Shown here: positions 1 through 64,000 of the stretch, piece by piece | How positions within the stretch are numbered: position 1 is the stretch's first letter | How the letters are laid out: each line of letters opens with the position of its first letter | Assembly: GCA_016223045.1 (NCBI GenBank) | Contig: JACRPT010000146.1 | Coordinates: forward strand, 1,760-65,759 | DNA length: 64,000 bases | Source of the DNA: Candidatus Eiseniibacteriota bacterium | GTDB taxonomy: Bacteria > Eisenbacteria > RBG-16-71-46 | Direction of reading: 5' to 3' | The notes under the pieces: model-generated | The model's input: only the letters and a program-made list of their open reading frames with translations | Databases searched by the model: none | What the model was told of the DNA's origin: nothing | Translations under genes and position numbers: made by a program

Positions 1-2
1 AG

Positions 3-536
3 AAGAAACCGGACAAGGTGCGCACGCAGGTGCTGCGCCGCTACGAGGCGAAACCGAAGAAGAGCGGCGCGTCGGTCAGCGTCCGCCTCCGCCCGGGAAT
101 GGACGAGGAGATCGTGAACTTCGCTTTCCGCCCCGAGGCGCGCCGCGAGTTCAGGTACCGCATCCTGGGACGCGACCTGCTGGGCGACCACCTCATCTAC
201 CGCATCGGATTCGAGCCGCGCTCGCTGCTCGATCCCACGATGCCGAAAGGGACGGTGTGGATCGACACCAACGACTTCGTCATCGTGCGGCAGGAAGTGG
301 CCTTCGACCGCTCGCCCGCGCCGCCGATCCTCAAGAGCGTGGATCGCATGGTCATCGAGCGCGGGAACGCGGGCGGCTACTGGGTGCTGAAGCGCGTGCT
401 GCTGCGCGCCCAGGCCACGTTGCCGCTGCCGAAGCTGGGACGCTCGTTCGACATCACGATGCGGTTCGACGAGATCTCGATCAACTCCGGCCTCGCCGAC
501 TCGTTGTTCACCGCGGGTGGGAGCGCGTCGCAGTGA
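3..536 (+). CDS. hypothetical protein, 5'-truncated at window edge (periplasmic LolA-like fold possible)
   Basis: Open frame continues to the window start with no upstream stop. The composition is protein-like. The TGA stop overlaps the GTG start of the next gene (GTGA). Confidence 0.5.
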   Translation, partial: KKPDKVRTQVLRRYEAKPKKSGASVSVRLRPGMDEEIVNFAFRPEARREFRYRILGRDLLGDHLIYRIGFEPRSLLDPTMPKGTVWIDTNDFVIVRQEVAFDRSPAPPILKSVDRMVIERGNAGGYWVLKRVLLRAQATLPLPKLGRSFDITMRFDEISINSGLADSLFTAGGSASQ

Positions 537-2029
537 GCGCGCGTGCGCTGCTCATCGTCCTGCTGCTGGCGCTCGCCGCATCGGCCACACGCGCGGACTC
601 CGCTGCGGGCGGCGGCGCGACCGTGCTCGCTGCGGCGATGCGAGCCGCCCCGTCCGCCCTCGCCGCGTCGTCCGCGCCCGCCGCGTGGCCCGCGCTCGCG
701 GTGTCAATCAGCGCCGTCCCGGCCGCGCTCGCCGCGTCGCCCGCGCCCGCCGCGCCCGCGCCGGCCGACACCTCGCTCCGGCACTTCCTCGGCCAGCTCT
801 CCGATTCGACCGACCGCTACTTCGGCGTCTCCGCCGCGCCGGTGGACACCGCGGGACTCGACACCGTGCTCTCCGACCAGGGCGCGGAGGGGCGGCGGTT
901 CGACTTCTCGTCGATGCCCTCGTTCGCCTTCAACCGCGCGGACGGCCCCACCTACGGGGGCTCGCTCAAGCTCGAGTTCCCGGACGCGGGCGAGCGACAG
1001 AACGGGCCCGGCACGCTCACCGGCCGGCTCGCCTACCCGGTAGGTTCCGACCGCGTGCGGGGCGGCGGCGAGTACCGGAACCGGATCTGGCTCGGCCGCA
1101 CTGCGCTCGACGTGGAGCTCTTCGCCGGTCGCGTCACCGCGAGCGTGGACCGCGACCACCGCGTCGGCTTCCTCGACGCCATGGGCGCACTGCTCTCGGG
1201 CACCGACGGCACGCACTACCTGCGCCGCGACGGATTCGAGGGCGCACTCGCGCACGACCACTCCGGCTGGCGCGTGCGCGCGGGCTGGCGCGACATGATC
1301 GAGAGTCCACTCGCCACCACCACGACCTGGAACCTGTTCCGCCGCGAGCCCGACCCGCGCTGGAACGTGCCCGCCGTGACCGGACGCGCGCGCGAGCTTT
1401 CGCTCGAGGCCGGACTGCGCTGGCCGCGCCTGCCGCTCCGCAGCGAGATCGGCTGGACGCTCTCGAGCCCCGATCTCGGCAGCGCGTTCGACTTCCGCCG
1501 CCTGCGCGTCGCCACCGGCGCCGACCTCACGCTCGGGCGCATCGCCTCGCTGGTGCCGCAGCTCGGCTACGGGCGGCTCGGCGGCACGATGGTGCCGCAG
1601 GCCGCGTTCTACCTGGGCGGCGCGCCCACGCTGCGGAGCCTCCGGCGCGACGCGCTCGGCGGCAGCGGGCTCGCCATCGCGCGACTCGACCTGATCGGCG
1701 CCGGTGACCTGCTCGCCGACCTCCACGTCCCGCACCCGGCCGCGCTGCCGCTGCAGGGCGCGCTGTTCGCCGCGAGCGGCGCGGTCTGGGGCGTGGACCC
1801 CTACGCCGGACCGGCGCCGCCGCGGCCGATCGGTATCCCGGGCGGCGACGGCTGGCCGGATCGGCGCGACTGGCGGAGCGAAGCAGGCGTGTCGCTCATC
1901 TACAGCTCGGCCATCATCGCCGAGGGTTCGATGGTGCGCTTCAACTACGCCTGGCCGGTCGGCCCGCACCGCGGCGGTGCGCGCTTCAACCTGGCCTTCT
2001 CGCACGGGCTGGATCTGATGAGGAGGTAG
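533..2029 (+). CDS. secreted protein, probable outer-membrane beta-barrel
   Basis: GTG start at 533 overlaps the upstream stop. N-terminal signal peptide (ARALLIVLLLALAASATRA). The body is rich in alternating Gly/aromatic/Arg residues, as in OM beta-barrels. I rejected the longer 257 start because it reads through the previous gene in another frame. Confidence 0.55.
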   Translation: MSARALLIVLLLALAASATRADSAAGGGATVLAAAMRAAPSALAASSAPAAWPALAVSISAVPAALAASPAPAAPAPADTSLRHFLGQLSDSTDRYFGVSAAPVDTAGLDTVLSDQGAEGRRFDFSSMPSFAFNRADGPTYGGSLKLEFPDAGERQNGPGTLTGRLAYPVGSDRVRGGGEYRNRIWLGRTALDVELFAGRVTASVDRDHRVGFLDAMGALLSGTDGTHYLRRDGFEGALAHDHSGWRVRAGWRDMIESPLATTTTWNLFRREPDPRWNVPAVTGRARELSLEAGLRWPRLPLRSEIGWTLSSPDLGSAFDFRRLRVATGADLTLGRIASLVPQLGYGRLGGTMVPQAAFYLGGAPTLRSLRRDALGGSGLAIARLDLIGAGDLLADLHVPHPAALPLQGALFAASGAVWGVDPYAGPAPPRPIGIPGGDGWPDRRDWRSEAGVSLIYSSAIIAEGSMVRFNYAWPVGPHRGGARFNLAFSHGLDLMRR

Positions 2030-2151
2030 CCCTCCCCCGCCGGTCCCCCGCGGCGATTGCGCCTGGAGCTTGATCTCCTTCCCCTCAACATTCTTTGTCC
2101 CTCGTCAGTGAACGACCACCCCGCCCTGTCAAAAGCGCGCGACAGCTCGAC

Positions 2152-3117
2152 TCAGCGTTTGGCTAAAGTTCGCCTTAGCTCCTTCAACAGCTTCGCGGTC
2201 TCCTCAAGACTTCGGATCAGGCTAGCATCACCCTTCAACTCGGCGAGCGTCGTCCACGGATAGCTCCGAATGCTTTCCGCAAGCGCCTGGATGTCTCCAG
2301 CGAGCCCGAGTCGTTTCTTCGTCGGGGCAGGAGCCAGCTTCAGAAGCGCAGAGTCGATTGAGCCGGAATCCGACAAGAATTCGTCGCGCGCCACTGGATC
2401 CCGAAGCACCTGGCGGAGCTTTCGGATGTCCTTCGAGTTGCTGATCTGCTGGTCGTTCACTCTCCGTATGATCGCGTTGAGCGACTCCGTGGTCAGGAGC
2501 TTTCGGTTGAGGTTCTTGATCTCGCGTGCCCAGGTGATCGAAGTTGCCGGATCAGGCAAGTTCGTCAGCTTCTCGGACAGCTCGTAAATCTCGACGAGCT
2601 TGTCCAGCTCCCGCACCGTGATTCCGAGCATGTTCGCGGCGCTCGCGCGCCCTACCAAGTCGACAAGGCGGTACGCAACCATCTCTTTCTCTTTCGCGTC
2701 CCATTCCCGCCGCTGACGATGGATGTAGATCCAGACGCGCAGGCGCTCCTCTTCCGTCAGCGTCTGATCTGTCACCTCGGCGGCGATCTTCCGGTACTGG
2801 TCCTTCTTCTGAACCTCGACGAGGACCTTCGAATTCGTCCACCGCCGATCTCCGTCGATGATGCTGAATTTCCCCGGATGGTCAGGGTGTGGCTCCAGCA
2901 GCAACGGCTCGAAAATGCCTTCGTTTGCCTCGATCTGTCGCTGAAGTTCAGGGTCCTCCTTGGGGCCCAACCGCGGTTGCTTCGGGTTCGGCAGAACGTC
3001 GTCCAGGTCAACGGTCGTGCGATACGTCCTGAGAATCGTTCGCCCCAGCCGGCGGTCCTGCCAGTGAACCCCCGGCGGTTCAATCTTCGCGGCTTCTGTG
3101 GACATGGATATCCTCAT
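2152..3117 (-). CDS. ParB-like nuclease-domain protein (ParB/Sulfiredoxin N-terminal domain)
   Basis: Carries the VLPNPKQPR ... IIDGDRRW signature of the ParB N-terminal domain. Local GC is much lower than the flanks. Its start overlaps the next gene by 4 bp. Confidence 0.7.
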   Translation of the reverse strand: MRISMSTEAAKIEPPGVHWQDRRLGRTILRTYRTTVDLDDVLPNPKQPRLGPKEDPELQRQIEANEGIFEPLLLEPHPDHPGKFSIIDGDRRWTNSKVLVEVQKKDQYRKIAAEVTDQTLTEEERLRVWIYIHRQRREWDAKEKEMVAYRLVDLVGRASAANMLGITVRELDKLVEIYELSEKLTNLPDPATSITWAREIKNLNRKLLTTESLNAIIRRVNDQQISNSKDIRKLRQVLRDPVARDEFLSDSGSIDSALLKLAPAPTKKRLGLAGDIQALAESIRSYPWTTLAELKGDASLIRSLEETAKLLKELRRTLAKR

Positions 3118-4340
3118 GCGCCGCCGCCGGTAGCGGCCGGGCGGTTCTCAAGGATCGCGCTGACCTCGGTCTCGACCTGTCTCACGACATTGCGCAGGCG
3201 CGTGACCATCTTCCCACGCTTGAGCCACACCTTGTCGTGCTCGCGCTTCTCCTCGACATCGAGCTCCGAGAGTTCACCCGCCAGCCGCGCCGTTTCCTGC
3301 TGGTGCTGCCGATACTCGTCGGAGGCGATGTACTTGTAGAGGAGATCGCGCTTCTCGTTTCGCTCGCTCAGGCTGAGCTTGAGGACGCGCACCCTGACCA
3401 TGGCGTTCCGCAGCAGCTCCACGATCTCGCAGACCCGCGCCCGACTGACGACGATGACGCCGGTTTCCTCGTCGAGGTACAGCTCCTTCTTGCCGCTCGG
3501 GAACACGGTGGTGGCGAGCACGGCGTGCTCCGCCTTGGCCGCTATCTGGTCCTCGCGCAGCTTAGTGACGTAGCTGTTCTGCCAAGCCTGCCGATTCTTT
3601 GAGTCGATGACGATCGTGCCGCATGCCGTGCCCTTGTGCAGCACCTTGTGCCGGATGTCAGCTCCGGGCTCTCCGCGCTTGACGCGCGTGATGTCGTCTC
3701 CGGTGAACGCTTCGCGAAGCGCCTCGTAGGCGTCGAGCTCGGCACCCTCCCCCAGCTCGTCGGCCGTCTTCCGCTGGAGCTGGCGGGACAGGGTATCCAC
3801 CTTCTGCTGAAGCTGCCCCTTCTCGCGCTGATGCTGCGCTTGGAGCTTGAGCAACTGGTCGGTGCGGTCTCTCTCGAGCGCCGTGCGCTGCTGCTCAAGG
3901 TCGTTCTTCTGCTTCACGCTCACCGCCTCGAGCTCCTTGATCTTCGCCGCGCCCTGGTCACGCTCCGTGATAAGCGCCCCCAGCTTCTTATCCATGTCGC
4001 CCCGGACCCGTGCCTCCACCGTCGCTGCCGCTTCCTTTCGAATCCCCGCTTCTCGCTGCTCTCGCTCGGCATTGAAGGCTGCGATCTTCTTCTCCGCCTC
4101 GGCCCGCAACGCAATCTCGGTGCTCTGCTTGTGCGCCTCGAGCTCCTGCTGCATGCGCACCCGCTCCGCCGCGAGCCTCTTGCGCTCCTGATCAGCGATG
4201 CGCGCCTCGATCTTCTCGAACTCCTCCCTCGAAATGACGTTTCCGCACCACGGACAGCTCTCGGTGGCAGGCTCTGGCTCGAATGCAACCGCTTCGCTCG
4301 ACATCCTGGGACCTCCAATTGCTGAGTCGATAGATGACAA
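3114..4340 (-). CDS. DUF2130-like coiled-coil protein with N-terminal CxxC zinc ribbon
   Basis: N-terminal CPWCGN motif, a long charged coiled-coil region (repeated E/K/R/Q/L heptads), and a C-terminal globular domain. Co-oriented with and overlapping the ParB-like gene. Lower GC. Confidence 0.6.
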   Translation of the reverse strand: MSSIDSAIGGPRMSSEAVAFEPEPATESCPWCGNVISREEFEKIEARIADQERKRLAAERVRMQQELEAHKQSTEIALRAEAEKKIAAFNAEREQREAGIRKEAAATVEARVRGDMDKKLGALITERDQGAAKIKELEAVSVKQKNDLEQQRTALERDRTDQLLKLQAQHQREKGQLQQKVDTLSRQLQRKTADELGEGAELDAYEALREAFTGDDITRVKRGEPGADIRHKVLHKGTACGTIVIDSKNRQAWQNSYVTKLREDQIAAKAEHAVLATTVFPSGKKELYLDEETGVIVVSRARVCEIVELLRNAMVRVRVLKLSLSERNEKRDLLYKYIASDEYRQHQQETARLAGELSELDVEEKREHDKVWLKRGKMVTRLRNVVRQVETEVSAILENRPAATGGGA

Positions 4341-4535
4341 GGACCGAAAGGGACCCTATCGGTCCCCAAGCACGCGGTCAAGCGGATTCAGTCGGCCCTC
4401 CCCCCGTGCCGCGGGACCGTCGGCGGCGCGGCCGTGCCTTGGCGCGGGCATCGGGGGGCTGGAAACGTCCCACTCTCCAGGAAGCTGAAATCTCCGGGCT
4501 GGACACCCCCCCCGGCGGGGTGCTACAAGAGCTCC

Positions 4536-5162
4536 ATGGAGAAGTTTTCTTCCTCAAAATCCGCAAAGGTGAAATCTGCCCCTCGCCAGCAGCTCAAGAA
4601 CAGCCAATTCGCCCTGCAACTGACTGAGGTCCGCAAGGTGATCTACGCCTGCGACAACCCCCGCGACCGGACCCTAGTCGCGGCGCTCGCGGCGACCGGG
4701 ATGCGGCGTGCCGAGGTCGCTGCGCTCGACGTCCGCGACGTGGACCTCGAGGCGCGTCGGGTCACGATCCGGTCGGGCAAAGGCGGCAAGCAGCGCACCG
4801 TGCCCATCACCGAGGAGCTGGCGAGCGACCTCCGACTCCTGATCGGCAAGCGCGCCACAGGCCCGGTATTCCTTTCAAACCGCCGTGGACCCTTGACCAC
4901 CCGCCAGGTCAATTACATCGTGGCGGATGCTGGGGTGCGAGCCGGAGTGAAGAACCCGAACCCCGCGAGCCACGGCCGGATCACCTGCCACCTGTTCCGG
5001 CACACGTTCGCCCGCCATTGGAAGCAGCGCGGCGGCGACATCGAGAGCCTCGCGCAGATTCTCGGCCATGCGAGCAGCGCGACGACCGTGGACCTCTACG
5101 GCACACTGAGCATCGACGACGTGCAGGAGCATTACGACAGGCTCATGGAGACAACCTCGTGA
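4536..5162 (+). CDS. short tyrosine recombinase (phage-integrase catalytic domain only)
   Basis: Has the catalytic RxxR...HxxR (LFRHTFARH) and LGHASSATTVDLYG (catalytic Tyr) motifs of the Xer/integrase family. It lacks an N-terminal core-binding domain. ATG at 4536 follows a non-coding-looking leader. The stop overlaps the MTase GTG start (GTGA). Confidence 0.75.
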   Translation: MEKFSSSKSAKVKSAPRQQLKNSQFALQLTEVRKVIYACDNPRDRTLVAALAATGMRRAEVAALDVRDVDLEARRVTIRSGKGGKQRTVPITEELASDLRLLIGKRATGPVFLSNRRGPLTTRQVNYIVADAGVRAGVKNPNPASHGRITCHLFRHTFARHWKQRGGDIESLAQILGHASSATTVDLYGTLSIDDVQEHYDRLMETTS

Positions 5163-7480
5163 GCAGCACCAGACCCACTCAACCCGTCGCAGACCAGCTC
5201 GCGCTCCTTGACGACCCGACACGCGCCGGCAGCGCACCCGCCGCTAGCGCCGTGCCCGCGTACACCACGTACTACAAGACGCTTGTCGCGCTCCGTGAGG
5301 AGTTCCACCGCACGGGCCGGTACGACGACGCGAACACGAAGCTCGATGAGATCGTGAAGCTGCTCGTGATGCGCTTCCACGAGGAGCGGCGGCATGCCCG
5401 CGGGCTCGAGGACCGATTCTCCGCCGATTTCCTTAGCCGCCTTGCGGCGAAGACGCACGGTGATCCCGCGCGGGTTGCCCGCGCGCTCCGTACCCTGTCG
5501 CAGGAGACCCTGCGCTCGCCTGAGTACGCCAATCCCGATGGAACCAGCGTGTTCGGCGCGGACCCGTGCCTCAGTATTCAGCCCACAGACGATGCCTTCG
5601 CTGTTCAGATCGTGAACGCGGTTCGAGCGTTGGCTGTCCCGACCGGCGCCGCGTCCGGCGCGTTCGACATCCTCAACGAGTCCTTCGGGCACTTCGTCAG
5701 GGACAGCTTCCGCAACCACATGGAAGACGCGCAGTACATGACTCCGCAGGAAGTCGTGGAGGCGATGGCCGCCATCGCCCTCGCCGACGTTGAAGCCGAC
5801 TCTGCATCCGTGAAGCGCCTTTTGGAGGCGAGCGGTGAGGAGCCTTTTCTCGTTCTTGATCCGACCTGTGGGGTTGGTTCGTTCCTTGTCGAGGCCCTCC
5901 GCCGCATGCTTCGCGTCTTGCGCGACCGTGGGCTCGACACAAACACCGTCGCTGCGCTGACTGAGGCGTACCGGAATGCGTGCGTTCGCGGCCAAGACAA
6001 GGTTGACCGGATGGTCCGGCTCACGAAGCTCAACCTCATGCTCTTCGGTGGTGGTGGCGGATCCGTCTGGCAGGGAAACAGCATCCTGAACGGCTCGGCG
6101 CTCGACGATCTCCAGGGGCGCGTGGACTTGATCCTCACCAACCCCCCCTTCGGCGCCCGTTATCGGCTCGGAGACGTGCTGGCGCATCAGGCGCGCGATC
6201 GGTACCCCATGCTTCATGACCTAGCACAGGCTGGGCGCGCGCCGACCAGCGTCGATTCTGAGGTCGTTCTCCTAGATCGCTGCCTTTCACTGCTCCGCCC
6301 GGGCGGCCGCCTACTCATCGTCCTCCCCGACAGCGTGGTATCTGGCCGCGGCTTCGTCGCTGTCGCTCGTGAGTGGATTGAAGCAAGAGCGGACCTCATC
6401 GCCGTCGTAGAGCTACCGGCGGAGACCTTTGCGCAAGCCGGCACCCGCACGAAGACGTGCTTCGCGTACCTCCGAAAGCGAGACGTTTGTCCAAGTCGTA
6501 TCGGGCGCGTTTTCATGGCAGTTTGTGACGACATCGGGTTCCGCGTGGTGGCACGCGCCGGAGCCTCGCTCAAGATCCAAGATGGGACCAACCAGCTCCC
6601 CGCCATTGTCGATGCGTACCTTGACACGTCCTCCCGCGGTTCAGGCGAGCACGCCGCTCCACTCGTTGCGTCCCGTGAACCGTCGGCTGTCTGGGTTCCA
6701 CGCGACTCGTTGTTGAATGGCCGATGGACACCCAACTTCTACCGCGCCAGGCGGCTTGAGGCGCTCACGACACTCCGCGACCTGCAGGGCTCCGGGTACG
6801 AGCTCCACACGCTGGCATCCATCGCACGCCTCGCTTCAAGATCTCGTCGAAGGGTGCCGGTGCCAGCGGGCGCCAAGACCATCAGCGTGCTGCACGTGTC
6901 GCAGGACGGCGCGATCAACTTTCGCGAGGTAGCGTCGTACTCTCCGAAGTTCCCCGGCTTGCCGTGCCGCCCCGGCGACGTTCTCATCTCGAAGATCAAC
7001 CCCCACATCCCCCGCGTGTGTGTGGTCCCGGAGGCGGAGTATCCCCTCGCCTGCTCGTCCGAGTTCGAGATCCTAGAACCTGTAGGCACGCTCGAATCGC
7101 ACTTGCTAGCCGCCATCCTAGTGTCCCCGTCCGTCCAGACACAGATCGAGTGCTTGACTTCCGGTACGTCCTCTTCACACAACCGGATCAAGGACACTGA
7201 ACTTGCCGAGGTGCTCGTCCCCCTGCCTCGCCGGGGATCCGCGTTGGATCAACGTTTCACGGAGATCGGCGCTGCATTGCGGCGGGCCACCGCGCAGCGG
7301 TACGAGGCGGATGCGCTCGCCCTTCAGGAGCTGAAGGCACTCGCCGGCGCGTTCAGCGTAGCAATCAGTGACCGCATCGACCCGGAGGTCACGGAGCGAA
7401 CCGGAGCACTTGAATCTGCCCCTGCGCGTCTTCCTCGGCCTGGTAGATCTTCCGCGACGCCGGCTCGACTTCCAGTGTGA
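5159..7480 (+). CDS. N6-adenine DNA methyltransferase fused to a C-terminal HsdS-like target-recognition domain
   Basis: AdoMet motif I (LDPTCGVGSFL) and motif IV (NPPFG), typical of gamma-class amino-MTases. The C-terminal 250 aa resemble an HsdS TRD (PGDVLISKINPHIP ... VPLPRRGSALDQRFTEI). GTG start at 5159 is coupled to the recombinase stop. The 5018 start was rejected. Confidence 0.8.
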   Translation: MSSTRPTQPVADQLALLDDPTRAGSAPAASAVPAYTTYYKTLVALREEFHRTGRYDDANTKLDEIVKLLVMRFHEERRHARGLEDRFSADFLSRLAAKTHGDPARVARALRTLSQETLRSPEYANPDGTSVFGADPCLSIQPTDDAFAVQIVNAVRALAVPTGAASGAFDILNESFGHFVRDSFRNHMEDAQYMTPQEVVEAMAAIALADVEADSASVKRLLEASGEEPFLVLDPTCGVGSFLVEALRRMLRVLRDRGLDTNTVAALTEAYRNACVRGQDKVDRMVRLTKLNLMLFGGGGGSVWQGNSILNGSALDDLQGRVDLILTNPPFGARYRLGDVLAHQARDRYPMLHDLAQAGRAPTSVDSEVVLLDRCLSLLRPGGRLLIVLPDSVVSGRGFVAVAREWIEARADLIAVVELPAETFAQAGTRTKTCFAYLRKRDVCPSRIGRVFMAVCDDIGFRVVARAGASLKIQDGTNQLPAIVDAYLDTSSRGSGEHAAPLVASREPSAVWVPRDSLLNGRWTPNFYRARRLEALTTLRDLQGSGYELHTLASIARLASRSRRRVPVPAGAKTISVLHVSQDGAINFREVASYSPKFPGLPCRPGDVLISKINPHIPRVCVVPEAEYPLACSSEFEILEPVGTLESHLLAAILVSPSVQTQIECLTSGTSSSHNRIKDTELAEVLVPLPRRGSALDQRFTEIGAALRRATAQRYEADALALQELKALAGAFSVAISDRIDPEVTERTGALESAPARLPRPGRSSATPARLPV

Positions 7481-8081
7481 TCTGGAGTCGTTCGAAATCG
7501 TGGCCGTTTCCGTGGCGCGCATAGTCGTCGTCGGTCTGGTTCCTCGGCGGGAACAACTGGAAGTTCGCGTCCGGACGTCGCGGATCTGAGAGCTTTGGCT
7601 TTCCCTTCTTCTTCATCCATTCGCGGTACCGGGCCGCCAGGGCCTCGTGTTGCCCCGGAAACAGCCGCCACACCCTCGCCCTGACGCGCCCGCCGGTCGT
7701 CTGATCCAGAGACACGAGGTAGAGCGTCTCCCGTCCTAGGAACGCCTCCATATCCGCCTCGTTCCGTGCGAGGAAGTTCCAGCGTGGTGCCTTAGCACCA
7801 CGCTTGTCGAGCGCGTCCAAGAAGTTCGCGGATTTGATCTCGGATCCGTCAATCAGGTCCAGCCCTTTGCCCCGCATCCCGGCGCCTGGGATCGCCGTCA
7901 CCAGAGACACGAGGTGCTGGGCGACATACCCAGTGTCGATCTGGGCCGGCTGTTCTGTGATGTCGCGCCAGGAATGCAGCCTTTGCCGCTGATCGACGAC
8001 CTGCTCCTGCAAGAGCTGCATCGTCAGCCGTGAGCGTTCCTTCGGCGACAAGGTCGCGAGCTTGGGCGGGCGCTTGTTCAA
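7389..8081 (-). CDS. candidate Type II restriction endonuclease (PD-(D/E)xK-like)
   Basis: A 230-aa protein convergent with, and 3'-overlapping, the MTase gene. Possible PD-ExK core (GLDLIDGSEIKSA). Its start overlaps the stop of an upstream HTH controller-like gene by 4 bp. Low-GC island context. Confidence 0.5.
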   Translation of the reverse strand: MNKRPPKLATLSPKERSRLTMQLLQEQVVDQRQRLHSWRDITEQPAQIDTGYVAQHLVSLVTAIPGAGMRGKGLDLIDGSEIKSANFLDALDKRGAKAPRWNFLARNEADMEAFLGRETLYLVSLDQTTGGRVRARVWRLFPGQHEALAARYREWMKKKGKPKLSDPRRPDANFQLFPPRNQTDDDYARHGNGHDFERLQITLEVEPASRKIYQAEEDAQGQIQVLRFAP

Positions 8082-8311
8082 CGCGCCTGCCCCTGCTCAA
8101 CGAAGAACTCCAGTGGCCTGCGGTACAGCCGCGCGAACGCCGCCAGCTCGACCACGTCCACGCGTCGCTCCCCCGCCTCGCACTTCGAAACGAAGGACTG
8201 TGGGCGGCTGAGGCGCTTTGCGACTTCAGCCTGCGTGAAGCCGGCCTGTTCCCGCGCGGCGCGGAGCCGCGCGAGGAAGCGACGGTACTCGGGGCGATTG
8301 GTTGGGGGCAT
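8078..8311 (-). CDS. XRE-family HTH protein, probable R-M controller (C) protein
   Basis: A 77-aa protein with a classic HTH_XRE region (GFTQAEVAKRLSRPQSFVSKCEAG). It sits immediately upstream of, and overlapping, the nuclease gene, which is the usual C-R arrangement. Confidence 0.7.
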   Translation of the reverse strand: MPPTNRPEYRRFLARLRAAREQAGFTQAEVAKRLSRPQSFVSKCEAGERRVDVVELAAFARLYRRPLEFFVEQGQAR

Positions 8312-8661
8312 ACGGGGTCTTCACGACCTCCGCGGGGCCTGCACGGCTCGGGGAAGCACAACCTACACGGCTGCACTTGCAGGCTAGAACCTGGCTTCGA
8401 ATATCCCAAGTTAGCATGTGCGAGCGCACCACCAGAGGCAGAGGGAACGAGCAAGCTCCGGCTCCTCTTCGAGGCACATCCACATGAGCTCTACAATACC
8501 TGTCCGCCAAGGCGCGCTCGCCTGCCCGGGCCCGGACCAGCGGGCAGCGCGCATAGCAGAACCCCCGGCGGATCGCTCCGCCGGGGGCCGCTACGCCGCG
8601 CCGGACTCGTCCCCTTGCCCTGGCACCATGCGAGTTGACGCGGCGGGTCTCCCGTCCTGCT

Positions 8662-8985
8662 TCAGCGCACGCGCGCGTTGTGCTTGAGCCGGTAGATGGC
8701 GCGGCTCTCGTGATTGAGCGCCACGTTCAGGCGCCGGCGCTCGCGCGGGGTCACCACGCCGTCGGCCTTCGCGCGCCGCTCCATGCGGTGGATCTGCCAC
8801 TCACCCGCTACCAGACGGCGCGTCTCGCGCGGCGTCAACTGGCCGCTGCGCACGCCCTGCGCGATGCGGGCGCGCTGGTGGGCTTCGCGCCGATCCACGC
8901 GCGGCGTCCAGGTGTTCGCGGAGGCCACGCCGGCGAGGGACACCGCGAGCGCGGCCATCAGGACCATCATCATGAACCGCCTCAT
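8662..8985 (-). CDS. small secreted basic protein of unknown function
   Basis: N-terminal signal peptide (MRRFMMMVLMAALAVSLAGVASA) followed by a Arg/Glu-rich body. 107 aa. Confidence 0.45.
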   Translation of the reverse strand: MRRFMMMVLMAALAVSLAGVASANTWTPRVDRREAHQRARIAQGVRSGQLTPRETRRLVAGEWQIHRMERRAKADGVVTPRERRRLNVALNHESRAIYRLKHNARVR

Positions 8986-9448
8986 CTCATCCTCCTGCTC
9001 CGTGGGGCTCGCTGCCGGCGGGACGCTCGCCCGCCTCGAATCGTGCGCGCCGACCGGGGCTCGGGACCGGCCGGACCTTCGTGCCGTGGACCTGACCCGT
9101 GTAGCCGGCGGGTCCGGCCCGCGGTCCCGGTGCGCCGGGTAGCGCGCTGCGCCCGGGTAGATGAGCAGGCCGCGTGCCGGGTGGGTGCGCCATGCCCCAC
9201 CGGCCCGATTGCCAGCAGGTTAGCGGCGCGGGACGGTGCCGACGTGGCGGGTGGGGCAGGCGCGAGTGGTCCAGACGGTTCAGGCGTCCCGCGCCGCGGT
9301 GGACTGCGCGGTACATCCGGGGGCGCGGATGTTCGCAGGACGTCAGGCCCACGCCGCGCGGGCGGTGGCACTATGCGAGGCCTCGGAGTTCGCCGCGGTC
9401 AGAGATCGCAGGGGCCACCGTCCTGCCCGGGACCGCCGGCCCGATTGC

Positions 9449-9561
9449 GCGTCGCGCTACCCCGGCGCCTCGATCGTCCCTTCCAGGCAGGCCAGTGATC
9501 GCAGGGGGCCGCACACCGCGTCGCGCTACTCCGGCACCTCGATCGTCCCTTGCAGGTACGG
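9449..9561. repeat. imperfect 43-bp direct repeat (period about 69 bp) duplicating the 3' end of phzF
   Basis: The sequence at 9449-9491 matches 9518-9561 with about 4 mismatches. The proximal copy encodes the PhzF C-terminus (..PYLQGTIEVPE). Confidence 0.5.
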
Positions 9562-10404
9562 CGCCACGCGGCCGGCCATGATCACGGTCGCTCCTCGGTC
9601 CTCGCAGAACAGCTCGCCGCCGCGCGCCGAGACCTGGCGCGCGTGGAGCGTCTTCTTCCCGAGGCGCGCGGACCAGTAGGGGATCAGGTTGCAGTGCGCC
9701 GAGCCGGTGACGGGATCTTCGGGCACGCCGACCAGCGGTGCGAAGAAGCGCGAGACGAAGTCGCAATCGCACCCGGGCGCGGTGACGATGACGCCGTGGA
9801 GCCCGAGCGCGCGAATGCGGTCGAACGAGGGCGCGAGACCCCGCACCTCCTCTTCCGTCTCGTAGACCGCCATCACGTCGCGCGATTGGAGCACCGCGCG
9901 CGGCGCGCGCCCCAGCGCCTCGGCGAGCCCGGCGGGTGGCTCGCATGGCGCGGGCGGACGCGCGGGGAACTCCATCGCCAGCCGCTCGCCGTCGCGCCGC
10001 ACCGTGAGCGGCCCGCTCTGCGAGTGGAAGGTCACCTCCGCGCGCGCGGGCTCGAGCCGGTGGAGCACCACCCAGGCCGAGGCCAGCGTCGCGTGCCCGC
10101 AGAGATCGATCTCGGCCGCCGGCGTGAACCAGCGGATCTCGAAGTCGTCCGCGCGCCCCGGGGCGCCACCGGGCGCGGGCGCGCCGCCGGACGGCCCGCG
10201 AGCCGGCGCTGCGGCAGCCGCATTCCGCACCTGCGCCCCGCCGCCCGCGCGAACGAAGAATGCGGTCTCGGAGAGGTTGTTCTCGGCGGCGATGGCCTGC
10301 ATGAGGCGCGGCTCCAGCCAGCGCTCGAGCGGGCATACCGCGGCCGGGTTGCCGGCGAACACCGCACCCGTGAACGCGTCCACCTGCCACATCGGGATGC
10401 GCAT
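9526..10404 (-). CDS. PhzF-family isomerase-like protein
   Basis: N-terminal MRIPMWQVDAFT...GNPAAV and the internal CGHATLA and C-terminal GSAHC regions are typical of PhzF/YHI9. It contains a roughly 35-aa Ala/Gly/Pro-rich low-complexity insertion. The 10437 start was rejected in favour of the MRIPM Met. Confidence 0.75.
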   Translation of the reverse strand: MRIPMWQVDAFTGAVFAGNPAAVCPLERWLEPRLMQAIAAENNLSETAFFVRAGGGAQVRNAAAAAPARGPSGGAPAPGGAPGRADDFEIRWFTPAAEIDLCGHATLASAWVVLHRLEPARAEVTFHSQSGPLTVRRDGERLAMEFPARPPAPCEPPAGLAEALGRAPRAVLQSRDVMAVYETEEEVRGLAPSFDRIRALGLHGVIVTAPGCDCDFVSRFFAPLVGVPEDPVTGSAHCNLIPYWSARLGKKTLHARQVSARGGELFCEDRGATVIMAGRVAPYLQGTIEVPE

Positions 10405-10486
10405 CGTGCCTCCTCGCGCGCAGTCTGGCGCGGGCACTCGGGGGAATCCAGACGGCCGGGTCTCGGACGGAAGTGCGCGCGGCGCG

Positions 10487-10966
10487 TCAGCGCTCCGGTT
10501 CGCCCAGCTCCAGCTCCATGAACAGCGCGCCGGGGAGCGGGTTGTGATAGTAGGGCTCGATGGGCCGGAAGCCGAGCGCCCGGTAGAGCGCGATCGCCTC
10601 CGTCATCCCGCCCAGCGTGTCGAGCCGCATGTGCTGATGGCCGAGCCGGCGCGCTTCCTCGATGATCGCGAGCGCGAGCAGCCGGCCGAGGCCGCGGCCG
10701 CGGAACACCGGCCGCACGTAGAGGCGCTTCATCTCGCAGATGCCTTCCTCGCGCGGCCGCAATGCCACACAGCCGGCCACCTGGTCGTCCGCGCGCAGCA
10801 GCAGCAGGGCGCCGCGCGGCGGCGCGTACTCGCCGGGCAGGGTCGCGATCTCCTCGTGGAAACCCTGGAAGCGCAGGTCCACGCCGAGCGCGGCGGCGTA
10901 CTCCAGGAACAGCGTGCGGGCCTCGCGCAACTCCACGGCGGTCGTGGCGGGGCCGACAGCGACCAC
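10487..10966 (-). CDS. GNAT family N-acetyltransferase
   Basis: Acetyl-CoA binding motif RGRGLGRLL. 159 aa. Confidence 0.8.
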
Positions 10967-11056
10967 GCTCAGGCTCCTGGCGCGGGCGCGGCGAGGCCGT
11001 GGACGATCACACCCGGGCTCCCGGCACGAGCGCGGCGGGACCGGGCACGATCACGC

Positions 11057-11983
11057 TCAGGCTCCCGGCGCGGGCGCGGCGGGCACCGGGCGGCGCCATG
11101 ACACGACGGCGCCCGAGAGGCACACCAGTCCCGCCCCCAGCCACTGGCGCAGGTCGGGCGACCGGCCCCACACCAGGGACTCGAGCGCGTAGGTGAACAC
11201 CACGCCGGCGTAGGCGAGCGCGCTCAGCCGCGCGGCGCGGTCGAGCGCGTAGGCGCGGCTCATCGCGAGCTGGGCGAGCCCGCCGGCGGCCACGCTCACC
11301 GCGAGCGGGAGCAGCGCGCCCCGCGACGGCACGCGGAAGTGCGGCAGCGCGAGCAGCGACAGCGTCACGCCCGCCACCAGCGACATGTGGAACGCGATCG
11401 CCTCGCTGCTCTCGCGCGGTCCGAGCTTGCGGAGCCGGAGCATCGCCAGGGCGTAGAAGAACGCGCCCGCCACCGCGAGCGACGCGAGGTCGCCGGCCAG
11501 GCGGAACACCGGCTTCACCAGCACCGCCACCCCCACGAACCCCACCACCGCGCCGAGTGCGACGCGGCGCGACACGCGCTCGCGCAGCACCGGGAACGAG
11601 AGCAGCGCCACGAACAGCGGCCCCACGCCCGAGAGCGTCGCCACGTCGCCGACCGCGATGCGTTCCGAGCCCAGCACGTAGAACACGGCGGCCGCGTTCG
11701 CGGTGCCGAACAGCGAGCGCAGCCATGCGTTCTTCTGGTCCACCACGCGCAGCGAGGCCCCGCGCGAGCGCGCGATGGCGAACGCCACGACCGCGCCGCC
11801 CAGGAAGCGCACCGCGCCGATCTCGATGCCGGAGAGGTCCGCCGCGCCCAGCCGCGTGGCGACGCGCATCACCGCGAACAGGAACTCGGAGACCAGGATC
11901 CACGCGATGCCGTGGGCGAGGACGCCGCGCACCAGGTCGGCGCGCTCGGCGGCAGGGGCGGACGGGGCCTGGGCGGGCGGCAT
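11057..11983 (-). CDS. EamA/DMT-family transporter
   Basis: About ten hydrophobic helices and duplicated EamA-like halves. Start chosen at the Met preceding the first TM helix. Confidence 0.7.
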   Translation of the reverse strand: MPPAQAPSAPAAERADLVRGVLAHGIAWILVSEFLFAVMRVATRLGAADLSGIEIGAVRFLGGAVVAFAIARSRGASLRVVDQKNAWLRSLFGTANAAAVFYVLGSERIAVGDVATLSGVGPLFVALLSFPVLRERVSRRVALGAVVGFVGVAVLVKPVFRLAGDLASLAVAGAFFYALAMLRLRKLGPRESSEAIAFHMSLVAGVTLSLLALPHFRVPSRGALLPLAVSVAAGGLAQLAMSRAYALDRAARLSALAYAGVVFTYALESLVWGRSPDLRQWLGAGLVCLSGAVVSWRRPVPAAPAPGA

Positions 11984-12149
11984 GGACGATGGAGCTAACC
12001 ACAGGCGGAGGCGAGCCGCGAGGCGCCGGACGGAGCATTGCGAAACCGGCGCGGCGGGCAACACATCAGCCGGCTGCTGCAGGGCGGGGCGTGGGAGAAA
12101 CAGAGGTCGGGAGCGCGCGACCGCGCCGCGAGGCCGCGGCCCACGGGCT

Positions 12150-13364
12150 CTACCCCAGCCGGTCCCACACGCGCTTCGCGCACTCCTTCGCGCGGGCGGC
12201 GACCTCGCGCTCGTCCACGCTGACGAGCTGACCGTTGTCCATCACCACATCGCCCGCCACCATCGCGCCCGCGACCGGAGCGCGCAGCATGCCGGACCAC
12301 AGGTGGTCGAGGAAGGTGCGCTGCGAGAACTCGGTGGCCGGCCGGTAGTCCACCAGCAGCAGGTCGGCGGGCGCGCCCGGCGCGATCACGCCGAGCCCCT
12401 CGCCGAACTGGCGCTCGGCCCAGCGCGCGCCGTTGACGAACAGGCGCTGGTAGTGCGACTCGGCGCTGGCGCCCCAGCCGAGCGTGGCGTCGGGCAGCGG
12501 CGGGGCGTTGGCGCCGGCGTCGCTCCCCCACGCCACCTCGGCCTCGCGGATCAGGGCGGCGAGCGTGCCCGCGCCCACTGCCGAGAGCGCGTCGCCGCGC
12601 TCGCGCGCCTCGCCGAGCAGGCCGCGCGGCGCGGCCTCGGCGTGCGCCCACAGCGTGGGGAGCGCGGCCTCGCGCCACGGCGCGCGCGCGCGCCAGCGCT
12701 CGGCGGGCGTCAGGTCGAGCGCCAGGTCCACGTGCACGCCCAGCCGGTCGCCGGCCACCTCGAGCGCGTCGGCGTAGAGGGTCTCGACGCCGGCCAGCGA
12801 AGTGGCCTGCACGCCCACCATCCCGCGCACGCGCCCGTCGCGGCGGCGGTGCAGCTCGGCGGCGAAGCCCAGGCATTCCTCGAAGGCCGAGCGGCGCTCG
12901 ATCTCGGAGTCGGATTCGGCCGCGCCGTAGCAGGTGGCGACGCGCACGCCCACCTTCTCCGCCGCGTTCACCACCTCGGAGAGCGAGAGGTCGGTGCAGG
13001 CGCCGGAGCGGTGGAAGTCGCACACGGTGGTCACGCCGTGGCGCACGCCCTCGATGAGCGCCGCGGCCACCGACCACAGCACATCCTCGGGCGAGAGCGC
13101 GCGGTCGTAGCGCCGCCACTCGGCCTGGCGCTTGAGCCCGAGCCCGCGCGCCAGGTGGCGCGCCAGGTGGCTGTGCGTGTTGATGAAGCCCGGCATGAGG
13201 ACGCGGCCGCGCGCCGGCCACAGCGTCTCGTCCGGGTAGGCGTGCGCCAGCACCGGCACCGGCGCGATCGCCGCCACGTGAGCGCCCACCACGCGCACGC
13301 CCGAGTCCTCGATCACGTCCGGCTTCGCCCCGCCGGTCACCACCGTGCACGGACCGATGATCAT
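12150..13364 (-). CDS. amidohydrolase-family deaminase (MtaD/chlorohydrolase-like)
   Basis: Metal-binding HxH motif near the N-terminus (GFINTHSHLARH), and the overall amidohydrolase_1 pattern with an HxxE-like centre and a C-terminal Asp. Start set at MIIGPC. Confidence 0.75.
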   Translation of the reverse strand: MIIGPCTVVTGGAKPDVIEDSGVRVVGAHVAAIAPVPVLAHAYPDETLWPARGRVLMPGFINTHSHLARHLARGLGLKRQAEWRRYDRALSPEDVLWSVAAALIEGVRHGVTTVCDFHRSGACTDLSLSEVVNAAEKVGVRVATCYGAAESDSEIERRSAFEECLGFAAELHRRRDGRVRGMVGVQATSLAGVETLYADALEVAGDRLGVHVDLALDLTPAERWRARAPWREAALPTLWAHAEAAPRGLLGEARERGDALSAVGAGTLAALIREAEVAWGSDAGANAPPLPDATLGWGASAESHYQRLFVNGARWAERQFGEGLGVIAPGAPADLLLVDYRPATEFSQRTFLDHLWSGMLRAPVAGAMVAGDVVMDNGQLVSVDEREVAARAKECAKRVWDRLG

Positions 13365-13437
13365 CTCAGGCTCCCATCCCGCCCCGATCCCCGGGAAGGG
13401 CATCCCGCCCGGATCCCTCGGGCCCCACGCGCCGCGC

Positions 13438-14751
13438 TCACGCCATCCCCGCGCGGCGGACCAGCCCGCGCGCCTCGGCGCGCGCCTCCGCCACCGCGCG
13501 CTCCGGATCGAGCGTCGCCCACGCGCCGTCGCGATAGAGCACGCGCCCCGCCACCATGGTCAGCCGCACGTCCGAAGCGCGCGCGGCGTGCACCAGGGTC
13601 ACGTACGGGTCGTGGGTCTCGTTCGGCGCGACGTGCGGCCCGGTGTGGTCCACCACGGCCACGTCCGCCTGCTTCCCCGCTTCGAGGACGCCGACGTCGT
13701 CGAGTCCCAGCGCGCGCGCGCCCTCGCAGGTCGCGAGCGCCAGCACCTCGCGCGCGGTGAGCGGGTCGGCCGGCTCGAGCGCGCGCGCCAGGTTCGCGGC
13801 CATCCCCATCTCGTGGAAGGTGTCGAGCCGGTTGTCGCACGCCGCGCCGTCCGAGCCGAGACCGCGGCGGATGCCCGCCTGCTTCCAACGCCGCACGTTC
13901 GCGAAGCCCGAGCCGAGCTTGAGGTTCGATCCCGGACAGTGGACCAGCGCCGCGCCGGCGCGCGAGAGCAGTCCCAGCTCCTCGTCGTCGAGCCACACCC
14001 CGTGCGCGCCGACGAAGCGCCCGCTCAGGACGCCGTGCCGCGCGAAGTAGAGCGCCGAGGTGCTGGCGACCGCGCTCTCCACCTCGCGCGCCTCGGTCGG
14101 GCTCTCGGCGAGATGCGTGTGGACCATGAGCCCGCGCTCGGCCGCGGCGGCCGCGACCCCGTGCCACAGACCCTCGCTGCACGAGAGGATGAAGCGCGGC
14201 GCCAGCGAGACGCGCAGGCGTCCGCCCGCCGCGCCGTGCCAGCGCGCGGCCAGCGCCAGCGCCGAATCCAGCGCGTCGCGCGCGCTCTCGCGCAGGCCCG
14301 CCGGCACGCCCTGGCCCTGGTCCATGAGCGCCTTGCCGAAGGTCGCGCGGATGCCGGTCTCCTCGTAGACCGCGCCGAGGGAGTCGGCGTGGCGCACCGT
14401 GCCCATGTCGTTCACGCAGGTCACGCCGCCGGCGACCAGCTCGGCCAGGCCGAGGCGCGCCGCGGCCGCGATCGAGGCCTCGGTGTGCGCGGCCTCGAGC
14501 GGCCAGATGCTCTCGCGCAGCCAGCGCAGGAGGTCGCTCTGCTCGGCGAGCCCGCGGAACAGCGTCTGGCACAGATGGAGATGCCCGTGGACGAGCCCCG
14601 GGAGCACGAAGCAACCGGAGGCGTCGAGCGCCTGCTCGGCGCGGCCGCCCGGCAGCGCCGCGAGTGCGGCGGGCACGGCGTCCCCGAGCGCGGCGATCCG
14701 TCCGTCGCGCACCAGCAGGTCGCCGCGCACCACGGAGCCCGCGGCGTCCAT
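13438..14751 (-). CDS. amidohydrolase-family deaminase (MtaD / SAH-deaminase-like)
   Basis: GLVHGHLHLCQT (HxH), HTHLAES (HxxE) and the C-terminal GSDGAACDNRLD (catalytic Asp) are diagnostic of the cytosine/adenosine-deaminase-like amidohydrolase superfamily. Start at MDAAG. It is a tandem paralogue of the preceding gene. Confidence 0.8.
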   Translation of the reverse strand: MDAAGSVVRGDLLVRDGRIAALGDAVPAALAALPGGRAEQALDASGCFVLPGLVHGHLHLCQTLFRGLAEQSDLLRWLRESIWPLEAAHTEASIAAAARLGLAELVAGGVTCVNDMGTVRHADSLGAVYEETGIRATFGKALMDQGQGVPAGLRESARDALDSALALAARWHGAAGGRLRVSLAPRFILSCSEGLWHGVAAAAAERGLMVHTHLAESPTEAREVESAVASTSALYFARHGVLSGRFVGAHGVWLDDEELGLLSRAGAALVHCPGSNLKLGSGFANVRRWKQAGIRRGLGSDGAACDNRLDTFHEMGMAANLARALEPADPLTAREVLALATCEGARALGLDDVGVLEAGKQADVAVVDHTGPHVAPNETHDPYVTLVHAARASDVRLTMVAGRVLYRDGAWATLDPERAVAEARAEARGLVRRAGMA

Positions 14752-15202
14752 GCAGACCAGCGTGCCGGATTGAAAGAGGAAGCTGCTCAGGCAGGCGCCT
14801 CCATGCGGTCGAGCATGCGCTCCGGCATCCGTGCCGGAGGGTTTCGGCGAGAAGATCCGGCGTCCGGCGTCGCGCTGCTTGCCGGTGCCCCCGGGCGGCG
14901 CCCGCGATGGTGGCGGCGCCCGACCCGGGGGCCATTCGTTCTGGACCTTCTCGCTCCGGCCGGGACGTTGGCACTGCCGGGAGGTGGTGTCAAGAACTAG
15001 CGGGGGGCCACGGAGCATCAAGCGACACGGGCCCGCGCGCCCGCGGACCCGCGCGTCCTGCCACGGCTTGCGAGCCCGGCGACGAGGGCGAAGTCGCGCC
15101 CGTGATCACCGCCCTCGCGCGCGCGGCGGGTCTCGGCTCGATGCAGCGGGGACGCGCGGCGGCCCGATTGACCGCCCTCTGCCCCGCTCCTACCCTCGTC
15201 GC

Positions 15203-16678
15203 ATGTCCGGTCCCCGCAGCCTCCCGCCCGCACGATCCATCTCGGTGCGTGACCCGCTCACGGCGCTGCGGGCGCTGGCGCGCCTGCCGCATCCGTTCCT
15301 GCTCCACTCGGCGCTGGCGGGCGCGCGCGCGCGATGGTCGTTCTTCGGGGCGGACCCGTTCGAGGTCCATCGCGGCGGCGACTACGCGGCGGCGGTGGCG
15401 CGCTGGCGCGCGCTCGCGGCAGGCGCGGCGCACGGTACGGGCGGGGCGCACAGCAAGAGCGGAGCGCCGGCACCTCTCGCGGCCGGCGCAGGCCAGGGGG
15501 GTGCCGACCCCGCCCCGTTCACCGGCGGAGCGGTCGGCTACTGGGCGTACGACTTCGGCCGCCGCCTCGAGCGGCTGCCCGCGCGCGCGGCCGACGACCT
15601 CGGGCTCCCGGACTTCCTGCTCGGCTTCTACGACGTGGTCGGCGCGTTCGACCACGCCAGCGGGGAGTGCCGGCTCTACTCGAGCGGGCTGCCGCTCGAA
15701 GGGACGGAGGGCGCCGAACGCGCGCAACGCCGGCTCGAATCGTTCGCCGCGACGATCGAGAGCGCGCCGCCCGCGGCGGCCGCAGCGCCCGGCGGCGCAC
15801 CGCTCCACGCCCGCTCCACCTTTCGCGCCGACGACTACCTGCGCGCGGTCGAGCGGGTGAAGGACCACATCCGCCGCGGCGACATCTTCCAGGCCAACCT
15901 CTCGCAGCGCTGGACGCTGCCGCTCGCGGGAGACGCGCTGCGCCTCGCGCTCCCGCTCTTCGGGGCGCTGGCGCGGCTCTCCCCCGCGCCCTTCGCGGCG
16001 TTCGTCGGCGCGGAGGACCACGCCATCGTCTCGGCGAGCCCGGAGCGATTCCTCGAACTCTCCGGCGGACGGATCGAGACGCGGCCGATCAAGGGCACGC
16101 GCCCGCGCGCCGCGGACCTGGCCGAGGACGCGCGGCTCGCGTCCGAGCTGCTGGCGAGCGCCAAGGACCGCGCGGAGAACGTGATGATCGTGGACGTGCT
16201 CCGCAACGACCTGGGGCGGGTGTGCGAGACCGGATCGGTCGCGACCAGCGGGCTGTGCGAACTGGAGAGCTTCCCGCAGGTCCACCACCTGACCTCGACG
16301 GTGACCGGCGTGCTGCGCGGCGGGCTCGACGGCTTCGACCTGCTCGCGGCGTGTTTCCCCGGCGGCTCGATCACCGGCGCACCCAAGATCCGCGCGATGG
16401 AGATCCTCGATGCGCTGGAGCCGGTGCGGCGCCACATCTATACCGGCGCGGTGGGCTGGCTCGACTGGCGCGGCGAGGCGGACTGGAACATCGCCATCCG
16501 CACCGCGCTGGTGACGTCGCACGCGTTCCACTTCGCGGCCGGCGGCGGCATCACCGCGGACTCCGACCCCACGGCCGAGTACGAGGAGACGCTGCACAAG
16601 GCCGAGGGGATGCGCGCCGCGCTCGCCGCCGTGGCGGGGCCGGTGACGCTGGCGCCGGCGCTGGCGGGCGTGAGATGA
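15203..16678 (+). CDS. pabB: aminodeoxychorismate synthase component I-like (chorismate-binding enzyme)
   Basis: Chorismate-binding domain signatures (RPIKGTRPR, GGSITGAPKIRAMEIL). Adjacent and translationally coupled to a class-IV aminotransferase-like gene (ATGA overlap). Confidence 0.75.
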   Translation: MSGPRSLPPARSISVRDPLTALRALARLPHPFLLHSALAGARARWSFFGADPFEVHRGGDYAAAVARWRALAAGAAHGTGGAHSKSGAPAPLAAGAGQGGADPAPFTGGAVGYWAYDFGRRLERLPARAADDLGLPDFLLGFYDVVGAFDHASGECRLYSSGLPLEGTEGAERAQRRLESFAATIESAPPAAAAAPGGAPLHARSTFRADDYLRAVERVKDHIRRGDIFQANLSQRWTLPLAGDALRLALPLFGALARLSPAPFAAFVGAEDHAIVSASPERFLELSGGRIETRPIKGTRPRAADLAEDARLASELLASAKDRAENVMIVDVLRNDLGRVCETGSVATSGLCELESFPQVHHLTSTVTGVLRGGLDGFDLLAACFPGGSITGAPKIRAMEILDALEPVRRHIYTGAVGWLDWRGEADWNIAIRTALVTSHAFHFAAGGGITADSDPTAEYEETLHKAEGMRAALAAVAGPVTLAPALAGVR

Positions 16679-17568
16679 GCGCGGGCCGTCCTTCCGGCGG
16701 GCGCGACCCTGCGGCGGCCGCCCCACTCCCCCCTCGAACGCTGTGGGTGAACGGCCGGCTCTGCCGCGGCGAGGAGGCGACGCTCTCGCTGTTCGACCGC
16801 GGCGCGCGCGACGGCGAGGGGCTCTTCGAGACGCTGCGCGTCTACGGCGGCAGACCGTTCCTGTGGGAGCACCACATGGAGCGGCTGGTCCTGTCGGCCG
16901 CCGAGCTGGGTTTCCCGGTGCCGCCCGCGCCGTCGTTGCTGCGCGAGGCGGTCGCGCAGGTGCTCGAAACCGACGGGCTCTCGGACGCGGTGGTGCGCAT
17001 CACGGTGACGCGCGGCGTCCCGGGCGGGCGGCCGACGCGCACCGGCGCGTGGGTCGAGGCCGAGCCGCTCGCCTCACGGCTGTGGGCGGGGGCGGCCGCC
17101 GGGGCGGCGAGCGCCATCGTCTCGAAGCGCCCCTTCGAGCCGGGGCCGCTCGGACGCCACAAGACCACGAGCCGCCTCGCCTATCACCTGGCGCGCGAAG
17201 AGGCGCGTGTGGCGCGCGTGGACGAGGCGCTGCTGGTGACGCGCGACGGCCACGCGCTCGAAGGCGCGGTGAGCAACCTGTTCGTGGTGGTGGGCGGCGC
17301 GGTGCTGACCCCGCCGCTCGCGCGCGGCATCCTGCCCGGCATCGCCCGCGCGCTCGCGCTCGAGCTGTGCGCCGGGCTGGGCATCGCGGCGCGCGAGGCC
17401 GACCTCGCGCGCGCGGACCTGCTGTGCGCGGAGGAGGTGTTCCTCACCAACTCGGTGCAGGAGGTGGTGCCGCTGGCGACGCTCGACGGCCGCGCGCTGC
17501 CCGAGCGCTCATGCGGCGCGCGCCTCGGCGAGTCCTACCGCGCGGAGGCGGCGCGCGCGGCCGGCTGA
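16675..17568 (+). CDS. pabC: aminodeoxychorismate lyase / class-IV aminotransferase fold
   Basis: Class IV (D-amino acid/branched-chain) aminotransferase fold pattern. ATG overlaps the pabB stop. Confidence 0.65.
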   Translation: MSAGRPSGGRDPAAAAPLPPRTLWVNGRLCRGEEATLSLFDRGARDGEGLFETLRVYGGRPFLWEHHMERLVLSAAELGFPVPPAPSLLREAVAQVLETDGLSDAVVRITVTRGVPGGRPTRTGAWVEAEPLASRLWAGAAAGAASAIVSKRPFEPGPLGRHKTTSRLAYHLAREEARVARVDEALLVTRDGHALEGAVSNLFVVVGGAVLTPPLARGILPGIARALALELCAGLGIAAREADLARADLLCAEEVFLTNSVQEVVPLATLDGRALPERSCGARLGESYRAEAARAAG

Positions 17569-17658
17569 GCCTGCCCCCAACTCCCGGGCGAAGAGCCGGT
17601 GCGCGGCCCGACGAGGCTGCCGCGCGGAGGCGGCGCGCGCGGCCGGCTGAGCCTGCCC
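17538..17658. repeat. perfect 39-bp direct repeat (period 82 bp) spanning the pabC stop codon
   Basis: CCGCGCGGAGGCGGCGCGCGCGGCCGGCTGAGCCTGCCC occurs at 17538-17576 and again at 17620-17658. Confidence 0.7.
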
Positions 17659-18083
17659 GCGGACCCGCGGGGTGGGACGGGCGCGATGCCGGGCCCAGGG
17701 CCGGAACCGGGTGGATCGCGGGGGCCAGGCGGCCCCCCCGGTGCGCCTAAGCCAGCCGGGACTATCCATGACCCGCTGCTGCCAGGGCAATCCGGCCGCG
17801 GTCGGGCACCCACCGACGGCGGGGCACGCTGCGCCCCCGGGCGATGGCGGGTCCGAGCGGGTACCAGGACCTCCCGACCGGGATGCCGCCGCCGGCCCGA
17901 GACGCGCCGCGGGACTCGCGCATGCGGCCGAAGTCTGGACGCTCCCGCGCCGCAGCAGGCACGGTCGCCGCCGCCCGCGCGCGGCGGGCTCGCGTCGCCG
18001 GCCATGCCGGCGCACCCGCGGAATGCGGGGCGGGTGCCGCCGGCCGGCCGGCCCGCGTTCCCGCGCGGACGGTTCGGAACCCG

Positions 18084-18099
18084 TGGCACACGGGATGCA
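18084..18099 (+). promoter_or_regulatory. candidate sigma-54 (-24/-12) promoter TGGCAC-N5-aTGCA upstream of the alpha/beta-hydrolase gene
   Basis: TGGCACacgggaTGCAt has the GG/GC elements at canonical spacing, about 90 bp upstream of ATG 18191. Confidence 0.35.
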
Positions 18100-18190
18100 T
18101 CGTGAAGTGCGGCGGGGCGCCGCGCACGATGATCCCGTCGCGCCGCCCGGCGCCGCCCCACCGGCGAGGCCACTGCTCCGGAGACCACAC

Positions 18191-19624
18191 ATGACCGTCA
18201 AAGGCGGACGCCTCGAGTTCCTGGTGCCGCACCTGCTCCGCGGCCAGCTCCTGCGCCCGGGCTTCGTGCGCATGAGCCTCAAGCTGGGGGTCGCCCGCCA
18301 GATGCCGCACTGGGCCAAGCTCCAGTTCATCCAGGCCGGGGTCTCCGCCGAGGACCTGGACCTGGTCCTGAGCCGCGTCACCAGCCTCGAGTCGTGGGTG
18401 GACGAGTGGGAGAAGCTGGCCCAGCAGCACGAGGCCGGCGCCCGCGCGGAGTTGGGGCTGGGCGACGCGCCCGCGGCCGCGCGGCGCTTCGTCGCCGCCT
18501 CCGCCGCGTACAACTTCGCGCAGTACGTCATGTTCATCGACATCGCGCGCAAGCGCGCGCTCCACGACGGCTGCGTGCGCAGCTACGCGGCGGCCGCGCC
18601 GCTGCTCGACCCGCCCGCGCGGCCCTTTGTGGTGACGTTCCGGCGCCGTTCGGTGCGCGGCTGGCTGCGCGTGCCGCCGGGGCCGCGGCTCGCGCCGGTC
18701 GTCGTGCTGTTCAACGGCACGAACGGGGTCAAGGAGGAGATGCACTGGTGGAGCGACGCGCTGCTCGAACGCGGGCTCGCCACCATCACTTTCGACGGTC
18801 CCGGCCTGGGCGAGACCTTCCACCGCCTCTGGATGGTGGCCGAGCCGCGCCCGGTGGGCACCGCGATCCTGAACGCGATCGAGGCCCGGCCCGAGCTGGA
18901 CGCGGGCGCGGTGGCGTTCCTGGGCATGAGCCTGGGCGGCTACATCGCCATCCGCATGGCCGCCCGCGACGCGCGTATCAAGGCGGTGGCCGCGGTGAGC
19001 CCGCCCTACTCGGCTTCCATCTACTGGAACCTCACGCTGGCCGGGATGCGGCGCGAGCTGGCCGCGCTCTACGACATCCAGGAGCGCGAGATGACCGCGG
19101 TGATCGACCGGCTCACCCTGGCCGACGTGCTGGCCGACGTGCGCTGCCCGCTCATGATCTCGGGCGGCGGCCACGATCACATCACCCCGGGCAGCGAGGC
19201 GTGGCACATCTTCGAGGACGCGCGCTGCGAGCGTGAGCTGGTGTTCTACCCGCGCGGCGCGCACGACTGCTTCAATGTGCTCGCCGACCTCCGGCCGCGC
19301 ATGGTGGGCTGGCTCGCGAGGCAGCTCGAGCGGCACCGCGATCCGCACGCCTGGCGCCGGCCCGAGCGGCCGGAGGGCGAGGGTGCGTGGGGCGCGGCCG
19401 AGGCCGTGGATCCCGACTTCGCCGACGAGCTGTGCGGCGACATCCGCCGCCTGGTGTGGAACCGCGTGGTCAACCCCCCGGAGGCCGCGGGCTGGCGCTG
19501 GTGGAAGCGCCGCGACGCGGCGCGCATCGAGGTGGTGCACCGCGTGGCGGCCGGCACGGCGGAAGGCGAGCCCGACGTCCCGCTCACCACCAACGGCCAC
19601 TCGATCGGCGCGGCCACGGGCTGA
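18191..19624 (+). CDS. alpha/beta-hydrolase fold esterase/hydrolase
   Basis: GMSLGG nucleophile elbow (GxSxG), with downstream acid and His candidates. Start ATG at 18191. The long antisense ORF 17762..20356 was rejected. Confidence 0.75.
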   Translation: MTVKGGRLEFLVPHLLRGQLLRPGFVRMSLKLGVARQMPHWAKLQFIQAGVSAEDLDLVLSRVTSLESWVDEWEKLAQQHEAGARAELGLGDAPAAARRFVAASAAYNFAQYVMFIDIARKRALHDGCVRSYAAAAPLLDPPARPFVVTFRRRSVRGWLRVPPGPRLAPVVVLFNGTNGVKEEMHWWSDALLERGLATITFDGPGLGETFHRLWMVAEPRPVGTAILNAIEARPELDAGAVAFLGMSLGGYIAIRMAARDARIKAVAAVSPPYSASIYWNLTLAGMRRELAALYDIQEREMTAVIDRLTLADVLADVRCPLMISGGGHDHITPGSEAWHIFEDARCERELVFYPRGAHDCFNVLADLRPRMVGWLARQLERHRDPHAWRRPERPEGEGAWGAAEAVDPDFADELCGDIRRLVWNRVVNPPEAAGWRWWKRRDAARIEVVHRVAAGTAEGEPDVPLTTNGHSIGAATG

Positions 19625-19903
19625 ACGCGGCGGGAAGCGCGCCCGAGGCCGGACGGCCCCTCGTGGCCTCGGCGCGGCGCCGGCACGGACTGCACCTGCG
19701 GGCACTCGCGCGACCTTCTTCCCGCGCGCTCGCGCCGCGCCCCGGCGTCGGGCGGTCATGGCCGACACTACGCGACGGCGCGGTGCGGCACCCCTCCCGC
19801 GGCCTGCCGCGCGGTCTGCAGCGCATGACCCCGACCGGGGGAAGCTGCTAGTCTCCCGGGGCTTCTGACCCTCCATCACCTCCCCCAGCCCCCGGAGCCT
19901 TCC

Positions 19904-20380
19904 ATGCCCGAAGCGCAGGCGAACATCCGCGTGCGTCCATTGGACGAGCTCGACATCGGCGCCATCGTCCGCATCGATGAGCGCATCACCGGCATCTACC
20001 GTCCCGAGGTCTGGGAGCAGCGGGTCGGCTACTACCTGAGGCGCGACCCCGAGGCCTGCCGGGTGGCCGAAGCGGACGGGAAGGTGGTGGGCTTCATGCT
20101 GGCGGACCTGCGGGCCGGGGAGTTCGGGCTGGAGGAGCCGGGCGGCTGGATCGAGCGCTTCGGCATCGACCCCGACTGGCGCGGGCGCGACCTCGGGCGA
20201 CTCCTGTTCGAGGCGATCGTGGCCCACCTGAAGGCGGCGGGCGCAGCCAGCGTGCGCACCCTCGCCGATCGTGGCGACACGCGGATCACGGGCTTCCTCC
20301 AGAAGCTCGGGTTCGCGCCGTCGCCCCTGCAGGCGCTCGAGATCAGGCTGGCGCAACCACCGGGAGAGCAGCGGCGATGA
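19904..20380 (+). CDS. GNAT family N-acetyltransferase
   Basis: GNAT fold with an acetyl-CoA-site motif (RGRDLGRLLF). The stop overlaps the downstream ATG. Confidence 0.7.
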   Translation: MPEAQANIRVRPLDELDIGAIVRIDERITGIYRPEVWEQRVGYYLRRDPEACRVAEADGKVVGFMLADLRAGEFGLEEPGGWIERFGIDPDWRGRDLGRLLFEAIVAHLKAAGAASVRTLADRGDTRITGFLQKLGFAPSPLQALEIRLAQPPGEQRR

Positions 20381-21723
20381 AGGTGCACGAGATCACGCTC
20401 GAGAAGAAGTACCACGACGCGGTCGAGCACTGGCGCCGCCACAACTTCAAGGACTACGAGCTGCTGCTCGAGAACTGGGACAGGTACTTCCCGACCGACG
20501 AGCGCTTCTGCCTGTGCGCCAAACTGGAGCTGGGCACCTCCGACCAGGTGCAGGTGGGCGAGCACCGGGGCGAGAAGAAGCGCGTCGCGCCCGACGAGCT
20601 GACCGAGGAGGAGGCCAGGCACCTGCTCGGCATCATCCGCGCGCAGGCCTCGACCGAGTTCGGCTCGATCCAGCAGCACTCCGGCACGCTCGAGCGCGCG
20701 CACGACGACCAGGACCGCTTCTGGGTGCTGCGCGTGATGGCCGAGGAGCTGCGTCACGGCTACCAGATGATCCACCTGCTGCTGTCGCAGGACTGGAGCA
20801 AGGCCTCGGGCGGCGTGACCGGGCGCGAGATGGTCGAGGAGATCCTCTCGATGCAGACCGGGAACCACGTGCTCGACGCCTTCAACCTCGACTACGACTC
20901 GTTCCTCGACAACATCACGTTCGCGGCGCTCATCGACCGCGTCGGCAAGTACCAGCTCACCATGCAGAAGGTGTGCGCGTACCGGCCGATGGCCGACAGC
21001 ATGCCGCCGATGCTGCGCGAGGAGGCGTTCCACCTGGCGGCCGGCGTGATCCCGCTCAGGCGCTGGGCGAAGCGCGCGGCCGCGGGCGACCCGTTCATCA
21101 CCATGACCGCCATCCAGCACGCCGTGAACAAGTGGCTGCCGCGCGGGCTCGAGATGTTCGGCGACGAACGCGGCGGCGAGACCAACGTGAAGTTCGGCTT
21201 CAAGGACATGAAGAACCGCGAGGCGCAGGACCTGTACCTCGAAGAGGTGCGCCGGATGATCCGCGACATCAACGCGCGGTTCCTGCGCGCGCGCTTCCCC
21301 GAGATCGGCGCCGAGCAGGCCGAGCAGGTGCTCGCCGACCTCGAGCGGAACCGCGGCGCGCACCGCGGCGTGCGCCACGACGACCTCTTGCGCCTGCCGG
21401 ACCGGCGCTTCTTCCGCCGCAAGGGCGAGCCCGCGTTCGCGATGGTGGGCGTGGATGGCGAGGCGTTCACCGACGTCGAGGAGTACCTGCGCCACCTGGC
21501 GAAGAACCTCAACGAGGGCTACGTCGCCAGCCGCGACATGCGCAACTACGCCGAGGCGCTGCGCGGCGTGGCCGCCGGCACGCTCGCGGTCGCCGACGCC
21601 GTGAAGAAGATGCCGAAGCTCAAGCGCGTGGGTGGCACCTGCCCGTGCTCGAAGGGTGTGCGCTGGGTGATGGAGGAAGGCGAGGGAGCGCCGGGCGCGC
21701 CCGCGAGCGGCGCCGGAGCGTAG
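20377..21723 (+). CDS. diiron-carboxylate oxygenase, BoxB (benzoyl-CoA oxygenase component B)-like
   Basis: Two ExxH motifs (MAEELRHGY, LREEAFHLA) about 90 aa apart, with additional carboxylates about 30 aa upstream (EFGSIQQH) and between them. This is a ferritin-like diiron spacing that matches BoxB as I remember it. 448 aa. Confidence 0.55.
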   Translation: MKVHEITLEKKYHDAVEHWRRHNFKDYELLLENWDRYFPTDERFCLCAKLELGTSDQVQVGEHRGEKKRVAPDELTEEEARHLLGIIRAQASTEFGSIQQHSGTLERAHDDQDRFWVLRVMAEELRHGYQMIHLLLSQDWSKASGGVTGREMVEEILSMQTGNHVLDAFNLDYDSFLDNITFAALIDRVGKYQLTMQKVCAYRPMADSMPPMLREEAFHLAAGVIPLRRWAKRAAAGDPFITMTAIQHAVNKWLPRGLEMFGDERGGETNVKFGFKDMKNREAQDLYLEEVRRMIRDINARFLRARFPEIGAEQAEQVLADLERNRGAHRGVRHDDLLRLPDRRFFRRKGEPAFAMVGVDGEAFTDVEEYLRHLAKNLNEGYVASRDMRNYAEALRGVAAGTLAVADAVKKMPKLKRVGGTCPCSKGVRWVMEEGEGAPGAPASGAGA

Positions 21724-21877
21724 CCGTTCACGAGCCGTCGCCGGGCCGGTAGCTGATCGCCGCCCTCTCCCCCGGTCCTTCCGCACACCTCGACCCGGCG
21801 TGACAAGCGCCGCCCGGCGCCTCTATCATTCGCTGCCTTGCTTCGCCGCTGACGGCATCGCACGCACCGGAGTCCTC

Positions 21878-23542
21878 ATGCCACGCCCCCCGCACGTCGC
21901 CTACTTCTGCATGGAGTTCGGCCTGCACGAGTCCTTCCCGATCTACTCGGGCGGGCTCGGCATCCTGGCCGGGGACTTCATCAAGTCGGCCCACGACCTC
22001 AAGCTCCCGGTGGTCGGCGTGGGCCTGTTGTGGGAGCGCGGCTACGGCATCCAGCGCGTCGGCCCCGACGGGCTGCCGGTGGACGAGTTCCCGACCTACG
22101 ACCGCGGCTTCCTGCGCGACACCGGCGTGCGCGTGCGCGTGCTGGTGCGCGGCACCGAAGTGCCGTGCTCGGTGTGGCAGACCACGCGTTTCGGCAACGT
22201 CCCGCTCTACCTGATCCAGCCGATGCGCGAGAGCGACCGCTGGATCACGCACCGGCTCTACGAGGCCGGCACGGACGTGCGCATCGCGCAGGAGATGCTG
22301 CTCGGCATCGGCGGCGCGCGCGCCCTGAACTGGCTCGGCATCCCGATCTCGACCTACCACTTCAACGAGGGGCACGCGGTCTTCGCGGGCGCGGAGACCA
22401 TCGCCGACCGCATGGAAGGCGGCATGACCTTCCCCGAGGCGTGGGCCGAGACGCGCCGGCAGATCGTGTTCACCACCCACACCCCGGTGAAGGCGGGCAA
22501 CGAGGAGCACCAGCTCAAGGACCTGCGGCGCATGGGCGCCTGCCTCCAGCTCTCGGGCGCGGAGATGCGTGACATCGGCGGCGACCCGTTCAACATGACG
22601 GTGGCGGGCCTGCGGCTCGCGCGCCTCGCGAACGCCGTGTCCGAGCTGCACGGCGAGACCGCGCGCACCATGTGGAAGCACGTCGAGAACGCGGCGCCCA
22701 TCGTCTCGGTCACCAACGGCGTGCACCAGCCGACCTGGCAGTCACCGGAGATCCGCGACGCCGGTGCCGATCCCGCGAAGCTGTGGGCGGCGCACGAGGC
22801 GCACAAGCGCGCGCTGACCGCGCTCATCGAGGAGCGCGCCCGGGTGAAGATGGACCCCGACCGGCTCCTGATCGGCTTCGCGCGCCGGGCGGCCGGCTAC
22901 AAGCGCTCGGACCTGATCGTGCGCGATGAGACCCGGCTCCAGTGGCTGCTCGGGAAGGGCGCCAACATCGTGCTCTCGGGCAAGGCCCACCCCGACGACA
23001 AGTTCGGCAAGACCATCGTGCAGCGCCTGGTGGCCACCGCCGGGAAGCACCCGGGCCGCGTGGTCTATCTCGAGAACTACGACATGGTGCTGAGCCGCGC
23101 GATGACGCGCGGCTGCGACGTGTGGCTCAACAACCCGATCCGGCCGCTCGAGGCGAGCGGCACCTCCGGCATGAAGGCGGGGATGAACGGCGTCCTGAAC
23201 CTGAGCATCCTCGACGGCTGGTGGCCCGAGGCCTGCGAGCACGGCGTGAACGGCTGGGCCATCGGCGACAAGCTCTCCGGCGACGACGAGCGCGACCTCG
23301 CCTCGCTCTACGGCACGCTCGAGAAGGACGTGCTGCCCGCGTGGAGCGACCGGGCGCGCTGGGTGCGGATGATGCAGGCCAGCATCGCGACCTGCACCAC
23401 GCGCTTCTCCTCCGACCGCATGGTGCGCGACTACTTCGCGAAGCTGTACGCGGCGGAGGGGACCGGGCCCCCCGCGCCGCCGGCCGCCGAGCCGGCGCCG
23501 CAGGCGGCTCCTGGCAGCAGCGCCCCTGAAAGCAACGCTTGA
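21878..23542 (+). CDS. glgP: alpha-glucan (glycogen) phosphorylase, GT35 short form
   Basis: PLP-lysine motif EASGTSGMK and an N-terminal MEFGLHESFPIYSGGLGILAGD region characteristic of alpha-glucan phosphorylases. Confidence 0.85.
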   Translation: MPRPPHVAYFCMEFGLHESFPIYSGGLGILAGDFIKSAHDLKLPVVGVGLLWERGYGIQRVGPDGLPVDEFPTYDRGFLRDTGVRVRVLVRGTEVPCSVWQTTRFGNVPLYLIQPMRESDRWITHRLYEAGTDVRIAQEMLLGIGGARALNWLGIPISTYHFNEGHAVFAGAETIADRMEGGMTFPEAWAETRRQIVFTTHTPVKAGNEEHQLKDLRRMGACLQLSGAEMRDIGGDPFNMTVAGLRLARLANAVSELHGETARTMWKHVENAAPIVSVTNGVHQPTWQSPEIRDAGADPAKLWAAHEAHKRALTALIEERARVKMDPDRLLIGFARRAAGYKRSDLIVRDETRLQWLLGKGANIVLSGKAHPDDKFGKTIVQRLVATAGKHPGRVVYLENYDMVLSRAMTRGCDVWLNNPIRPLEASGTSGMKAGMNGVLNLSILDGWWPEACEHGVNGWAIGDKLSGDDERDLASLYGTLEKDVLPAWSDRARWVRMMQASIATCTTRFSSDRMVRDYFAKLYAAEGTGPPAPPAAEPAPQAAPGSSAPESNA

Positions 23543-23661
23543 CCGCGGCGCACCGCGGCCGGTAGCCTTTCCGCATGTTCAACCGCGCGTCGTACGTCTG
23601 CGCCTACGCTTACCCCCCGCGGGGGTGGGCCTCGGCGTGACGTAGCGACGTCCCGCGCTCG

Positions 23662-23698
23662 ACCCACTTCCGCTCGCGGAGGTGGGTCTTTCGTTTCC
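23662..23698 (+). terminator. GC-rich hairpin followed by a T-rich tract (terminator/attenuator-like) upstream of the CM-PDH gene
   Basis: ACCCACTTCCGC-tc-GCGGAGGTGGGT (a 12-bp stem with one mismatch) followed by CTTTCGTTTCC. It lies 120 bp after the glgP stop and 30 bp before the CM-PDH start. Confidence 0.35.
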
Positions 23699-23727
23699 CC
23701 CTCCGCGGCAGCTCCGAGGGAGGGAAC

Positions 23728-24906
23728 ATGTCCGCCGACACGCCATCCACCGCCCCGACCATCGCCGCGGTGCGCGGCGCGGTGCAGGTGCGCGCCAACA
23801 CCGCCGCCGATGTCCTCGAGGCCACCACGCGCCTGCTGGTGGCCCTGCTCGACGCGAACCGGCTGGCGCCCGAGCGTGTGGTGAGCGCGGTCTTCACCAC
23901 CACCGAGGACCTCGACGCCGACTTCCCGGCCCACGCCGCGCGGCGGCTGGGCTGGAGCGACGTGCCGATGCTCAACGCGCGGGAGATCCCGGTGCCGGGA
24001 GCGATGGAGCGCGTGGTGCGCGTGCTCCTGACCGTGCGCGACGTGCCGCGCGGCGCGCGGCTCGTGCCCGTCTACCTGGACGGCGCCGCGGCGCTGCGAC
24101 CCGACCTGGTGACGCGCGCGGCGCCGGCAGCGTCCGCGTCCGCGCGCCGGCTCGCGCTCATCGGCCTCGGGCAGATCGGCGGCTCGATCGGGCTCTCGCT
24201 CGCGGGGGCTCCCGGCTGGCATCGCGTGGGCTTCGACGCGGACGCCGTCACCGCCGGACACGCGTTCGCGGCCGGTGCGGTGGACGAGCTGGCACCGACG
24301 CTCGCCGCGGCCTGCGCGGGCGCGGAGATCGCGGTGATCGCCACGCCGGTGGACACGCTCGCGGCGCTCGTCGAGGCCGCGGCCGCCGCGCTGCCGCCTG
24401 GCGCCGCGCTGCTCGACACCGGGAGTGCGCGCGGGCCCGTCACGCCGGCGCTCCGGCGCGCCGCGGCACGCGGCATCGCCGCGGTGGGCGGCCACCCGAG
24501 CGCGGGCCACGAGGGCCGCGGCTTCGCGGCCGCGCGCGCCGGGCTGTTCGCCGGCGCGGCGTTCGCGCTGCTGCCGGTGCGTGGCGCGGTGCCCGACGTG
24601 GTGCAGGCGCTGGTGCGCGACCTCGGCGCGCGGCCCGTCGAGGTGGAGCCCGAGGCGCACGACCGCGCGCTCGCGCGCACCAGCCACCTCCCCTACCTGA
24701 TGGCATGCGCGCTGCGCAGGCTGGGAGGCGCCGAGGCGGCGCGCGACCTCGCCGGGTCGGGCTTCCGCGACATGACGCGGCTCGCGGCGAGCGATCCGCG
24801 GATGGCCGAGGCCTACTGTCGCGCCAACGCCCGCGAAGTGGCGGGCGCCTGGCGCCTGCTGCGCGACGCGCTGGACCGGAGGATCGCGGCGCTGGGCGAA
24901 GCCTAG
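23728..24906 (+). CDS. bifunctional AroH-type chorismate mutase / prephenate (arogenate) dehydrogenase
   Basis: The N-terminal 120 aa match AroH-class chorismate mutase (IAAVRGAVQV ... VFTTTEDL ... FPA). Next comes a Rossmann GxGxxG (LALIGLGQIGGSIG) and a TyrA-like dehydrogenase domain. Confidence 0.7.
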   Translation: MSADTPSTAPTIAAVRGAVQVRANTAADVLEATTRLLVALLDANRLAPERVVSAVFTTTEDLDADFPAHAARRLGWSDVPMLNAREIPVPGAMERVVRVLLTVRDVPRGARLVPVYLDGAAALRPDLVTRAAPAASASARRLALIGLGQIGGSIGLSLAGAPGWHRVGFDADAVTAGHAFAAGAVDELAPTLAAACAGAEIAVIATPVDTLAALVEAAAAALPPGAALLDTGSARGPVTPALRRAAARGIAAVGGHPSAGHEGRGFAAARAGLFAGAAFALLPVRGAVPDVVQALVRDLGARPVEVEPEAHDRALARTSHLPYLMACALRRLGGAEAARDLAGSGFRDMTRLAASDPRMAEAYCRANAREVAGAWRLLRDALDRRIAALGEA

Positions 24907-24974
24907 CGCTCCGCGCGGGCCCCCCGGCGAGGGCGGGGCGGTCGCCGGAACGACAGGCCCTTCTCGACCGGGCC

Positions 24975-25467
24975 CTACCCCGCCACTTCCTCCGGCGCGA
25001 CCTTCACCGCCGCGAGCGCGGCGAGGTACTCCTCGGGCAGCCGGTGGTGGCGCGCGCCGCGCAGGATGGCGTCGAGGTAGCGGCGCGAGGGCGGCTGCGG
25101 GTTGGCGGGGTGCGCCAGGTAGGTCGCGACGCGGATGCGGCGCGGCACCGAGCCGTCGTCGGGGCGCACCAGCTCCACGGTGACCTGCACGCGGTCGTAG
25201 ATGTTGTGCGGGTCGCCCTCGGCCCGGAATCCCTCGTAGCCATCGAGCGCGCGCAGGTCGTCGTCGTCCAGCTCGAACAGCATCCCCCACACCGTGGCGA
25301 TGTGGGCGGGCTGGACGCTCGCCACGCCGCCGCCCCAGCGGTTCGAGAACAGCGGGAACACCAGCCGGTGGTCGTGGAGCGCCGCGAGGCCCACCACGCG
25401 ATGGCGCGGACAGCGCTCGCGCATCTGTTCCGGGTCCAGGTTCGAGCCGTAGGCGAAGTAGAGCATC
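24975..25467 (-). CDS. gamma-glutamyl cyclotransferase (AIG2/GGCT-like)
   Basis: N-terminal YFAYGSNL motif and the overall AIG2-like pattern. The start is placed at MLYFAYG (the exact start codon may be off by 1 bp). Confidence 0.7.
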
Positions 25468-25488
25468 GGGCCTCCCGATGGGGCCGTG

Positions 25489-25700
25489 GGGGAACTGCGG
25501 CTCCAGCATACCCCGGAACGGGTGCGCCGCGCGCGGTGGACTCGCGTGCTCCGTCGCTTCACGGACGGAGGCCGCCGCCGGGGCAGCGCGCGGTGGACTC
25601 GCCCGAGCCACCGAATCCCGGTCGGAGGCCGCCGCGGGGTGCGCCACGCGGTGGACTCGCCCCGGAGCGCCGGATAAGATGCCGGCTCCCGGCGCCAGCA
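25489..25700. repeat. three tandem 57-58-bp repeats, each containing GCGCGGTGGACTCGC and CGGAGGCCGCCGC blocks
   Basis: The GGTGGACTCGC cores lie at about 25535, 25592 and 25650, between divergent GGCT and PIG-L genes. A fourth GGTGGACTCGC copy occurs at 53992-54002, 55 bp upstream of the 54056 gene. Confidence 0.6.
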
Positions 25701-25741
25701 GCGGTCGCGCACCCTCACCCCCCATCCCGGAGACCTCACCG

Positions 25742-26470
25742 ATGGCTGTGGACCTGCTCGCTTTCGGCCCCCATCCCGACGATGCGGAGATCGGCTGCGG
25801 CGCGATGCTCCGCAAGATGAAGGACCTCGGGCACTCGACCGGGATCGTGGACATGACCACCGGCGACATGGGCTGGGGCACCCCGGAGATCCGGCTCGAG
25901 GAATGCGCGGAGGCGGCGCGCATCCTCGGGCTCGACGTACGCGAGAACCTCGACCTCGGCGACTGCCGCATCGAGGACACCTTCGAGAACCGCTCCAAGG
26001 TCGCGGCCGTCATCCGCAGGCACCGGCCGCAGGTCGTGCTCGCGCCCTACTACAACCTGCCGATCGGCCGCGGCCTCGGCCACAACGACCACTACAAGAC
26101 CGGGCAGATCGTCGCCAACGCCTACAACCTCGCGCACCTGCGCAAGGCGCCGGTGGAAGGCGAACCCTGGCAGGCGAAGGCGATCTACTACTACTTCCTG
26201 CCGCCCGGCGTGTCGCCCACGTTCATCGTGGACGTCTCGGACACCTACGACGCCTGGATGAAGGCGCTCGACTGCCATCAGAGCCAGTTCCACAACCCCG
26301 AGCGGCCGCGCCCCGCGGAGCTGCCGCAGGTCCACGACCTGTTCCAGTCGTTCGCGCGCTACTGGGGCTGGCAGGTCGGGGTGAAGTACGCGCAGGCCTT
26401 CCTGTCCACCGGGCCGTTGCGGATCGGCGACCCGCTCATGCTGGTCAAGGACGTGATCCCGCGCCCCTGA
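25742..26470 (+). CDS. PIG-L/LmbE-family N-acetylglucosaminyl deacetylase
   Basis: N-terminal AFGPHPDDAEIGCG (the HPDD zinc-binding signature) and HxDH further on. Confidence 0.8.
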   Translation: MAVDLLAFGPHPDDAEIGCGAMLRKMKDLGHSTGIVDMTTGDMGWGTPEIRLEECAEAARILGLDVRENLDLGDCRIEDTFENRSKVAAVIRRHRPQVVLAPYYNLPIGRGLGHNDHYKTGQIVANAYNLAHLRKAPVEGEPWQAKAIYYYFLPPGVSPTFIVDVSDTYDAWMKALDCHQSQFHNPERPRPAELPQVHDLFQSFARYWGWQVGVKYAQAFLSTGPLRIGDPLMLVKDVIPRP

Positions 26471-26515
26471 ATCCGCGCGGCGCCCGCTCGCGCCGCCGCA
26501 GAGCCCGGAGCCCCG

Positions 26516-28266
26516 ATGCGCCCGCTCCTGAAGCGCGTTCCTCCCGTCGCGACGCTGGCGCTGCTGCTCGCGACGTGCGTCCCGGCGGCCGCCGCGCCGG
26601 CGGGATCCGCCGACGCGCAGTTCGAGCGCCTCGCCCACGAGTACCTGGACGGCTGGCTCGCGCGCCGTCCGGACCTGGCGACGCGGCTCGGGCTCCATCG
26701 CGAAGACGCGCTCCTCTCGCCTGTGTCCCAGGCCACGCTCGCCGAGGACGCCGCGCGGGCGCGTTCTCTCCAGGCGCGTCTCGCCGCCATCCCGCGCGAT
26801 CGGCTCTCGTTCGAGCGCGCGCTCGACCATGACCTGCTGGCCGCGCGGCTGGCCCGCGAGCGGCTCGATCTCGAGGTGCTGCGTCCCTTCGAGCGCGACC
26901 CCGGTGCCTATGTCGAGCTGGTGGCGGGCTCGGTGCAATCGCTGCTCGAGCACGACTCCGCTTCGCCGTGCTCGCGCGTGCGCGCGGTGGCGGCGCGGCT
27001 GGACCTGGTGCCGGAGGTGCTGCGCGCGGCGCGCATCAACCTGCGCGACCCGTCACGGCTCGCCATCGAGGAGGCGATCGGGCGCTTCGAGGGCACGCTC
27101 CGCCTCTACCGCGAAGCGCTGCCCGCGCTGGCGGCGGGCTGCCGCGACGATCGCGCCCAGGCCGACCTCGCCGAGGCCGACACCACCGCGATCCGCGCGG
27201 TCGAGGACTTCCTCGTCACCCTGCGCGAGGACCTGCTGCCACGCGCGACTGACGACTTCGCAGCCGGCGACTCGGCACTGCGCATCCTGATCGCGACCGA
27301 TGAGCGGGAGCCGATCCCGCTCGATTCGCTGCGCGCGGCGGGCGAGCAGGAGATGGACTCGACGCGCGCCCGCATGGCGCGGCTCGCCGGGCGCATCGCG
27401 CCGGGCGGCGGCGTGGCCGCGGCGCTGGATTCACTGCGTGCGTACGCGCCCACCGACACGGCGCTGGTCGCGGCGCTCTCGTCCGCGGTCGCGGGGGTGC
27501 GTGCCTTCCTCGGGACGCACGCGATCGTGACGCCGCCCGGGCGCGAGAACCTGCGGGTGCGCGAGGCCCCGCCCTTCGCGCGCGCTGCCGACGCCGTCAC
27601 GCTGGACCTTCCCGGACCCTGGGAACGCGAGGGGGCCGAGGCGGGCCTCGAGGTGGTCCCGATCGAGCCCGGCTGGGGCGAGGAGCGCAGGCGCGAGCAC
27701 CGGTCCTCGTTCGACCCGTGGTCGGCAGTCGTGGCCGCCATTCGCGAGGCGGTGCCCGGGCGCTACTATCAGGCGCTGGCGGCGCGGCGCGCGCCCTCGC
27801 GACTGCGCCAGGCGGTGGACTGTGCCGAGAGCGTTCGCGGCTGGGCGGACTACTGCGAGGCGATGATGATCCAGCAGGGCTTCGGCGAAGGCGACCCGCG
27901 CTACGAGTTGGCGCAGCAGGCGATCGCCCTGCGGCGCCTCGGGCGCTTCGTCGCGGCCATCGAGCTGCACACGCGGCAGGTCACCCTCGAGCAGGCGGCG
28001 GCGATGCTCGAGGCCCGCTGTTTCCTCGCGCCCGCCGAGGCGCGGCGCGAGGCGCGCCGCGCGGCGCGCGACCCGGACGCCATCGCGGGCACGTGCGGGC
28101 GCTGGCGCATCCTGGCGTTGCGCGGCGAGCTCGAGCGCGCACTCGGGCCCCGCTTCCAGCTCGCGGCGTTCCACGATGCGTTCCTGCGCCCGGGCCGCGT
28201 GCCGCTGCGGGCGGCGCGCGCGGCGCTGTTCCGGGAGCTGGCCGGCGCGCCGGAGGGACGGAAGCC

Positions 28267-28270
<4 letters not shown>
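26516..28270 (+). CDS. secreted DUF885-family protein
   Basis: Signal peptide. GWADYCE and HT/Q-rich motifs resemble DUF885 (a putative metallopeptidase-like family). 584 aa. Confidence 0.65.
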
Positions 28271-33348
<5,078 letters not shown>

Positions 33349-33510
33349 AACTGCGTGTATTCTCGCGGTCTGTGGGGTTTTCGCCCCGCGCATCTCGTCA
33401 AAATCCTCGAATCGCCACCCCGCGACACACCGCGCCACCGGGCCGGCGCTCGTCTGTCAATCCTCTGCCACACAACGGCTTGAAGACATGATCGCCGCGC
33501 GCATGCGGAC

Positions 33511-33526
33511 CGGCACGGTCCTCGCC
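33511..33526 (+). promoter_or_regulatory. weak candidate sigma-54 promoter cGGCAC-N5-TcGC upstream of the small secreted ORF
   Basis: cGGCACggtccTcGCc has correct GG-N10-GC spacing, about 50 bp upstream of 33578. Degenerate. Confidence 0.25.
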
Positions 33527-33577
33527 CTGTGAGGTTCACGTCCCCCTGGACCGTCGAACCCTCACCCGGAGACTCCC

Positions 33578-33883
33578 ATGCGCCTCGCCCGACTCCTCGC
33601 ACTCACCCTCACCCTGCTCTGCCTCTGCGTCGGCGCCGCCAGCGCTCAAATGGGCGTTCCGCCGACCACGGGGGGGACCAGCCTCCAGCAGACCGCGCCC
33701 GAACCGACCACCTCGCCCGCCGGCTACGGCGACTGGCTCACCAGCCTCACGGCGCGACTTGGCGACCGCTTCGCCCTGGCCGCGCAGAGCTGGCTGATGC
33801 CGGTGCGCCGGCCGGTGGCGGCGGTGGCGCCCGATCGGGCCCCCGCACCGCGCGTGGCCGTGACCCCGCGCCGGAAGCCGTAG
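33578..33883 (+). CDS. small secreted protein (hypothetical)
   Basis: Signal-peptide-like N-terminus (MRLARLLALTLTLLCLCVGAASAQ). GGAG lies 8 nt upstream. The body is compositionally biased (Pro/Ala-rich), so this call is uncertain. Confidence 0.4.
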   Translation: MRLARLLALTLTLLCLCVGAASAQMGVPPTTGGTSLQQTAPEPTTSPAGYGDWLTSLTARLGDRFALAAQSWLMPVRRPVAAVAPDRAPAPRVAVTPRRKP

Positions 33884-33964
33884 ATGCCGACAGCGCTGCC
33901 CGTGTGCACTTGGGCAGCGCCCGCTCGCATGGAGTACCACACGCTCAAGGAGGAGGTTGTCACG

Positions 33965-34699
33965 ATGACCCGCTTCATCTTGGCACTCGTAATCGGACTG
34001 GCCCTCGCGGGGGGCACCGCAAGCGCAGCCCCCGAGAAGATCGACGCGGGCAACCCGACGTACTTCAGTGGGAACCAGCGGAACCTCCCGGTCAGCATGA
34101 CGTTGACCCCGCAGGCAGCCGTACAGTGGGCCTACACGATGCCCGCCGTACAGGCTGCGGTGCAGGAGATGCAGCGCCGGGGCTACATCGCACACCCGGA
34201 GTACGACAACGCCGTGAACGTGAACGATCCGCCTTCGACCTTCGTAACCCTGTCATTCGAAAAGCCCGGCCTCACAACGCCCTCGAACATCTCCGGTGCA
34301 CCCGCCATCATCATCGGTACGGTACTGCAACCGGATGGCACCGCGTTCACGAATGCGACGGGCGGGCTCGCCTTCGTCAACTGGGACACCGGTCTGTGCC
34401 AGAGTGCCGAAGAGTACCCGGAGTTCCAGTACAGCGACCCGAGCTTCGACGTGATGGACTACTACATCACGAGTACCGGCATCCGCCGCCCCCTCCCGCA
34501 ACCCGTGATCTTGGGCGCAACGGATTCGCCGGGCGACAAGAAGTTCCGCAAGTTCATGGGTTGTACGACCATTGTCGCCGCGGGCGCGCTCGTCAAGGCC
34601 GCGCTGACCCCACCACCAATCCCCCAGAAGGTCGTGATTGACGCGGCGCTCACGACGATCTTCGGCGCAATTGCATGCGCCAATGGCATCTTCAACTGA
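33965..34699 (+). CDS. secreted protein, paralogue A (Gly/Ala-rich hydrophobic C-terminus)
   Basis: Strong RBS AAGGAGGAGG-N8-ATG. Signal peptide MTRFILALVIGLALAGGTASA. Paralogous to 35995..36828 (shared MPxxQ..Q.RGY and FEKPG blocks). Lower GC than the flanks. Confidence 0.65.
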   Translation: MTRFILALVIGLALAGGTASAAPEKIDAGNPTYFSGNQRNLPVSMTLTPQAAVQWAYTMPAVQAAVQEMQRRGYIAHPEYDNAVNVNDPPSTFVTLSFEKPGLTTPSNISGAPAIIIGTVLQPDGTAFTNATGGLAFVNWDTGLCQSAEEYPEFQYSDPSFDVMDYYITSTGIRRPLPQPVILGATDSPGDKKFRKFMGCTTIVAAGALVKAALTPPPIPQKVVIDAALTTIFGAIACANGIFN

Positions 34700-34700
34700 C

Positions 34701-34928
34701 ATGCGCACGCTGAACGAAATCGTCTTCGGAGCCGTCAGCGCAATGCTCTGGTGGTTCCTGACCCACATCCCGCTCGTGGGCGTCGCTATCTTCGTCTCGC
34801 AGTGCATCTCGGTGGGCGTTGCCACGAAGTACCCACAGCACCCTGAGGTGTGGTGGGCCACCTTCGCTCGCGCCATCGCAGCAGGTGGGTTCTTCGCCGC
34901 AATCGGCATGCTCATGCTCCATCGGTAA
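34701..34928 (+). CDS. small 2-TM membrane protein (partner of paralogue A)
   Basis: 75 aa with two hydrophobic helices. It starts 2 nt after the upstream stop. Confidence 0.55.
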   Translation: MRTLNEIVFGAVSAMLWWFLTHIPLVGVAIFVSQCISVGVATKYPQHPEVWWATFARAIAAGGFFAAIGMLMLHR

Positions 34929-34949
34929 GGGAGACTGGAGGGTCCAAGC

Positions 34950-35462
34950 ATGCCGGGCAATGATCCTCGTGGGGGCGGCGTGACGCCCCCCGAGCAGCTC
35001 ATCCGGATGCACCGCCGCAGCCTCGTCCACGTGCTGGTGCTCCACGGCACGACGGCGGGGCGCGACCAGGTCGCGCGCGTCTTCCACCGCGAGAGCCCGG
35101 TGCGCAGCGGCCCGTTCGTGAAGCTCGACGCCGCGCGTGACGCAGACGCGCTGCACGCGGCCCTGGAGGCGTGCGTGGCGCGCGACGAGGAGGTCGGCGT
35201 GGTGCGCGAGTCGCACCGCGGCACGCTCTACGTGGACTTCGTCGGGCGGCTCCCGCTCGAGACCCAGCGCCTGCTGCTCGAGTTCTCGAAGCGCTCGACC
35301 TCCGACCTGCCGGGCGCGCGCGCCGCGGCGTGGGGCGGGCGAATCGTCGCTGGCAGCCCCAACGACCTGGCTCCCGCGGTCGCGCAGGGCCGCTTCATCG
35401 CCGAGCTCCACGACACGCTCAACAAGATCCTGGTGGACCTCGGGCAGGAAGGCGCGCCGTGA
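34950..35462 (+). CDS. degenerate sigma-54-activator-like AAA+ domain protein (pseudo-EBP)
   Basis: Aligns to the central domain of NtrC-family activators (VLVLHGTTAGRDQVARVFH vs a GESGTGKE Walker A; GTLYVDFVGRLPLETQRLLLEF vs [11 protein letters not shown]...Q..LLR; RIVAGSPNDL...GRFIAELHDTLN vs RIIAAT...G.FREDL..RLN). It lacks the Walker A Lys, the Walker B DE and the GAFTGA loop. Confidence 0.5.
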   Translation: MPGNDPRGGGVTPPEQLIRMHRRSLVHVLVLHGTTAGRDQVARVFHRESPVRSGPFVKLDAARDADALHAALEACVARDEEVGVVRESHRGTLYVDFVGRLPLETQRLLLEFSKRSTSDLPGARAAAWGGRIVAGSPNDLAPAVAQGRFIAELHDTLNKILVDLGQEGAP

Positions 35463-35845
35463 CGCGGGCGACGCGCGGCCAAGTCCTGCTGCTCACCGCG
35501 CGCCCCGCGGCGCATGGGAAGCTGGTTCGCGCGCTGCGCGGGCTGGGCGCACGCGTGAGCGTCCCGCACGCCGCGCCGCAGACGCTGCGCCTGATCGCCC
35601 GCCGGCCCACCCTGGTCCTCGTGGACCTTGCCAACGGCGCGGGCCTCACGCCAGAGATCGTGGACCTGCTCAACCGCCGCCGCGATCCAATCCTGGTCCT
35701 CGCGCTGCACGACGGCAGTTTCGGGCTGCGCGAGCGCGCGGTCGCCGGGCTGAGCGTCGCCGGCTTCTGCCCCGCGCACGACAGCCAGCCGATCGTGAAC
35801 GTGGTGGCCGGCCTGCGCGCCGGGGGCGCCGTCGCCGTCCACTGA
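35459..35845 (+). CDS. receiver (REC)-like domain protein lacking the N-terminal acidic pair (pseudo-receiver)
   Basis: GTG overlaps the upstream stop. The alternating beta/alpha pattern VLLLT ... TLVLVDL ... ILVLALHDG resembles CheY-like receivers, but the N-terminal DD pair is absent. Confidence 0.45.
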   Translation: MTRATRGQVLLLTARPAAHGKLVRALRGLGARVSVPHAAPQTLRLIARRPTLVLVDLANGAGLTPEIVDLLNRRRDPILVLALHDGSFGLRERAVAGLSVAGFCPAHDSQPIVNVVAGLRAGGAVAVH

Positions 35846-35994
35846 GCCGGCTTGACTTGGGTTGTGCGGTTAGACCAGCGAGGAGGCACCGAGCATGCGG
35901 GTGGTCGCGATTGCGCTGTTGTCGCTGGCGACAGGTGGTGAACATGCGGGGGTTGGATGAAGCGGCTCATTGAGCATCCAGAGGAGGATGTCAC

Positions 35995-36828
35995 ATGAGG
36001 AAGTATGGGCGCGTTTCGATTCTTCTGATCGCTGTGCAATTGCTGGCCGGGGTCGTGGCTTGGGCACAAGAACCAGAACCTGTATTGTGGGTACCTCCCA
36101 GTCAGCGACAGCCGACGTACTGGACGAGATGGAACGGCGGGGCGCGCAACCTGCCCTATGGCTCGTCGGTAAGCTCCTCACTGGTGCTGCAGACCGCTCT
36201 TAGCATGCCGTGGATACAGGACGGGATTGGTCGAATGCAGTCCCGTGGATACTTGCGGCGGACCGATATGGACGGGGCCTCGAGTCGAGATGGGTACGCC
36301 TGCGCGGTAGTCGCCTTTGAGAAGCCGGGCGTCGCGCCCACGGCAGAGCAGCCGATCATCTTTGTGAGTACGGCGCCGATTCCCGCAATCGACCAGATGA
36401 CTGGTGACACGATCGCCGTGGTTGCGACCCAGGTGTTCGCCGGGATGGTTGCGGATTCATCGGGTACGGTCGTGACGCGCGAGACTGCCTCCGACCCATC
36501 GGAGGCGCTGACGGTGACTCCTGCGTTGAACACGACTGCGACCGTCATGCCTCTCATGAACTCGGAAGATCTCGAGTACCGCTACGCCGGCTACAGTCTC
36601 GCCAGCAATGGGGCGTCGGACCCCTATACTGCCGTCTGGAATGCCATCCCGCCCGTGTGGCGGAACTTTGGCATATATGTGGGCGTCGGCGCTGCGGCAG
36701 GATATGCCGGGGGCGGAGGATGGCTCGGCGCGGCCGTTTGGGGCGCTGCGTCGGGAGTCCTCTACTGGTTTGGGCCTCCATGCAGTTGCCCGCCGACCCG
36801 CTCGGATCCCAACGGAACCCGGAGGTGA
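35995..36828 (+). CDS. secreted protein, paralogue B (Gly-zipper C-terminus)
   Basis: RBS AGAGGAGGATGTCAC-ATG, similar to the paralogue A leader. Signal peptide. The C-terminus is GIYVGVGAAAGYAGGGGWLGAAVWGAASGVLYWF (GxxxG-zipper-like). GC about 50-55%. Confidence 0.65.
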   Translation: MRKYGRVSILLIAVQLLAGVVAWAQEPEPVLWVPPSQRQPTYWTRWNGGARNLPYGSSVSSSLVLQTALSMPWIQDGIGRMQSRGYLRRTDMDGASSRDGYACAVVAFEKPGVAPTAEQPIIFVSTAPIPAIDQMTGDTIAVVATQVFAGMVADSSGTVVTRETASDPSEALTVTPALNTTATVMPLMNSEDLEYRYAGYSLASNGASDPYTAVWNAIPPVWRNFGIYVGVGAAAGYAGGGGWLGAAVWGAASGVLYWFGPPCSCPPTRSDPNGTRR

Positions 36829-36831
36829 GCC

Positions 36832-37137
36832 ATGAATCACACTATGGACAAGCTCGCGGCGGATGCGGAAGCGTCCACCTTGACTGATGCGGCGAAGGCC
36901 AACAGGCACTTTGCGGCTGCTGCGGCTGTGGTCTCCGGGCTTGCGTGGGGGCTGCTGGCCAGGAACGCATACGTCTTCTTGTTGACCGTCGCGCTCTGCC
37001 TGAGCCACAGCCTCTACTCCGACATGAGAAGGGATTCGAAGCTCAAGCGCGCCGGCTACTCCGTATTCGTGGGGGCGTGGGTGTATCTCGTGACGTGCCT
37101 GATGGAGCACGGCGGACTGTTGAGGGCAGTCCGCTGA
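36832..37137 (+). CDS. small 2-TM membrane protein (partner of paralogue B)
   Basis: 101 aa with two hydrophobic helices. It starts 4 nt after the paralogue B stop. Confidence 0.55.
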   Translation: MNHTMDKLAADAEASTLTDAAKANRHFAAAAAVVSGLAWGLLARNAYVFLLTVALCLSHSLYSDMRRDSKLKRAGYSVFVGAWVYLVTCLMEHGGLLRAVR

Positions 37138-37140
37138 GTG

Positions 37141-38225
37141 CGAATCGCGTTCCAAACTTCGGGCCTTGGCTCGACTGTGTTGCGCTTGGTGGTCGGTTCG
37201 TCGTGGCCTGCAAGGATGGGCCGAGTGGCTACTACACGCTTGACGCGTGCAATCCGAACGACTACAGCACGATGGCCTTTGGTGGCACGTCGGCCGCAGC
37301 GCCATTCGTAAGTGGCGTCGCGGCGCTCCTGTTGAAGTTGAATCCCAACCTGATCGGCGAGGACATCCAGGAGCTGATCAACCGCACGGCGATCAATCTT
37401 TCCTACGGCGGCGGGTTTACGGACCAATACGGGCACGGCTACGTCCGGGCAGATCTTGCCAAGGCCAAGCTCGACGGACGCGAGCTGTTCCATTTCGCGG
37501 TCGGCGACGTGCCGTGGGCTCTTGGACCTTTGACGGATGTCGAACAGGCGGACGTCTCGATCTTCTTCCTCAACGTCCAGCAGTGGTTCCCCTCTCCAAG
37601 CAGCTATCCGTGCCGCCGACATCGGCTGGCGGCAACGGTGCAATGGCCGCACTCCTTTCCGGACCTGCCGACGGTGTGGACGCGGTCGAGCGGGAGCCTG
37701 GGGTGGCGGTCGATCGGACCGTCGCCCGACTACTTCGACTACGAGAAGGACGTCTATGAGGGCGGAGTAGTGGGCGGGACGGTGAGCCAGACTGGCGCGA
37801 CCTTCGAGACCTACGTCTACGAGGTCTACTACAACGGCGCATACCACTGGTGGCCGACGGATCCGGGCCATGCCCGCTTGATGATCACCGCCCTCGGTGG
37901 CTTGGCGAACACGGGAGTGCGGGATCCTGCTGTGGCCAGGGTCACCGAGGTCCGCTCGTTTCCGAATCCGGCCAGGAGCGGCGTGCAGTTCGAAGTCAGC
38001 GTTCCGGAGCGGGGTCTGGTGCGGGCCGTAGTGCTCGACGCGCAGGGCAGGCAGGTCGCGCTGGTCGCTAGCGAGATGATGGAGGCCGGCCGGAGGAGAT
38101 TCGCCTGGGGCGGGCGGATGGCGGACGGGCAGTGGGCCCCGGCGGGCGTATACTTCTGCAAGGTGCGCTCGAGCGGCGGACAGGCGGTCCGAAGGTTCGT
38201 GCTGCTGGGCGCAAACAGGGAGTAG
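37141..38225 (+). pseudogene. 5'-truncated subtilisin-like (S8) serine peptidase fragment with a T9SS C-terminal sorting domain
   Basis: Contains only the Ser-active-site block (YSTMAFGGTSAAAPFVSGVAALL). The Asp and His blocks are absent upstream, where another gene lies. The C-terminal 80 aa look like a Por/T9SS CTD (SFPNPARSG..F.V...G.V...V.D..GR.V ... GVYFCKV). Confidence 0.5.
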
Positions 38226-38326
38226 CGCGCATCGGGGTGGATGCGGGCTCTCAATGTCACCGGGAACCCGGCTGCTTGCTGGGCAGTGAGTAGGGTGCTA
38301 CGAGGCGTCGCGCGGAGGAGGTTGAG

Positions 38327-39310
38327 ATGTCGAGGAGACGAAGCTACATCGCATGGCCCGCGCTCGCGATGCCGCTGTTCCTTGGCTCATGCGAGAAGAG
38401 CCCGGTTGCCCCCGTGAAGCCCGATGGAGCGCGTCGCGACACCCTGCCACGGTTTGCGCAGGTAGACTATCCGCTCAGTTGGTCCACGGACGGGAATCTC
38501 GCGGCGTTCCGCCGCTGCGTGCCCAGCAGCTACGGCGGGCCGGGCCTCTACGTCATCCCGCGCTTCGGTGGCAAACCCCTCTACGTCCTTCCGGCCAACA
38601 TCTTCTGGCCGAAGGAGGTTCGGTTCTCTCCCGATGGCACCCGGGTTGCCGGGGTCTGGAACTTCTCGCTCTTCATCGCGGATCTCCGCACCGGCCGCGT
38701 GGACTGGCCCTACTACACGGCCAACGGAGTAGGGGGGGTGGATTGGTCGCCTGACGGGAATACGCTGCTGCTCAGCAGGCGCTTCTACCTGCCTGAGCAG
38801 CCCGAAGACTCGGCCGGTGTCCATTTGTTCGATGTTCGTACCGGGCGGGACGAGGTGTTCCTCTCCCGGGGCCGTCATGTCTATGGAGGAGACCCGCGGT
38901 GGTCGCCGGATGGGGATTCGTTCGCAGTGGTCGAGTACACCGATGGAGCGGCTCGCGTGGCAATCTATGGGCTGCGTGACAGTTCGCTCAAGATCGTCTG
39001 GCCTGGCACCCGGGCGGATGATTTCGAGAACCTGCAATGGGTGCGACCCGCCCTCTTCGGGCATCTCAAGCTGGCGGTGCGGAAGTACGTGGGGGAACGC
39101 CAGGGGTCATACTTGATGGACCCGGACGGTTCCCGCCTGGAGCGGCTGCCCTACAGTATCTTCTTTTCCGCATTGTCCCCGACGCGTCCGGAGTTGCTCA
39201 CGCTCGGCTGGTCAGGAGCGGATTCCTTGGGGGTCGTCGGGGTAGACTGGGTCTCCGAAGATCGTGTCCTGTGGGGGCGCCGGCTCACGGCGTGGCGACC
39301 GCCCCAGTGA
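38327..39310 (+). CDS. TolB-like beta-propeller lipoprotein
   Basis: Lipobox LFLGSC. Repeated SPDG/WSPDG propeller-blade motifs (FSPDGTRVA, WSPDGNTLLL, WSPDGDSFAV). Confidence 0.7.
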   Translation: MSRRRSYIAWPALAMPLFLGSCEKSPVAPVKPDGARRDTLPRFAQVDYPLSWSTDGNLAAFRRCVPSSYGGPGLYVIPRFGGKPLYVLPANIFWPKEVRFSPDGTRVAGVWNFSLFIADLRTGRVDWPYYTANGVGGVDWSPDGNTLLLSRRFYLPEQPEDSAGVHLFDVRTGRDEVFLSRGRHVYGGDPRWSPDGDSFAVVEYTDGAARVAIYGLRDSSLKIVWPGTRADDFENLQWVRPALFGHLKLAVRKYVGERQGSYLMDPDGSRLERLPYSIFFSALSPTRPELLTLGWSGADSLGVVGVDWVSEDRVLWGRRLTAWRPPQ

Positions 39311-39312
39311 CG

Positions 39313-39515
39313 CGCCTCCCGAGCAGCTCATCCGGATGCCCTGCCGCAGCCTCGTCCACGTCCTGGTCCTCGCGCTCCACGACGGCAGCCTCGGATTGCG
39401 CGAGCGTGCGGCCGCCGGGCTGAGCGTCGCCGGCTTCTGCCCCGCGCACGACAGCCAGCCGATCGTGAATGTAGTGGCCGGCATGCGCGCCGGGGACGCT
39501 GTCTCCCTCCACTGA
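39313..39515 (+). repeat. internally deleted second copy of the pseudo-EBP/REC-like gene pair (5' 60 bp + 3' 155 bp)
   Basis: The sequence matches 34977..35037 joined to 35691..35845 at about 90% identity. The junction lies in the similar ctggtcctcgcgctSCACGACGGC stretches. It encodes a chimeric 83-aa ORF. Confidence 0.65.
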
Positions 39516-39656
39516 AGCGCCCGGCCGCGCCGGGCTCCCTGCCGCGTCGCCGCCGCAGGTTGACGCCCGCGCGCGACGGAGGCTAATGTCCGGGCTCCTT
39601 CGCAACCGATACCAGGGAAGGTTCGGCCTGCCCCCTGCGGGGCTTCTGGAGGTTCC

Positions 39657-40628
39657 ATGCAGTTGCGCGCCCTGCGCCGCTGGGGAGCGTTGCTCCTCGT
39701 GACCCTGGTGGCGTGCCCGGCCATGACGGCCGGCGCCACCGCCCGCTCCACCCGAGATCGCGCCCCGACCCGCGTGCAGGCCACCCGGACCGGCACGGGC
39801 GCCGCGGTGGCGAAGCGTGCCCGTCCCCGGCGCGCCCGCCGCGCGCCCGCCCGCCGTGCGCGCCGGCGCGGCCCCAGGGGCGTGGTCTACGCCCGCAACG
39901 CCATCGTCGTGGACCCGCTGACCGAGCGGGTGCTGTTCGAGAAGCAGTCCGGCGAGACCGTGCCGATCGCGAGCCTCACCAAGCTCATGACCGCGCTGGT
40001 GTTCCTCGAGCAGAAACCCGACCTCAGGCGCGTGGCCGAGGTCACGCGGGCCGAGATCTCGGGCGGGGGCCACACCCAGCTCCGCAACCACGAGCAGGTC
40101 TCGCTCTACGACCTGCTCCACATGGGCCTGATGAACTCGGACAACGTGGCCACCCGCGTGCTGGCCCGCGAATCCGGGCTCACGGCCGACGCCTTCGTGG
40201 CGCGCATGAACGCGAGGGCCGCCGAGCTGGGGCTCGCGCACACCCACTACGTCGAGTTCACCGGTCTCGACGAGCGCAACGTCTCGACCGCCGCCGACAT
40301 CGCGAAGCTGCTCCGCGTCGCCGCGGACCACTACCTGATCCGCGAGATCACCACCACGCCGACCTACGTGTTCACCAGCGAGCGCCCGCCGCGCACGCAC
40401 CAGATCGTGAACTCGAACCGCCTGGTGCGCGGCAGCCGCTACGAGGTCAACTGCGGGAAGACCGGCTTCATCAGCGAGGCCGGTTACTGCGTGGCCACCT
40501 GGGTGCGCGACCGCGGGCGCGACCTGATCACCGTGGTGCTCGGCGCCCCCACCAACGCCACGCGCTTCGCCGACGTCGTCCGCCTGGTCCAGCGCACCGA
40601 GACGCTGAGCGTCAGCGAAGCCCGGTAG
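39657..40628 (+). CDS. D-alanyl-D-alanine carboxypeptidase (S11, PBP5/6-like)
   Basis: SLTKLMT (SxxK), SDN and KTG motifs. Signal peptide. Confidence 0.8.
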   Translation: MQLRALRRWGALLLVTLVACPAMTAGATARSTRDRAPTRVQATRTGTGAAVAKRARPRRARRAPARRARRRGPRGVVYARNAIVVDPLTERVLFEKQSGETVPIASLTKLMTALVFLEQKPDLRRVAEVTRAEISGGGHTQLRNHEQVSLYDLLHMGLMNSDNVATRVLARESGLTADAFVARMNARAAELGLAHTHYVEFTGLDERNVSTAADIAKLLRVAADHYLIREITTTPTYVFTSERPPRTHQIVNSNRLVRGSRYEVNCGKTGFISEAGYCVATWVRDRGRDLITVVLGAPTNATRFADVVRLVQRTETLSVSEAR

Positions 40629-40640
40629 CGCGGCCGCACC

Positions 40641-41456
40641 ATGACGACCCGCGACCGCGTCCGCGCGCTGCTGGCGGGACTCGTCGCCGGGATCGCGGGC
40701 GGGCTGTTCGGCGTCGGCGGCGGGCTGGTCCTTATCCCGCTGCTCACCGGCGGGCTCGGCCTCACGCAGCACCGCGCGCACGGCACCTCGCTCGCCGCGA
40801 TCGGGGCCACCGCGGCGGCTTCGCTGTTCGTCTACGGCGCGCACGCCAACGTGGCCTGGGGCACGGCGGCGCTGGTCGGGATCGCGAGCGTGCTGACGGC
40901 GCGCTACGGCGCGCGCTGGGCGGCGCGCACCTCGGCGCGCCGGCTGACGCACGCCTTCGCGGTGTTCCTGGTGCTGGTTGCGCTGCGGCTGCTGTGGAAG
41001 GCCCCGGCGCACGCGGGCTCGCCCTTCCCGCCCGGCGCGGCCGCGATCGGCTTCGACCTCGCCCTGGGGGCCGCGGCGGGTTTCCTGGCCGGCTTCATGG
41101 GCGTGGGCGGCGGGATTATCGCCGTGCCCGCCTTCAGCCTCGTCCTCGGGATGTCTCAGCAGGCCGCCCAGGGCACCTCGCTGGCGGTAATCCTGGTGAC
41201 CGCGCCGGCCGGAGCCATCGAGCACGCGCGCCACGGGAACGTGGCGGGCAAGCTGGTGCCGGCCCTGGCGCTGGGCGCGGCGCTGGGGGGCCCGCTGGCC
41301 TCCTGGCTGGCGCTGCGGCTGCCGCACGAGGCGCTGGCCAGGGCCTTCGGGGTGTTCCTGCTGGCCAACGCCCTGCACATGTGGGCCCGGTCGGGCCGGA
41401 TGACCCAGGAGAGTGGGGCAGTGGTCCCGAGGGAGACCTCTGGCGACTCGCGCTAA
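40641..41456 (+). CDS. TauE/SafE (DUF81) family anion exporter
   Basis: Two repeated four-helix halves with GxGGG motifs typical of the TauE/SafE family. Confidence 0.75.
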   Translation: MTTRDRVRALLAGLVAGIAGGLFGVGGGLVLIPLLTGGLGLTQHRAHGTSLAAIGATAAASLFVYGAHANVAWGTAALVGIASVLTARYGARWAARTSARRLTHAFAVFLVLVALRLLWKAPAHAGSPFPPGAAAIGFDLALGAAAGFLAGFMGVGGGIIAVPAFSLVLGMSQQAAQGTSLAVILVTAPAGAIEHARHGNVAGKLVPALALGAALGGPLASWLALRLPHEALARAFGVFLLANALHMWARSGRMTQESGAVVPRETSGDSR

Positions 41457-41692
41457 GCGCCTACGAAAAGGCGAAGTACCGCAGCTTCGAGCTTGAAGCC
41501 GCGCGGCGCTTTTCATAGAATTGTCGTGGTCACGAATTAAGGGTTGCCTGCGAGCAACGCTATCGGGGGCAGGCCCGGCCTCTCAATACGGGCAGCAGCG
41601 CCACGCGAACGCGCCCGAAGCCCAGGCCCCGCAGCGGGCGGTCGTCTGTCGTCATCGCATCAGGGCAAGGCATCCACAAGGAGACCCCCACC

Positions 41693-42394
41693 ATGAGAAA
41701 GACCGCTACCGCGCTGTTCGCTCTCGCCCTCGTCGCTTCGATGGCCACGGCTGCGCTCGCCGCGAACGCCGTGCGCATCAGCCAGGTGTACGGCGGCGGC
41801 GGCAACACGGGCGCGACGTACAACAACGACTACGTCGAGCTGTTCAACAACTCCGGCTCCGCGGTCAGCATCGGCGGCTGGTCGCTGCAGTACGGCTCGG
41901 CCACCGGAACCGTGAATCTCGGGGCGTGCACGAACTGCCTCACGGTCATCCCGTCGGGCGCCTCGATCCCGCCGTGCGGCTACTACCTCATCCAGCTCGC
42001 GGCCGGCACGATCGCGGGTCCGCCGCTCCCGGTGACCCCGGATCTCATCATCCCGCAGGCGACGGCCAACAACCTGAGCGGCACCAGCGGCAAGATCGGG
42101 CTGAAGTCTGACGCCATCACCACGCCGTGCGTGCCGCAGACGGCGTTCGTGGACCTGGTCGGCTACGGCACCGCGAATTGCAAGGAAGGCGCGACCGCTG
42201 CCCCGACGCTGAGCAACACCGAGATGGCGGTCCGCAATGGCGGCGGCACGGTTGACACCGACGTCAACGGTTCCGACTTCACGAAGGTCGCGGGCGCGGT
42301 CCCGCACAACTCGGCCTCGCCGGCGAACGCGGGCTGCCTCGTGACGCCGACGATCCCGCAGAGCTGGGGCAAGCTGAAGGTCCTCTATCGCTGA
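41693..42394 (+). CDS. secreted lamin-tail-domain (LTD) protein
   Basis: Signal peptide, then VRISQVYGGGGN...YNNDYVELFN, which matches the LTD signature. Confidence 0.65.
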   Translation: MRKTATALFALALVASMATAALAANAVRISQVYGGGGNTGATYNNDYVELFNNSGSAVSIGGWSLQYGSATGTVNLGACTNCLTVIPSGASIPPCGYYLIQLAAGTIAGPPLPVTPDLIIPQATANNLSGTSGKIGLKSDAITTPCVPQTAFVDLVGYGTANCKEGATAAPTLSNTEMAVRNGGGTVDTDVNGSDFTKVAGAVPHNSASPANAGCLVTPTIPQSWGKLKVLYR

Positions 42395-42828
42395 TCAGCG
42401 CGCGGGCATCGCCCGAGCGATCGCTTCACCCGAAGGCCCGGCCAGCGCGCCGGGCCTTCGGCGTTCCGGGCAGCCCCGCCGGGGACTTTGACCCCGGTGC
42501 TGTAAGAAAACTTCATCGCGTTGCGGGAAGCTTGCGGCCCACGAGGCCCGGCCTGGCCCCCGGCCGCCGGGCGGACCGCTCGCAACCGCCAGCGGCTCAA
42601 ACCTGTCCGCGCCCGGAAGCCCGGGAATCGGCGAAGCGCGAGGGAGACAGCACCTAGTCCGCTGCCCTTCAACCCGTTGTGTGGCTGGAGGGTCGGGGGG
42701 CGAGGTTCGCCCGTTCTCGGCGAGCGATTTGCATGTCGTAGCGAGCAGGGACACCGGTCCTCGTGGCCGCTCCGTCCCCCGGCACCCGAGCCGCCGTCAG
42801 GCGCCCAGGACCCAGCACAGGAGAACCC

Positions 42829-44634
42829 ATGGCCCGAGCCCCGCGGTCACAGCCCGTGACGTCGAGGAGGAACAACCGCGGCCTGCGCGCCGCCGCGGTC
42901 CCGGCCATGCAGCGCCCGGGCATCGAAGGCCCCACTGCCGCGCGACCCGCGACCGTGACGAACCTCCCGATGGAGGTCGCGCGCCAGGCGCAGCGCGAGA
43001 TGGACCGCCTGCGCCGCCTGCCGCCCGGCTCTCCCGAGGCCGGGCAGGTGCGCGGCTACCTGCAGTGGCTGTGGTCCATGCCGTGGGACCTGAGCGCGCC
43101 CGAGGACGCGGACCTCAAGGCCGTCGAATCCACGCTGGAGCGCGAACACCTCGGCCTGGTGAAGGCGAAGGAGCGCATCGTCGAGTACCTCGCGGTGCGC
43201 CGGCTCAAGGCCGACCTGCCCGGGCCCGCGCTGTGCCTGGTCGGCCCGCCCGGGACGGGCAAGTCGTCGCTGTGCGCCGCGGCCGCGCACGCGCTCGGCC
43301 GCCCGTTCGTGCGCATCAACGTCTCGGGCACCAGCGACGTGGGCGAGCTGCGCGGCGTGCCGCGCACGCTGCCGGGCGCCCAGCCCGGCAAGCTGGTGCG
43401 CGCGCTGCGCGACGCCGGGGTGTGCAACCCGGTCATCATGATCGACGGCGTGGACCGGCTGGTCGGCGAGGGCGGGCTCGGCGTGCTGGAGGCGCTGCTC
43501 GAGCTGCTCGACCCCGAGAGCAACGCCCACTTCACCGACCACTACCTGGGCATCTCGGTCGACCTCTCGCACGCGGTGCTGCTGCTGTGCGCGACCAGCC
43601 CGGACATGCTCCCCGACCTACTGCAGGAGCGCATCGAGGTCATCGAGGTGCCGGGCTACGGCGAGGACGAGAAGCTGGAGATCGCGAAGCGCTTCCTGAT
43701 GCCGCGCCAGCTCGCGGAGCACGGCCTCACGCCGCGCGACCTCAAGCTCCCCGAGGAGACGCTGCGCGCCATGGTGCGCCACTACACGCTCGAAGCGGGC
43801 GTGCGCGGCCTGGCGCGCCAGATCGCCACCGTCTGCCGCAAGGTGGCGCGCGCGCGCGCCACCGGCGACCGCCGCCGCCACGACGTGACGCCCGAGCGGC
43901 TCGAGCGCTATCTCGGGCACCGCATCTACACGCCGGAGATGGTGGGCAAGAGCGACGAGGTCGGGGTGGCCGCCGGCCTGGCCTGGACCGCCGCGGGCGG
44001 CGAGATCCTCGTGGTCGAGGCGCTCAAGATGCCGGGCTCGGGACGGGTGGTCACGACCGGCCAGCTCGGCGAGGTGATGAAGGAGTCGGTGCAGGCCGCG
44101 CATTCCTACGTGCGCTCGCGCGCCGACCTGCTCGAGATCGACGCCGAGGCCTTCTCGAACTACGACATCCACATCCACTTCCCCGCGGCGGGCGTGCCCA
44201 AGGACGGCCCCTCGGCCGGCATCACCGTGGGGCTGGTCATCGCCTCGGTGCTGAGCGACCGGCCCATCCGCCACGACATCGCCATGACCGGCGAGGTGAG
44301 CCTGCGCGGCAAGGTCCTCGCCGTGGGCGGGCTGCGCGAGAAGGCGCTGGCCGCCTACCGCGCCGGGTTCCGCACGTTCATCTTCCCCACCGCGAACGAG
44401 AAGGACGTGGACGACATCCCGCCCGACGTGCGCGACCGCCTCGAGCTGGTCTCGGTCGAGACCATGGACGACGTGTTCGGCGTGGCGCTCCACCGCGTCA
44501 TCGTGCCGCAGCGGGTGGGCGGCAACTTCATCATCGAGGTGGAGGACGACGGGGAAGGCGACGCGGAGACCGAGATCGAGCGCCGCGACCAACCGAAGAC
44601 CGCGCGCGGCAGGAAGGCGAGGCGGGAGCGGTAG
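42829..44634 (+). CDS. lon: ATP-dependent Lon-type protease lacking the N-terminal LON domain
   Basis: Walker A GPPGTGKSS, an AAA+ module, and a Lon proteolytic domain with DGPSAGIT (catalytic Ser) and a downstream Lys (GKVLAVGGLREK). It starts right at the AAA+ region. Confidence 0.8.
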   Translation: MARAPRSQPVTSRRNNRGLRAAAVPAMQRPGIEGPTAARPATVTNLPMEVARQAQREMDRLRRLPPGSPEAGQVRGYLQWLWSMPWDLSAPEDADLKAVESTLEREHLGLVKAKERIVEYLAVRRLKADLPGPALCLVGPPGTGKSSLCAAAAHALGRPFVRINVSGTSDVGELRGVPRTLPGAQPGKLVRALRDAGVCNPVIMIDGVDRLVGEGGLGVLEALLELLDPESNAHFTDHYLGISVDLSHAVLLLCATSPDMLPDLLQERIEVIEVPGYGEDEKLEIAKRFLMPRQLAEHGLTPRDLKLPEETLRAMVRHYTLEAGVRGLARQIATVCRKVARARATGDRRRHDVTPERLERYLGHRIYTPEMVGKSDEVGVAAGLAWTAAGGEILVVEALKMPGSGRVVTTGQLGEVMKESVQAAHSYVRSRADLLEIDAEAFSNYDIHIHFPAAGVPKDGPSAGITVGLVIASVLSDRPIRHDIAMTGEVSLRGKVLAVGGLREKALAAYRAGFRTFIFPTANEKDVDDIPPDVRDRLELVSVETMDDVFGVALHRVIVPQRVGGNFIIEVEDDGEGDAETEIERRDQPKTARGRKARRER

Positions 44635-44676
44635 CCGCCTGCGCCGCGGCGCCGCGCCTGGGGCAGCAGCCCATGG

Positions 44677-45885
<1,209 letters not shown>

Positions 45886-46029
45886 GGCGGAATCCCTCTT
45901 GGATAGGTCAAGGGCTGGAAACGCGTGCAATCTAGCACGCCGGCCCGGCGCGAGTGAGCCCCCCCGCGGCACACGCCTTGCCTTTTCCGGGCGTCCCGCT
46001 CCGACGTCCCAGGCACAGGAGGGCCCCCG

Positions 46030-47393
46030 TGTCCAAGTTCGATCTCCGCGACATCTCGGACCGGCTCACCAACTCGAAGGACACCGAGGCCGTGGTCTAC
46101 GAGTTCCTCGGCTATCTGCAGGCGGTGCGCTCGGATTGGCGCGCCTCCCTGGCCTTCTACGAGGTGAGCGGCGACGCGCTGGTGAACATCTACGAGCGCC
46201 GCGCCAACCAGCTGGTGCGGCGCGACGTCTCGATCCCGGTGGACCAGCTCCCGGTCCGACTCGTGCGAAAGTTCTTCCACCCCAGTGCATTTTTCAATCA
46301 TTCCAGCCGCCGCTCCCTCCTGTCCCACCTGTTCGGGAGCTCGCCCAGCTACGAGCCCGACCCGCTCGAGGCTCCGGGCCTGAAGCCGCTGGCCGCGCTG
46401 CCGGCCTGGCACTCGTGCGTGTGCATGCCGCTGGCCGACGCCGAGGACATGCTGGCGATGCTGGTGCTGGTGAGCGAGAAGAAGAACGCCTTCGGCAGCA
46501 AGGCGGTGGGCGAGATCATCCCGGTCAAGAGCATGGCGGCGCTCGCGCTGGCGCAGCACCTCTACCGCAGCGCGCGCGCCCGCGATCCGCGGCCCGGCGA
46601 CGGCACGGTGCCGTCCGCGGGCGCCGACTTCCAGGAGCGGATCCAGCGGCTCAACGTGCAGGCCAGCGCGCTCGAGGAGGAGAACCGGACGAAGAGCCGC
46701 CAGCTCGAGGCGCTGGCCGGCGAGATCGAGCTGCTCGACAAGAACTCGACGCAGTACAAGCAGGAGCTCGAGCGGGTGAAGTCCGTGATCTACGCGCTCG
46801 AGGAGCAGTCGGCGGCCGCGACCCAGCACCTGACCGAGGCCTACTCGGAGCTCAACGTCACGCGCCAGCGCATGACCGAGCTGCAGCGCACGGTGCGCTT
46901 CATGAAGGAGGTGTTCCTGCTGCTGGCGCAGGAGCACGAGGCGCGCGCGCTGCCGTCCACGCTGGTGGCGTGGTTCTGCGAGCACTTCCACGTCGACCGC
47001 TGCAGCCTGATGCTGCTGGACGACAGCCGCGAGACGCTTTCGATCGCGGCGCAGCGCGGCATCGACCCCAACGTGGCGGTGCGGGTCAAGGTGCGCGTCG
47101 GCCAGGGCATCTCGGGCTGGGTGGCGCACAACCGCAAGCCGCTGTTCGTGCGGGTGCGCGATGACGCCTCGGAGGGGCAGCACACCGACCGCGAGGCCTA
47201 CAACTCGGATTCGTTCATCTGCGTGCCGCTCACCTACAACGACCGCGTGGTGGGCGTGCTCAACCTGAGCAACAAGCGCGACGGCGAGCCGTTCGACGAG
47301 TTCGACCTCGACCGCGCCCTGCTCTCGGGCGCGGTGATCGCGATGACGCTGGGCGGGCAGGCCCTGGCCCGGCGTTCCGCGGCCTGGGCGTAG
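46030..47393 (+). CDS. GAF-domain / coiled-coil protein (putative signalling protein)
   Basis: GTG start. Central coiled coil. The C-terminal GAF-like region resembles FhlA-type GAF (GISGWVAHNRKPLFV ... YNDRVVGVLNL). Confidence 0.6.
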
Positions 47394-47564
47394 ACCAGCC
47401 GCCAGCGAAGCGGTCCGGCTCGGGAGACCGGGCCGGGCCTGCTTCGTGGTGTGCGTCGTGGCGTGGTGCTGCGTCACGCCATATGACCGCTGGGCCGGCC
47501 GACCCTCTCGGTCCGGCGCGGTCCCACGGCCCCCGTCAACCCTGGCGCCGGCGCTGACGCACCG

Positions 47565-48125
47565 CTAGAAGCCCTTGCGTCCCGCGACCACCACCGCGTC
47601 GAGCCGGCTCAGGCGGATGCGCCCGTTCAGCGGATCGCCCGCCGAGGGGCCGTGCAGCGAGGTCGTGATGGTGAGCCGCATCTGGCGCTGGGTGAAGAGC
47701 GCGGCCACGCGCGGGTCGGCGGGCAACTCGACCTGCACGGTGTCGGTGACGCCGGGTTGGAGCGCGAACGCCGACTCGATGAGCGGCGCGGTGGTCAGCG
47801 GGTCGGTGTCCACGTCGCTGGCGTAGACCCGCAGCGTGTCGAGCCCCGAGCCGCTCGAGTCGCTCACCACCGCCGCCATCGTGATCGAGACGGTCTGCAC
47901 CGCGGCCACGCTGTTCATGCCTTCGAGCAGGTTGATGGTGGCGTCGCTCACCAGCGGCTGCTCGCCGCTCTCGAAGCCCCCAGGGATGGGCGGCACCGGC
48001 CCGAAGGCGGCCTGCGTGTCCGCCGGATCGAGGTAGCTCAGCACGTCCACGTTCAGGATAAGATGGCGGTCGCCGCAGCCCGCGAGGGCCAGCGCCGCGA
48101 GCGTGACGATCAGGATGCGTCGCAT
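47565..48125 (-). CDS. lipoprotein of unknown function
   Basis: Lipobox LALAGCG after an MRRILIV signal. Immediately downstream of the OMP gene. Confidence 0.55.
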   Translation of the reverse strand: MRRILIVTLAALALAGCGDRHLILNVDVLSYLDPADTQAAFGPVPPIPGGFESGEQPLVSDATINLLEGMNSVAAVQTVSITMAAVVSDSSGSGLDTLRVYASDVDTDPLTTAPLIESAFALQPGVTDTVQVELPADPRVAALFTQRQMRLTITTSLHGPSAGDPLNGRIRLSRLDAVVVAGRKGF

Positions 48126-48142
48126 GGGCGTCCCCCCCGGGC

Positions 48143-49480
48143 TCAGTGGTAGAACGCGAGGCCGGCGCCCAGCTCGACGCCGCGCTCGCGCGACAGGTTG
48201 CGGCTGTGGGTGGCGACCGCGGCGTCGAGGCCGAAGCGCCCGAAGCGCACGCCGGCGCCGCCCGAGGCCTGCGCCATCCGGTTCGCGTCGAGGTTCGCGC
48301 CCGCGCGCAGCGCGACTCGTCCGAGCCACACTTCCGCGCCGCCGTGCACCAGCGTGGCGTTCACCCCGCGCACCGCGTCGGCCGCCACCAGGAAGCGCCC
48401 GAGGCGCGCCGCGGCGTTCGCCGTCACGGTGACGGGGACGCTGCTGGTGAGCGCCTGGTCGCGCGCCAGCACCTGCTGCACGTAGTCGCCGGTCGCGCTG
48501 TCGCTGGTGGCGATGCTCTCGCGCACGCGCCAGTCCAGGCGCGTGGCCACGTCGTTCACGCCCACACCCAGCTCGAGCCCGCCCACCAGCCACACGGCGC
48601 CCAGGTCCAGGCCGCGCCCGATGCGCCCGCCCTCCGGGCCGGTGTCGCGGAAGTGTCCCGTGTAGTGCACGTCCACCGGGTCGGCCGCGAACAGCGTGTC
48701 GCGCGTGGTGAACGACACCACGTTGTCGGCGTCGGCGTAGGCCAGCCCGCGCAGCACCTTGACCCGCGCACCGGCGTAGAGCCCCGAGCCGCCGCGCTCG
48801 CGCGGGTCGCCGCGCTTCGCGAGCGCGCCGGCCCAGCCGAGCTGGACACCCGCCGCGGCCTGGCCGCGGGCGTGGTCGAGCATCGCGTACTGCGTGAGCG
48901 TCCGGAACTCCTCGCCGTCGATCACGCGCTGGAGCGGATCGTTCAGGCTCAGGTCGTTCTCGTAGTGCACCAGCGGCGCCACCGCAACGAAGAACCGGTG
49001 GATGCCGAAGCCGATGGCGGGCGAGCCGTTCACCACGCCGATCCGGCTGTGCCCCCTGGGGAAGACATCCCTGACCTCGCCGAGGTCCACCGCGAGGCGG
49101 TCCTTCGCCACCACGATGGTGATGTCGCTCGAGGGCGCCGGCGGCGCCACCAGCTGCAGGTTCCAGGGCGGGTTGTAGAGCAGGTTCGCGAGCTCGTAGA
49201 TGTTGAAGTCGGGCTGGTCGGGATCGAGCTCGGGCGGATCCGCGATGAGCGGGATGAGCCCGAAGGGCAACGTGATCCCCGAGCCCGAGCCGGCAGCGGC
49301 GGAGACCGCCCGGTAGGCCACGTTCGAGGCGTCACTGCCCGGCCCGCCGCCGGCCAGGACCACGCCGCCCATGGCCATGCGTCTTGCACTGAACGACTGA
49401 GCGGCCGCCTGCCCCGAAGCCGCGACGAGGGCCAGCAGGACGCCCATCAAAAGCATGCGCCGCATGAGGTTCCTTTTCAT
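48143..49480 (-). CDS. outer-membrane beta-barrel protein
   Basis: Signal peptide MKRNLMRRMLLMGVLLALVAASGQAAA. Alternating amphipathic strands and a C-terminal ...GAGLAFYH aromatic terminus. Confidence 0.6.
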   Translation of the reverse strand: MKRNLMRRMLLMGVLLALVAASGQAAAQSFSARRMAMGGVVLAGGGPGSDASNVAYRAVSAAAGSGSGITLPFGLIPLIADPPELDPDQPDFNIYELANLLYNPPWNLQLVAPPAPSSDITIVVAKDRLAVDLGEVRDVFPRGHSRIGVVNGSPAIGFGIHRFFVAVAPLVHYENDLSLNDPLQRVIDGEEFRTLTQYAMLDHARGQAAAGVQLGWAGALAKRGDPRERGGSGLYAGARVKVLRGLAYADADNVVSFTTRDTLFAADPVDVHYTGHFRDTGPEGGRIGRGLDLGAVWLVGGLELGVGVNDVATRLDWRVRESIATSDSATGDYVQQVLARDQALTSSVPVTVTANAAARLGRFLVAADAVRGVNATLVHGGAEVWLGRVALRAGANLDANRMAQASGGAGVRFGRFGLDAAVATHSRNLSRERGVELGAGLAFYH

Positions 49481-49674
49481 CCGAGGGGACCTGGAACGGG
49501 CCAGAGGTGGGGCTGGCCCCCGGAGATCACGGCAAGGACCGGGCCAGACCCGGGGTGCGCGGGCCGGGCCTGGCAGGCTGACGAAGAGGCCGAGCCCGGG
49601 GACCGGAGAAGCAGGTCTGCCCAGGGAGCGCGTCCCGCTCCGCGGTCACCTCGCCGCCGCGGTGATCGGGTTCT

Positions 49675-50190
49675 TCAGCAGCCGGGCGGGCGGCCGAAGA
49701 AGTCGGCGAGCGCCTTGCGGTGGGAGGCGAAGGCGACGGCGCGCGGCAGCTCGGCGCGCGGGAAGAAGCGCGCAGCGACGGCGTCATCACCCGGCCGGAT
49801 GCGGCCGCCGGCGCGCTCCGCGGTGTAGAGGATCAGCACCGAGCGCACCCGCGGGTCGTCCACGCCCGCGTAGACGCCGAACAGGCCGGTGAGCCGGGCC
49901 ACGATGCCGGTCTCCTCGCGCAGCTCGCGCACCGCGCAATGCTCCGGCGACTCGCCGTACTCCATGAAGCCCGCCGGCAGGCACCACGCGCCGGCGCGCG
50001 GATCGAACTTCCGCTTCACCATGAGCACGCCGCCGCGGTGCACCAGGATCACGCCCGCGGCGGGCACGGGGTTGCGGTAGTAGACCCAGCCGCACCTCGG
50101 GCACGCCGGCCGCGGATGCCCGTTGTCGTCGCGCTCCTCGAGCCGCGTGGCGCAGCGGATGCAGAAGTGAGGCGCGCGGGGCGGTGGCAT
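49675..50190 (-). CDS. NUDIX hydrolase with N-terminal zinc ribbon
   Basis: Nudix box GFMEYGESPEHCAVRELREETGI. N-terminal CxxC...CxxC. Confidence 0.8.
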   Translation of the reverse strand: MPPPRAPHFCIRCATRLEERDDNGHPRPACPRCGWVYYRNPVPAAGVILVHRGGVLMVKRKFDPRAGAWCLPAGFMEYGESPEHCAVRELREETGIVARLTGLFGVYAGVDDPRVRSVLILYTAERAGGRIRPGDDAVAARFFPRAELPRAVAFASHRKALADFFGRPPGC

Positions 50191-50435
50191 GGAGGGCGGA
50201 GACTACGTTTCGCGCGCGCGGCGCGCAAGACGCGCGACCAGAGGCGAGGGGTCATCCGGGCCGGCCCGCCACCCGCACGAAGGCCCGGCCGATCCACTGG
50301 CCGGGCCTCCCCGTGCGCTGCCGGAATGGTGCGTCGCGCTGCACCTTGCCGCCCGATGATCGCCCCTTTCTTGCACCTGAGACGGTGCGGGCGGGTCGGT
50401 CGATCGTCCCTCCCGGCCGCGTTCCGCGCCGCGAC

Positions 50436-51440
50436 TCAGTCGCGGTCGCGCTCCTGCTCGAGCTGCTTCTGCAGCTCGTCGAGCTGGCGGCGGAGCTGGT
50501 CGAGCTCGCGCCGGATGTCGTCGCGGTCGCCGCCGCGGATGCGGATCTCGCGTCGGATCGTCGGCCCGCGGTCGCCGAGCATCCCCTCGCCGGGACCGGG
50601 CCGCAGCGCACGCGGCGCCGGCTCGAGCTCGGCCTCGACGTTGCGCGTGACGCCCTTGCGCATCACGTCGAGCGAGACCCTGCCTTCCTTCTCACGCAAC
50701 GCCTGGACCAGATCCTCGGTGTCAACCACCGCCTGGTCGTCCACGCGGGTGATGACGTCGCCCGCCTTGAGCCCGGCCTTCAGCGCCGGAGTGTCCTTCA
50801 GGACCTCGAGCACCAGCACGCCCCTGCCTCCGCGCACGCCGACGGCGTCGGCGAGGTCCGGATTCAACGTCTCGATGCGCACGCCGAGCCGGCCGCGCCC
50901 GGGCATCAGGACCCGGACGTCCGGGATCTCGATATCGAGGTCGTGCGGGACGCCCTGCCATTCGCGCCCGCGTGGCGGCTTGAAGCGCAGCTCGCCCGGC
51001 GCGGGCGGCTGCGGCGGAGCGCCGGGCTCCAGGTCCTGTTCTTCGGGACGCGCCGCGAGCTTCGCGGCGAGCGTCCTCTTCACGTCGCCGCGCACGACGC
51101 CGATGGCGATCTCCTGGCCGACCTTCGCCGCGCGCACGATGTCCACCAGCGCCCGCGGCGCGTCCACCGCGCGCGAGTTGACGCTCACGATCACGTCGCC
51201 CTTGCGCAGCCCGGCCTCGTCCGCCGGGCTGTCCTTGACGACGCGGCTCACCAGCACGCCGCTCGCGCCCTGGTACTCGATGCCCTCGCGCAGCTCGGGC
51301 GTGAGCTCCTGCGTGACCACACCGAGCCACGCGGTCGGCGCGGCCGGCTCGCGCGCGGGCGCGGCCGTGGCGAGACCCGCGGCCAGCAGCACCGCCGCGC
51401 TCGCCGGCCCCCACCACCTGACTCCTGCGTTTCTTCGCAT
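50436..51440 (-). CDS. secreted tandem-PDZ-domain protein
   Basis: Signal peptide. Two PDZ-like repeats (GVLVSRVVKDSPADEAGLRKGDVI; GVLVLEVLKDTPALKAGLKAGDVI). Charged coiled-coil C-terminus. No protease domain. Confidence 0.7.
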   Translation of the reverse strand: MRRNAGVRWWGPASAAVLLAAGLATAAPAREPAAPTAWLGVVTQELTPELREGIEYQGASGVLVSRVVKDSPADEAGLRKGDVIVSVNSRAVDAPRALVDIVRAAKVGQEIAIGVVRGDVKRTLAAKLAARPEEQDLEPGAPPQPPAPGELRFKPPRGREWQGVPHDLDIEIPDVRVLMPGRGRLGVRIETLNPDLADAVGVRGGRGVLVLEVLKDTPALKAGLKAGDVITRVDDQAVVDTEDLVQALREKEGRVSLDVMRKGVTRNVEAELEPAPRALRPGPGEGMLGDRGPTIRREIRIRGGDRDDIRRELDQLRRQLDELQKQLEQERDRD

Positions 51441-51569
51441 CGGAATCCTCCTGTGCTAGCGTCTGTGCGGGCTTCGCCGGGGCGACGGCGTTCGCCCCCT
51501 TCAACGCCATCGCCTCCACCCCGGTTCCAGGAACTTGCCCACCGCGACGCGGCACCCCCCGAACGCCCC

Positions 51570-52985
51570 ATGAAGGTCAACGAGCTGTTAACTCTCGAGG
51601 TCGTGGACCTCGCGCTGGGCGGGAAGGCGCTGGCGCGGCACGAGGGCCGCGCGGTGTTCCTCGACCGCGGCCTTCCCGGCGACACGGTGCGCGCGCGCGT
51701 GAGCCGCGTGAAGCCCGGCTGGGCCGAAGCGCGCCTGCTCGGCGTCGAGTCCCCTTCGCCGTTGCGGATCGAGGCACCGTGCCCGCACTTCCGCGCGCGG
51801 CAGTGCGGCGGGTGCAGCTTCCAGGACCTGCGCTACGAGGAGCAGCTCGCCGCCAAGCAGCGCCAGGTGCGCGACACGCTCGTGCACCTGGGCGGGATCG
51901 CCGCGCCCGACGTGCGGCCGATCCGTCCCGCGCCCGAGCAGACCGGCTACCGCAACAAGATGGAGTTCAGCTTCCACCCCGGCGCGGACGGCCCGGTGGT
52001 GCTCGGCCTGCACGAGCGCGGCACCTTCGACCGCGTGTTCGAGATCGAGACCTGCCTGCTGCCGAGCGCGCTCACGCTCGAGATCGTGCGCCGCACGCGC
52101 GACTTCGCGCGCGCGCACGCCTGGAGCGCCTACGACCCGCGCGCCCACACCGGCGTGGCGCGCTACCTGACCGTGCGCCACCTGCCGCACGTCGCGCAGT
52201 GCGCCGTGCACCTGGTGGCGGCGTCGGACGAACTCGCCGGGCTCGACGAATGGGCGCGATCCGTCGCCGCGCTCTCCGGCGAGGTGCGCACCGTCACCCT
52301 GCTCCTCAACCGCTCGCGCGCCAACATCGCGTCCGGCGACGAGGAGCGCGTGCTGCACGGCGACGGCGTCATCGTCGAGCGGCTGCTCGGCCTCGAGTTC
52401 GAAGCCACCGCGAACGCGTTCCTCCAGACCAACAGCCGGCAGGCCGAGGCGCTCTACGCCGCCGCGCTCGAGGCCGCGGCGCTCGAAGGGCGCGAGACCG
52501 CGCTCGACCTCTACTGCGGCACCGGCACGCTCACGCTGCTGCTCGCGCGCCGCGCCGGGCTCGCGGTGGGCGTCGAGTCGGTGGGCGACGCGGTGGCGCG
52601 TGCCCGCCGCAACGCCGCGCGCAACGGGATCACCAACGCGCGCTTCGTCGAGGGCGAGTCGCGCCCGGTGCTGCGCGAGTGGGCGCGTGGCGAGCGGCCG
52701 GCGCCGTGGCCCGCCGCGGCGCCCCCGCCGCGGGTGGTTGTGGTGGACCCGCCGCGCGCCGGGCTCCACCCGCGCGTGGTCGCGCGGATCTCGGAGCTCC
52801 AGCCCGAGCGCGTGGTCTACGTCTCCTGCAACCCGGCGACGCTGGCGCGCGACGTGAAGGACTTCGCCCTGGCCGGCTGGCGGCTCGCCGAGGTCACGCC
52901 CTTCGACATGTTCCCGCACACGCCGCACATCGAGTGCGTGGCGCGGCTCGAGCGGGCGTCGGGCGGCGCGCCCCGGCCGGCATGA
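51570..52985 (+). CDS. rlmD: 23S rRNA (uracil-5)-methyltransferase RlmD/RumA-like
   Basis: TRAM domain, the 4Fe-4S Cys cluster CPHFRARQCGGCSFQ, and MTase motifs (DLYCGTGT, DPPRAG). Confidence 0.85.
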   Translation: MKVNELLTLEVVDLALGGKALARHEGRAVFLDRGLPGDTVRARVSRVKPGWAEARLLGVESPSPLRIEAPCPHFRARQCGGCSFQDLRYEEQLAAKQRQVRDTLVHLGGIAAPDVRPIRPAPEQTGYRNKMEFSFHPGADGPVVLGLHERGTFDRVFEIETCLLPSALTLEIVRRTRDFARAHAWSAYDPRAHTGVARYLTVRHLPHVAQCAVHLVAASDELAGLDEWARSVAALSGEVRTVTLLLNRSRANIASGDEERVLHGDGVIVERLLGLEFEATANAFLQTNSRQAEALYAAALEAAALEGRETALDLYCGTGTLTLLLARRAGLAVGVESVGDAVARARRNAARNGITNARFVEGESRPVLREWARGERPAPWPAAAPPPRVVVVDPPRAGLHPRVVARISELQPERVVYVSCNPATLARDVKDFALAGWRLAEVTPFDMFPHTPHIECVARLERASGGAPRPA

Positions 52986-53052
52986 GTGCGGCGCGCACAC
53001 CTGTCCCCCGCCTGACATGCGCGCACACCGCCCTGTGCTACCCTTTCGCGCG

Positions 53053-53817
53053 ATGAGACGACCCTGCTGGCTCCTGCTCGCCGTCGCGGCCGCGACCTCC
53101 GCGCCGGCTCCCGCACCCCGCGCCGACGTGCTCGTCGAAGACGGCGGCAAGCTCGTGGTCTGGTCGAAGGGCCAGCTGGTGCGCCGCGAGGAGATCTCGA
53201 TCGTCCGGTCGGGGGACAGCCTGATGGTGCAGGCGGGGAGCTACACCATGACGCCCGCGCCGCCGCCCTCCGGTCCCATCCCCTTCGACAAGAGCATGCG
53301 CGTCGTGCTGGGCGCGGCCGACTTCGGGCTCAGGGGATACCTCTCGCAGCAGCTCTTCGGGCCGGACACGCTGCGGCGCGGCATCGTCATCGAGGGCCAG
53401 GCGGACACGGTCTTCAGCGTGTACCGGGAGCTCAACGGGCAGGGCGAGGGTGACCGGCTCGTGCTCCCGCCCGGGCGGCTGTTCGTGCTCGATCCGCCGC
53501 TCTTCACGCCCTTCGACCTCATCTGCCGTGCGCTGCACGGGAAGGCGTTCGATCAGCGGCCGGTCACGCTGTACGTGCTCGGCGTGCGGGACACGGTGCT
53601 GGAAGCGACCGTCACCGACCTCGGCAGCGAGACCATCCGCTGGGGCGCACGCCCGGTGGTGGCGCGCAAGCTCGGCATCTCCGACGCGGAGACGCGGTTC
53701 CTGGCATGGTCCGGCCCCGACGGCCGCATGTTGAAGCTCGAGCAGCCCGCGTCGGAGCTGTCCGTCCTGCGCGAAGCGCCGCCGGTCAAGCGCCGCGCGC
53801 CGCGCCCCTCGAAGTAG
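53053..53817 (+). CDS. secreted hypothetical protein
   Basis: Signal peptide MRRPCWLLLAVAAATSAPAPA. Plausible globular body. Confidence 0.5.
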   Translation: MRRPCWLLLAVAAATSAPAPAPRADVLVEDGGKLVVWSKGQLVRREEISIVRSGDSLMVQAGSYTMTPAPPPSGPIPFDKSMRVVLGAADFGLRGYLSQQLFGPDTLRRGIVIEGQADTVFSVYRELNGQGEGDRLVLPPGRLFVLDPPLFTPFDLICRALHGKAFDQRPVTLYVLGVRDTVLEATVTDLGSETIRWGARPVVARKLGISDAETRFLAWSGPDGRMLKLEQPASELSVLREAPPVKRRAPRPSK

Positions 53818-54055
53818 CCGCCGTCCGGCTCGGCCGTCCCGGCTCCACGCCAGCGCGAAGCCGCTTGCATTTTCCGTGACGGCTGGCATCCTGCCAGCGT
53901 AAACGCTCCCACGTGCATCCCATGCCCCGCGAGCGCGGCGCAGAGGTCCGCGCCGCCCGCAGCGCGCCAGACCCGGAGCAGGGAACGCTCCGGTGGACTC
54001 GCGGGGGACGTCCGATCCGGCCACGGGCCGGGTTCGCAAACAAGGAGGCTCGCCC

Positions 54056-54844
54056 ATGCGTCATCGAATCTGGATGTGGAGTGCCGTGCTGATCCTCGCC
54101 GCGGCGCTGGCCGGCTGCGGCGCCACCAAGAAGGAATCCTCCCTGGAGACCACCAGCGACAGCCTGGTGGCCGCGAATCCGGCCGAGACCGGCCAGGGCG
54201 ACATCACGCCGCAGGAGCAGTTGCCCCCGCCACCTGCCGCCGAGCCCGCGAAGGAGCCGGCGCCGCAGCCCGAGCGGCGGCATGAGCATCCGCCGGCGCC
54301 GCAGCCCGCGCCGCAGCCCCAGGTCCCCAGCATCACGGTGCCGTCGGGGACCGCGGTCAAGGTCACGCTCGCCAGCGCCATCTCGTCGGAGACCGCGCAG
54401 GTCGGCGACAGCTGGACCGGCGTGGTGAAGGACGCGGTGGTGATCGACGGTCGCACCGTCATCCCCGCCGGCAGCACGGTGTCCGGCACCGTGACGGCGG
54501 CCAAGGACGCCGCGAAGGGCGACCGCGCGATGCTCGACTTCGGCATGGCGACCATCCTGGTCGAGGGCCACACCTATGCCGCCCATGGCACGACCCAGGA
54601 GATCGTCGCGGGCTCGACCCGCGCCCGCAACGTCGGCGCGATCGCCGGCGGCGCGGCGGCCGGGGCGCTGATCGGGCGCGCGGTGGGCGGCAGCGGCAAG
54701 GGCGCGCTGATCGGCGGCCTGCTCGGGGGCGCCGCCGCGGGCGGCGCGGTGGCGAAGTCGAAGGGCTATCAGGTCGTGCTCAAGGAGGGCACCGAGCTCG
54801 TCTTCACCACCAGCGAGGCGGTGGCGGTGCGCGAAGGGCGCTAG
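54056..54844 (+). CDS. lipoprotein with C-terminal glycine-zipper region
   Basis: RBS AAGGAGG. Lipobox LAGCG. Pro/Gln-rich linker. C-terminal GAIAGGAAAGALIGRAVGGSGKGALIGGLLGGAAAGGAVA (Gly-zipper). Confidence 0.6.
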   Translation: MRHRIWMWSAVLILAAALAGCGATKKESSLETTSDSLVAANPAETGQGDITPQEQLPPPPAAEPAKEPAPQPERRHEHPPAPQPAPQPQVPSITVPSGTAVKVTLASAISSETAQVGDSWTGVVKDAVVIDGRTVIPAGSTVSGTVTAAKDAAKGDRAMLDFGMATILVEGHTYAAHGTTQEIVAGSTRARNVGAIAGGAAAGALIGRAVGGSGKGALIGGLLGGAAAGGAVAKSKGYQVVLKEGTELVFTTSEAVAVREGR

Positions 54845-55170
54845 CCGGGGTCAGGGTCGCGGGGGCGCCTGCGGGCAGCGCGGGGCGGACCCGGCGGTTT
54901 CGCGGGGCGGGCCTTCCGGGCCCGCCCCGAGCGTCTTGCGGTGGCGGCGCCGCCCACGGCGGGTTGTCCCGCGGCGGGCCGCACGCGCACACGGGTTGCC
55001 CCGCCGGGTACACCCGGCCGCGCCCGCGCGCCGTTCCGCCGTTGCGGCCCAAGGGGTTGAGCTCGCGGCCCGCGTGGCACGCGGGCTGCTGTCTACCGGC
55101 ATCGAGACCCCTGCCACACGCCTTGCTCTGGGAAACAGCCACCGCCCCCGCCGGGCACTTGGAGGACAAC

Positions 55171-56103
55171 ATGAAAGCACGACTTCCGATCACCGCCACG
55201 CTGCTCCTGGTGGCCGCGCTGCTGTCCGGCTGCGGCAAGACGAACCAGGTCAGCTCCCCTGTCTCCGGGCCCGACGGCTCGGTGGACCAGGCCGCTGTCG
55301 CCGGTGCCGTCGCGAGCTCGCCGCAGGTCGTCGAGGACGGCGAGTTCGAGAGCACCGAGATGGGCACCATCAACGACGGCCAGCCGGGCGCGACGGCTGC
55401 CATCAGCCCGCTCTACTACTGGCGGGTGATCCACAGCGTGCAGCGAAGCTTCGAGTTCGCGTTCGCCGACACCGATTCGACCGGGCGCCCGACGACCGCG
55501 ATCGTCACCATCCACAAGCTGCTCGCCGGCTCGTTCAACATCCTCGTCGGCGAGCCGGGCACCGACGGCACGCCGATCGATTCGTCGGTCTCCGTGCTCC
55601 GCAAGCCCCTGTTCGACCACTGGGTGCGGCGCCTGCTGCTCAAGCGCATCATGGACCCCGCGAGCGCGCGTGACGCATGGCGCGTGGTCGCGACCTCCGG
55701 CGTGAAGGTGACGTCGCGGAACGCGCAGACCCGCATCGAGAGCCTGCGCGTGCAGACGGCGGATCTCGACACGACGATCACCGACCCGCTGCGCTTCATC
55801 TTCCTGCGCAACATCCTCAAGGTCGACCCCGAGGCCGAGGTCACCCTTACCGTCACGACGTTGCGCAACGACGACGTCGTGGTGCTCCAGTTGCGCAACC
55901 ACCGCCGCTTCCGCTTCCACAACAACGGGGACAACACCTACACCGGTGTGTGGCGGGCCCCGATGCTGGCCGGACTGCGCCACTTCGGCGTGAACGCGCT
56001 GTCGAACGGCACGCTGTTCGACGACGAGGCGCCGTACGATTCGCAGGCGTGGCTGCTGCCCTACCTGGTGCGGCCGAACGAGATCGCTGACACGCTGCCC
56101 TGA
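55171..56103 (+). CDS. lipoprotein of unknown function
   Basis: Lipobox LLSGCG after MKARLPITATLLLVAALL. Confidence 0.55.
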   Translation: MKARLPITATLLLVAALLSGCGKTNQVSSPVSGPDGSVDQAAVAGAVASSPQVVEDGEFESTEMGTINDGQPGATAAISPLYYWRVIHSVQRSFEFAFADTDSTGRPTTAIVTIHKLLAGSFNILVGEPGTDGTPIDSSVSVLRKPLFDHWVRRLLLKRIMDPASARDAWRVVATSGVKVTSRNAQTRIESLRVQTADLDTTITDPLRFIFLRNILKVDPEAEVTLTVTTLRNDDVVVLQLRNHRRFRFHNNGDNTYTGVWRAPMLAGLRHFGVNALSNGTLFDDEAPYDSQAWLLPYLVRPNEIADTLP

Positions 56104-56250
56104 TCGCGAGCCAGGACAGCGGACGGGCGGGTCACCGCGAGGTGGCCCGCCCGTTTCGATGCTCCCGGACCGCGCGACGTCACCCGCCCGGCGGCGGGTG
56201 CCCGCCCACGCCCGGACCGGGCTGGCGGCGGCGGCCCGTGGCGGGTCCGC

Positions 56251-56784
56251 CTAGTGCGGCCCGCCCGGCGGCGGCTCGTCGCCCTCCGGGCGCTTGCGGC
56301 TGAACAGCTCCGCCCACTCCTCGAGCTCCTTCTTCGAGAGCGCGACCGGCTTCTCGGGATCCTCGGCCCGGCGGGGGCTCAGCACGCTCGCCATGAACAG
56401 GTCGGAGAGCGAGATGTCGGCGCCCATGGCGCGGGCGTGGCGCGCGACCTCGAGGTCCGAGGTCACCACCGTGAGACGCTCGACCCGATCAATCCGCGCC
56501 TCCACCAGCTCGCGGATCAGGTCGTCGGCTTTACGGGGCGGCCGCGAGTAGCGCACCTCGACGCGGGCCGACCCGCTGTCGCGGGCGCCCTGCGCGTCGT
56601 GCCCGGTGTCTTCATCGCCGTCGAACACCACCAGGAACTTCGCCTCGCCCGAACCGATCGCCCACGACAGCAGACTCACCAGCTTCTCGCGCGAGTCGCG
56701 CAACGTGCGGCCCTCGCCCGGGCGCAACGACGGATGCCGCAGGATCAGGTTGTAGCCGTCCACGATGATGAGGCGGTCGCTCAC
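56251..56784 (-). CDS. NYN-domain (YacP-like) ribonuclease
   Basis: LIIVDGYNLIL motif typical of YacP/NYN. GTG start chosen at VSDRL. An alternative ATG at 56886 would add a low-complexity leader. Confidence 0.6.
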   Translation of the reverse strand: MSDRLIIVDGYNLILRHPSLRPGEGRTLRDSREKLVSLLSWAIGSGEAKFLVVFDGDEDTGHDAQGARDSGSARVEVRYSRPPRKADDLIRELVEARIDRVERLTVVTSDLEVARHARAMGADISLSDLFMASVLSPRRAEDPEKPVALSKKELEEWAELFSRKRPEGDEPPPGGPH

Positions 56785-56923
56785 GCGCGGGACTCCGTGC
56801 CGGGGTAGGGACTGCGGCGCGCCCTCGATGCAGGACGCGCCGCAGGGTAGCACGGCCGGCCCCCCGCCGGGGGCGGACGCGATCACTTCTGAGTCAGGGG
56901 ATCAGGATCACCCGGGAACAGCA

Positions 56924-57505
56924 CTATGCGAACGCGTGCCGGGCCTTGAGCAGCGTGACGAGCTGCTGTGCCTCGACCAGGTCGATGGCGAAGCCGAAGC
57001 GCACGCTCCTGCCGTCGCAGTCGAAGGCGATGCCCGGCCCGAGCACACCCACCAGACGCATCGCCGTCTTCACGCCCGCCAGCGCCTGCGGGTTCGCGAG
57101 CCCCGGCGGGATCTCCGGGAGCGCCTGCGCGCGCAGGTTCCGCACGCGGTCGAGCGGGTACGGCTTCGTGAATCCGAGGCCCAGCACGTCGCGCCGGATC
57201 GCGAGGACATCGGGCAGCAGCCGGACGCGCTCCTTGCCCGCCAGCATCCAGGCGCAGGCCGCGAGCGCCGCGCCACCGCCCAGGGTCCAGCCCGCGAGCC
57301 ACACGGCGAGGAACATCCGCGCCTCCGTGGGCCCCGGCCCGAACAGCTGCCGGATGGCGAAGGCTTCGCCCGTCGCCCAGCCGAAGAGCCAGAAGCCGAG
57401 GAAGAGGACCGCGAGCCACACCCGTGGCGCGGGGATGGCGATCTCCAACCCGTCGGCGCTGTCGTTCACCGTGGCGCGGGGCTGCGCGATGTCGAACGTG
57501 GTCAT
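56924..57505 (-). CDS. small integral membrane protein (hypothetical)
   Basis: Two or three hydrophobic helices (WLAVLFLGFWLFGW, FLAVWLAGWTLGGGAALAACAWMLAG). Start at MTTFD. Confidence 0.45.
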   Translation of the reverse strand: MTTFDIAQPRATVNDSADGLEIAIPAPRVWLAVLFLGFWLFGWATGEAFAIRQLFGPGPTEARMFLAVWLAGWTLGGGAALAACAWMLAGKERVRLLPDVLAIRRDVLGLGFTKPYPLDRVRNLRAQALPEIPPGLANPQALAGVKTAMRLVGVLGPGIAFDCDGRSVRFGFAIDLVEAQQLVTLLKARHAFA

Positions 57506-57555
57506 GTGCGGCTCGCTCCGGCTGGAAGGTGCCTCGCGCCGGGCGCCGGCCCGGC

Positions 57556-58791
57556 TCAGTGCCCGCCGTGCGCGGTGTGGCGGATCAGGCCGTTGTTGCC
57601 CACCACCCAGCCGCGCAGCGCATCCACGAAGAACACCGCGTTCAGCTTGAACTGCGCGCTGGGCTGCTGCGGCTGCCAGCTCATGCCGCCGTCGTCCGAG
57701 CGCAGCACGATGCCGGTGCCGTTCAGGCCCACCGCGTAGCCCACCTGGTCCGCGGGGAAACACACGCCCTCGAGCTGGTTCGCGGCCCCCGCGCTCTGGA
57801 GCTGCCAGGCCACCGAGTCGGGGGTCACCACCGTCATCGGGACCGCGCCCTGCGCGCCCACCGCCACTGCCAGCGCGGCGCTGCGGCGCCACACGCCCTT
57901 CAGGTTCTGCGACGTGATCGCGGGCTGCACGCGGAACCAGGTGAGGCCGCGGTCGTGGGTGCCGAGGATGGCGCCGCCATCGCCGACCGCCCAGCCGTCG
58001 CGCGTGCCGGCGAACATCACGCTGTTGAGGTTCGTGACGACCGGGTAGGTCTTCTGCCACGAGGCCCCGCGGTCGAAGGTGCGCAGCACGAGCCCGGCGG
58101 TGCCCACCGCCCAGCCGGTGTCGCGGGTCGCGAAGTGCACGTGCATCAGGTTCTTGGTCTCGCCCACGTTCGTGAGCCGTGTCCAGGCGGCGCCGCCGTC
58201 GGTGGTGCGGAGCACCGTGCCGGCGTTGCCCACCGCCCAGCCCTCGTCACGGCTGGTGAACCACACGCCGTGCAGGCTGTAGGTGGTCGCGATCGAACGG
58301 GTCCACGTCGCGCCCGCGTCGGTGGTCGCGAGGACGACGCCGGCGTTGCCCACCGCCCAGCCGGCACGGCCGGCGGGATCGAAGAACACGGCGTTCAGGT
58401 CCTCGGTGGCGTTGCTGGTCTGCGCGACCCATCCGGTGTCCGCGTACACGAACACTGCGGCGGTGTCGGCCTTGCCGCCCGCCGCGACGATCACGCGCGC
58501 CAGGCCCTCGCCCACCGCGCTCGCAGAGCCGGCGGCGTTCACCGTCACCACCGCGGGATCGCTGCTGGTCCAGCCGAGCGTCGTGGTGGTGACGTTGCCG
58601 GAGGTGTCGCGGGCGACGGCGGTGAAGAGGCGCGACTGGCCGACGCGCAGCGTGTCGGCCCCGGGGCTGATGACCAGGGACGAGAGCGGCGGCCCGGGCT
58701 CGGGCGTGACCGGCGTGATCCCCTTGCCGCAGCCCGCGAGCAGGGCGGCGGCAGCGGCGACCGGCAGCAATCGCTTCAGGATCGGATGCAT
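57556..58791 (-). CDS. lipoprotein with Big_2 Ig-like domain and BNR/Ycf48-like beta-propeller
   Basis: Lipobox LLAGCG. A Big_2-like segment. Repeated BNR-type motifs (TTDAGATW, TTDGGAAW, FDRGASW, HDRGLTW, DDGGMSW). Confidence 0.7.
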   Translation of the reverse strand: MHPILKRLLPVAAAAALLAGCGKGITPVTPEPGPPLSSLVISPGADTLRVGQSRLFTAVARDTSGNVTTTTLGWTSSDPAVVTVNAAGSASAVGEGLARVIVAAGGKADTAAVFVYADTGWVAQTSNATEDLNAVFFDPAGRAGWAVGNAGVVLATTDAGATWTRSIATTYSLHGVWFTSRDEGWAVGNAGTVLRTTDGGAAWTRLTNVGETKNLMHVHFATRDTGWAVGTAGLVLRTFDRGASWQKTYPVVTNLNSVMFAGTRDGWAVGDGGAILGTHDRGLTWFRVQPAITSQNLKGVWRRSAALAVAVGAQGAVPMTVVTPDSVAWQLQSAGAANQLEGVCFPADQVGYAVGLNGTGIVLRSDDGGMSWQPQQPSAQFKLNAVFFVDALRGWVVGNNGLIRHTAHGGH

Positions 58792-59233
58792 GGGCACTCG
58801 CGGGTGGAGGACCGGGTCCACGGCCCCGCGCCGGACGACGGCACGGGCCGGTCGGTATCGTCGAGCAATTCCAGGGCCAAACCCTCGCCTTGGGATGCAC
58901 TCACTTACATCCGCCCGCTGGTGCAGGATGCGTGGCCTCCGCCCGGTTTCTGCGCACTCCGCGCATCGAGGCCGGCCAGCCTCTGCCCGCCCCGGGCGGT
59001 CGCCGTGACCGCCCGCCCGGGACGCTCCTCAGAGCCCGGGATACGATGCCGGCCGACGCGCCGGGAGGAGGACCGGTCCGTCATTGCCCGGAGGCGGTCA
59101 CACCGGCGCACCCGTGCGCTGCGAGCGGACCTCCTTGAGCCCCTCCCGGCCATCTTCTAGTCTGCGCGGCACACGCGTCGGACGTCGCGCCCGCCGATCG
59201 GGCGGGGCCCGGCGCGCAACCATCGAGGGCGCG

Positions 59234-60208
59234 ATGCTCGAAGTCCGCGACGTGGTCAAGACCTACGACGGGCGTGCGGTCGTCAACCGCGTGTCGTTCG
59301 AAGTCCCGCCGGGCGAGATCTTCGCCCTGCTCGGGCCGAACGGCGCCGGCAAGACCACGCTCATCCGCATGATCACCGACATCCTGCGGCCCGACTCGGG
59401 CGAGATCCGCCTCGACGGGCAGGTGGTGGGCGGTGACGCCAAGCGGCGCATCGCCTACCTGCCCGAGGAGCGCGGCCTCTACCGGCGCGTGAAGGTCGTC
59501 GAGGCGCTGGCCTACTTCGGCGAGCTGAAGGGGCTCGTGCGCCAGGCCGCACGGCAGGAGGCGCTCGACCTGCTGGCGCGCGTGGACCTGCGCGAGTGGG
59601 CGGACAAGCAGGTGCAGGCGCTCTCGAAGGGCATGCAGCAGAAGGTGCAGCTGTGCACCACGCTGATCGGCGATCCGCGGCTGCTCATCCTCGACGAACC
59701 GTTCGCCGGGCTCGATCCGCTGAACACCCAGATGTTCGAGGAGATCCTGCACGAGCGCCGGGCCGCCGGATGCACCGTGCTGCTCTCGACCCACCAGATG
59801 AACAAGGTCGAGGAGTTGTGCGACCGCGCGCTCATGATCAACCACGGCTTCATGGTGCTCTACGGCACCCTGCGCGACATCCGCCGCGAGTACGCCGACC
59901 ACGCCGTGGTGGTGCGCACCGAGCGCGCGCCCGGCGCCATGCCCGGGGTGAATCGCATCGAGCCCGTGAACGGGGACTGGAAGCTCACGCTCGAGCCCGA
60001 GGCCACACCCCAGGCGGTGCTGGGCGCCCTGGTCGAGCGCGGCGTCCCGGTCGAGTCGTTCGCGATCGCCACGCTCCCGCTCGAGGACATCTTCGTGAAG
60101 GTCGTGCGCGAGGGCCGCGGGCTCGATCGCGGCCAGAGCGGGCCCCCCGCCGGGGCGGCGGGCGAAGCCGGGCCGGCGACGGCGACGGCGAAGGGAGGCG
60201 CGCGATGA
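59234..60208 (+). CDS. ABC transporter ATP-binding protein
   Basis: Walker A GPNGAGKTT, signature LSKGMQQK, Walker B LLILDEP and an H-loop. Confidence 0.85.
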   Translation: MLEVRDVVKTYDGRAVVNRVSFEVPPGEIFALLGPNGAGKTTLIRMITDILRPDSGEIRLDGQVVGGDAKRRIAYLPEERGLYRRVKVVEALAYFGELKGLVRQAARQEALDLLARVDLREWADKQVQALSKGMQQKVQLCTTLIGDPRLLILDEPFAGLDPLNTQMFEEILHERRAAGCTVLLSTHQMNKVEELCDRALMINHGFMVLYGTLRDIRREYADHAVVVRTERAPGAMPGVNRIEPVNGDWKLTLEPEATPQAVLGALVERGVPVESFAIATLPLEDIFVKVVREGRGLDRGQSGPPAGAAGEAGPATATAKGGAR

Positions 60209-61494
60209 GCATCTCCTGGGCCCGCGCGCTCATCATCGCGCGCCGCGAGTACCTGACCACGGTGCGGCGCAAGGCGTTCCTCTTCACCATGATCGGGATG
60301 CCCCTCTACTTCGGCTTCGTCATGACCATGGCGATCAAGCCGGAGGTCTCGGACCGCCGCGAGACCCTGCGCAAGTTCGCGCGGCTCGGCGTGGTGGACT
60401 CCTCCGGCGTGTTCGCCGGGGCGCCGCGCGAGATCCGCACCGCGATCGCGGTGGACCCGTTCAAGGATCCGCTGAAGACCGAGACCTATCGCACCGCGGT
60501 GGTGTTCTACCCGGACCAGGCGGGCGCGGAGCAGGCGCTGCGCGCACGGCAGATCGCGCAGGCGCTGGTGATCCCCGCCGACTACCTCGCGACCGGCAAG
60601 GTGCGGCGCTACGTGCTCTCGAGCGGCCTCTTCTCGAACACCTCCGCCGGGCGCCCGGTCGAGCGCTGGCTGGTCCGCGGGCTGCTCGCCGGCCACGTGG
60701 ATTCGGCGCGCATCGAACGCGCGGCGCGGCCCGCCGGCGAGATGGCCCTCTACTCCCTGGACAAGGAAGGCCGCTTCCAGCTCAAGGACGACCGCCGCGA
60801 GGTGTTCGAGTTCATGCTGCCTTTCATGTTCGCGATGCTGCTCGGGCTGTGCATCGTGACCGGCGGGCAGTACCTGCTGCAGGGCGTGAGCGAGGAGAAG
60901 GAGTCGCGCATCCTCGAGTCGCTGCTGTGCACCGTGACGGCGGAGGACCTGCTGGCCGGCAAGCTGCTGGGGCTGGGCGGCGCGGGGCTCACGCTGGTCG
61001 CGGTGTGGCTGGGCACCGGGGCAGTGATCGGGGCGCCCAGCATGGCGATGCTCGAGTTCCACTTCCCGCCCCTGCTGCTGGCGCTCGGGATCGCCTACTT
61101 CCTGCTCGGCTACCTGTTCTACGCCAGCCTCATGACCGGCGTCGGGGCCATCACGAACAACATGCGCGAGGCGCAGCAGTTCGCGTTCATGTTCACGTTC
61201 GCGAACTTCGTCCCGTTCATCATGCTGAGCGTGCTCATGAACCACCCGGACGGCCCGCTTGCGGTGGGACTCTCACTGTTCCCGCCCACCGCGCCGGTCA
61301 CCATGATGCTGCGTGCGGCCACGCCGTCCGCCACGGTGCCGCCGTGGCAGATCGGCCTCTCGCTCGTGCTGCTCGCAGGCGCCGCGTGGCTCGCCGTGCG
61401 CACCGCGGCGCGCGTGTTCCGCATCGGCCTCCTGCTCTACGGCAAGACCCCGAACCTCCCCGAGATCCTGCGCTGGGCGCGCACCGGGCGCTGA
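60205..61494 (+). CDS. ABC-2 family transporter permease
   Basis: ATGA coupling to the ATPase gene. Six TM helices with a long extracytoplasmic loop after TM1, typical of ABC-2. Confidence 0.75.
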   Translation: MSISWARALIIARREYLTTVRRKAFLFTMIGMPLYFGFVMTMAIKPEVSDRRETLRKFARLGVVDSSGVFAGAPREIRTAIAVDPFKDPLKTETYRTAVVFYPDQAGAEQALRARQIAQALVIPADYLATGKVRRYVLSSGLFSNTSAGRPVERWLVRGLLAGHVDSARIERAARPAGEMALYSLDKEGRFQLKDDRREVFEFMLPFMFAMLLGLCIVTGGQYLLQGVSEEKESRILESLLCTVTAEDLLAGKLLGLGGAGLTLVAVWLGTGAVIGAPSMAMLEFHFPPLLLALGIAYFLLGYLFYASLMTGVGAITNNMREAQQFAFMFTFANFVPFIMLSVLMNHPDGPLAVGLSLFPPTAPVTMMLRAATPSATVPPWQIGLSLVLLAGAAWLAVRTAARVFRIGLLLYGKTPNLPEILRWARTGR

Positions 61495-61619
61495 GGCGGA
61501 CGGCACGGGCGGCGCGTCCGGCTCGCCGGGGAGCGGGGCTGAGCATCTGACGCGTGCGGCCAGCCCTCTCCGGGGGTGGCCGCACCGGATTCAGCGACTC
61601 GACACGGGGTCGTCCCCGA

Positions 61620-64000
61620 TCACTTCAGCCGGACCACGCGCCGCATCTGTCTGACTCCCGCGGCGTCGAACCTCAGGAAGTAGAGTCCGGATGCAGCCGG
61701 CGCGCCCGACGCGCCTGCGCCGCGCCATTCGAACGCGTGCTCACCCGGCTCCAGCCGTCCCCGGTAGAGCGTGACGATGCGGCGGCCGGCGAGGTCCCAG
61801 ACCGAGATCTCCACGCTCTGCCGGCTGGCCACCGAGACCGAGAATGAAGTCGCGCCACGGCCCGGGTTGGGCGCGGGCGGGCGGCTGAAGCCGGTCGTGA
61901 GCGCGCCCCGCGCGGGCGGCTCGACCGGCGGCACCTCCACCACCCGGCCCTGAGTCTCCTCCAGCACCCAGACGTCCCCGAGCCGACCCGCGTCGGACAA
62001 GCCGCCGAACGCGATCATCCGCTGGCCCGCCGGCGCCGCGCTGTGAAGCGTGCGCGCGGGCGGCGGCCCGCTGGTCGGGCTGAGGTCGGTCCAGATGGGC
62101 GCCCCGGCCAGCCCGTTCGCGCCGGTGAGAGTCTGCACCGTGTCGCTGCGCGTGCCCCCGATCGCGCCCCCGAAGACGGTCATGCTGTTCTTCACGGGGT
62201 CGTAGACCGCGCGATGGAGAGTCCACGGTGAAGGCGGCGTCCCGCCGGGCGAGAGTTGCGTCCAGGCGGGAGACCCCACGCCGTTGGCGTCGCCCAGCAC
62301 CCAGACTTCGAGGTTCGACGCACCGCAGGGGACCAGGCCACCAAGAACCGTCATCCGGTTGCTGACCGCATCGTAGGTCGCCTGGTGGCCCGTCCGCGCG
62401 CTCGGCGGACCGCCGGTGGGCGCGAGTTGCGTCCAGGCGGGAGACCCCACGCCGCTGGCGTCGGAGAGCGCCCACACGTCGTTCTGCTCGCCCCCGCAGC
62501 CGCCGGCGCTGGCGTCGCCGCCGAACACCACCATGCGGTCGGTCGCCGCGTCGTAGACCGCGCTGTGCCCGGTGCGCGCCGCGGGCGGCCCGCCCGTGGG
62601 GGCGAGCGAGATCCAGGCCGGCGCGCCGCCCAGTCCGTTGGCGTTCGAGAGCACCCAGACGTCGTTGAACATGCCCGGCGTCGGCCCGGTCGCGTCGTCG
62701 CCGCCGAAGACGATCATCCGGTTGCCGCCCGGGTCGTAGACGGCGCTGTGGTTGGCGCGCGCGGGCGGGGGCCCGCCAGCCGGTGTGAGCTGAATCCAGC
62801 CCGGCGTACCCGCGGCGCCGTCGGCGCCGGTCAGCACCCAGACGTCGTTGAGCGGCCCGCCGTCACCGCGGCCCCCGAACACCGTCATGCGGTTGTTCCC
62901 GGCGTCGTGGACCGCGCTGTGGCCGTCGCGCGGAAGCGGGGGTGTTCCGAGCGGCAGGAGCTGCACCCAGGTCTGCCCCACGGTCACCAGCACGACATCG
63001 GTCCCCGAGATGCGGGGCTCGAGCGAGAGCCCGCCCCCCAGGCTGAGGCCGGTGATGCCCGCGAAGCCGCCGCTACGCGAGGCGAAGGTCATCACCTGGA
63101 AGCTCTGGCCGGGGGTCGGCACGAAGCTGTTGATGAGCGAGATGTTGAGCGTGCCGTCCAGCGCGATCGCTCCGCTCACCGCCAGCCGGTCGTAGCCGGT
63201 TCCGGCCGTGGCGCCGCCGAGCTCGATGTTGATCGTGCTGCTGGAGCCGAGCGGCGCCGCGCCGATGATGGAGAGGATGCCGGGCGAAGTCCCGGGATTG
63301 ATGCTGCCGGAGCTGCTGAACGAGGTGGACGCGACATTGAGCGTGCCTGCTCCGCTCAGGGTGCCGCCGACCGCGTTGTCGAACGTTCCCGACGTGACCG
63401 TGCAGGTGCGGCCCGCCCCGATCTCGAGCGTGCCGGTGTTGGTGAAGCTCGGGCTGGTGCCGCTCTGGGTGATCGTCAGGTTGCCGCCGCCCAGCGTGAG
63501 CGTCCCGCTGTTGCTGTGCGCCGCCGCGGCCTTGCTCAGCGTCAGCCCCTGGTCCACCGTCACCGTGCCCTGGTTGTCGAGCCGCGCCCCCAGCGTGCGC
63601 CCGCCCCCGGCCCCGGCCAGCACCGCGATGGTGCGGCCGGCCGGGTTCAGCAGCGTCCCGGCGCTGAGGTTGAGCGTGGCCCCGTAGCCCGCGTTCGAGC
63701 TGGTCAGCTCGATCGTCCCGTTGTTGGTGAACCCGCTCGCCACCGTCACGACCACCCCCCCCGAGGTGCCGTCCCCCTCCAGGTGCAGCGTCGAGCCGGG
63801 GGCGCTGGTGAACGCGCCGCTCAGGCTGCTCGCCCCCCGCAGGTCCAGCGTGCCCTCGTTCACCAGCGCCGCGCCCACCGCGCAGGAGCGCAGCAGCTGC
63901 GTCACCGCGCTCGAGTTGGTGATGGTGCCGGGACCGTTGAGCGTGGAGCTGCTGGCCGAGAGCGCGAAGTCGGCGGTCGCGAAGCTCAGCGCGAAGCCCG
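61620..64000 (-). CDS. large secreted Kelch-repeat / beta-helix protein with T9SS C-terminal sorting domain (N-terminus beyond window)
   Basis: C-terminal ...SGLYFLRFDAAGVRQMRRVVRLK matches the T9SS CTD pattern. There are multiple Kelch-like blades (AVYD..G.R..VFGG), and the N-proximal part is made of Gly/Thr/Ser-rich beta-helix-like repeats. The ORF remains open to the window end. Confidence 0.65.
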   Translation of the reverse strand, partial: GFALSFATADFALSASSSTLNGPGTITNSSAVTQLLRSCAVGAALVNEGTLDLRGASSLSGAFTSAPGSTLHLEGDGTSGGVVVTVASGFTNNGTIELTSSNAGYGATLNLSAGTLLNPAGRTIAVLAGAGGGRTLGARLDNQGTVTVDQGLTLSKAAAAHSNSGTLTLGGGNLTITQSGTSPSFTNTGTLEIGAGRTCTVTSGTFDNAVGGTLSGAGTLNVASTSFSSSGSINPGTSPGILSIIGAAPLGSSSTINIELGGATAGTGYDRLAVSGAIALDGTLNISLINSFVPTPGQSFQVMTFASRSGGFAGITGLSLGGGLSLEPRISGTDVVLVTVGQTWVQLLPLGTPPLPRDGHSAVHDAGNNRMTVFGGRGDGGPLNDVWVLTGADGAAGTPGWIQLTPAGGPPPARANHSAVYDPGGNRMIVFGGDDATGPTPGMFNDVWVLSNANGLGGAPAWISLAPTGGPPAARTGHSAVYDAATDRMVVFGGDASAGGCGGEQNDVWALSDASGVGSPAWTQLAPTGGPPSARTGHQATYDAVSNRMTVLGGLVPCGASNLEVWVLGDANGVGSPAWTQLSPGGTPPSPWTLHRAVYDPVKNSMTVFGGAIGGTRSDTVQTLTGANGLAGAPIWTDLSPTSGPPPARTLHSAAPAGQRMIAFGGLSDAGRLGDVWVLEETQGRVVEVPPVEPPARGALTTGFSRPPAPNPGRGATSFSVSVASRQSVEISVWDLAGRRIVTLYRGRLEPGEHAFEWRGAGASGAPAASGLYFLRFDAAGVRQMRRVVRLK

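Follow-up and report, generated by a model that had tools for sequence, protein, structure and literature searches.

SlyB/Pcp/YfgH-type proteins are exported and combine a periplasmic domain with a membrane-inserting hairpin of two helices rich in small residues. For SlyB/YfgH, a role in outer-membrane stabilisation is described. A related layout was found in the 64,000-nucleotide stretch analysed here (the window), from an uncultured Eisenbacteria genome, which contains two diverged copies of one two-gene module, A/A2 and B/B2, 1.3 kb apart. The likeness to SlyB-type proteins extends to the tail of B with its five GxxxG motifs, to the 'helix-GGP-helix' tails of B-like family members and to the lipoboxes carried by some members. 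However, the hairpin is C-terminal here, whereas in SlyB-type proteins it follows an N-terminal lipid anchor. Moreover, A-type members have a Cys hairpin and no Gly zipper, and the periplasmic domain is unrelated. SlyB-type proteins are also not known to require a small membrane protein as partner. The Gly-zipper Pfam families PF05433 ('Rick_17kDa_Anti'), PF13488, PF13441 and PF13436 gave no match to A or B at E<=1, and none of the four appeared among 63 family members scanned at E<=0.01.

Several antagonistic systems also resemble the locus. The Cdz contact-dependent bacteriocins of Caulobacter (CdzC/CdzD with the small transmembrane immunity protein CdzI) likewise combine a hydrophobic segment bearing a glycine zipper with a small transmembrane protein encoded next to it, and their distribution, too, is patchy and often tied to islands. 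CdzC and CdzD are 84-86 aa long, have RTX-like secretion signals and depend on the type I secretion genes cdzAB beside them (PMC5380434). In contrast, A and B are 244-277 aa long and have Sec-type leaders and a large folded domain, T1SS genes are absent within ~15 kb, and A is devoid of a glycine zipper. Class II microcins and colicin V-type peptides with their small membrane immunity proteins (e.g. CvaC/Cvi) are similar in that the C-terminal region is hydrophobic and rich in Gly/Ala, Cys residues lie close to the ends, and a membrane protein of ~70-100 aa is encoded alongside. These peptides are smaller than 10 kDa, carry double-glycine leaders and use a dedicated ABC (PCAT) exporter, whereas the leaders of A and B end in AxA, not GG/GA, and no exporter is found nearby. 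As in polymorphic toxins, a conserved N-terminal domain is combined with at least three exchangeable C-terminal modules and a small gene immediately 3'. The downstream protein, however, belongs to one family over Cys-hairpin, Gly-zipper and FlgD_ig tails, and neither a known toxin or trafficking domain nor a T5/T6/T7 secretion context was found. Finally, the SdpC/SdpI cannibalism system of B. subtilis provides a Sec-exported pro-protein with a hydrophobic disulfide-bearing segment and a membrane protein partner. SdpI is a multi-pass signal-transducing protein and the SdpC system needs the SdpAB maturation genes; A and B have no sequence or fold similarity to it, and any processing of them is hypothetical.

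The features of the locus are listed in Table 1. The initial annotation had proposed that the two cassettes are paralogous. For the large genes this was borne out by BLASTP, with 30% identity over 106 aa (E=6e-10) and the common blocks LP.G, MP.VQ, M(Q).RGY and FEKPG in the alignment, while A2 and B2 are linked only via profiles and intermediates. No third copy of A or B was detected in the window by tblastn, and the matches of the family HMM in the window are exactly the A and B ORFs. The similarity of the leaders could also be read off the sequence (AAGGAGGAGGTTGTCACG-ATG for A, AGAGGAGGATGTCAC-ATG for B), with ribosome-binding sites AAGGAGGAGG, 8 nt upstream of A, and AGAGGAGGA for B. The GAGGAGG-N-TGTCAC leader was considered as a regulatory element and rejected; it is not conserved in homologous loci. 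We take it for a ribosome-binding site that may also reflect a common origin.

Table 1. Positions of the features in the window.
Feature	Position	Strand	Basis or remark
Giant kinase-GAF-sigma54 activator	27718-33348		
Gene A, 244-aa exported protein, Cys-hairpin subtype	33965..34699	+	ORF, family HMM E=5e-71
A predicted Sec signal peptide, residues 1-21, ASA/A	33965..34027	+	inferred cleavage
A conserved alpha+beta domain, residues 30-168	34052..34468	+	
A C-terminal hydrophobic helical hairpin	34529..34693	+	AF2 secondary structure; Kyte-Doolittle 1.6
Gene A2, 75-aa small membrane partner, VSAMLWWFLTH motif	34701..34928	+	ORF
Native-composition spacer with reg1 and reg2	34950..35845	+	GC3 0.92-0.94
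Gene B, 277-aa exported protein, Gly-zipper subtype	35995..36828	+	ORF, family HMM E=2e-45
B predicted Sec signal peptide, residues 1-24, AWA/Q	35995..36066	+	Kyte-Doolittle 2.06, AxA; inferred
B conserved domain, ~residues 39-175	36109..36519	+	aligned to A and family profile
B glycine-zipper hydrophobic region, residues 224-262	36664..36780	+	motif count
Gene B2, 101-aa small membrane partner, VSGLAWGLLAR motif	36832..37137	+	ORF
Fused reg1 (5' part) and reg2 (3' part) remnant	39313..39515	+	direct repeats D1, D2

The large protein is predicted to consist of a Sec-type leader, a well-folded alpha+beta domain of ~130 aa and a C-terminal hydrophobic helical hairpin. As initially proposed, both proteins begin with a putative signal peptide, having a basic N-terminus, a hydrophobic core of 12-15 residues with a Kyte-Doolittle value of 2.1 (2.07 in A) and an AxA site for the presumed cleavage. 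Behind this leader, A and B carry the block set of the new family, LPxG/MPxVQxA/RGY/(F)EKPG/TxVxGG/DxSF; the full motif series of the A domain is LPxG, MPxVQxA, RGY, D, FEKPG, PxIxVxT, TxVxGG, DxSF. The B domain aligns with residues 30-103 of A and with positions 1-220 of the family profile. AF2 gave a confident fold for the domain, which has no close match in the PDB. A is identical to the NCBI MAG protein HZC42_14330, annotated as 'hypothetical'.

The C-termini are hydrophobic in both proteins, as had been claimed, but the Gly-rich character attributed to them holds for B only. Residues 224-262 of B contain GxxxG five times, all within residues 226-254, and [GAS]xxx[GAS] 12 times, followed by a YWFGPP...PPTRSDP tail similar to the W..PPDT ending of B-like members. 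In A, Gly amounts to 9% and no GxxxG occurs, so that repeated GxxxG in a hydrophobic two-helix segment is a property of B alone. In the AF2 model of A, a TPPPIPQK turn connects two helices that span residues 189-213 and 221-243; this hairpin bears Cys200 and Cys238 and a basic KKFRKF flank. The A-type Cys pattern is kept in ~60 family members.

A word-indexed protein search returned three matches for A, B itself only for B and two for a 63-sequence profile. Because this badly under-reported the family, an exhaustive profile search was required, and it yielded 132 representatives at E<=1e-3, of which 65 at E<=1e-10. The family is sparse and fast-diverging, with a mean column identity of 18%. 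B shares 49% identity with its homologue P0011 (E=4e-65). Three tail types occur: the Cys hairpin, the Gly zipper and an FlgD_ig/T9SS-like domain, the variant P0053 giving a weak FlgD_ig match. The C-terminal T9SS type A sorting domain (TIGR04183/PF18962) is absent from A and B and present only in rare family variants. A neighbouring truncated S8 peptidase also carries this domain. Searching Pfam, NCBIfam, PADLOC and PHROGs produced no curated family for A, A2, B or B2. These searches, like Pfam scans of 63 large and 8 small members, yielded at most matches to transmembrane-rich families that stayed below threshold and did not agree with one another. The statement that neither protein belongs to a recognisable family held in profile and structure searches, which returned neither a curated family nor a close solved-structure counterpart. 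A-type and B-type patterns detected no relatives in GTDB species genomes; this is weak evidence because the patterns are narrow. A metagenome scan revealed nothing beyond a strain variant of the homologous locus L001, and no relatives were found in viral contigs or plasmids. The two-gene module is so far unannotated and occurs mainly in Candidatus Eisenbacteria.

Each large gene is followed by a small protein with two hydrophobic segments, as had been reported. The ATG of A2 lies 1 nt past the TGA of A, with an alternative in-frame ATG at 34683, and that of B2 lies 3 nt past the TGA of B and is preceded by GGAGGTGA. A survey of co-occurrence, which had been recommended, located a same-strand ORF of 66-101 aa directly 3' of the large gene in 12/13 loci; at the exception, the downstream ORF is at least 142 aa long and cut by the contig end. 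All ten distinct partners whose sequences were available fall into a single family of small proteins with the motif SAxLWGxxTR. When an HMM was built from 8 partners, its only additional matches in ~170 kb were the two left out of it (E=1e-11 and 2e-7); A2 and B2 matched the small-protein HMM at E=3e-26 and E=2e-29, respectively. A2 is 34-36% identical to the ORFs 3' of A homologues, and B2 is 48% identical to the ORF 3' of P0011 (E=8e-18). A2 and B2 have no significant similarity by BLASTP (E=0.33), and hhalign of B2 against an A2-type profile gave a probability of 86% (E=5.5e-6). Members of the small family thus have 66-101 residues, two hydrophobic segments and a motif like SAxLWGxxTR. The small gene appears to be translationally coupled to the large one.

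Further data support a conserved association. Divergence among the large proteins is paralleled by that among the small ones (Mantel r=0.77, p=1e-4). Between two strains of one homologous locus, dN/dS was 0.20 in the large and 0.12 in the small gene, as against 0.08 in purA, showing that both genes are under purifying selection. Position and sequence of the small ORF are kept in 10 distinct loci read as DNA, contrary to the possibility that such ORFs would prove not to be conserved. The small partner is present with all three tail types, the FlgD_ig/T9SS-like form included, and therefore appears tied to the conserved domain, not to a variable 'warhead'. Orphan small genes were seen neither in the window nor in any locus fetched.

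Local GC had been put at 50-60%, far below the background. It is indeed below the background of 0.72-0.80, but the measured values are 0.58-0.68, mostly 0.60-0.64. GC3 is 0.71-0.82 in the cassette segments (0.82 in A) as compared to 0.90-0.98 in the background, and GC3>GC1>GC2 is the order in the named frames. Given their low GC3, both cassettes were probably acquired. In other genomes, the neighbours of the pair are housekeeping genes and its GC is native, as it is at L001; synteny around the pair is not conserved between loci. A tRNA-linked integration was considered and rejected; a nearby tRNA exists at L001 only. Within the spacer, reg1 is a sigma-54 AAA core only, with degenerate Walker motifs (Pfam PF00158, E=2e-15), and reg2 is a 128-aa protein of no family. 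Neither gene occurs at any other locus that has the pair, and the spacer is probably not part of the module. The fused remnant of reg1 and reg2 forms the far edge of the low-GC3 block with B/B2; its D1 and D2 repeats are 87-92% identical to 35667-35845 and 34984-35042 (85-86% by tblastn).

Our tentative reading, to which we give a probability of roughly 0.4, is that A/A2 and B/B2 are diverged copies of a conserved, co-inherited accessory envelope module forming a non-toxic heteromeric complex. The initial annotation had offered a novel envelope module as one of two options, and the pairing in 12/13 loci, the co-divergence and the lack of any curated-family or solved-structure match speak for it. 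The large protein would be exported by Sec and its leader cleaved. Its domain would act in the periplasm, or on the surface in variants with a T9SS-like C-terminal domain. The hairpin, of ambiguous topology, combines short helices of 15-17 residues with a Pro-rich turn and a basic flank, and Cys pairs lie at its two ends. It would dip into a membrane leaflet that faces the periplasm and serve there for anchoring or oligomerisation, as in SlyB-type glycine-zipper 2TM proteins, and the Cys pairs could staple it. The small protein, whose predicted topology is ambiguous, may be an inner-membrane docking or assembly subunit dedicated to the large protein. Interchangeable C-terminal anchors, that is three tail types and some lipoboxes, are typical of anchored extracytoplasmic domains. 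On the other hand, a sparse and fast-diverging family with unconserved synteny and two low-GC3 copies fits conflict or competition genes better than envelope housekeeping, and a large protein with a T9SS tail would exit the cell, making a stable complex with an inner-membrane partner hard to picture.

The other initial option, a toxin/immunity pair, received no positive evidence; neither toxin or immunity domains nor an exporter were found within ~15 kb of the cassettes. We consider it rather unlikely that the large protein is a Sec-dependent membrane-active toxin, bacteriocin-like or self-targeting, with the small protein as cognate membrane immunity protein; the hairpin, disulfide-stapled in the A-type or a glycine zipper in the B-type, would then be the membrane-damaging element. 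It might be freed from a pro-protein while the small protein shields the producer's inner membrane. A coupled 66-101-aa membrane protein in 12/13 loci is the usual layout of pore-former and immunity genes, and GxxxG zippers like that of B also occur in Cdz toxins and class IIb bacteriocins (PMC5380434). The membrane-active-looking hairpin adjoining a small membrane protein, the polymorphic C-terminus behind a conserved N-terminal domain, the sparse distribution with two divergent low-GC3 copies, and one pair inserted between prfA and prmC point in the same direction. However, Pfam, NCBIfam and PADLOC give no toxin or immunity family. No ABC/T1SS/PCAT, T6SS or T7SS genes lie within ~15 kb, and the part of the window from 14.8 to 53 kb has neither ABC nor MFP genes, leaving hairpin-type proteins with no route across the outer membrane. 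Immunity proteins track the toxin domain, whereas here a single partner family spans the tails and persists when an FlgD_ig domain replaces the hairpin. The absence of orphan small genes, the purifying selection, the native GC of the pair in L001 and its housekeeping neighbours elsewhere also argue against a toxin. A fuller version appears unlikely: a new class of Sec-dependent membrane-active toxin with dedicated immunity protein, specific to Eisenbacteria-like diderms. In it, a novel-fold carrier domain would deliver the stapled or glycine-zipper hairpin into membranes, the SAxLWGxxTR small protein would block insertion in the producer, and the module would have spread horizontally and diversified into Cys-hairpin, Gly-zipper and T9SS-secreted forms.

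An improbable alternative is a membrane-acting anti-phage (abortive-infection) or stress-triggered effector, with the small partner restraining the hairpin protein until a trigger arrives. The module is accessory, sparse and horizontally moving, and another low-GC3 island of the window has ParB_N-like, DUF2130 and N6 DNA methylase genes. Yet PADLOC and PHROGs had no matches, viral contigs and plasmids no relatives and the other loci no known defence genes as neighbours, and the periplasm is an unusual site for a phage sensor. Even less credible is the idea that the cassettes are outputs or sensor partners of the neighbouring sigma-54-type regulators, the giant activator and reg1/reg2. It draws on gene order, A/A2 lying between the activator gene and reg1/reg2, B/B2 after reg2, and the remnant after the B block. 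Nevertheless, sigma-54 promoter matches in the window number 19 versus 19.9 expected by chance, with none in 33350-33964 or 35846-35994; in reg1, as read from its sequence, the lysine of Walker A, the GAFTGA loop and an HTH are all missing; and the composition of the cassettes differs from that of the regulators. As other pair-carrying loci have no such regulators, the lack of co-occurrence largely refutes this idea. Least credible of all, the small ORFs or the paralogy could be chance features of GC-rich DNA, which does yield many long spurious ORFs, and the BLASTP match between A2 and B2 falls short of significance. This view is refuted by the conservation of the small ORF (10 loci as DNA, 12/13 in gene tables), by its dN/dS of 0.12 and by the specificity of the small-protein HMM, and codon-position GC fits the named frames.

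If the pair were a toxin with its immunity protein, it would represent a new Sec-dependent antagonism module. If the envelope-module reading holds, the pair would define two linked protein families, both without earlier annotation, from a phylum that only metagenomes have revealed, with a large exported protein whose fold has no close solved counterpart and a small membrane partner that is obligatory. Strict pairing combined with exchangeable C-terminal anchors makes a clean, testable system, which could reveal how a stapled or glycine-zipper hairpin holds an extracytoplasmic domain at the membrane. At present the module is well delimited but 'hypothetical', and of use for annotating Eisenbacteria genomes.

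Protein A, identical to HZC42_14330 ("hypothetical protein" at NCBI) of a Candidatus Eisenbacteria MAG, and protein B are the two exported large proteins of the cassettes. By BLASTP they aligned with E=6e-10 and 30% identity across 106 residues, spanning the blocks from which the initial annotation had proposed paralogy. A third copy was searched for in the window and none was found. Each protein starts with a basic N-terminus followed by a hydrophobic core and an AxA site, in line with the signal peptides already suggested, and leader cleavage is predicted from these AxA sites. Both C-termini had been described as Gly/Ala-rich. Gly richness is correct for B, in which five GxxxG motifs make residues 226-254 a glycine zipper, but not for A, whose tail is not Gly-rich. 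In the AlphaFold model, the tail of A forms helices 189-213 and 221-243 connected by the linker TPPPIPQK; Cys200 and Cys238 are close to the two ends of this hairpin, and the basic sequence KKFRKF flanks it. The small genes A2 and B2 directly follow, as had been noticed: A2 starts 1 nt past the stop codon of A, and B2 starts 3 nt past that of B, with GGAGGTGA ahead of its start. The frames named here show GC3>GC1>GC2. Plain BLASTP showed no similarity between A2 and B2.

Features of the cassette region and of other parts of the window
Feature	Position	Strand	Length	GC3	Remarks
Second low-GC3 island	2152-7480			0.73-0.84	GC 0.60-0.66; ParB_N-like protein, DUF2130 protein, 820-aa N6 DNA methylase
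Kinase-activator fusion	27718/28300-33348	+	about 1680-1876 aa		Ser/Thr kinase, AAA_16/STAND-like NTPase, TPR, GAF, sigma-54 AAA+, HTH_8
Direct repeat CGCnnCTCGTCAAAATCCnCGAA	33300-33322; 33389-33411		23 nt		87% identity, 89 nt apart
ORF ahead of A	33578-33883		101 aa		signal peptide; native composition
A	33965-34699	+	244 aa	0.82	exported protein
A2	34701-34928	+	75 aa	0.82	small membrane partner
reg1	34950-35462	+	170 aa	0.92-0.94 (with reg2)	sigma-54 AAA core only
reg2	35459-35845	+	128 aa	0.92-0.94 (with reg1)	no family
B block	35846-39310				low GC3; bracketed by repeats
B	35995-36828	+	277 aa	0.71	exported protein
B2	36832-37137	+	101 aa	0.81	small membrane partner
Truncated S8 peptidase	about 37173-38225 (long ORF from 36945)	+		0.82	last third of catalytic domain plus T9SS sorting domain
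TolB-like beta-propeller	38327-39310	+	327 aa	0.78	
reg1/reg2 remnant	39313-39515		~200 bp		87-92% nucleotide identity to 34984-35042 and 35667-35845

Word-indexed protein searches recovered next to no relatives of the large proteins. When 1.84 billion cluster representatives were searched exhaustively with a profile, 132 proteins scored E<=1e-3, 65 of them E<=1e-10; most are 210-300 aa long. Members with a source name are all "hypothetical" and the majority come from Candidatus Eisenbacteria MAGs, with one outlying label each for Gemmatimonadaceae and Limnocylindria. Scans of viral contigs, plasmids and GTDB species genomes with narrow patterns gave no relatives. B is present in the source groundwater runs SRR12113394, SRR12113396, SRR12113397 and SRR12113407. 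Members share a signal peptide, with a lipobox in some, and the domain motifs LPxG, MPxVQxA, RGY, D, (F)EKPG, PxIxVxT, TxVxGG and DxSF. Three tail types follow the domain. About 60 members carry an A-like helical hairpin bearing Cys, often as Cx7C...Cx6-7C; about 50 carry a B-like Gly/Ala-rich hairpin, frequently ending in W..PPDT; in a few (P0053, P0059, P0068, P0083) a FlgD_ig/T9SS-like C-terminal domain replaces the hairpin. In two giants, P0048 (5908 aa) and P0102 (4870 aa), the match is limited to profile positions 121-190 and recurs in 6-9 stretches, which probably reflects a repetitive beta-rich segment and not true membership.

No Pfam model matched any of the 63 members scanned, and A and B had no match in NCBIfam, PADLOC or PHROGs, in agreement with the initial annotation, which could assign no family. 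By these profile comparisons, the module belongs to none of the families compared. The AlphaFold model of A reached a pLDDT of 81.5, with the domain above 90 (63-sequence alignment); residues 30-168 modelled alone gave a pLDDT of 95.7 and a pTM of 0.88 (84 sequences). In the modelled domain, two helices precede a long antiparallel sheet. Since PDB sequences compared with the family profile gave nothing at E<=10, this conserved domain appears to have no close solved counterpart and, as modelled, looks new.

The association with a small protein was examined at 13 loci, namely the two of the window and those of P0002, P0003, P0006, P0009, P0011, P0042, P0044, P0047, P0051, P0053 and P0107. In 12 of the 13, the large gene is directly followed by an ORF of 66-101 aa on the same strand, at spacings from a 4-nt overlap up to a 98-nt gap. 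At the thirteenth, P0107, the downstream ORF has at least 142 aa and runs off the contig end. The ten small proteins with sequence share SAxLWGxxTR, or variants of it, in their first hydrophobic segment. An HMM built from eight recovered the two left-out members (E=1e-11 and 2e-7), and no further match turned up when the window and all retrieved loci were translated in six frames. Aligning A2-type and B2-type profiles with hhalign gave a probability of 86% (E=5.5e-6). The ORF downstream of P0011, itself a relative of B at 49% identity, is 48% identical to B2. The HMM, the profile alignment and this identity together support a single family of small proteins. Partner similarity tracks large-protein similarity (Mantel r=0.77, p=1e-4), showing that the two genes are inherited as a unit. 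Because the partner is also retained in the FlgD_ig-tailed form, it is linked to the conserved domain and not to the hairpin. Between two strain variants of one homologous locus, L001 and L011 (DNA 95% identical), dN/dS was 0.20 for the large gene and 0.12 for the small gene, as compared to 0.08 for the adjacent purA. Both genes of the pair are therefore under purifying selection. The small ORFs, whose lack of conservation would have spoken against the initial annotation, are real and conserved.

The flanks of the pair vary from locus to locus, and housekeeping genes are frequent among them: purA (L001, P0002), prfA and prmC (P0006), a class I tRNA synthetase and TatD (L007, P0042), urate-catabolism genes (L009, P0011), a TonB-dependent receptor and PMT_2 (L013, P0053), proton-antiporter-type subunits and MoeA (L014, P0044). 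The genes prfA and prmC are usually adjacent; the P0006 pair between them (246 aa + 90 aa; JGI 3300056388, 3300043331) may be an insertion. In L001 the GC of the pair does not differ from that of the surrounding DNA. Beside the pair, on the opposite strand (5874-7345), lie a gene of the HTH_17 (excisionase/MerR-like) type and one for a 273-aa multi-pass membrane protein, with a tRNA-Lys beyond (7270-7345); L011 has the same HTH_17 neighbour.

In the window, GC of the cassette region is 0.58-0.68, not the 50-60% initially estimated, though below the background of 0.72-0.80. Native genes have a GC3 of 0.90-0.98. Direct repeats of native composition bracket the B block, which suggests an insertion or a duplication-deletion in its history. 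The remnant right behind the TolB-like gene is what is left of a second reg1-reg2 copy after an internal deletion, the 5' part of reg1 being fused to the 3' part of reg2. Low GC3 and bracketing repeats make both cassettes look acquired. The second low-GC3 island is possibly mobile, or a defence island. Nearby genes encode aromatic amino-acid biosynthesis, Lon protease, a D-Ala-D-Ala carboxypeptidase, a TauE-family exporter and an aminotransferase. No component of an ABC/T1SS exporter, T6SS or T7SS is encoded within about 15-20 kb.

The S8 peptidase gene adjoins the B/B2 cassette and appears truncated at its 5' end. Of the Pfam model, positions 204-288 of 288 remain; these include the catalytic Ser motif GTSAAAP but neither the Asp nor the His region. 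A T9SS type A sorting domain (TIGR04183, 26.8 bits, cut-off 23) is also present, and the long ORF of the gene and B2 overlap in different frames. In the spacer between the cassettes, reg1 is a stand-alone core with a degenerate Walker A (GTTAGRDQ, no Lys), DF as Walker B, and neither GAFTGA loop nor HTH. It overlaps by 4 nt the receiver-like reg2, and both are native-like in GC3. The direct repeat extends from the end of the kinase-activator gene into the intergenic stretch that precedes the ORF immediately ahead of A.

Overall, the data show a conserved, co-diverging bicistronic module, of which the window carries two diverged copies. Its large component is an exported protein whose domain looks new and whose C-terminal hairpin is hydrophobic; the other is a dedicated small membrane protein. 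The novel module of the initial annotation is thus genuine. A toxin/immunity pair, also raised there, is a possible but rather unlikely reading. It retains genuine support: the module is sparse and fast-diverging, its synteny is not conserved, and two divergent copies lie in foreign DNA of the window. The hairpin has a membrane-active look and precedes a small membrane protein, as in Cdz systems (PMC5380434), and T9SS-tailed variants would exit the cell, leaving the partner behind. Against this, no exit route for the hairpin forms is encoded nearby, no known domain is present, and the small protein lacks the co-variation with the variable module expected of an immunity protein. A defence or abortive-infection effector is a weak candidate. 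The module as output of the neighbouring sigma-54 regulators is weak or refuted, as no sigma-54 promoter was found upstream of A or B and flanking genes are different in each locus; an artefact fares no better, given the codon-position GC pattern, the dN/dS of both genes and the specificity of the small-protein HMM.

We favor, at a probability of roughly 40%, a horizontally mobile, accessory complex of the envelope, whose small protein would dock or assemble the large one. Indeed, the partner does not change with the type of tail, purifying selection acts on both genes, the anchors can replace one another, the pair is found among housekeeping genes elsewhere, and no toxin, immunity or export signature is seen. 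The large protein would be exported by Sec, its domain being presumably periplasmic. The hairpin helices appear short (about 15-17 residues), with a Pro-rich turn between them and a basic cluster ahead, and the conserved Cys close to both hairpin ends could, on the oxidising side, link these ends as a staple. These features suggest that the hairpin is a membrane-dipping anchor or an oligomerisation element. As such a membrane-dipping element it would resemble SlyB and YfgH, glycine-zipper 2TM envelope proteins; however, no Gly-zipper Pfam model matches A or B. Confined to an uncultured phylum, this exported membrane-tethered protein with its small membrane partner makes a well delimited and experimentally tractable module.

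Follow-up and report, generated by a model that had tools for sequence, protein, structure and literature searches.

Genes at the Locus

The window (the whole stretch of 64,000 nucleotides from Candidatus Eiseniibacteriota bacterium that was analyzed here) carries a conserved operon which, like all features described below, lies on the forward strand. Its first gene (28270–33348) encodes a giant activator of 1,692 amino acids, with Pfam domains in the order Ser/Thr kinase, AAA_16, TPR, GAF, σ54 AAA+, and HTH_8, and the same architecture is found in the same position in the relatives L005, L007, L009, and L010. Between this activator and the gene R1 (34950–35462) lies a small signal-peptide protein, p101 (33578–33883, called as a gene in Logan contig L002), which has equivalents of 99–103 amino acids in the same four relatives and no match in Pfam or NCBIfam. 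R1 is followed by R2 (35459–35845), the GTG start codon of which overlaps the R1 stop codon.

R1 encodes 170 amino acids and is a stand-alone homologue of the σ54-interaction (AAA+) domain (PF00158, E = 2.2 × 10–15, 57.2 bits against a cut-off of 20.2), belonging to a family of 17 proteins of ~170–183 amino acids. In the alignment of this family, the place of the Walker A motif (GxxxxGK[ST]) is taken by HG/GGxxAxRxQ, and the Walker B position reads LDxV where LDEI would be expected, such that the Walker B Glu is absent; in Pfam, the protein stops after the AAA core, with no match to HTH_8. R2, a 128-amino-acid pseudo-receiver with four homologues, has no match in Pfam, Response_reg included. 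Its AF2 model, which is of moderate confidence (pLDDT 72, pTM 0.70) and was built from a four-sequence alignment, retrieves the receivers of GacS D1, FrzS, KdpE, and NtrC1 in Foldseek at TM scores of 0.6–0.67, and R2 is thus predicted to adopt a CheY-like (βα)5 fold. Reading the alignment against the model, the β3 Asp (D56) is the sole conserved residue of the phosphorylation pocket, with β1 reading LLLTARP (no acidic pair) and β5 reading GFCPAHD (no Lys).

The right flank of the locus (39516–41456) comprises a spacer, a D-Ala-D-Ala carboxypeptidase (DacC, 39657–40628), and TauE (40641–41456), as assigned by Pfam, with the spacer at 39540–39656 being nearly invariant compared to L013. This order recurs in L007, L013, and L025, and a compact activator–p100–R1–R2–DacC–TauE order is present in at least seven more distant metagenomic relatives. 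R2 lies in single copy 130–480 bp upstream of DacC in L010, L014, L015, L017, L019, L022, and L025, and in L007, R1 is followed by DacC. As the outgroups carry a single R1–R2 pair directly upstream of DacC, the single-copy state is ancestral, and the duplication described below is derived. Between 33.3 and 39.7 kb, a scan for σ70 promoters returned no promoter-like site and a terminator scan returned one terminator-like site, fewer than expected from shuffled sequence, while matches to the σ54 promoter consensus across the whole window (19, compared to 19.9 expected) give no signal.

An Intact Gene Pair and Its Remnant

Approximately 3.5 kb downstream of the intact R1–R2 pair lies a remnant of 203 bases (39313–39515), which the earlier note had read as two joined pieces of 34977–35845. 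Repeat search and blastn agree on this reading: the remnant is a direct copy, in the same orientation, formed by the in-frame join of an N segment (34984–35042, R1 codons ~12–31, 92% identity) and a C segment (35693–35845, the final 51 R2 codons and the stop codon, 87–89% identity). The repeat search pairs 35667–35845 with 39337–39515 (D1, 87%) and 34984–35042 with 39313–39371 (D2, 92%), and blastn of 33.3–39.7 kb against the whole window yields significant matches between 35674–35845 and 39344–39515 (89.0%, E = 3.4 × 10–58), and between 34984–35056 and 39313–39386 (87.8%, E = 4.2 × 10–19), with no nucleotide-level repeats in this region besides these two segments. Homology between the copies extends from ~34977–34984 (R1 codon 10–12) to the R2 stop codon, and the longest exact run shared by the intact and remnant C segments is 57 nt (35743–35799). 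The repeated pieces have native GC content (0.72–0.75), and the two copies are 91.1% identical (dS 0.25).

The offsets between the copies are 4,329 bases for the N segment and 3,670 for the C segment, and thus 659 bp are missing from the second copy. The deletion junction (39363–39371) lies inside the motif CTGGTSCTC, which is found in the intact pair at 35034–35042 and 35693–35701 and encodes ...LVL... strands, placing the breakpoint in a short internal repeat just as had been proposed. A 59-codon open reading frame (ORF) starting from the ATG at 39336 is open, with the same stop codon, both in the window and in L013; an exact-protein look-up with the 83-amino-acid ORF of the remnant returned no gene product on record, and no gene is called there in the source collection. 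On its right side, the remnant retains the ancestral junction, as positions 1987–3990 of L010 align continuously with window positions 39364–41384, through the 3′ end of R2, the spacer, and DacC.

A Compositionally Foreign Cassette and Two Lineage-Specific Modules

The 3,461 bp between the two copies (35846–39306) are compositionally foreign, with a GC content of 0.643, compared to 0.749 for R1–R2 and 0.73–0.75 for the flanks, and GC3 values of 0.71–0.83, compared to 0.92–0.97. The content ascribed to this cassette in the earlier note, namely, a second paralogue pair (B), a truncated S8/T9SS fragment, and a TolB-like lipoprotein, is confirmed by the genes B277 and B101 and by the Pfam, TIGR04183, and PD40 matches. 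At its left end is the stump of an interrupted gene (MRVVAIALLSLA..., 35896–35961), the ORF of which continues in the Hainich relative, with L009 homology stopping at 35936; this stump is the putative lost 5′ end of the S8 gene. The S8 serine peptidase gene itself (37146–38225) is 5′-truncated and has no complete Asp-His-Ser catalytic domain: the Ser motif, FlgD-Ig domain, and T9SS type A C-terminal sorting domain (TIGR04183, 27.3 bits; cut-off, 23) are kept, and the Asp/His part is gone, with the match to the Pfam S8 profile covering only positions 204–288 of 288, and the alignment to homologue P0092 starting at residue 118 of the latter. Searches for a close homologue with the missing 5′ end found none, the best matches being 37–40% identical and themselves partial. 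The last gene of the cassette (38327–39310) encodes a TolB-like (PD40 β-propeller) putative lipoprotein (Pfam PD40, E = 8 × 10–8, with a weak TIGR02800 match) with a lipobox-like LGSC motif. Its stop codon falls inside the duplicated R1 sequence, and the L013 orthologue is 93% identical at the protein level (ω 0.15).

Searches with the cassette and B277 returned no match to plasmids (DNA) or phages (protein); Pfam, NCBIfam, and PADLOC detected no transposase or integrase in 33.5–39.6 kb, the PADLOC matches being limited to generic AAA and subtilase hits; and the repeat search found no inverted repeats at the cassette boundaries. A mobile cassette of the transposon, IS, or integron type is thus not supported, with neither an enzyme gene nor terminal inverted repeats, and nothing marks the boundaries apart from the 6-nt repeat (ATGCCG) that bounds the A module.

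The A module is a 1,066-bp lineage-specific insertion (33884–34949) that carries A271 (33884/33965–34699) and a small membrane protein, A75 (34701–34928). L009 lacks this insertion, having 2 nt between p103 and R1; in the module, GC content and GC3 are 0.631 and 0.82, compared to 0.75 and 0.93 for R1–R2. The B module (35937–37140) is a lineage-specific insertion or replacement of ~1.2 kb that carries B277 (35995–36828) and the membrane protein B101 (36832–37137); its left edge coincides with the point where L009 diverges, and its right edge adjoins the start of S8 homology at 37146. A271 and B277 are 31% identical over 106 amino acids (E = 7 × 10–10), and the two modules show no similarity at the nucleotide level, nor do A75 and B101 show significant similarity to each other. 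The secreted protein of each module, of ~275 amino acids, combines an RGYxRRxDxD...FEKPG domain with a Gly-rich hydrophobic tail ending in W..PPDT, and its partner is a small multi-pass membrane protein. A genome scan with a 6-sequence subset of the B277 alignment returned three Eisenbacteria loci.

It is conceivable, if quite unlikely, that A and B represent a novel type of small insertable two-gene cassette in Eisenbacteria, which would have landed independently on either side of R1–R2, in operon orientation, after the split from the Hainich lineage. Such units could be toxin/immunity-like or surface-protein modules, and this reading, if true, would mean that they are targeted to read-through from the kinase/σ54 activator operon or selected for it. 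In a weaker variant, the remnant may be retained as a conversion partner, or as a mini-protein modulating R2.

Relatives from Hainich and the Age of the Scar

The closest comparison is provided by L009 and L013, which are separate low-coverage (4–5×) contigs from one Hainich groundwater metagenome, possibly from different genomes, with the equivalents of window positions 35937–38512 falling outside both. L009 matches the window at 32573–33879 and 34949–35936 with 91.5–93% identity, reaching 91 bp into the left edge of the cassette, and L013 matches 38513–41732 with 93.0% identity and has the identical deletion junction, again with the TolB-like gene on one side and DacC and TauE on the other. 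The dS values between window and Hainich orthologues are 0.10–0.22. The intact copy in L009 contains a perfect 12-nt direct repeat, GTGCTGGTCCTC, at positions 1401 and 2060, and as its spacing of 659 equals the 659 bp that are missing from the remnant, the deletion endpoints fall on this direct repeat.

Since junction and flanks are the same in L013, duplication, insertion, and deletion predate the split at dS ~0.1–0.2, and the presence of the same remnant in a relative that is ~7% diverged means that the scar is old and stably inherited. The bracket for the date of the insertion is wide, extending from relatives with ~50% R2 protein identity to the split between the window and Hainich lineages. 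Comparison with relatives thus bears out the duplication followed by recombinational deletion that the earlier note had proposed, given both the single pair in the outgroups and the 12-nt repeat spacing in the Hainich intact copy. The further suggestion of an actively rearranging region is not supported for the scar, which is common to L013, with no hybrid R2, as the product of excision, among the R2 homologues; it does retain some substance in the lineage-specific A and B modules and in the homogenization of the Hainich copies. Taking these observations together, we consider it likely, with a probability of roughly 0.78, that the locus is an old duplication-plus-insertion, the scar of which flanks inserted genes, and not an active cassette.

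Between the two copies from Hainich, 4 of the 203 sites are different (98.0% identity), compared to 16–22 between lineages (89–92%), and eight sites group by genome and one by position, a pattern with a Poisson P ≤ 0.0015 under no conversion. As these copies are 98% alike even though the duplication is older than the split, their sequences indicate gene conversion between the remnant and the intact copy in the Hainich lineage. In the window lineage, the 91.1% identity between copies is similar to the between-lineage divergence and is weak as evidence for conversion. Since homogenization, the Hainich remnant and its full copy have accumulated three nonsynonymous and one synonymous differences (ω ~1), and the lineage-specific changes of the remnant comprise four nonsynonymous and five synonymous (P = 0.06 against neutrality, too few sites to be decisive).

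Proposed History and Alternative Explanations

We infer the following order of events. An ancestral operon of activator, p100, R1, and R2 would have been followed directly by DacC and TauE. In the common ancestor with the Hainich relative, a 5′-truncated R1–R2 segment (from ~R1 codon 10 to the R2 stop codon) may then have been duplicated in direct orientation, with ~2–3 kb of low-GC foreign DNA, carrying the S8/T9SS peptidase gene and the TolB-like lipoprotein gene, placed between the copies; duplication and capture may have been one event or several. The left copy, retaining the 5′ context of the operon, would have stayed functional, and in the right copy, which retained the ancestral DacC junction, recombination between the 12-nt direct repeats, or slippage from one to the other, would have deleted 659 bp, fusing the 5′ end of R1 in frame to the 3′ end of R2. 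The resulting scar was then presumably passed on vertically, with gene conversion between the remnant and the intact copy, most clearly in the Hainich lineage. After the split, the lineage of the metagenome-assembled genome (MAG) would have gained the two diverged two-gene modules (~275-amino-acid secreted protein plus small membrane protein), the A module inserting precisely between p101 and R1, and the B module within the first gene of the cassette, at the cost of the 5′ portion of S8.

The MAG was assembled from short reads, and Logan unitigs break within the repeat at the same register (35772/39442), which could point to a second copy created by a chimeric or misjoined contig. Such breaks are, however, expected from two genuine copies in one sample, and Logan assemblies from two sequencing runs match at 100% over the A insert and over the junctions of R2 with the cassette and of the TolB-like gene with the remnant; as these independent contigs span every junction, and an independent assembly from another site carries the same remnant junction, the second copy is not a contig artifact, and we regard this explanation as barely credible. 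The 57-nt exact run would in principle suffice for RecA-mediated excision, and recombination within the C segment would return the locus to a compact R1–R2–DacC form, such that, together with the lineage-specific A and B modules, one could envisage that the duplication and deletion are recent and the region still in flux, with present-day gain and loss of the 3.5-kb unit between the repeats. This is improbable considering that the copies differ by 9% (dS 0.25), that all Logan contigs from the two runs have the same structure, and that no R2 homologue is a hybrid, and it is largely refuted by the identical junction and flanks in L013, a relative at dS 0.1–0.2.

The second copy might instead have been brought in together with the foreign DNA; a circle that originated in a related strain and bore the cassette and an already deleted R1′::R2′ could, for instance, have integrated through a single crossover (Campbell-type), in which case the divergence between the copies would be the donor–recipient distance. 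A crossover in the C segment yields the exact layout in one step, the remnant has ancestral states that are gone from the full copies (e.g., in ...HDGSLG..., a Leu shared with P0020 and P0021, two distant homologues), and its four nonsynonymous to five synonymous changes (P = 0.06) are not clearly pseudogene-like. We nevertheless consider this unlikely, as neither the cassette nor its surroundings show an integrase, a transposase, or any resemblance to plasmids or phages, the GC content is native in the repeated pieces and not in the cassette, and the donor must already have had the deletion; the ancestral R2–DacC junction at the right flank of the remnant is explained equally well by duplication in situ. 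There is also little to recommend the idea that the remnant is kept by selection, either as a 59-amino-acid mini-protein that comprises the final two helices and strands of the pseudo-receiver, or for regulatory signals of DacC. In both lineages, the ORF that begins at ATG 39336 is open up to the same stop codon, the downstream spacer (39540–39656) is almost invariant, and the remnant has persisted over a dS of at least 0.1; however, conversion from the intact copy would hold the frame open without selection, the Hainich remnant shows ω ~1 since homogenization, the fragment has no β1–β3 of the receiver fold, no gene is called there in the source collection, a 1-nt upstream indel breaks the longer GTG ORF between lineages, and no promoter- or terminator-like site was found for it.

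With the old, inherited scar as the preferred reading, the locus has value as a calibration, in that an apparent live rearrangement hotspot becomes ordinary genome evolution once relatives are compared. It also provides a worked example, from the uncultivated Candidatus Eisenbacteria, of foreign DNA captured between duplicated native segments, with deletion endpoints exactly at a 12-nt direct repeat, a remnant that was later homogenized with the intact copy, and lineage-specific insertions into an operon. Two uncharacterized, conserved items may merit study, namely, the operon of kinase/enhancer-binding protein, p100, dead AAA, and pseudo-receiver, and the Eisenbacteria-restricted module of secreted protein and membrane protein.

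Comparison with Known Systems

R1 resembles the NtrC family of enhancer-binding proteins in its homology to the σ54-interaction domain, and differs from it in having no Walker A motif, Walker B Glu, GAFTGA-type loop, or DNA-binding domain; the gene order, AAA-like and then receiver-like, is moreover the reverse of that in NtrC. Receiver domains, among them FrzS and the pseudo-receiver of CikA, can be superposed on the R2 model, although, unlike receiver domains, R2 has neither the β1 acidic pair nor the β5 Lys and falls below the Pfam Response_reg threshold.

Slipped mispairing and RecA-independent illegitimate recombination between short direct repeats delete bacterial DNA, and the remnant fits this pattern in that one repeat and the intervening 659 bp are gone, with the endpoints at a perfect 12-nt repeat of an intact copy. 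Here, however, the event is ancient, the mechanism is deduced solely from the scar, and the repeat in the window's intact copy is now reduced to CTGGTSCTC with a single mismatch. The low-GC DNA (0.64 compared to 0.75) between native direct repeats likewise recalls a repeat-flanked foreign islet, as formed by Campbell-type integration or at a tandem-duplication junction, except that there is no integrase, att-like site at a tRNA, transposase, or terminal inverted repeat, and that the repeats are 0.2–0.86 kb of coding sequence and not a short att core.

Concerted evolution that links a functional gene to a silent, truncated copy has counterparts in the homogenization of tufA/tufB and in the pilE/pilS silent cassettes of Neisseria. 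The locus differs in having a single remnant and no cassette array, in that its products are cytoplasmic regulators with no obvious gain from variation, and in that the apparent direction of conversion is from the intact copy to the remnant, with no evidence of programmed recombination. What it has in common with them is a 5′-truncated, promoterless partial copy, a few kb from an expressed gene, that has been homogenized with that gene in one lineage.

Organization of the Locus and of Its Repeat

In the window, part of a MAG that NCBI labels Candidatus Eisenbacteria, a giant activator of ~1,692 aa with Ser/Thr kinase, AAA_16, TPR, GAF, sigma-54 AAA+ and HTH_8 domains is followed by the small protein p101 (33578–33883), the A module (the gene pair A271 and A75), and the intact pair R1–R2 (34950–35462 and 35459–35845). 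After R2 comes a 3,461-bp cassette (35846–39306) carrying the B-module genes B277 and B101, a 5′-truncated S8/T9SS peptidase gene and a gene for a TolB-like putative lipoprotein, then a deleted second copy of R1–R2 (the remnant, 39313–39515), and then DacC, a D-Ala-D-Ala carboxypeptidase, and TauE.

A repeat search of the window aligned 35667–35845 with 39337–39515 at 87% identity and 34984–35042 with 39313–39371 at 92% identity, and blastn of 33.3–39.7 kb against the whole window returned two segment pairs only (E = 3.4e-58 and 4.2e-19), bearing out the repeat where the earlier note had placed it. The copy offsets of 4,329 and 3,670 differ by 659, and the remnant is thus the upstream copy minus 659 bp, joined within the sequence CTGGTSCTC (35034–35042, 35693–35701 and 39363–39371). 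Homology between the copies starts at about R1 codon 10–12 and ends at the R2 stop codon, and a comparison of the flanks of the two copies found neither one in common. All junctions were recovered at 100% identity in Logan assemblies of two sequencing runs, and the unitigs of both runs end at one shared register within the repeat, as expected when a sample contains both copies.

R1 is a stand-alone protein homologous to the sigma-54 interaction domain (PF00158, E = 2e-15), and belongs to a family of 17 proteins of ~170–183 aa in whose alignment the Walker A motif and the Walker B glutamate are gone and which are without an HTH. R2 has no match in Pfam; receiver domains superpose on its AF2 model (pLDDT 72) at TM 0.6–0.67, and we call it a pseudo-receiver because the β3 Asp is the sole conserved residue of the phosphorylation pocket. 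By inference only, R1 and R2 probably modulate the giant activator, as a dead AAA+ subunit and an adaptor. The operon at 28270–35845 (~1,700-aa kinase-activator, ~100-aa signal-peptide protein, Walker-A-less R1 and pseudo-receiver R2) is conserved in >10 metagenomic contigs, mostly 5′ of the D-Ala-D-Ala carboxypeptidase and TauE. We note also that T9SS-type cargo tails are recurrent in this Candidatus Eisenbacteria genome: a second FlgD-Ig/T9SS-type C-terminal domain, on the minus strand at 61626–61871, shares 37% identity with its counterpart in the truncated S8 gene, and closes a 761-aa ORF (61620–63905).

Ancestral Order and Origin of the Deletion

Metagenomic contigs with R1 and/or R2 homologues show a compact order of activator, p100 (the counterpart of p101), R1, R2, DacC and TauE. 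The distance from R2, upstream, to DacC is 130–480 bp in L010, L014, L015, L017, L019, L022 and L025, and in L007 DacC comes after R1. Moreover, L010 can be aligned without a break to window positions 39364–41384, through the R2 3′ end, the spacer, DacC and TauE. This collinearity, together with the compact orders, places the remnant at the ancestral right-hand junction, while the compact orders in relatives indicate that the intact pair holds the ancestral left-hand context; on these gene orders, all of the DNA between the intact pair and the remnant is derived.

For the deletion, a likely basis is seen in L009, a contig of the Hainich relative, whose intact copy contains a perfect 12-nt direct repeat, GTGCTGGTCCTC, at 1401 and 2060, that is, 659 bp apart and positioned exactly on both breakpoints. 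Loss of one repeat together with the interval is the classic mark of slipped mispairing or short-homology recombination, and either process, acting between the GTGCTGGTCCTC copies, would account for the 659-bp loss in the remnant. As 659 is 2 mod 3 and the frame of R2 is +2 with respect to that of R1, the R1/R2 fusion is in frame; this is a one-in-three coincidence, and selection is unnecessary as an explanation.

Composition and Arrival of the Cassette

The cassette has a GC content of 0.643 (GC3 0.71–0.83) and the A module one of 0.631, a foreign composition beside 0.749 (GC3 0.92–0.94) for R1–R2, 0.72 (GC3 0.90) for the remnant and 0.73–0.75 (GC3 0.95–0.97) for the flanks. No transposase, integrase, inverted repeats at the boundaries, or plasmid or phage similarity was found for the cassette region. 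A single complex event could have both duplicated R1–R2 and brought in the foreign DNA, or a tandem duplication could have come first, with insertion at its junction afterward; to Campbell-type integration of a circle bearing a homologous fragment we assign a minority probability.

Age of the Rearrangement

For the closest relative there are two contigs, both from a single ENA assembly (ERZ1292640, names Hain_H43_...). On L009/L012 lie the 3′ end of the activator, p103 (its counterpart of p101), R1 and R2, at 91.5–93% nucleotide identity to the window; the contig tracks the window for 91 bp beyond the R2 stop and diverges at 35936. L013 matches 38513–41732 at 93.0% identity with 9 gaps, spanning the 3′ part of the TolB-like gene, the fused remnant with identical junction sequence, DacC and TauE. 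With the remnant and its flanks in L013 and the left edge in L009, the duplication, the 659-bp deletion and, at least for the TolB-like part and the left edge, the insertion of foreign DNA predate the lineage split. Orthologues of the two lineages differ by dS 0.10–0.22. The observation in the earlier note is borne out and its interpretation is supported in part: duplication followed by deletion stands, but "actively rearranging" is not apt for a scar whose junction and flanks are the same in L013 at such divergence.

The TolB-like gene has an omega of 0.15, indicating purifying selection on a maintained gene rather than debris. Its last few codons and stop (39264–39312) lie in sequence entering the duplicated R1 5′ segment, so that its C-terminus was shaped by the junction, and L013 keeps the same arrangement. 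Between the lineages, p101 (vs L009 1006–1317) is fast-evolving, with an omega of 0.64 and 76% protein identity; omega is 0.11 at the adjacent activator C-terminus, and R2 is relatively relaxed (0.49). The DacC leader (39540–39656), with ~3 differences in ~115 nt from L013, is conserved above the neighboring coding sequence; it carries TTGACG...TAATGT and is a possible promoter or 5′-UTR element.

If L009 and L013 are one locus, it is expected to read p103–R1–R2, an intact gene starting MRVVAIALLSLAAGLAEARAQGVNLAWDAC (possibly that of the full-length S8 peptidase) and, behind it, the TolB-like gene, the remnant and DacC, without A or B modules.

Probable Exchange between the Copies

We compared four copies, full and remnant from the window and from Hainich, at 203 comparable sites. 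The Hainich copies differ at 4 sites (98.0% identity) and the window copies at 18 (91.1%), with 16–22 differences in every between-lineage comparison; the copies sort by genome at eight sites and by position at one. Since the duplication predates the split, the Hainich copies should, without exchange, differ at at least ~14–18 sites, and the Poisson probability of only 4 is ≤0.0015. The simplest reading, with the caveat of two separate 4–5x contigs (L009 and L013), is gene conversion in the Hainich lineage, probably from the intact copy to the remnant, because both Hainich copies are nearer to the window full copy than to the window remnant. Since homogenization, the Hainich remnant has come to differ from its full copy by three nonsynonymous changes and one synonymous change, as expected of unconstrained sequence. 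Private changes in the window remnant are four nonsynonymous and five synonymous (P = 0.06, on few sites), with GC-to-AT in 6 of the 9.

Lineage-Specific Modules

Relative to L009/L012, where it is absent, the A module is a clean 1,066-bp insertion (33884–34949, from the p101 stop to the R1 start) that has ATGCCG on either side and supplies the Shine-Dalgarno-like GGAGG of R1. The B module (~1.2 kb, 35937 to ~37140) breaks, after ~13 codons, an ORF (MRVVAIALLSLA...) which in L009 continues over at least 39 codons, and adjoins the start of S8 homology at 37146 (residue 118 of the S8 homologue P0092). Both encode a ~275-aa secreted protein of one uncharacterized family and then a small multi-pass membrane protein, with A271 and B277 sharing 31% identity over 106 aa.

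The A271/B277 family comprises 69 cluster representatives, and its genome matches are in Eisenbacteria MAGs only, at another locus after prmC with a small membrane ORF next. The two-gene module has no match in Pfam, NCBIfam, PADLOC or PDB folds. Members occur at window positions 33884–34928 and 35995–37137, and in L026 (4119–5322), L027 (3624–3950) and L028 (6001–6243), at different places in Candidatus Eisenbacteria. The first-gene product (~270–300 aa) has a conserved RGYxRRxDxD...FEKPG domain (AF2 pLDDT 85–95) and a Gly-rich hydrophobic C-terminus ending W..PPDT, with an extra C-terminal FlgD-Ig/T9SS-like extension in three family members.

Recent change in the region has come about by module insertion and not by turnover of the unit between the repeats. 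Follow-up is likelier to pay off for the operon of dead AAA and pseudo-receiver, for the two-gene module that is specific to Eisenbacteria and was inserted twice, and for the near-invariant leader of DacC than for the repeat, an ordinary genome scar of a well-understood type found in an unusual organism.
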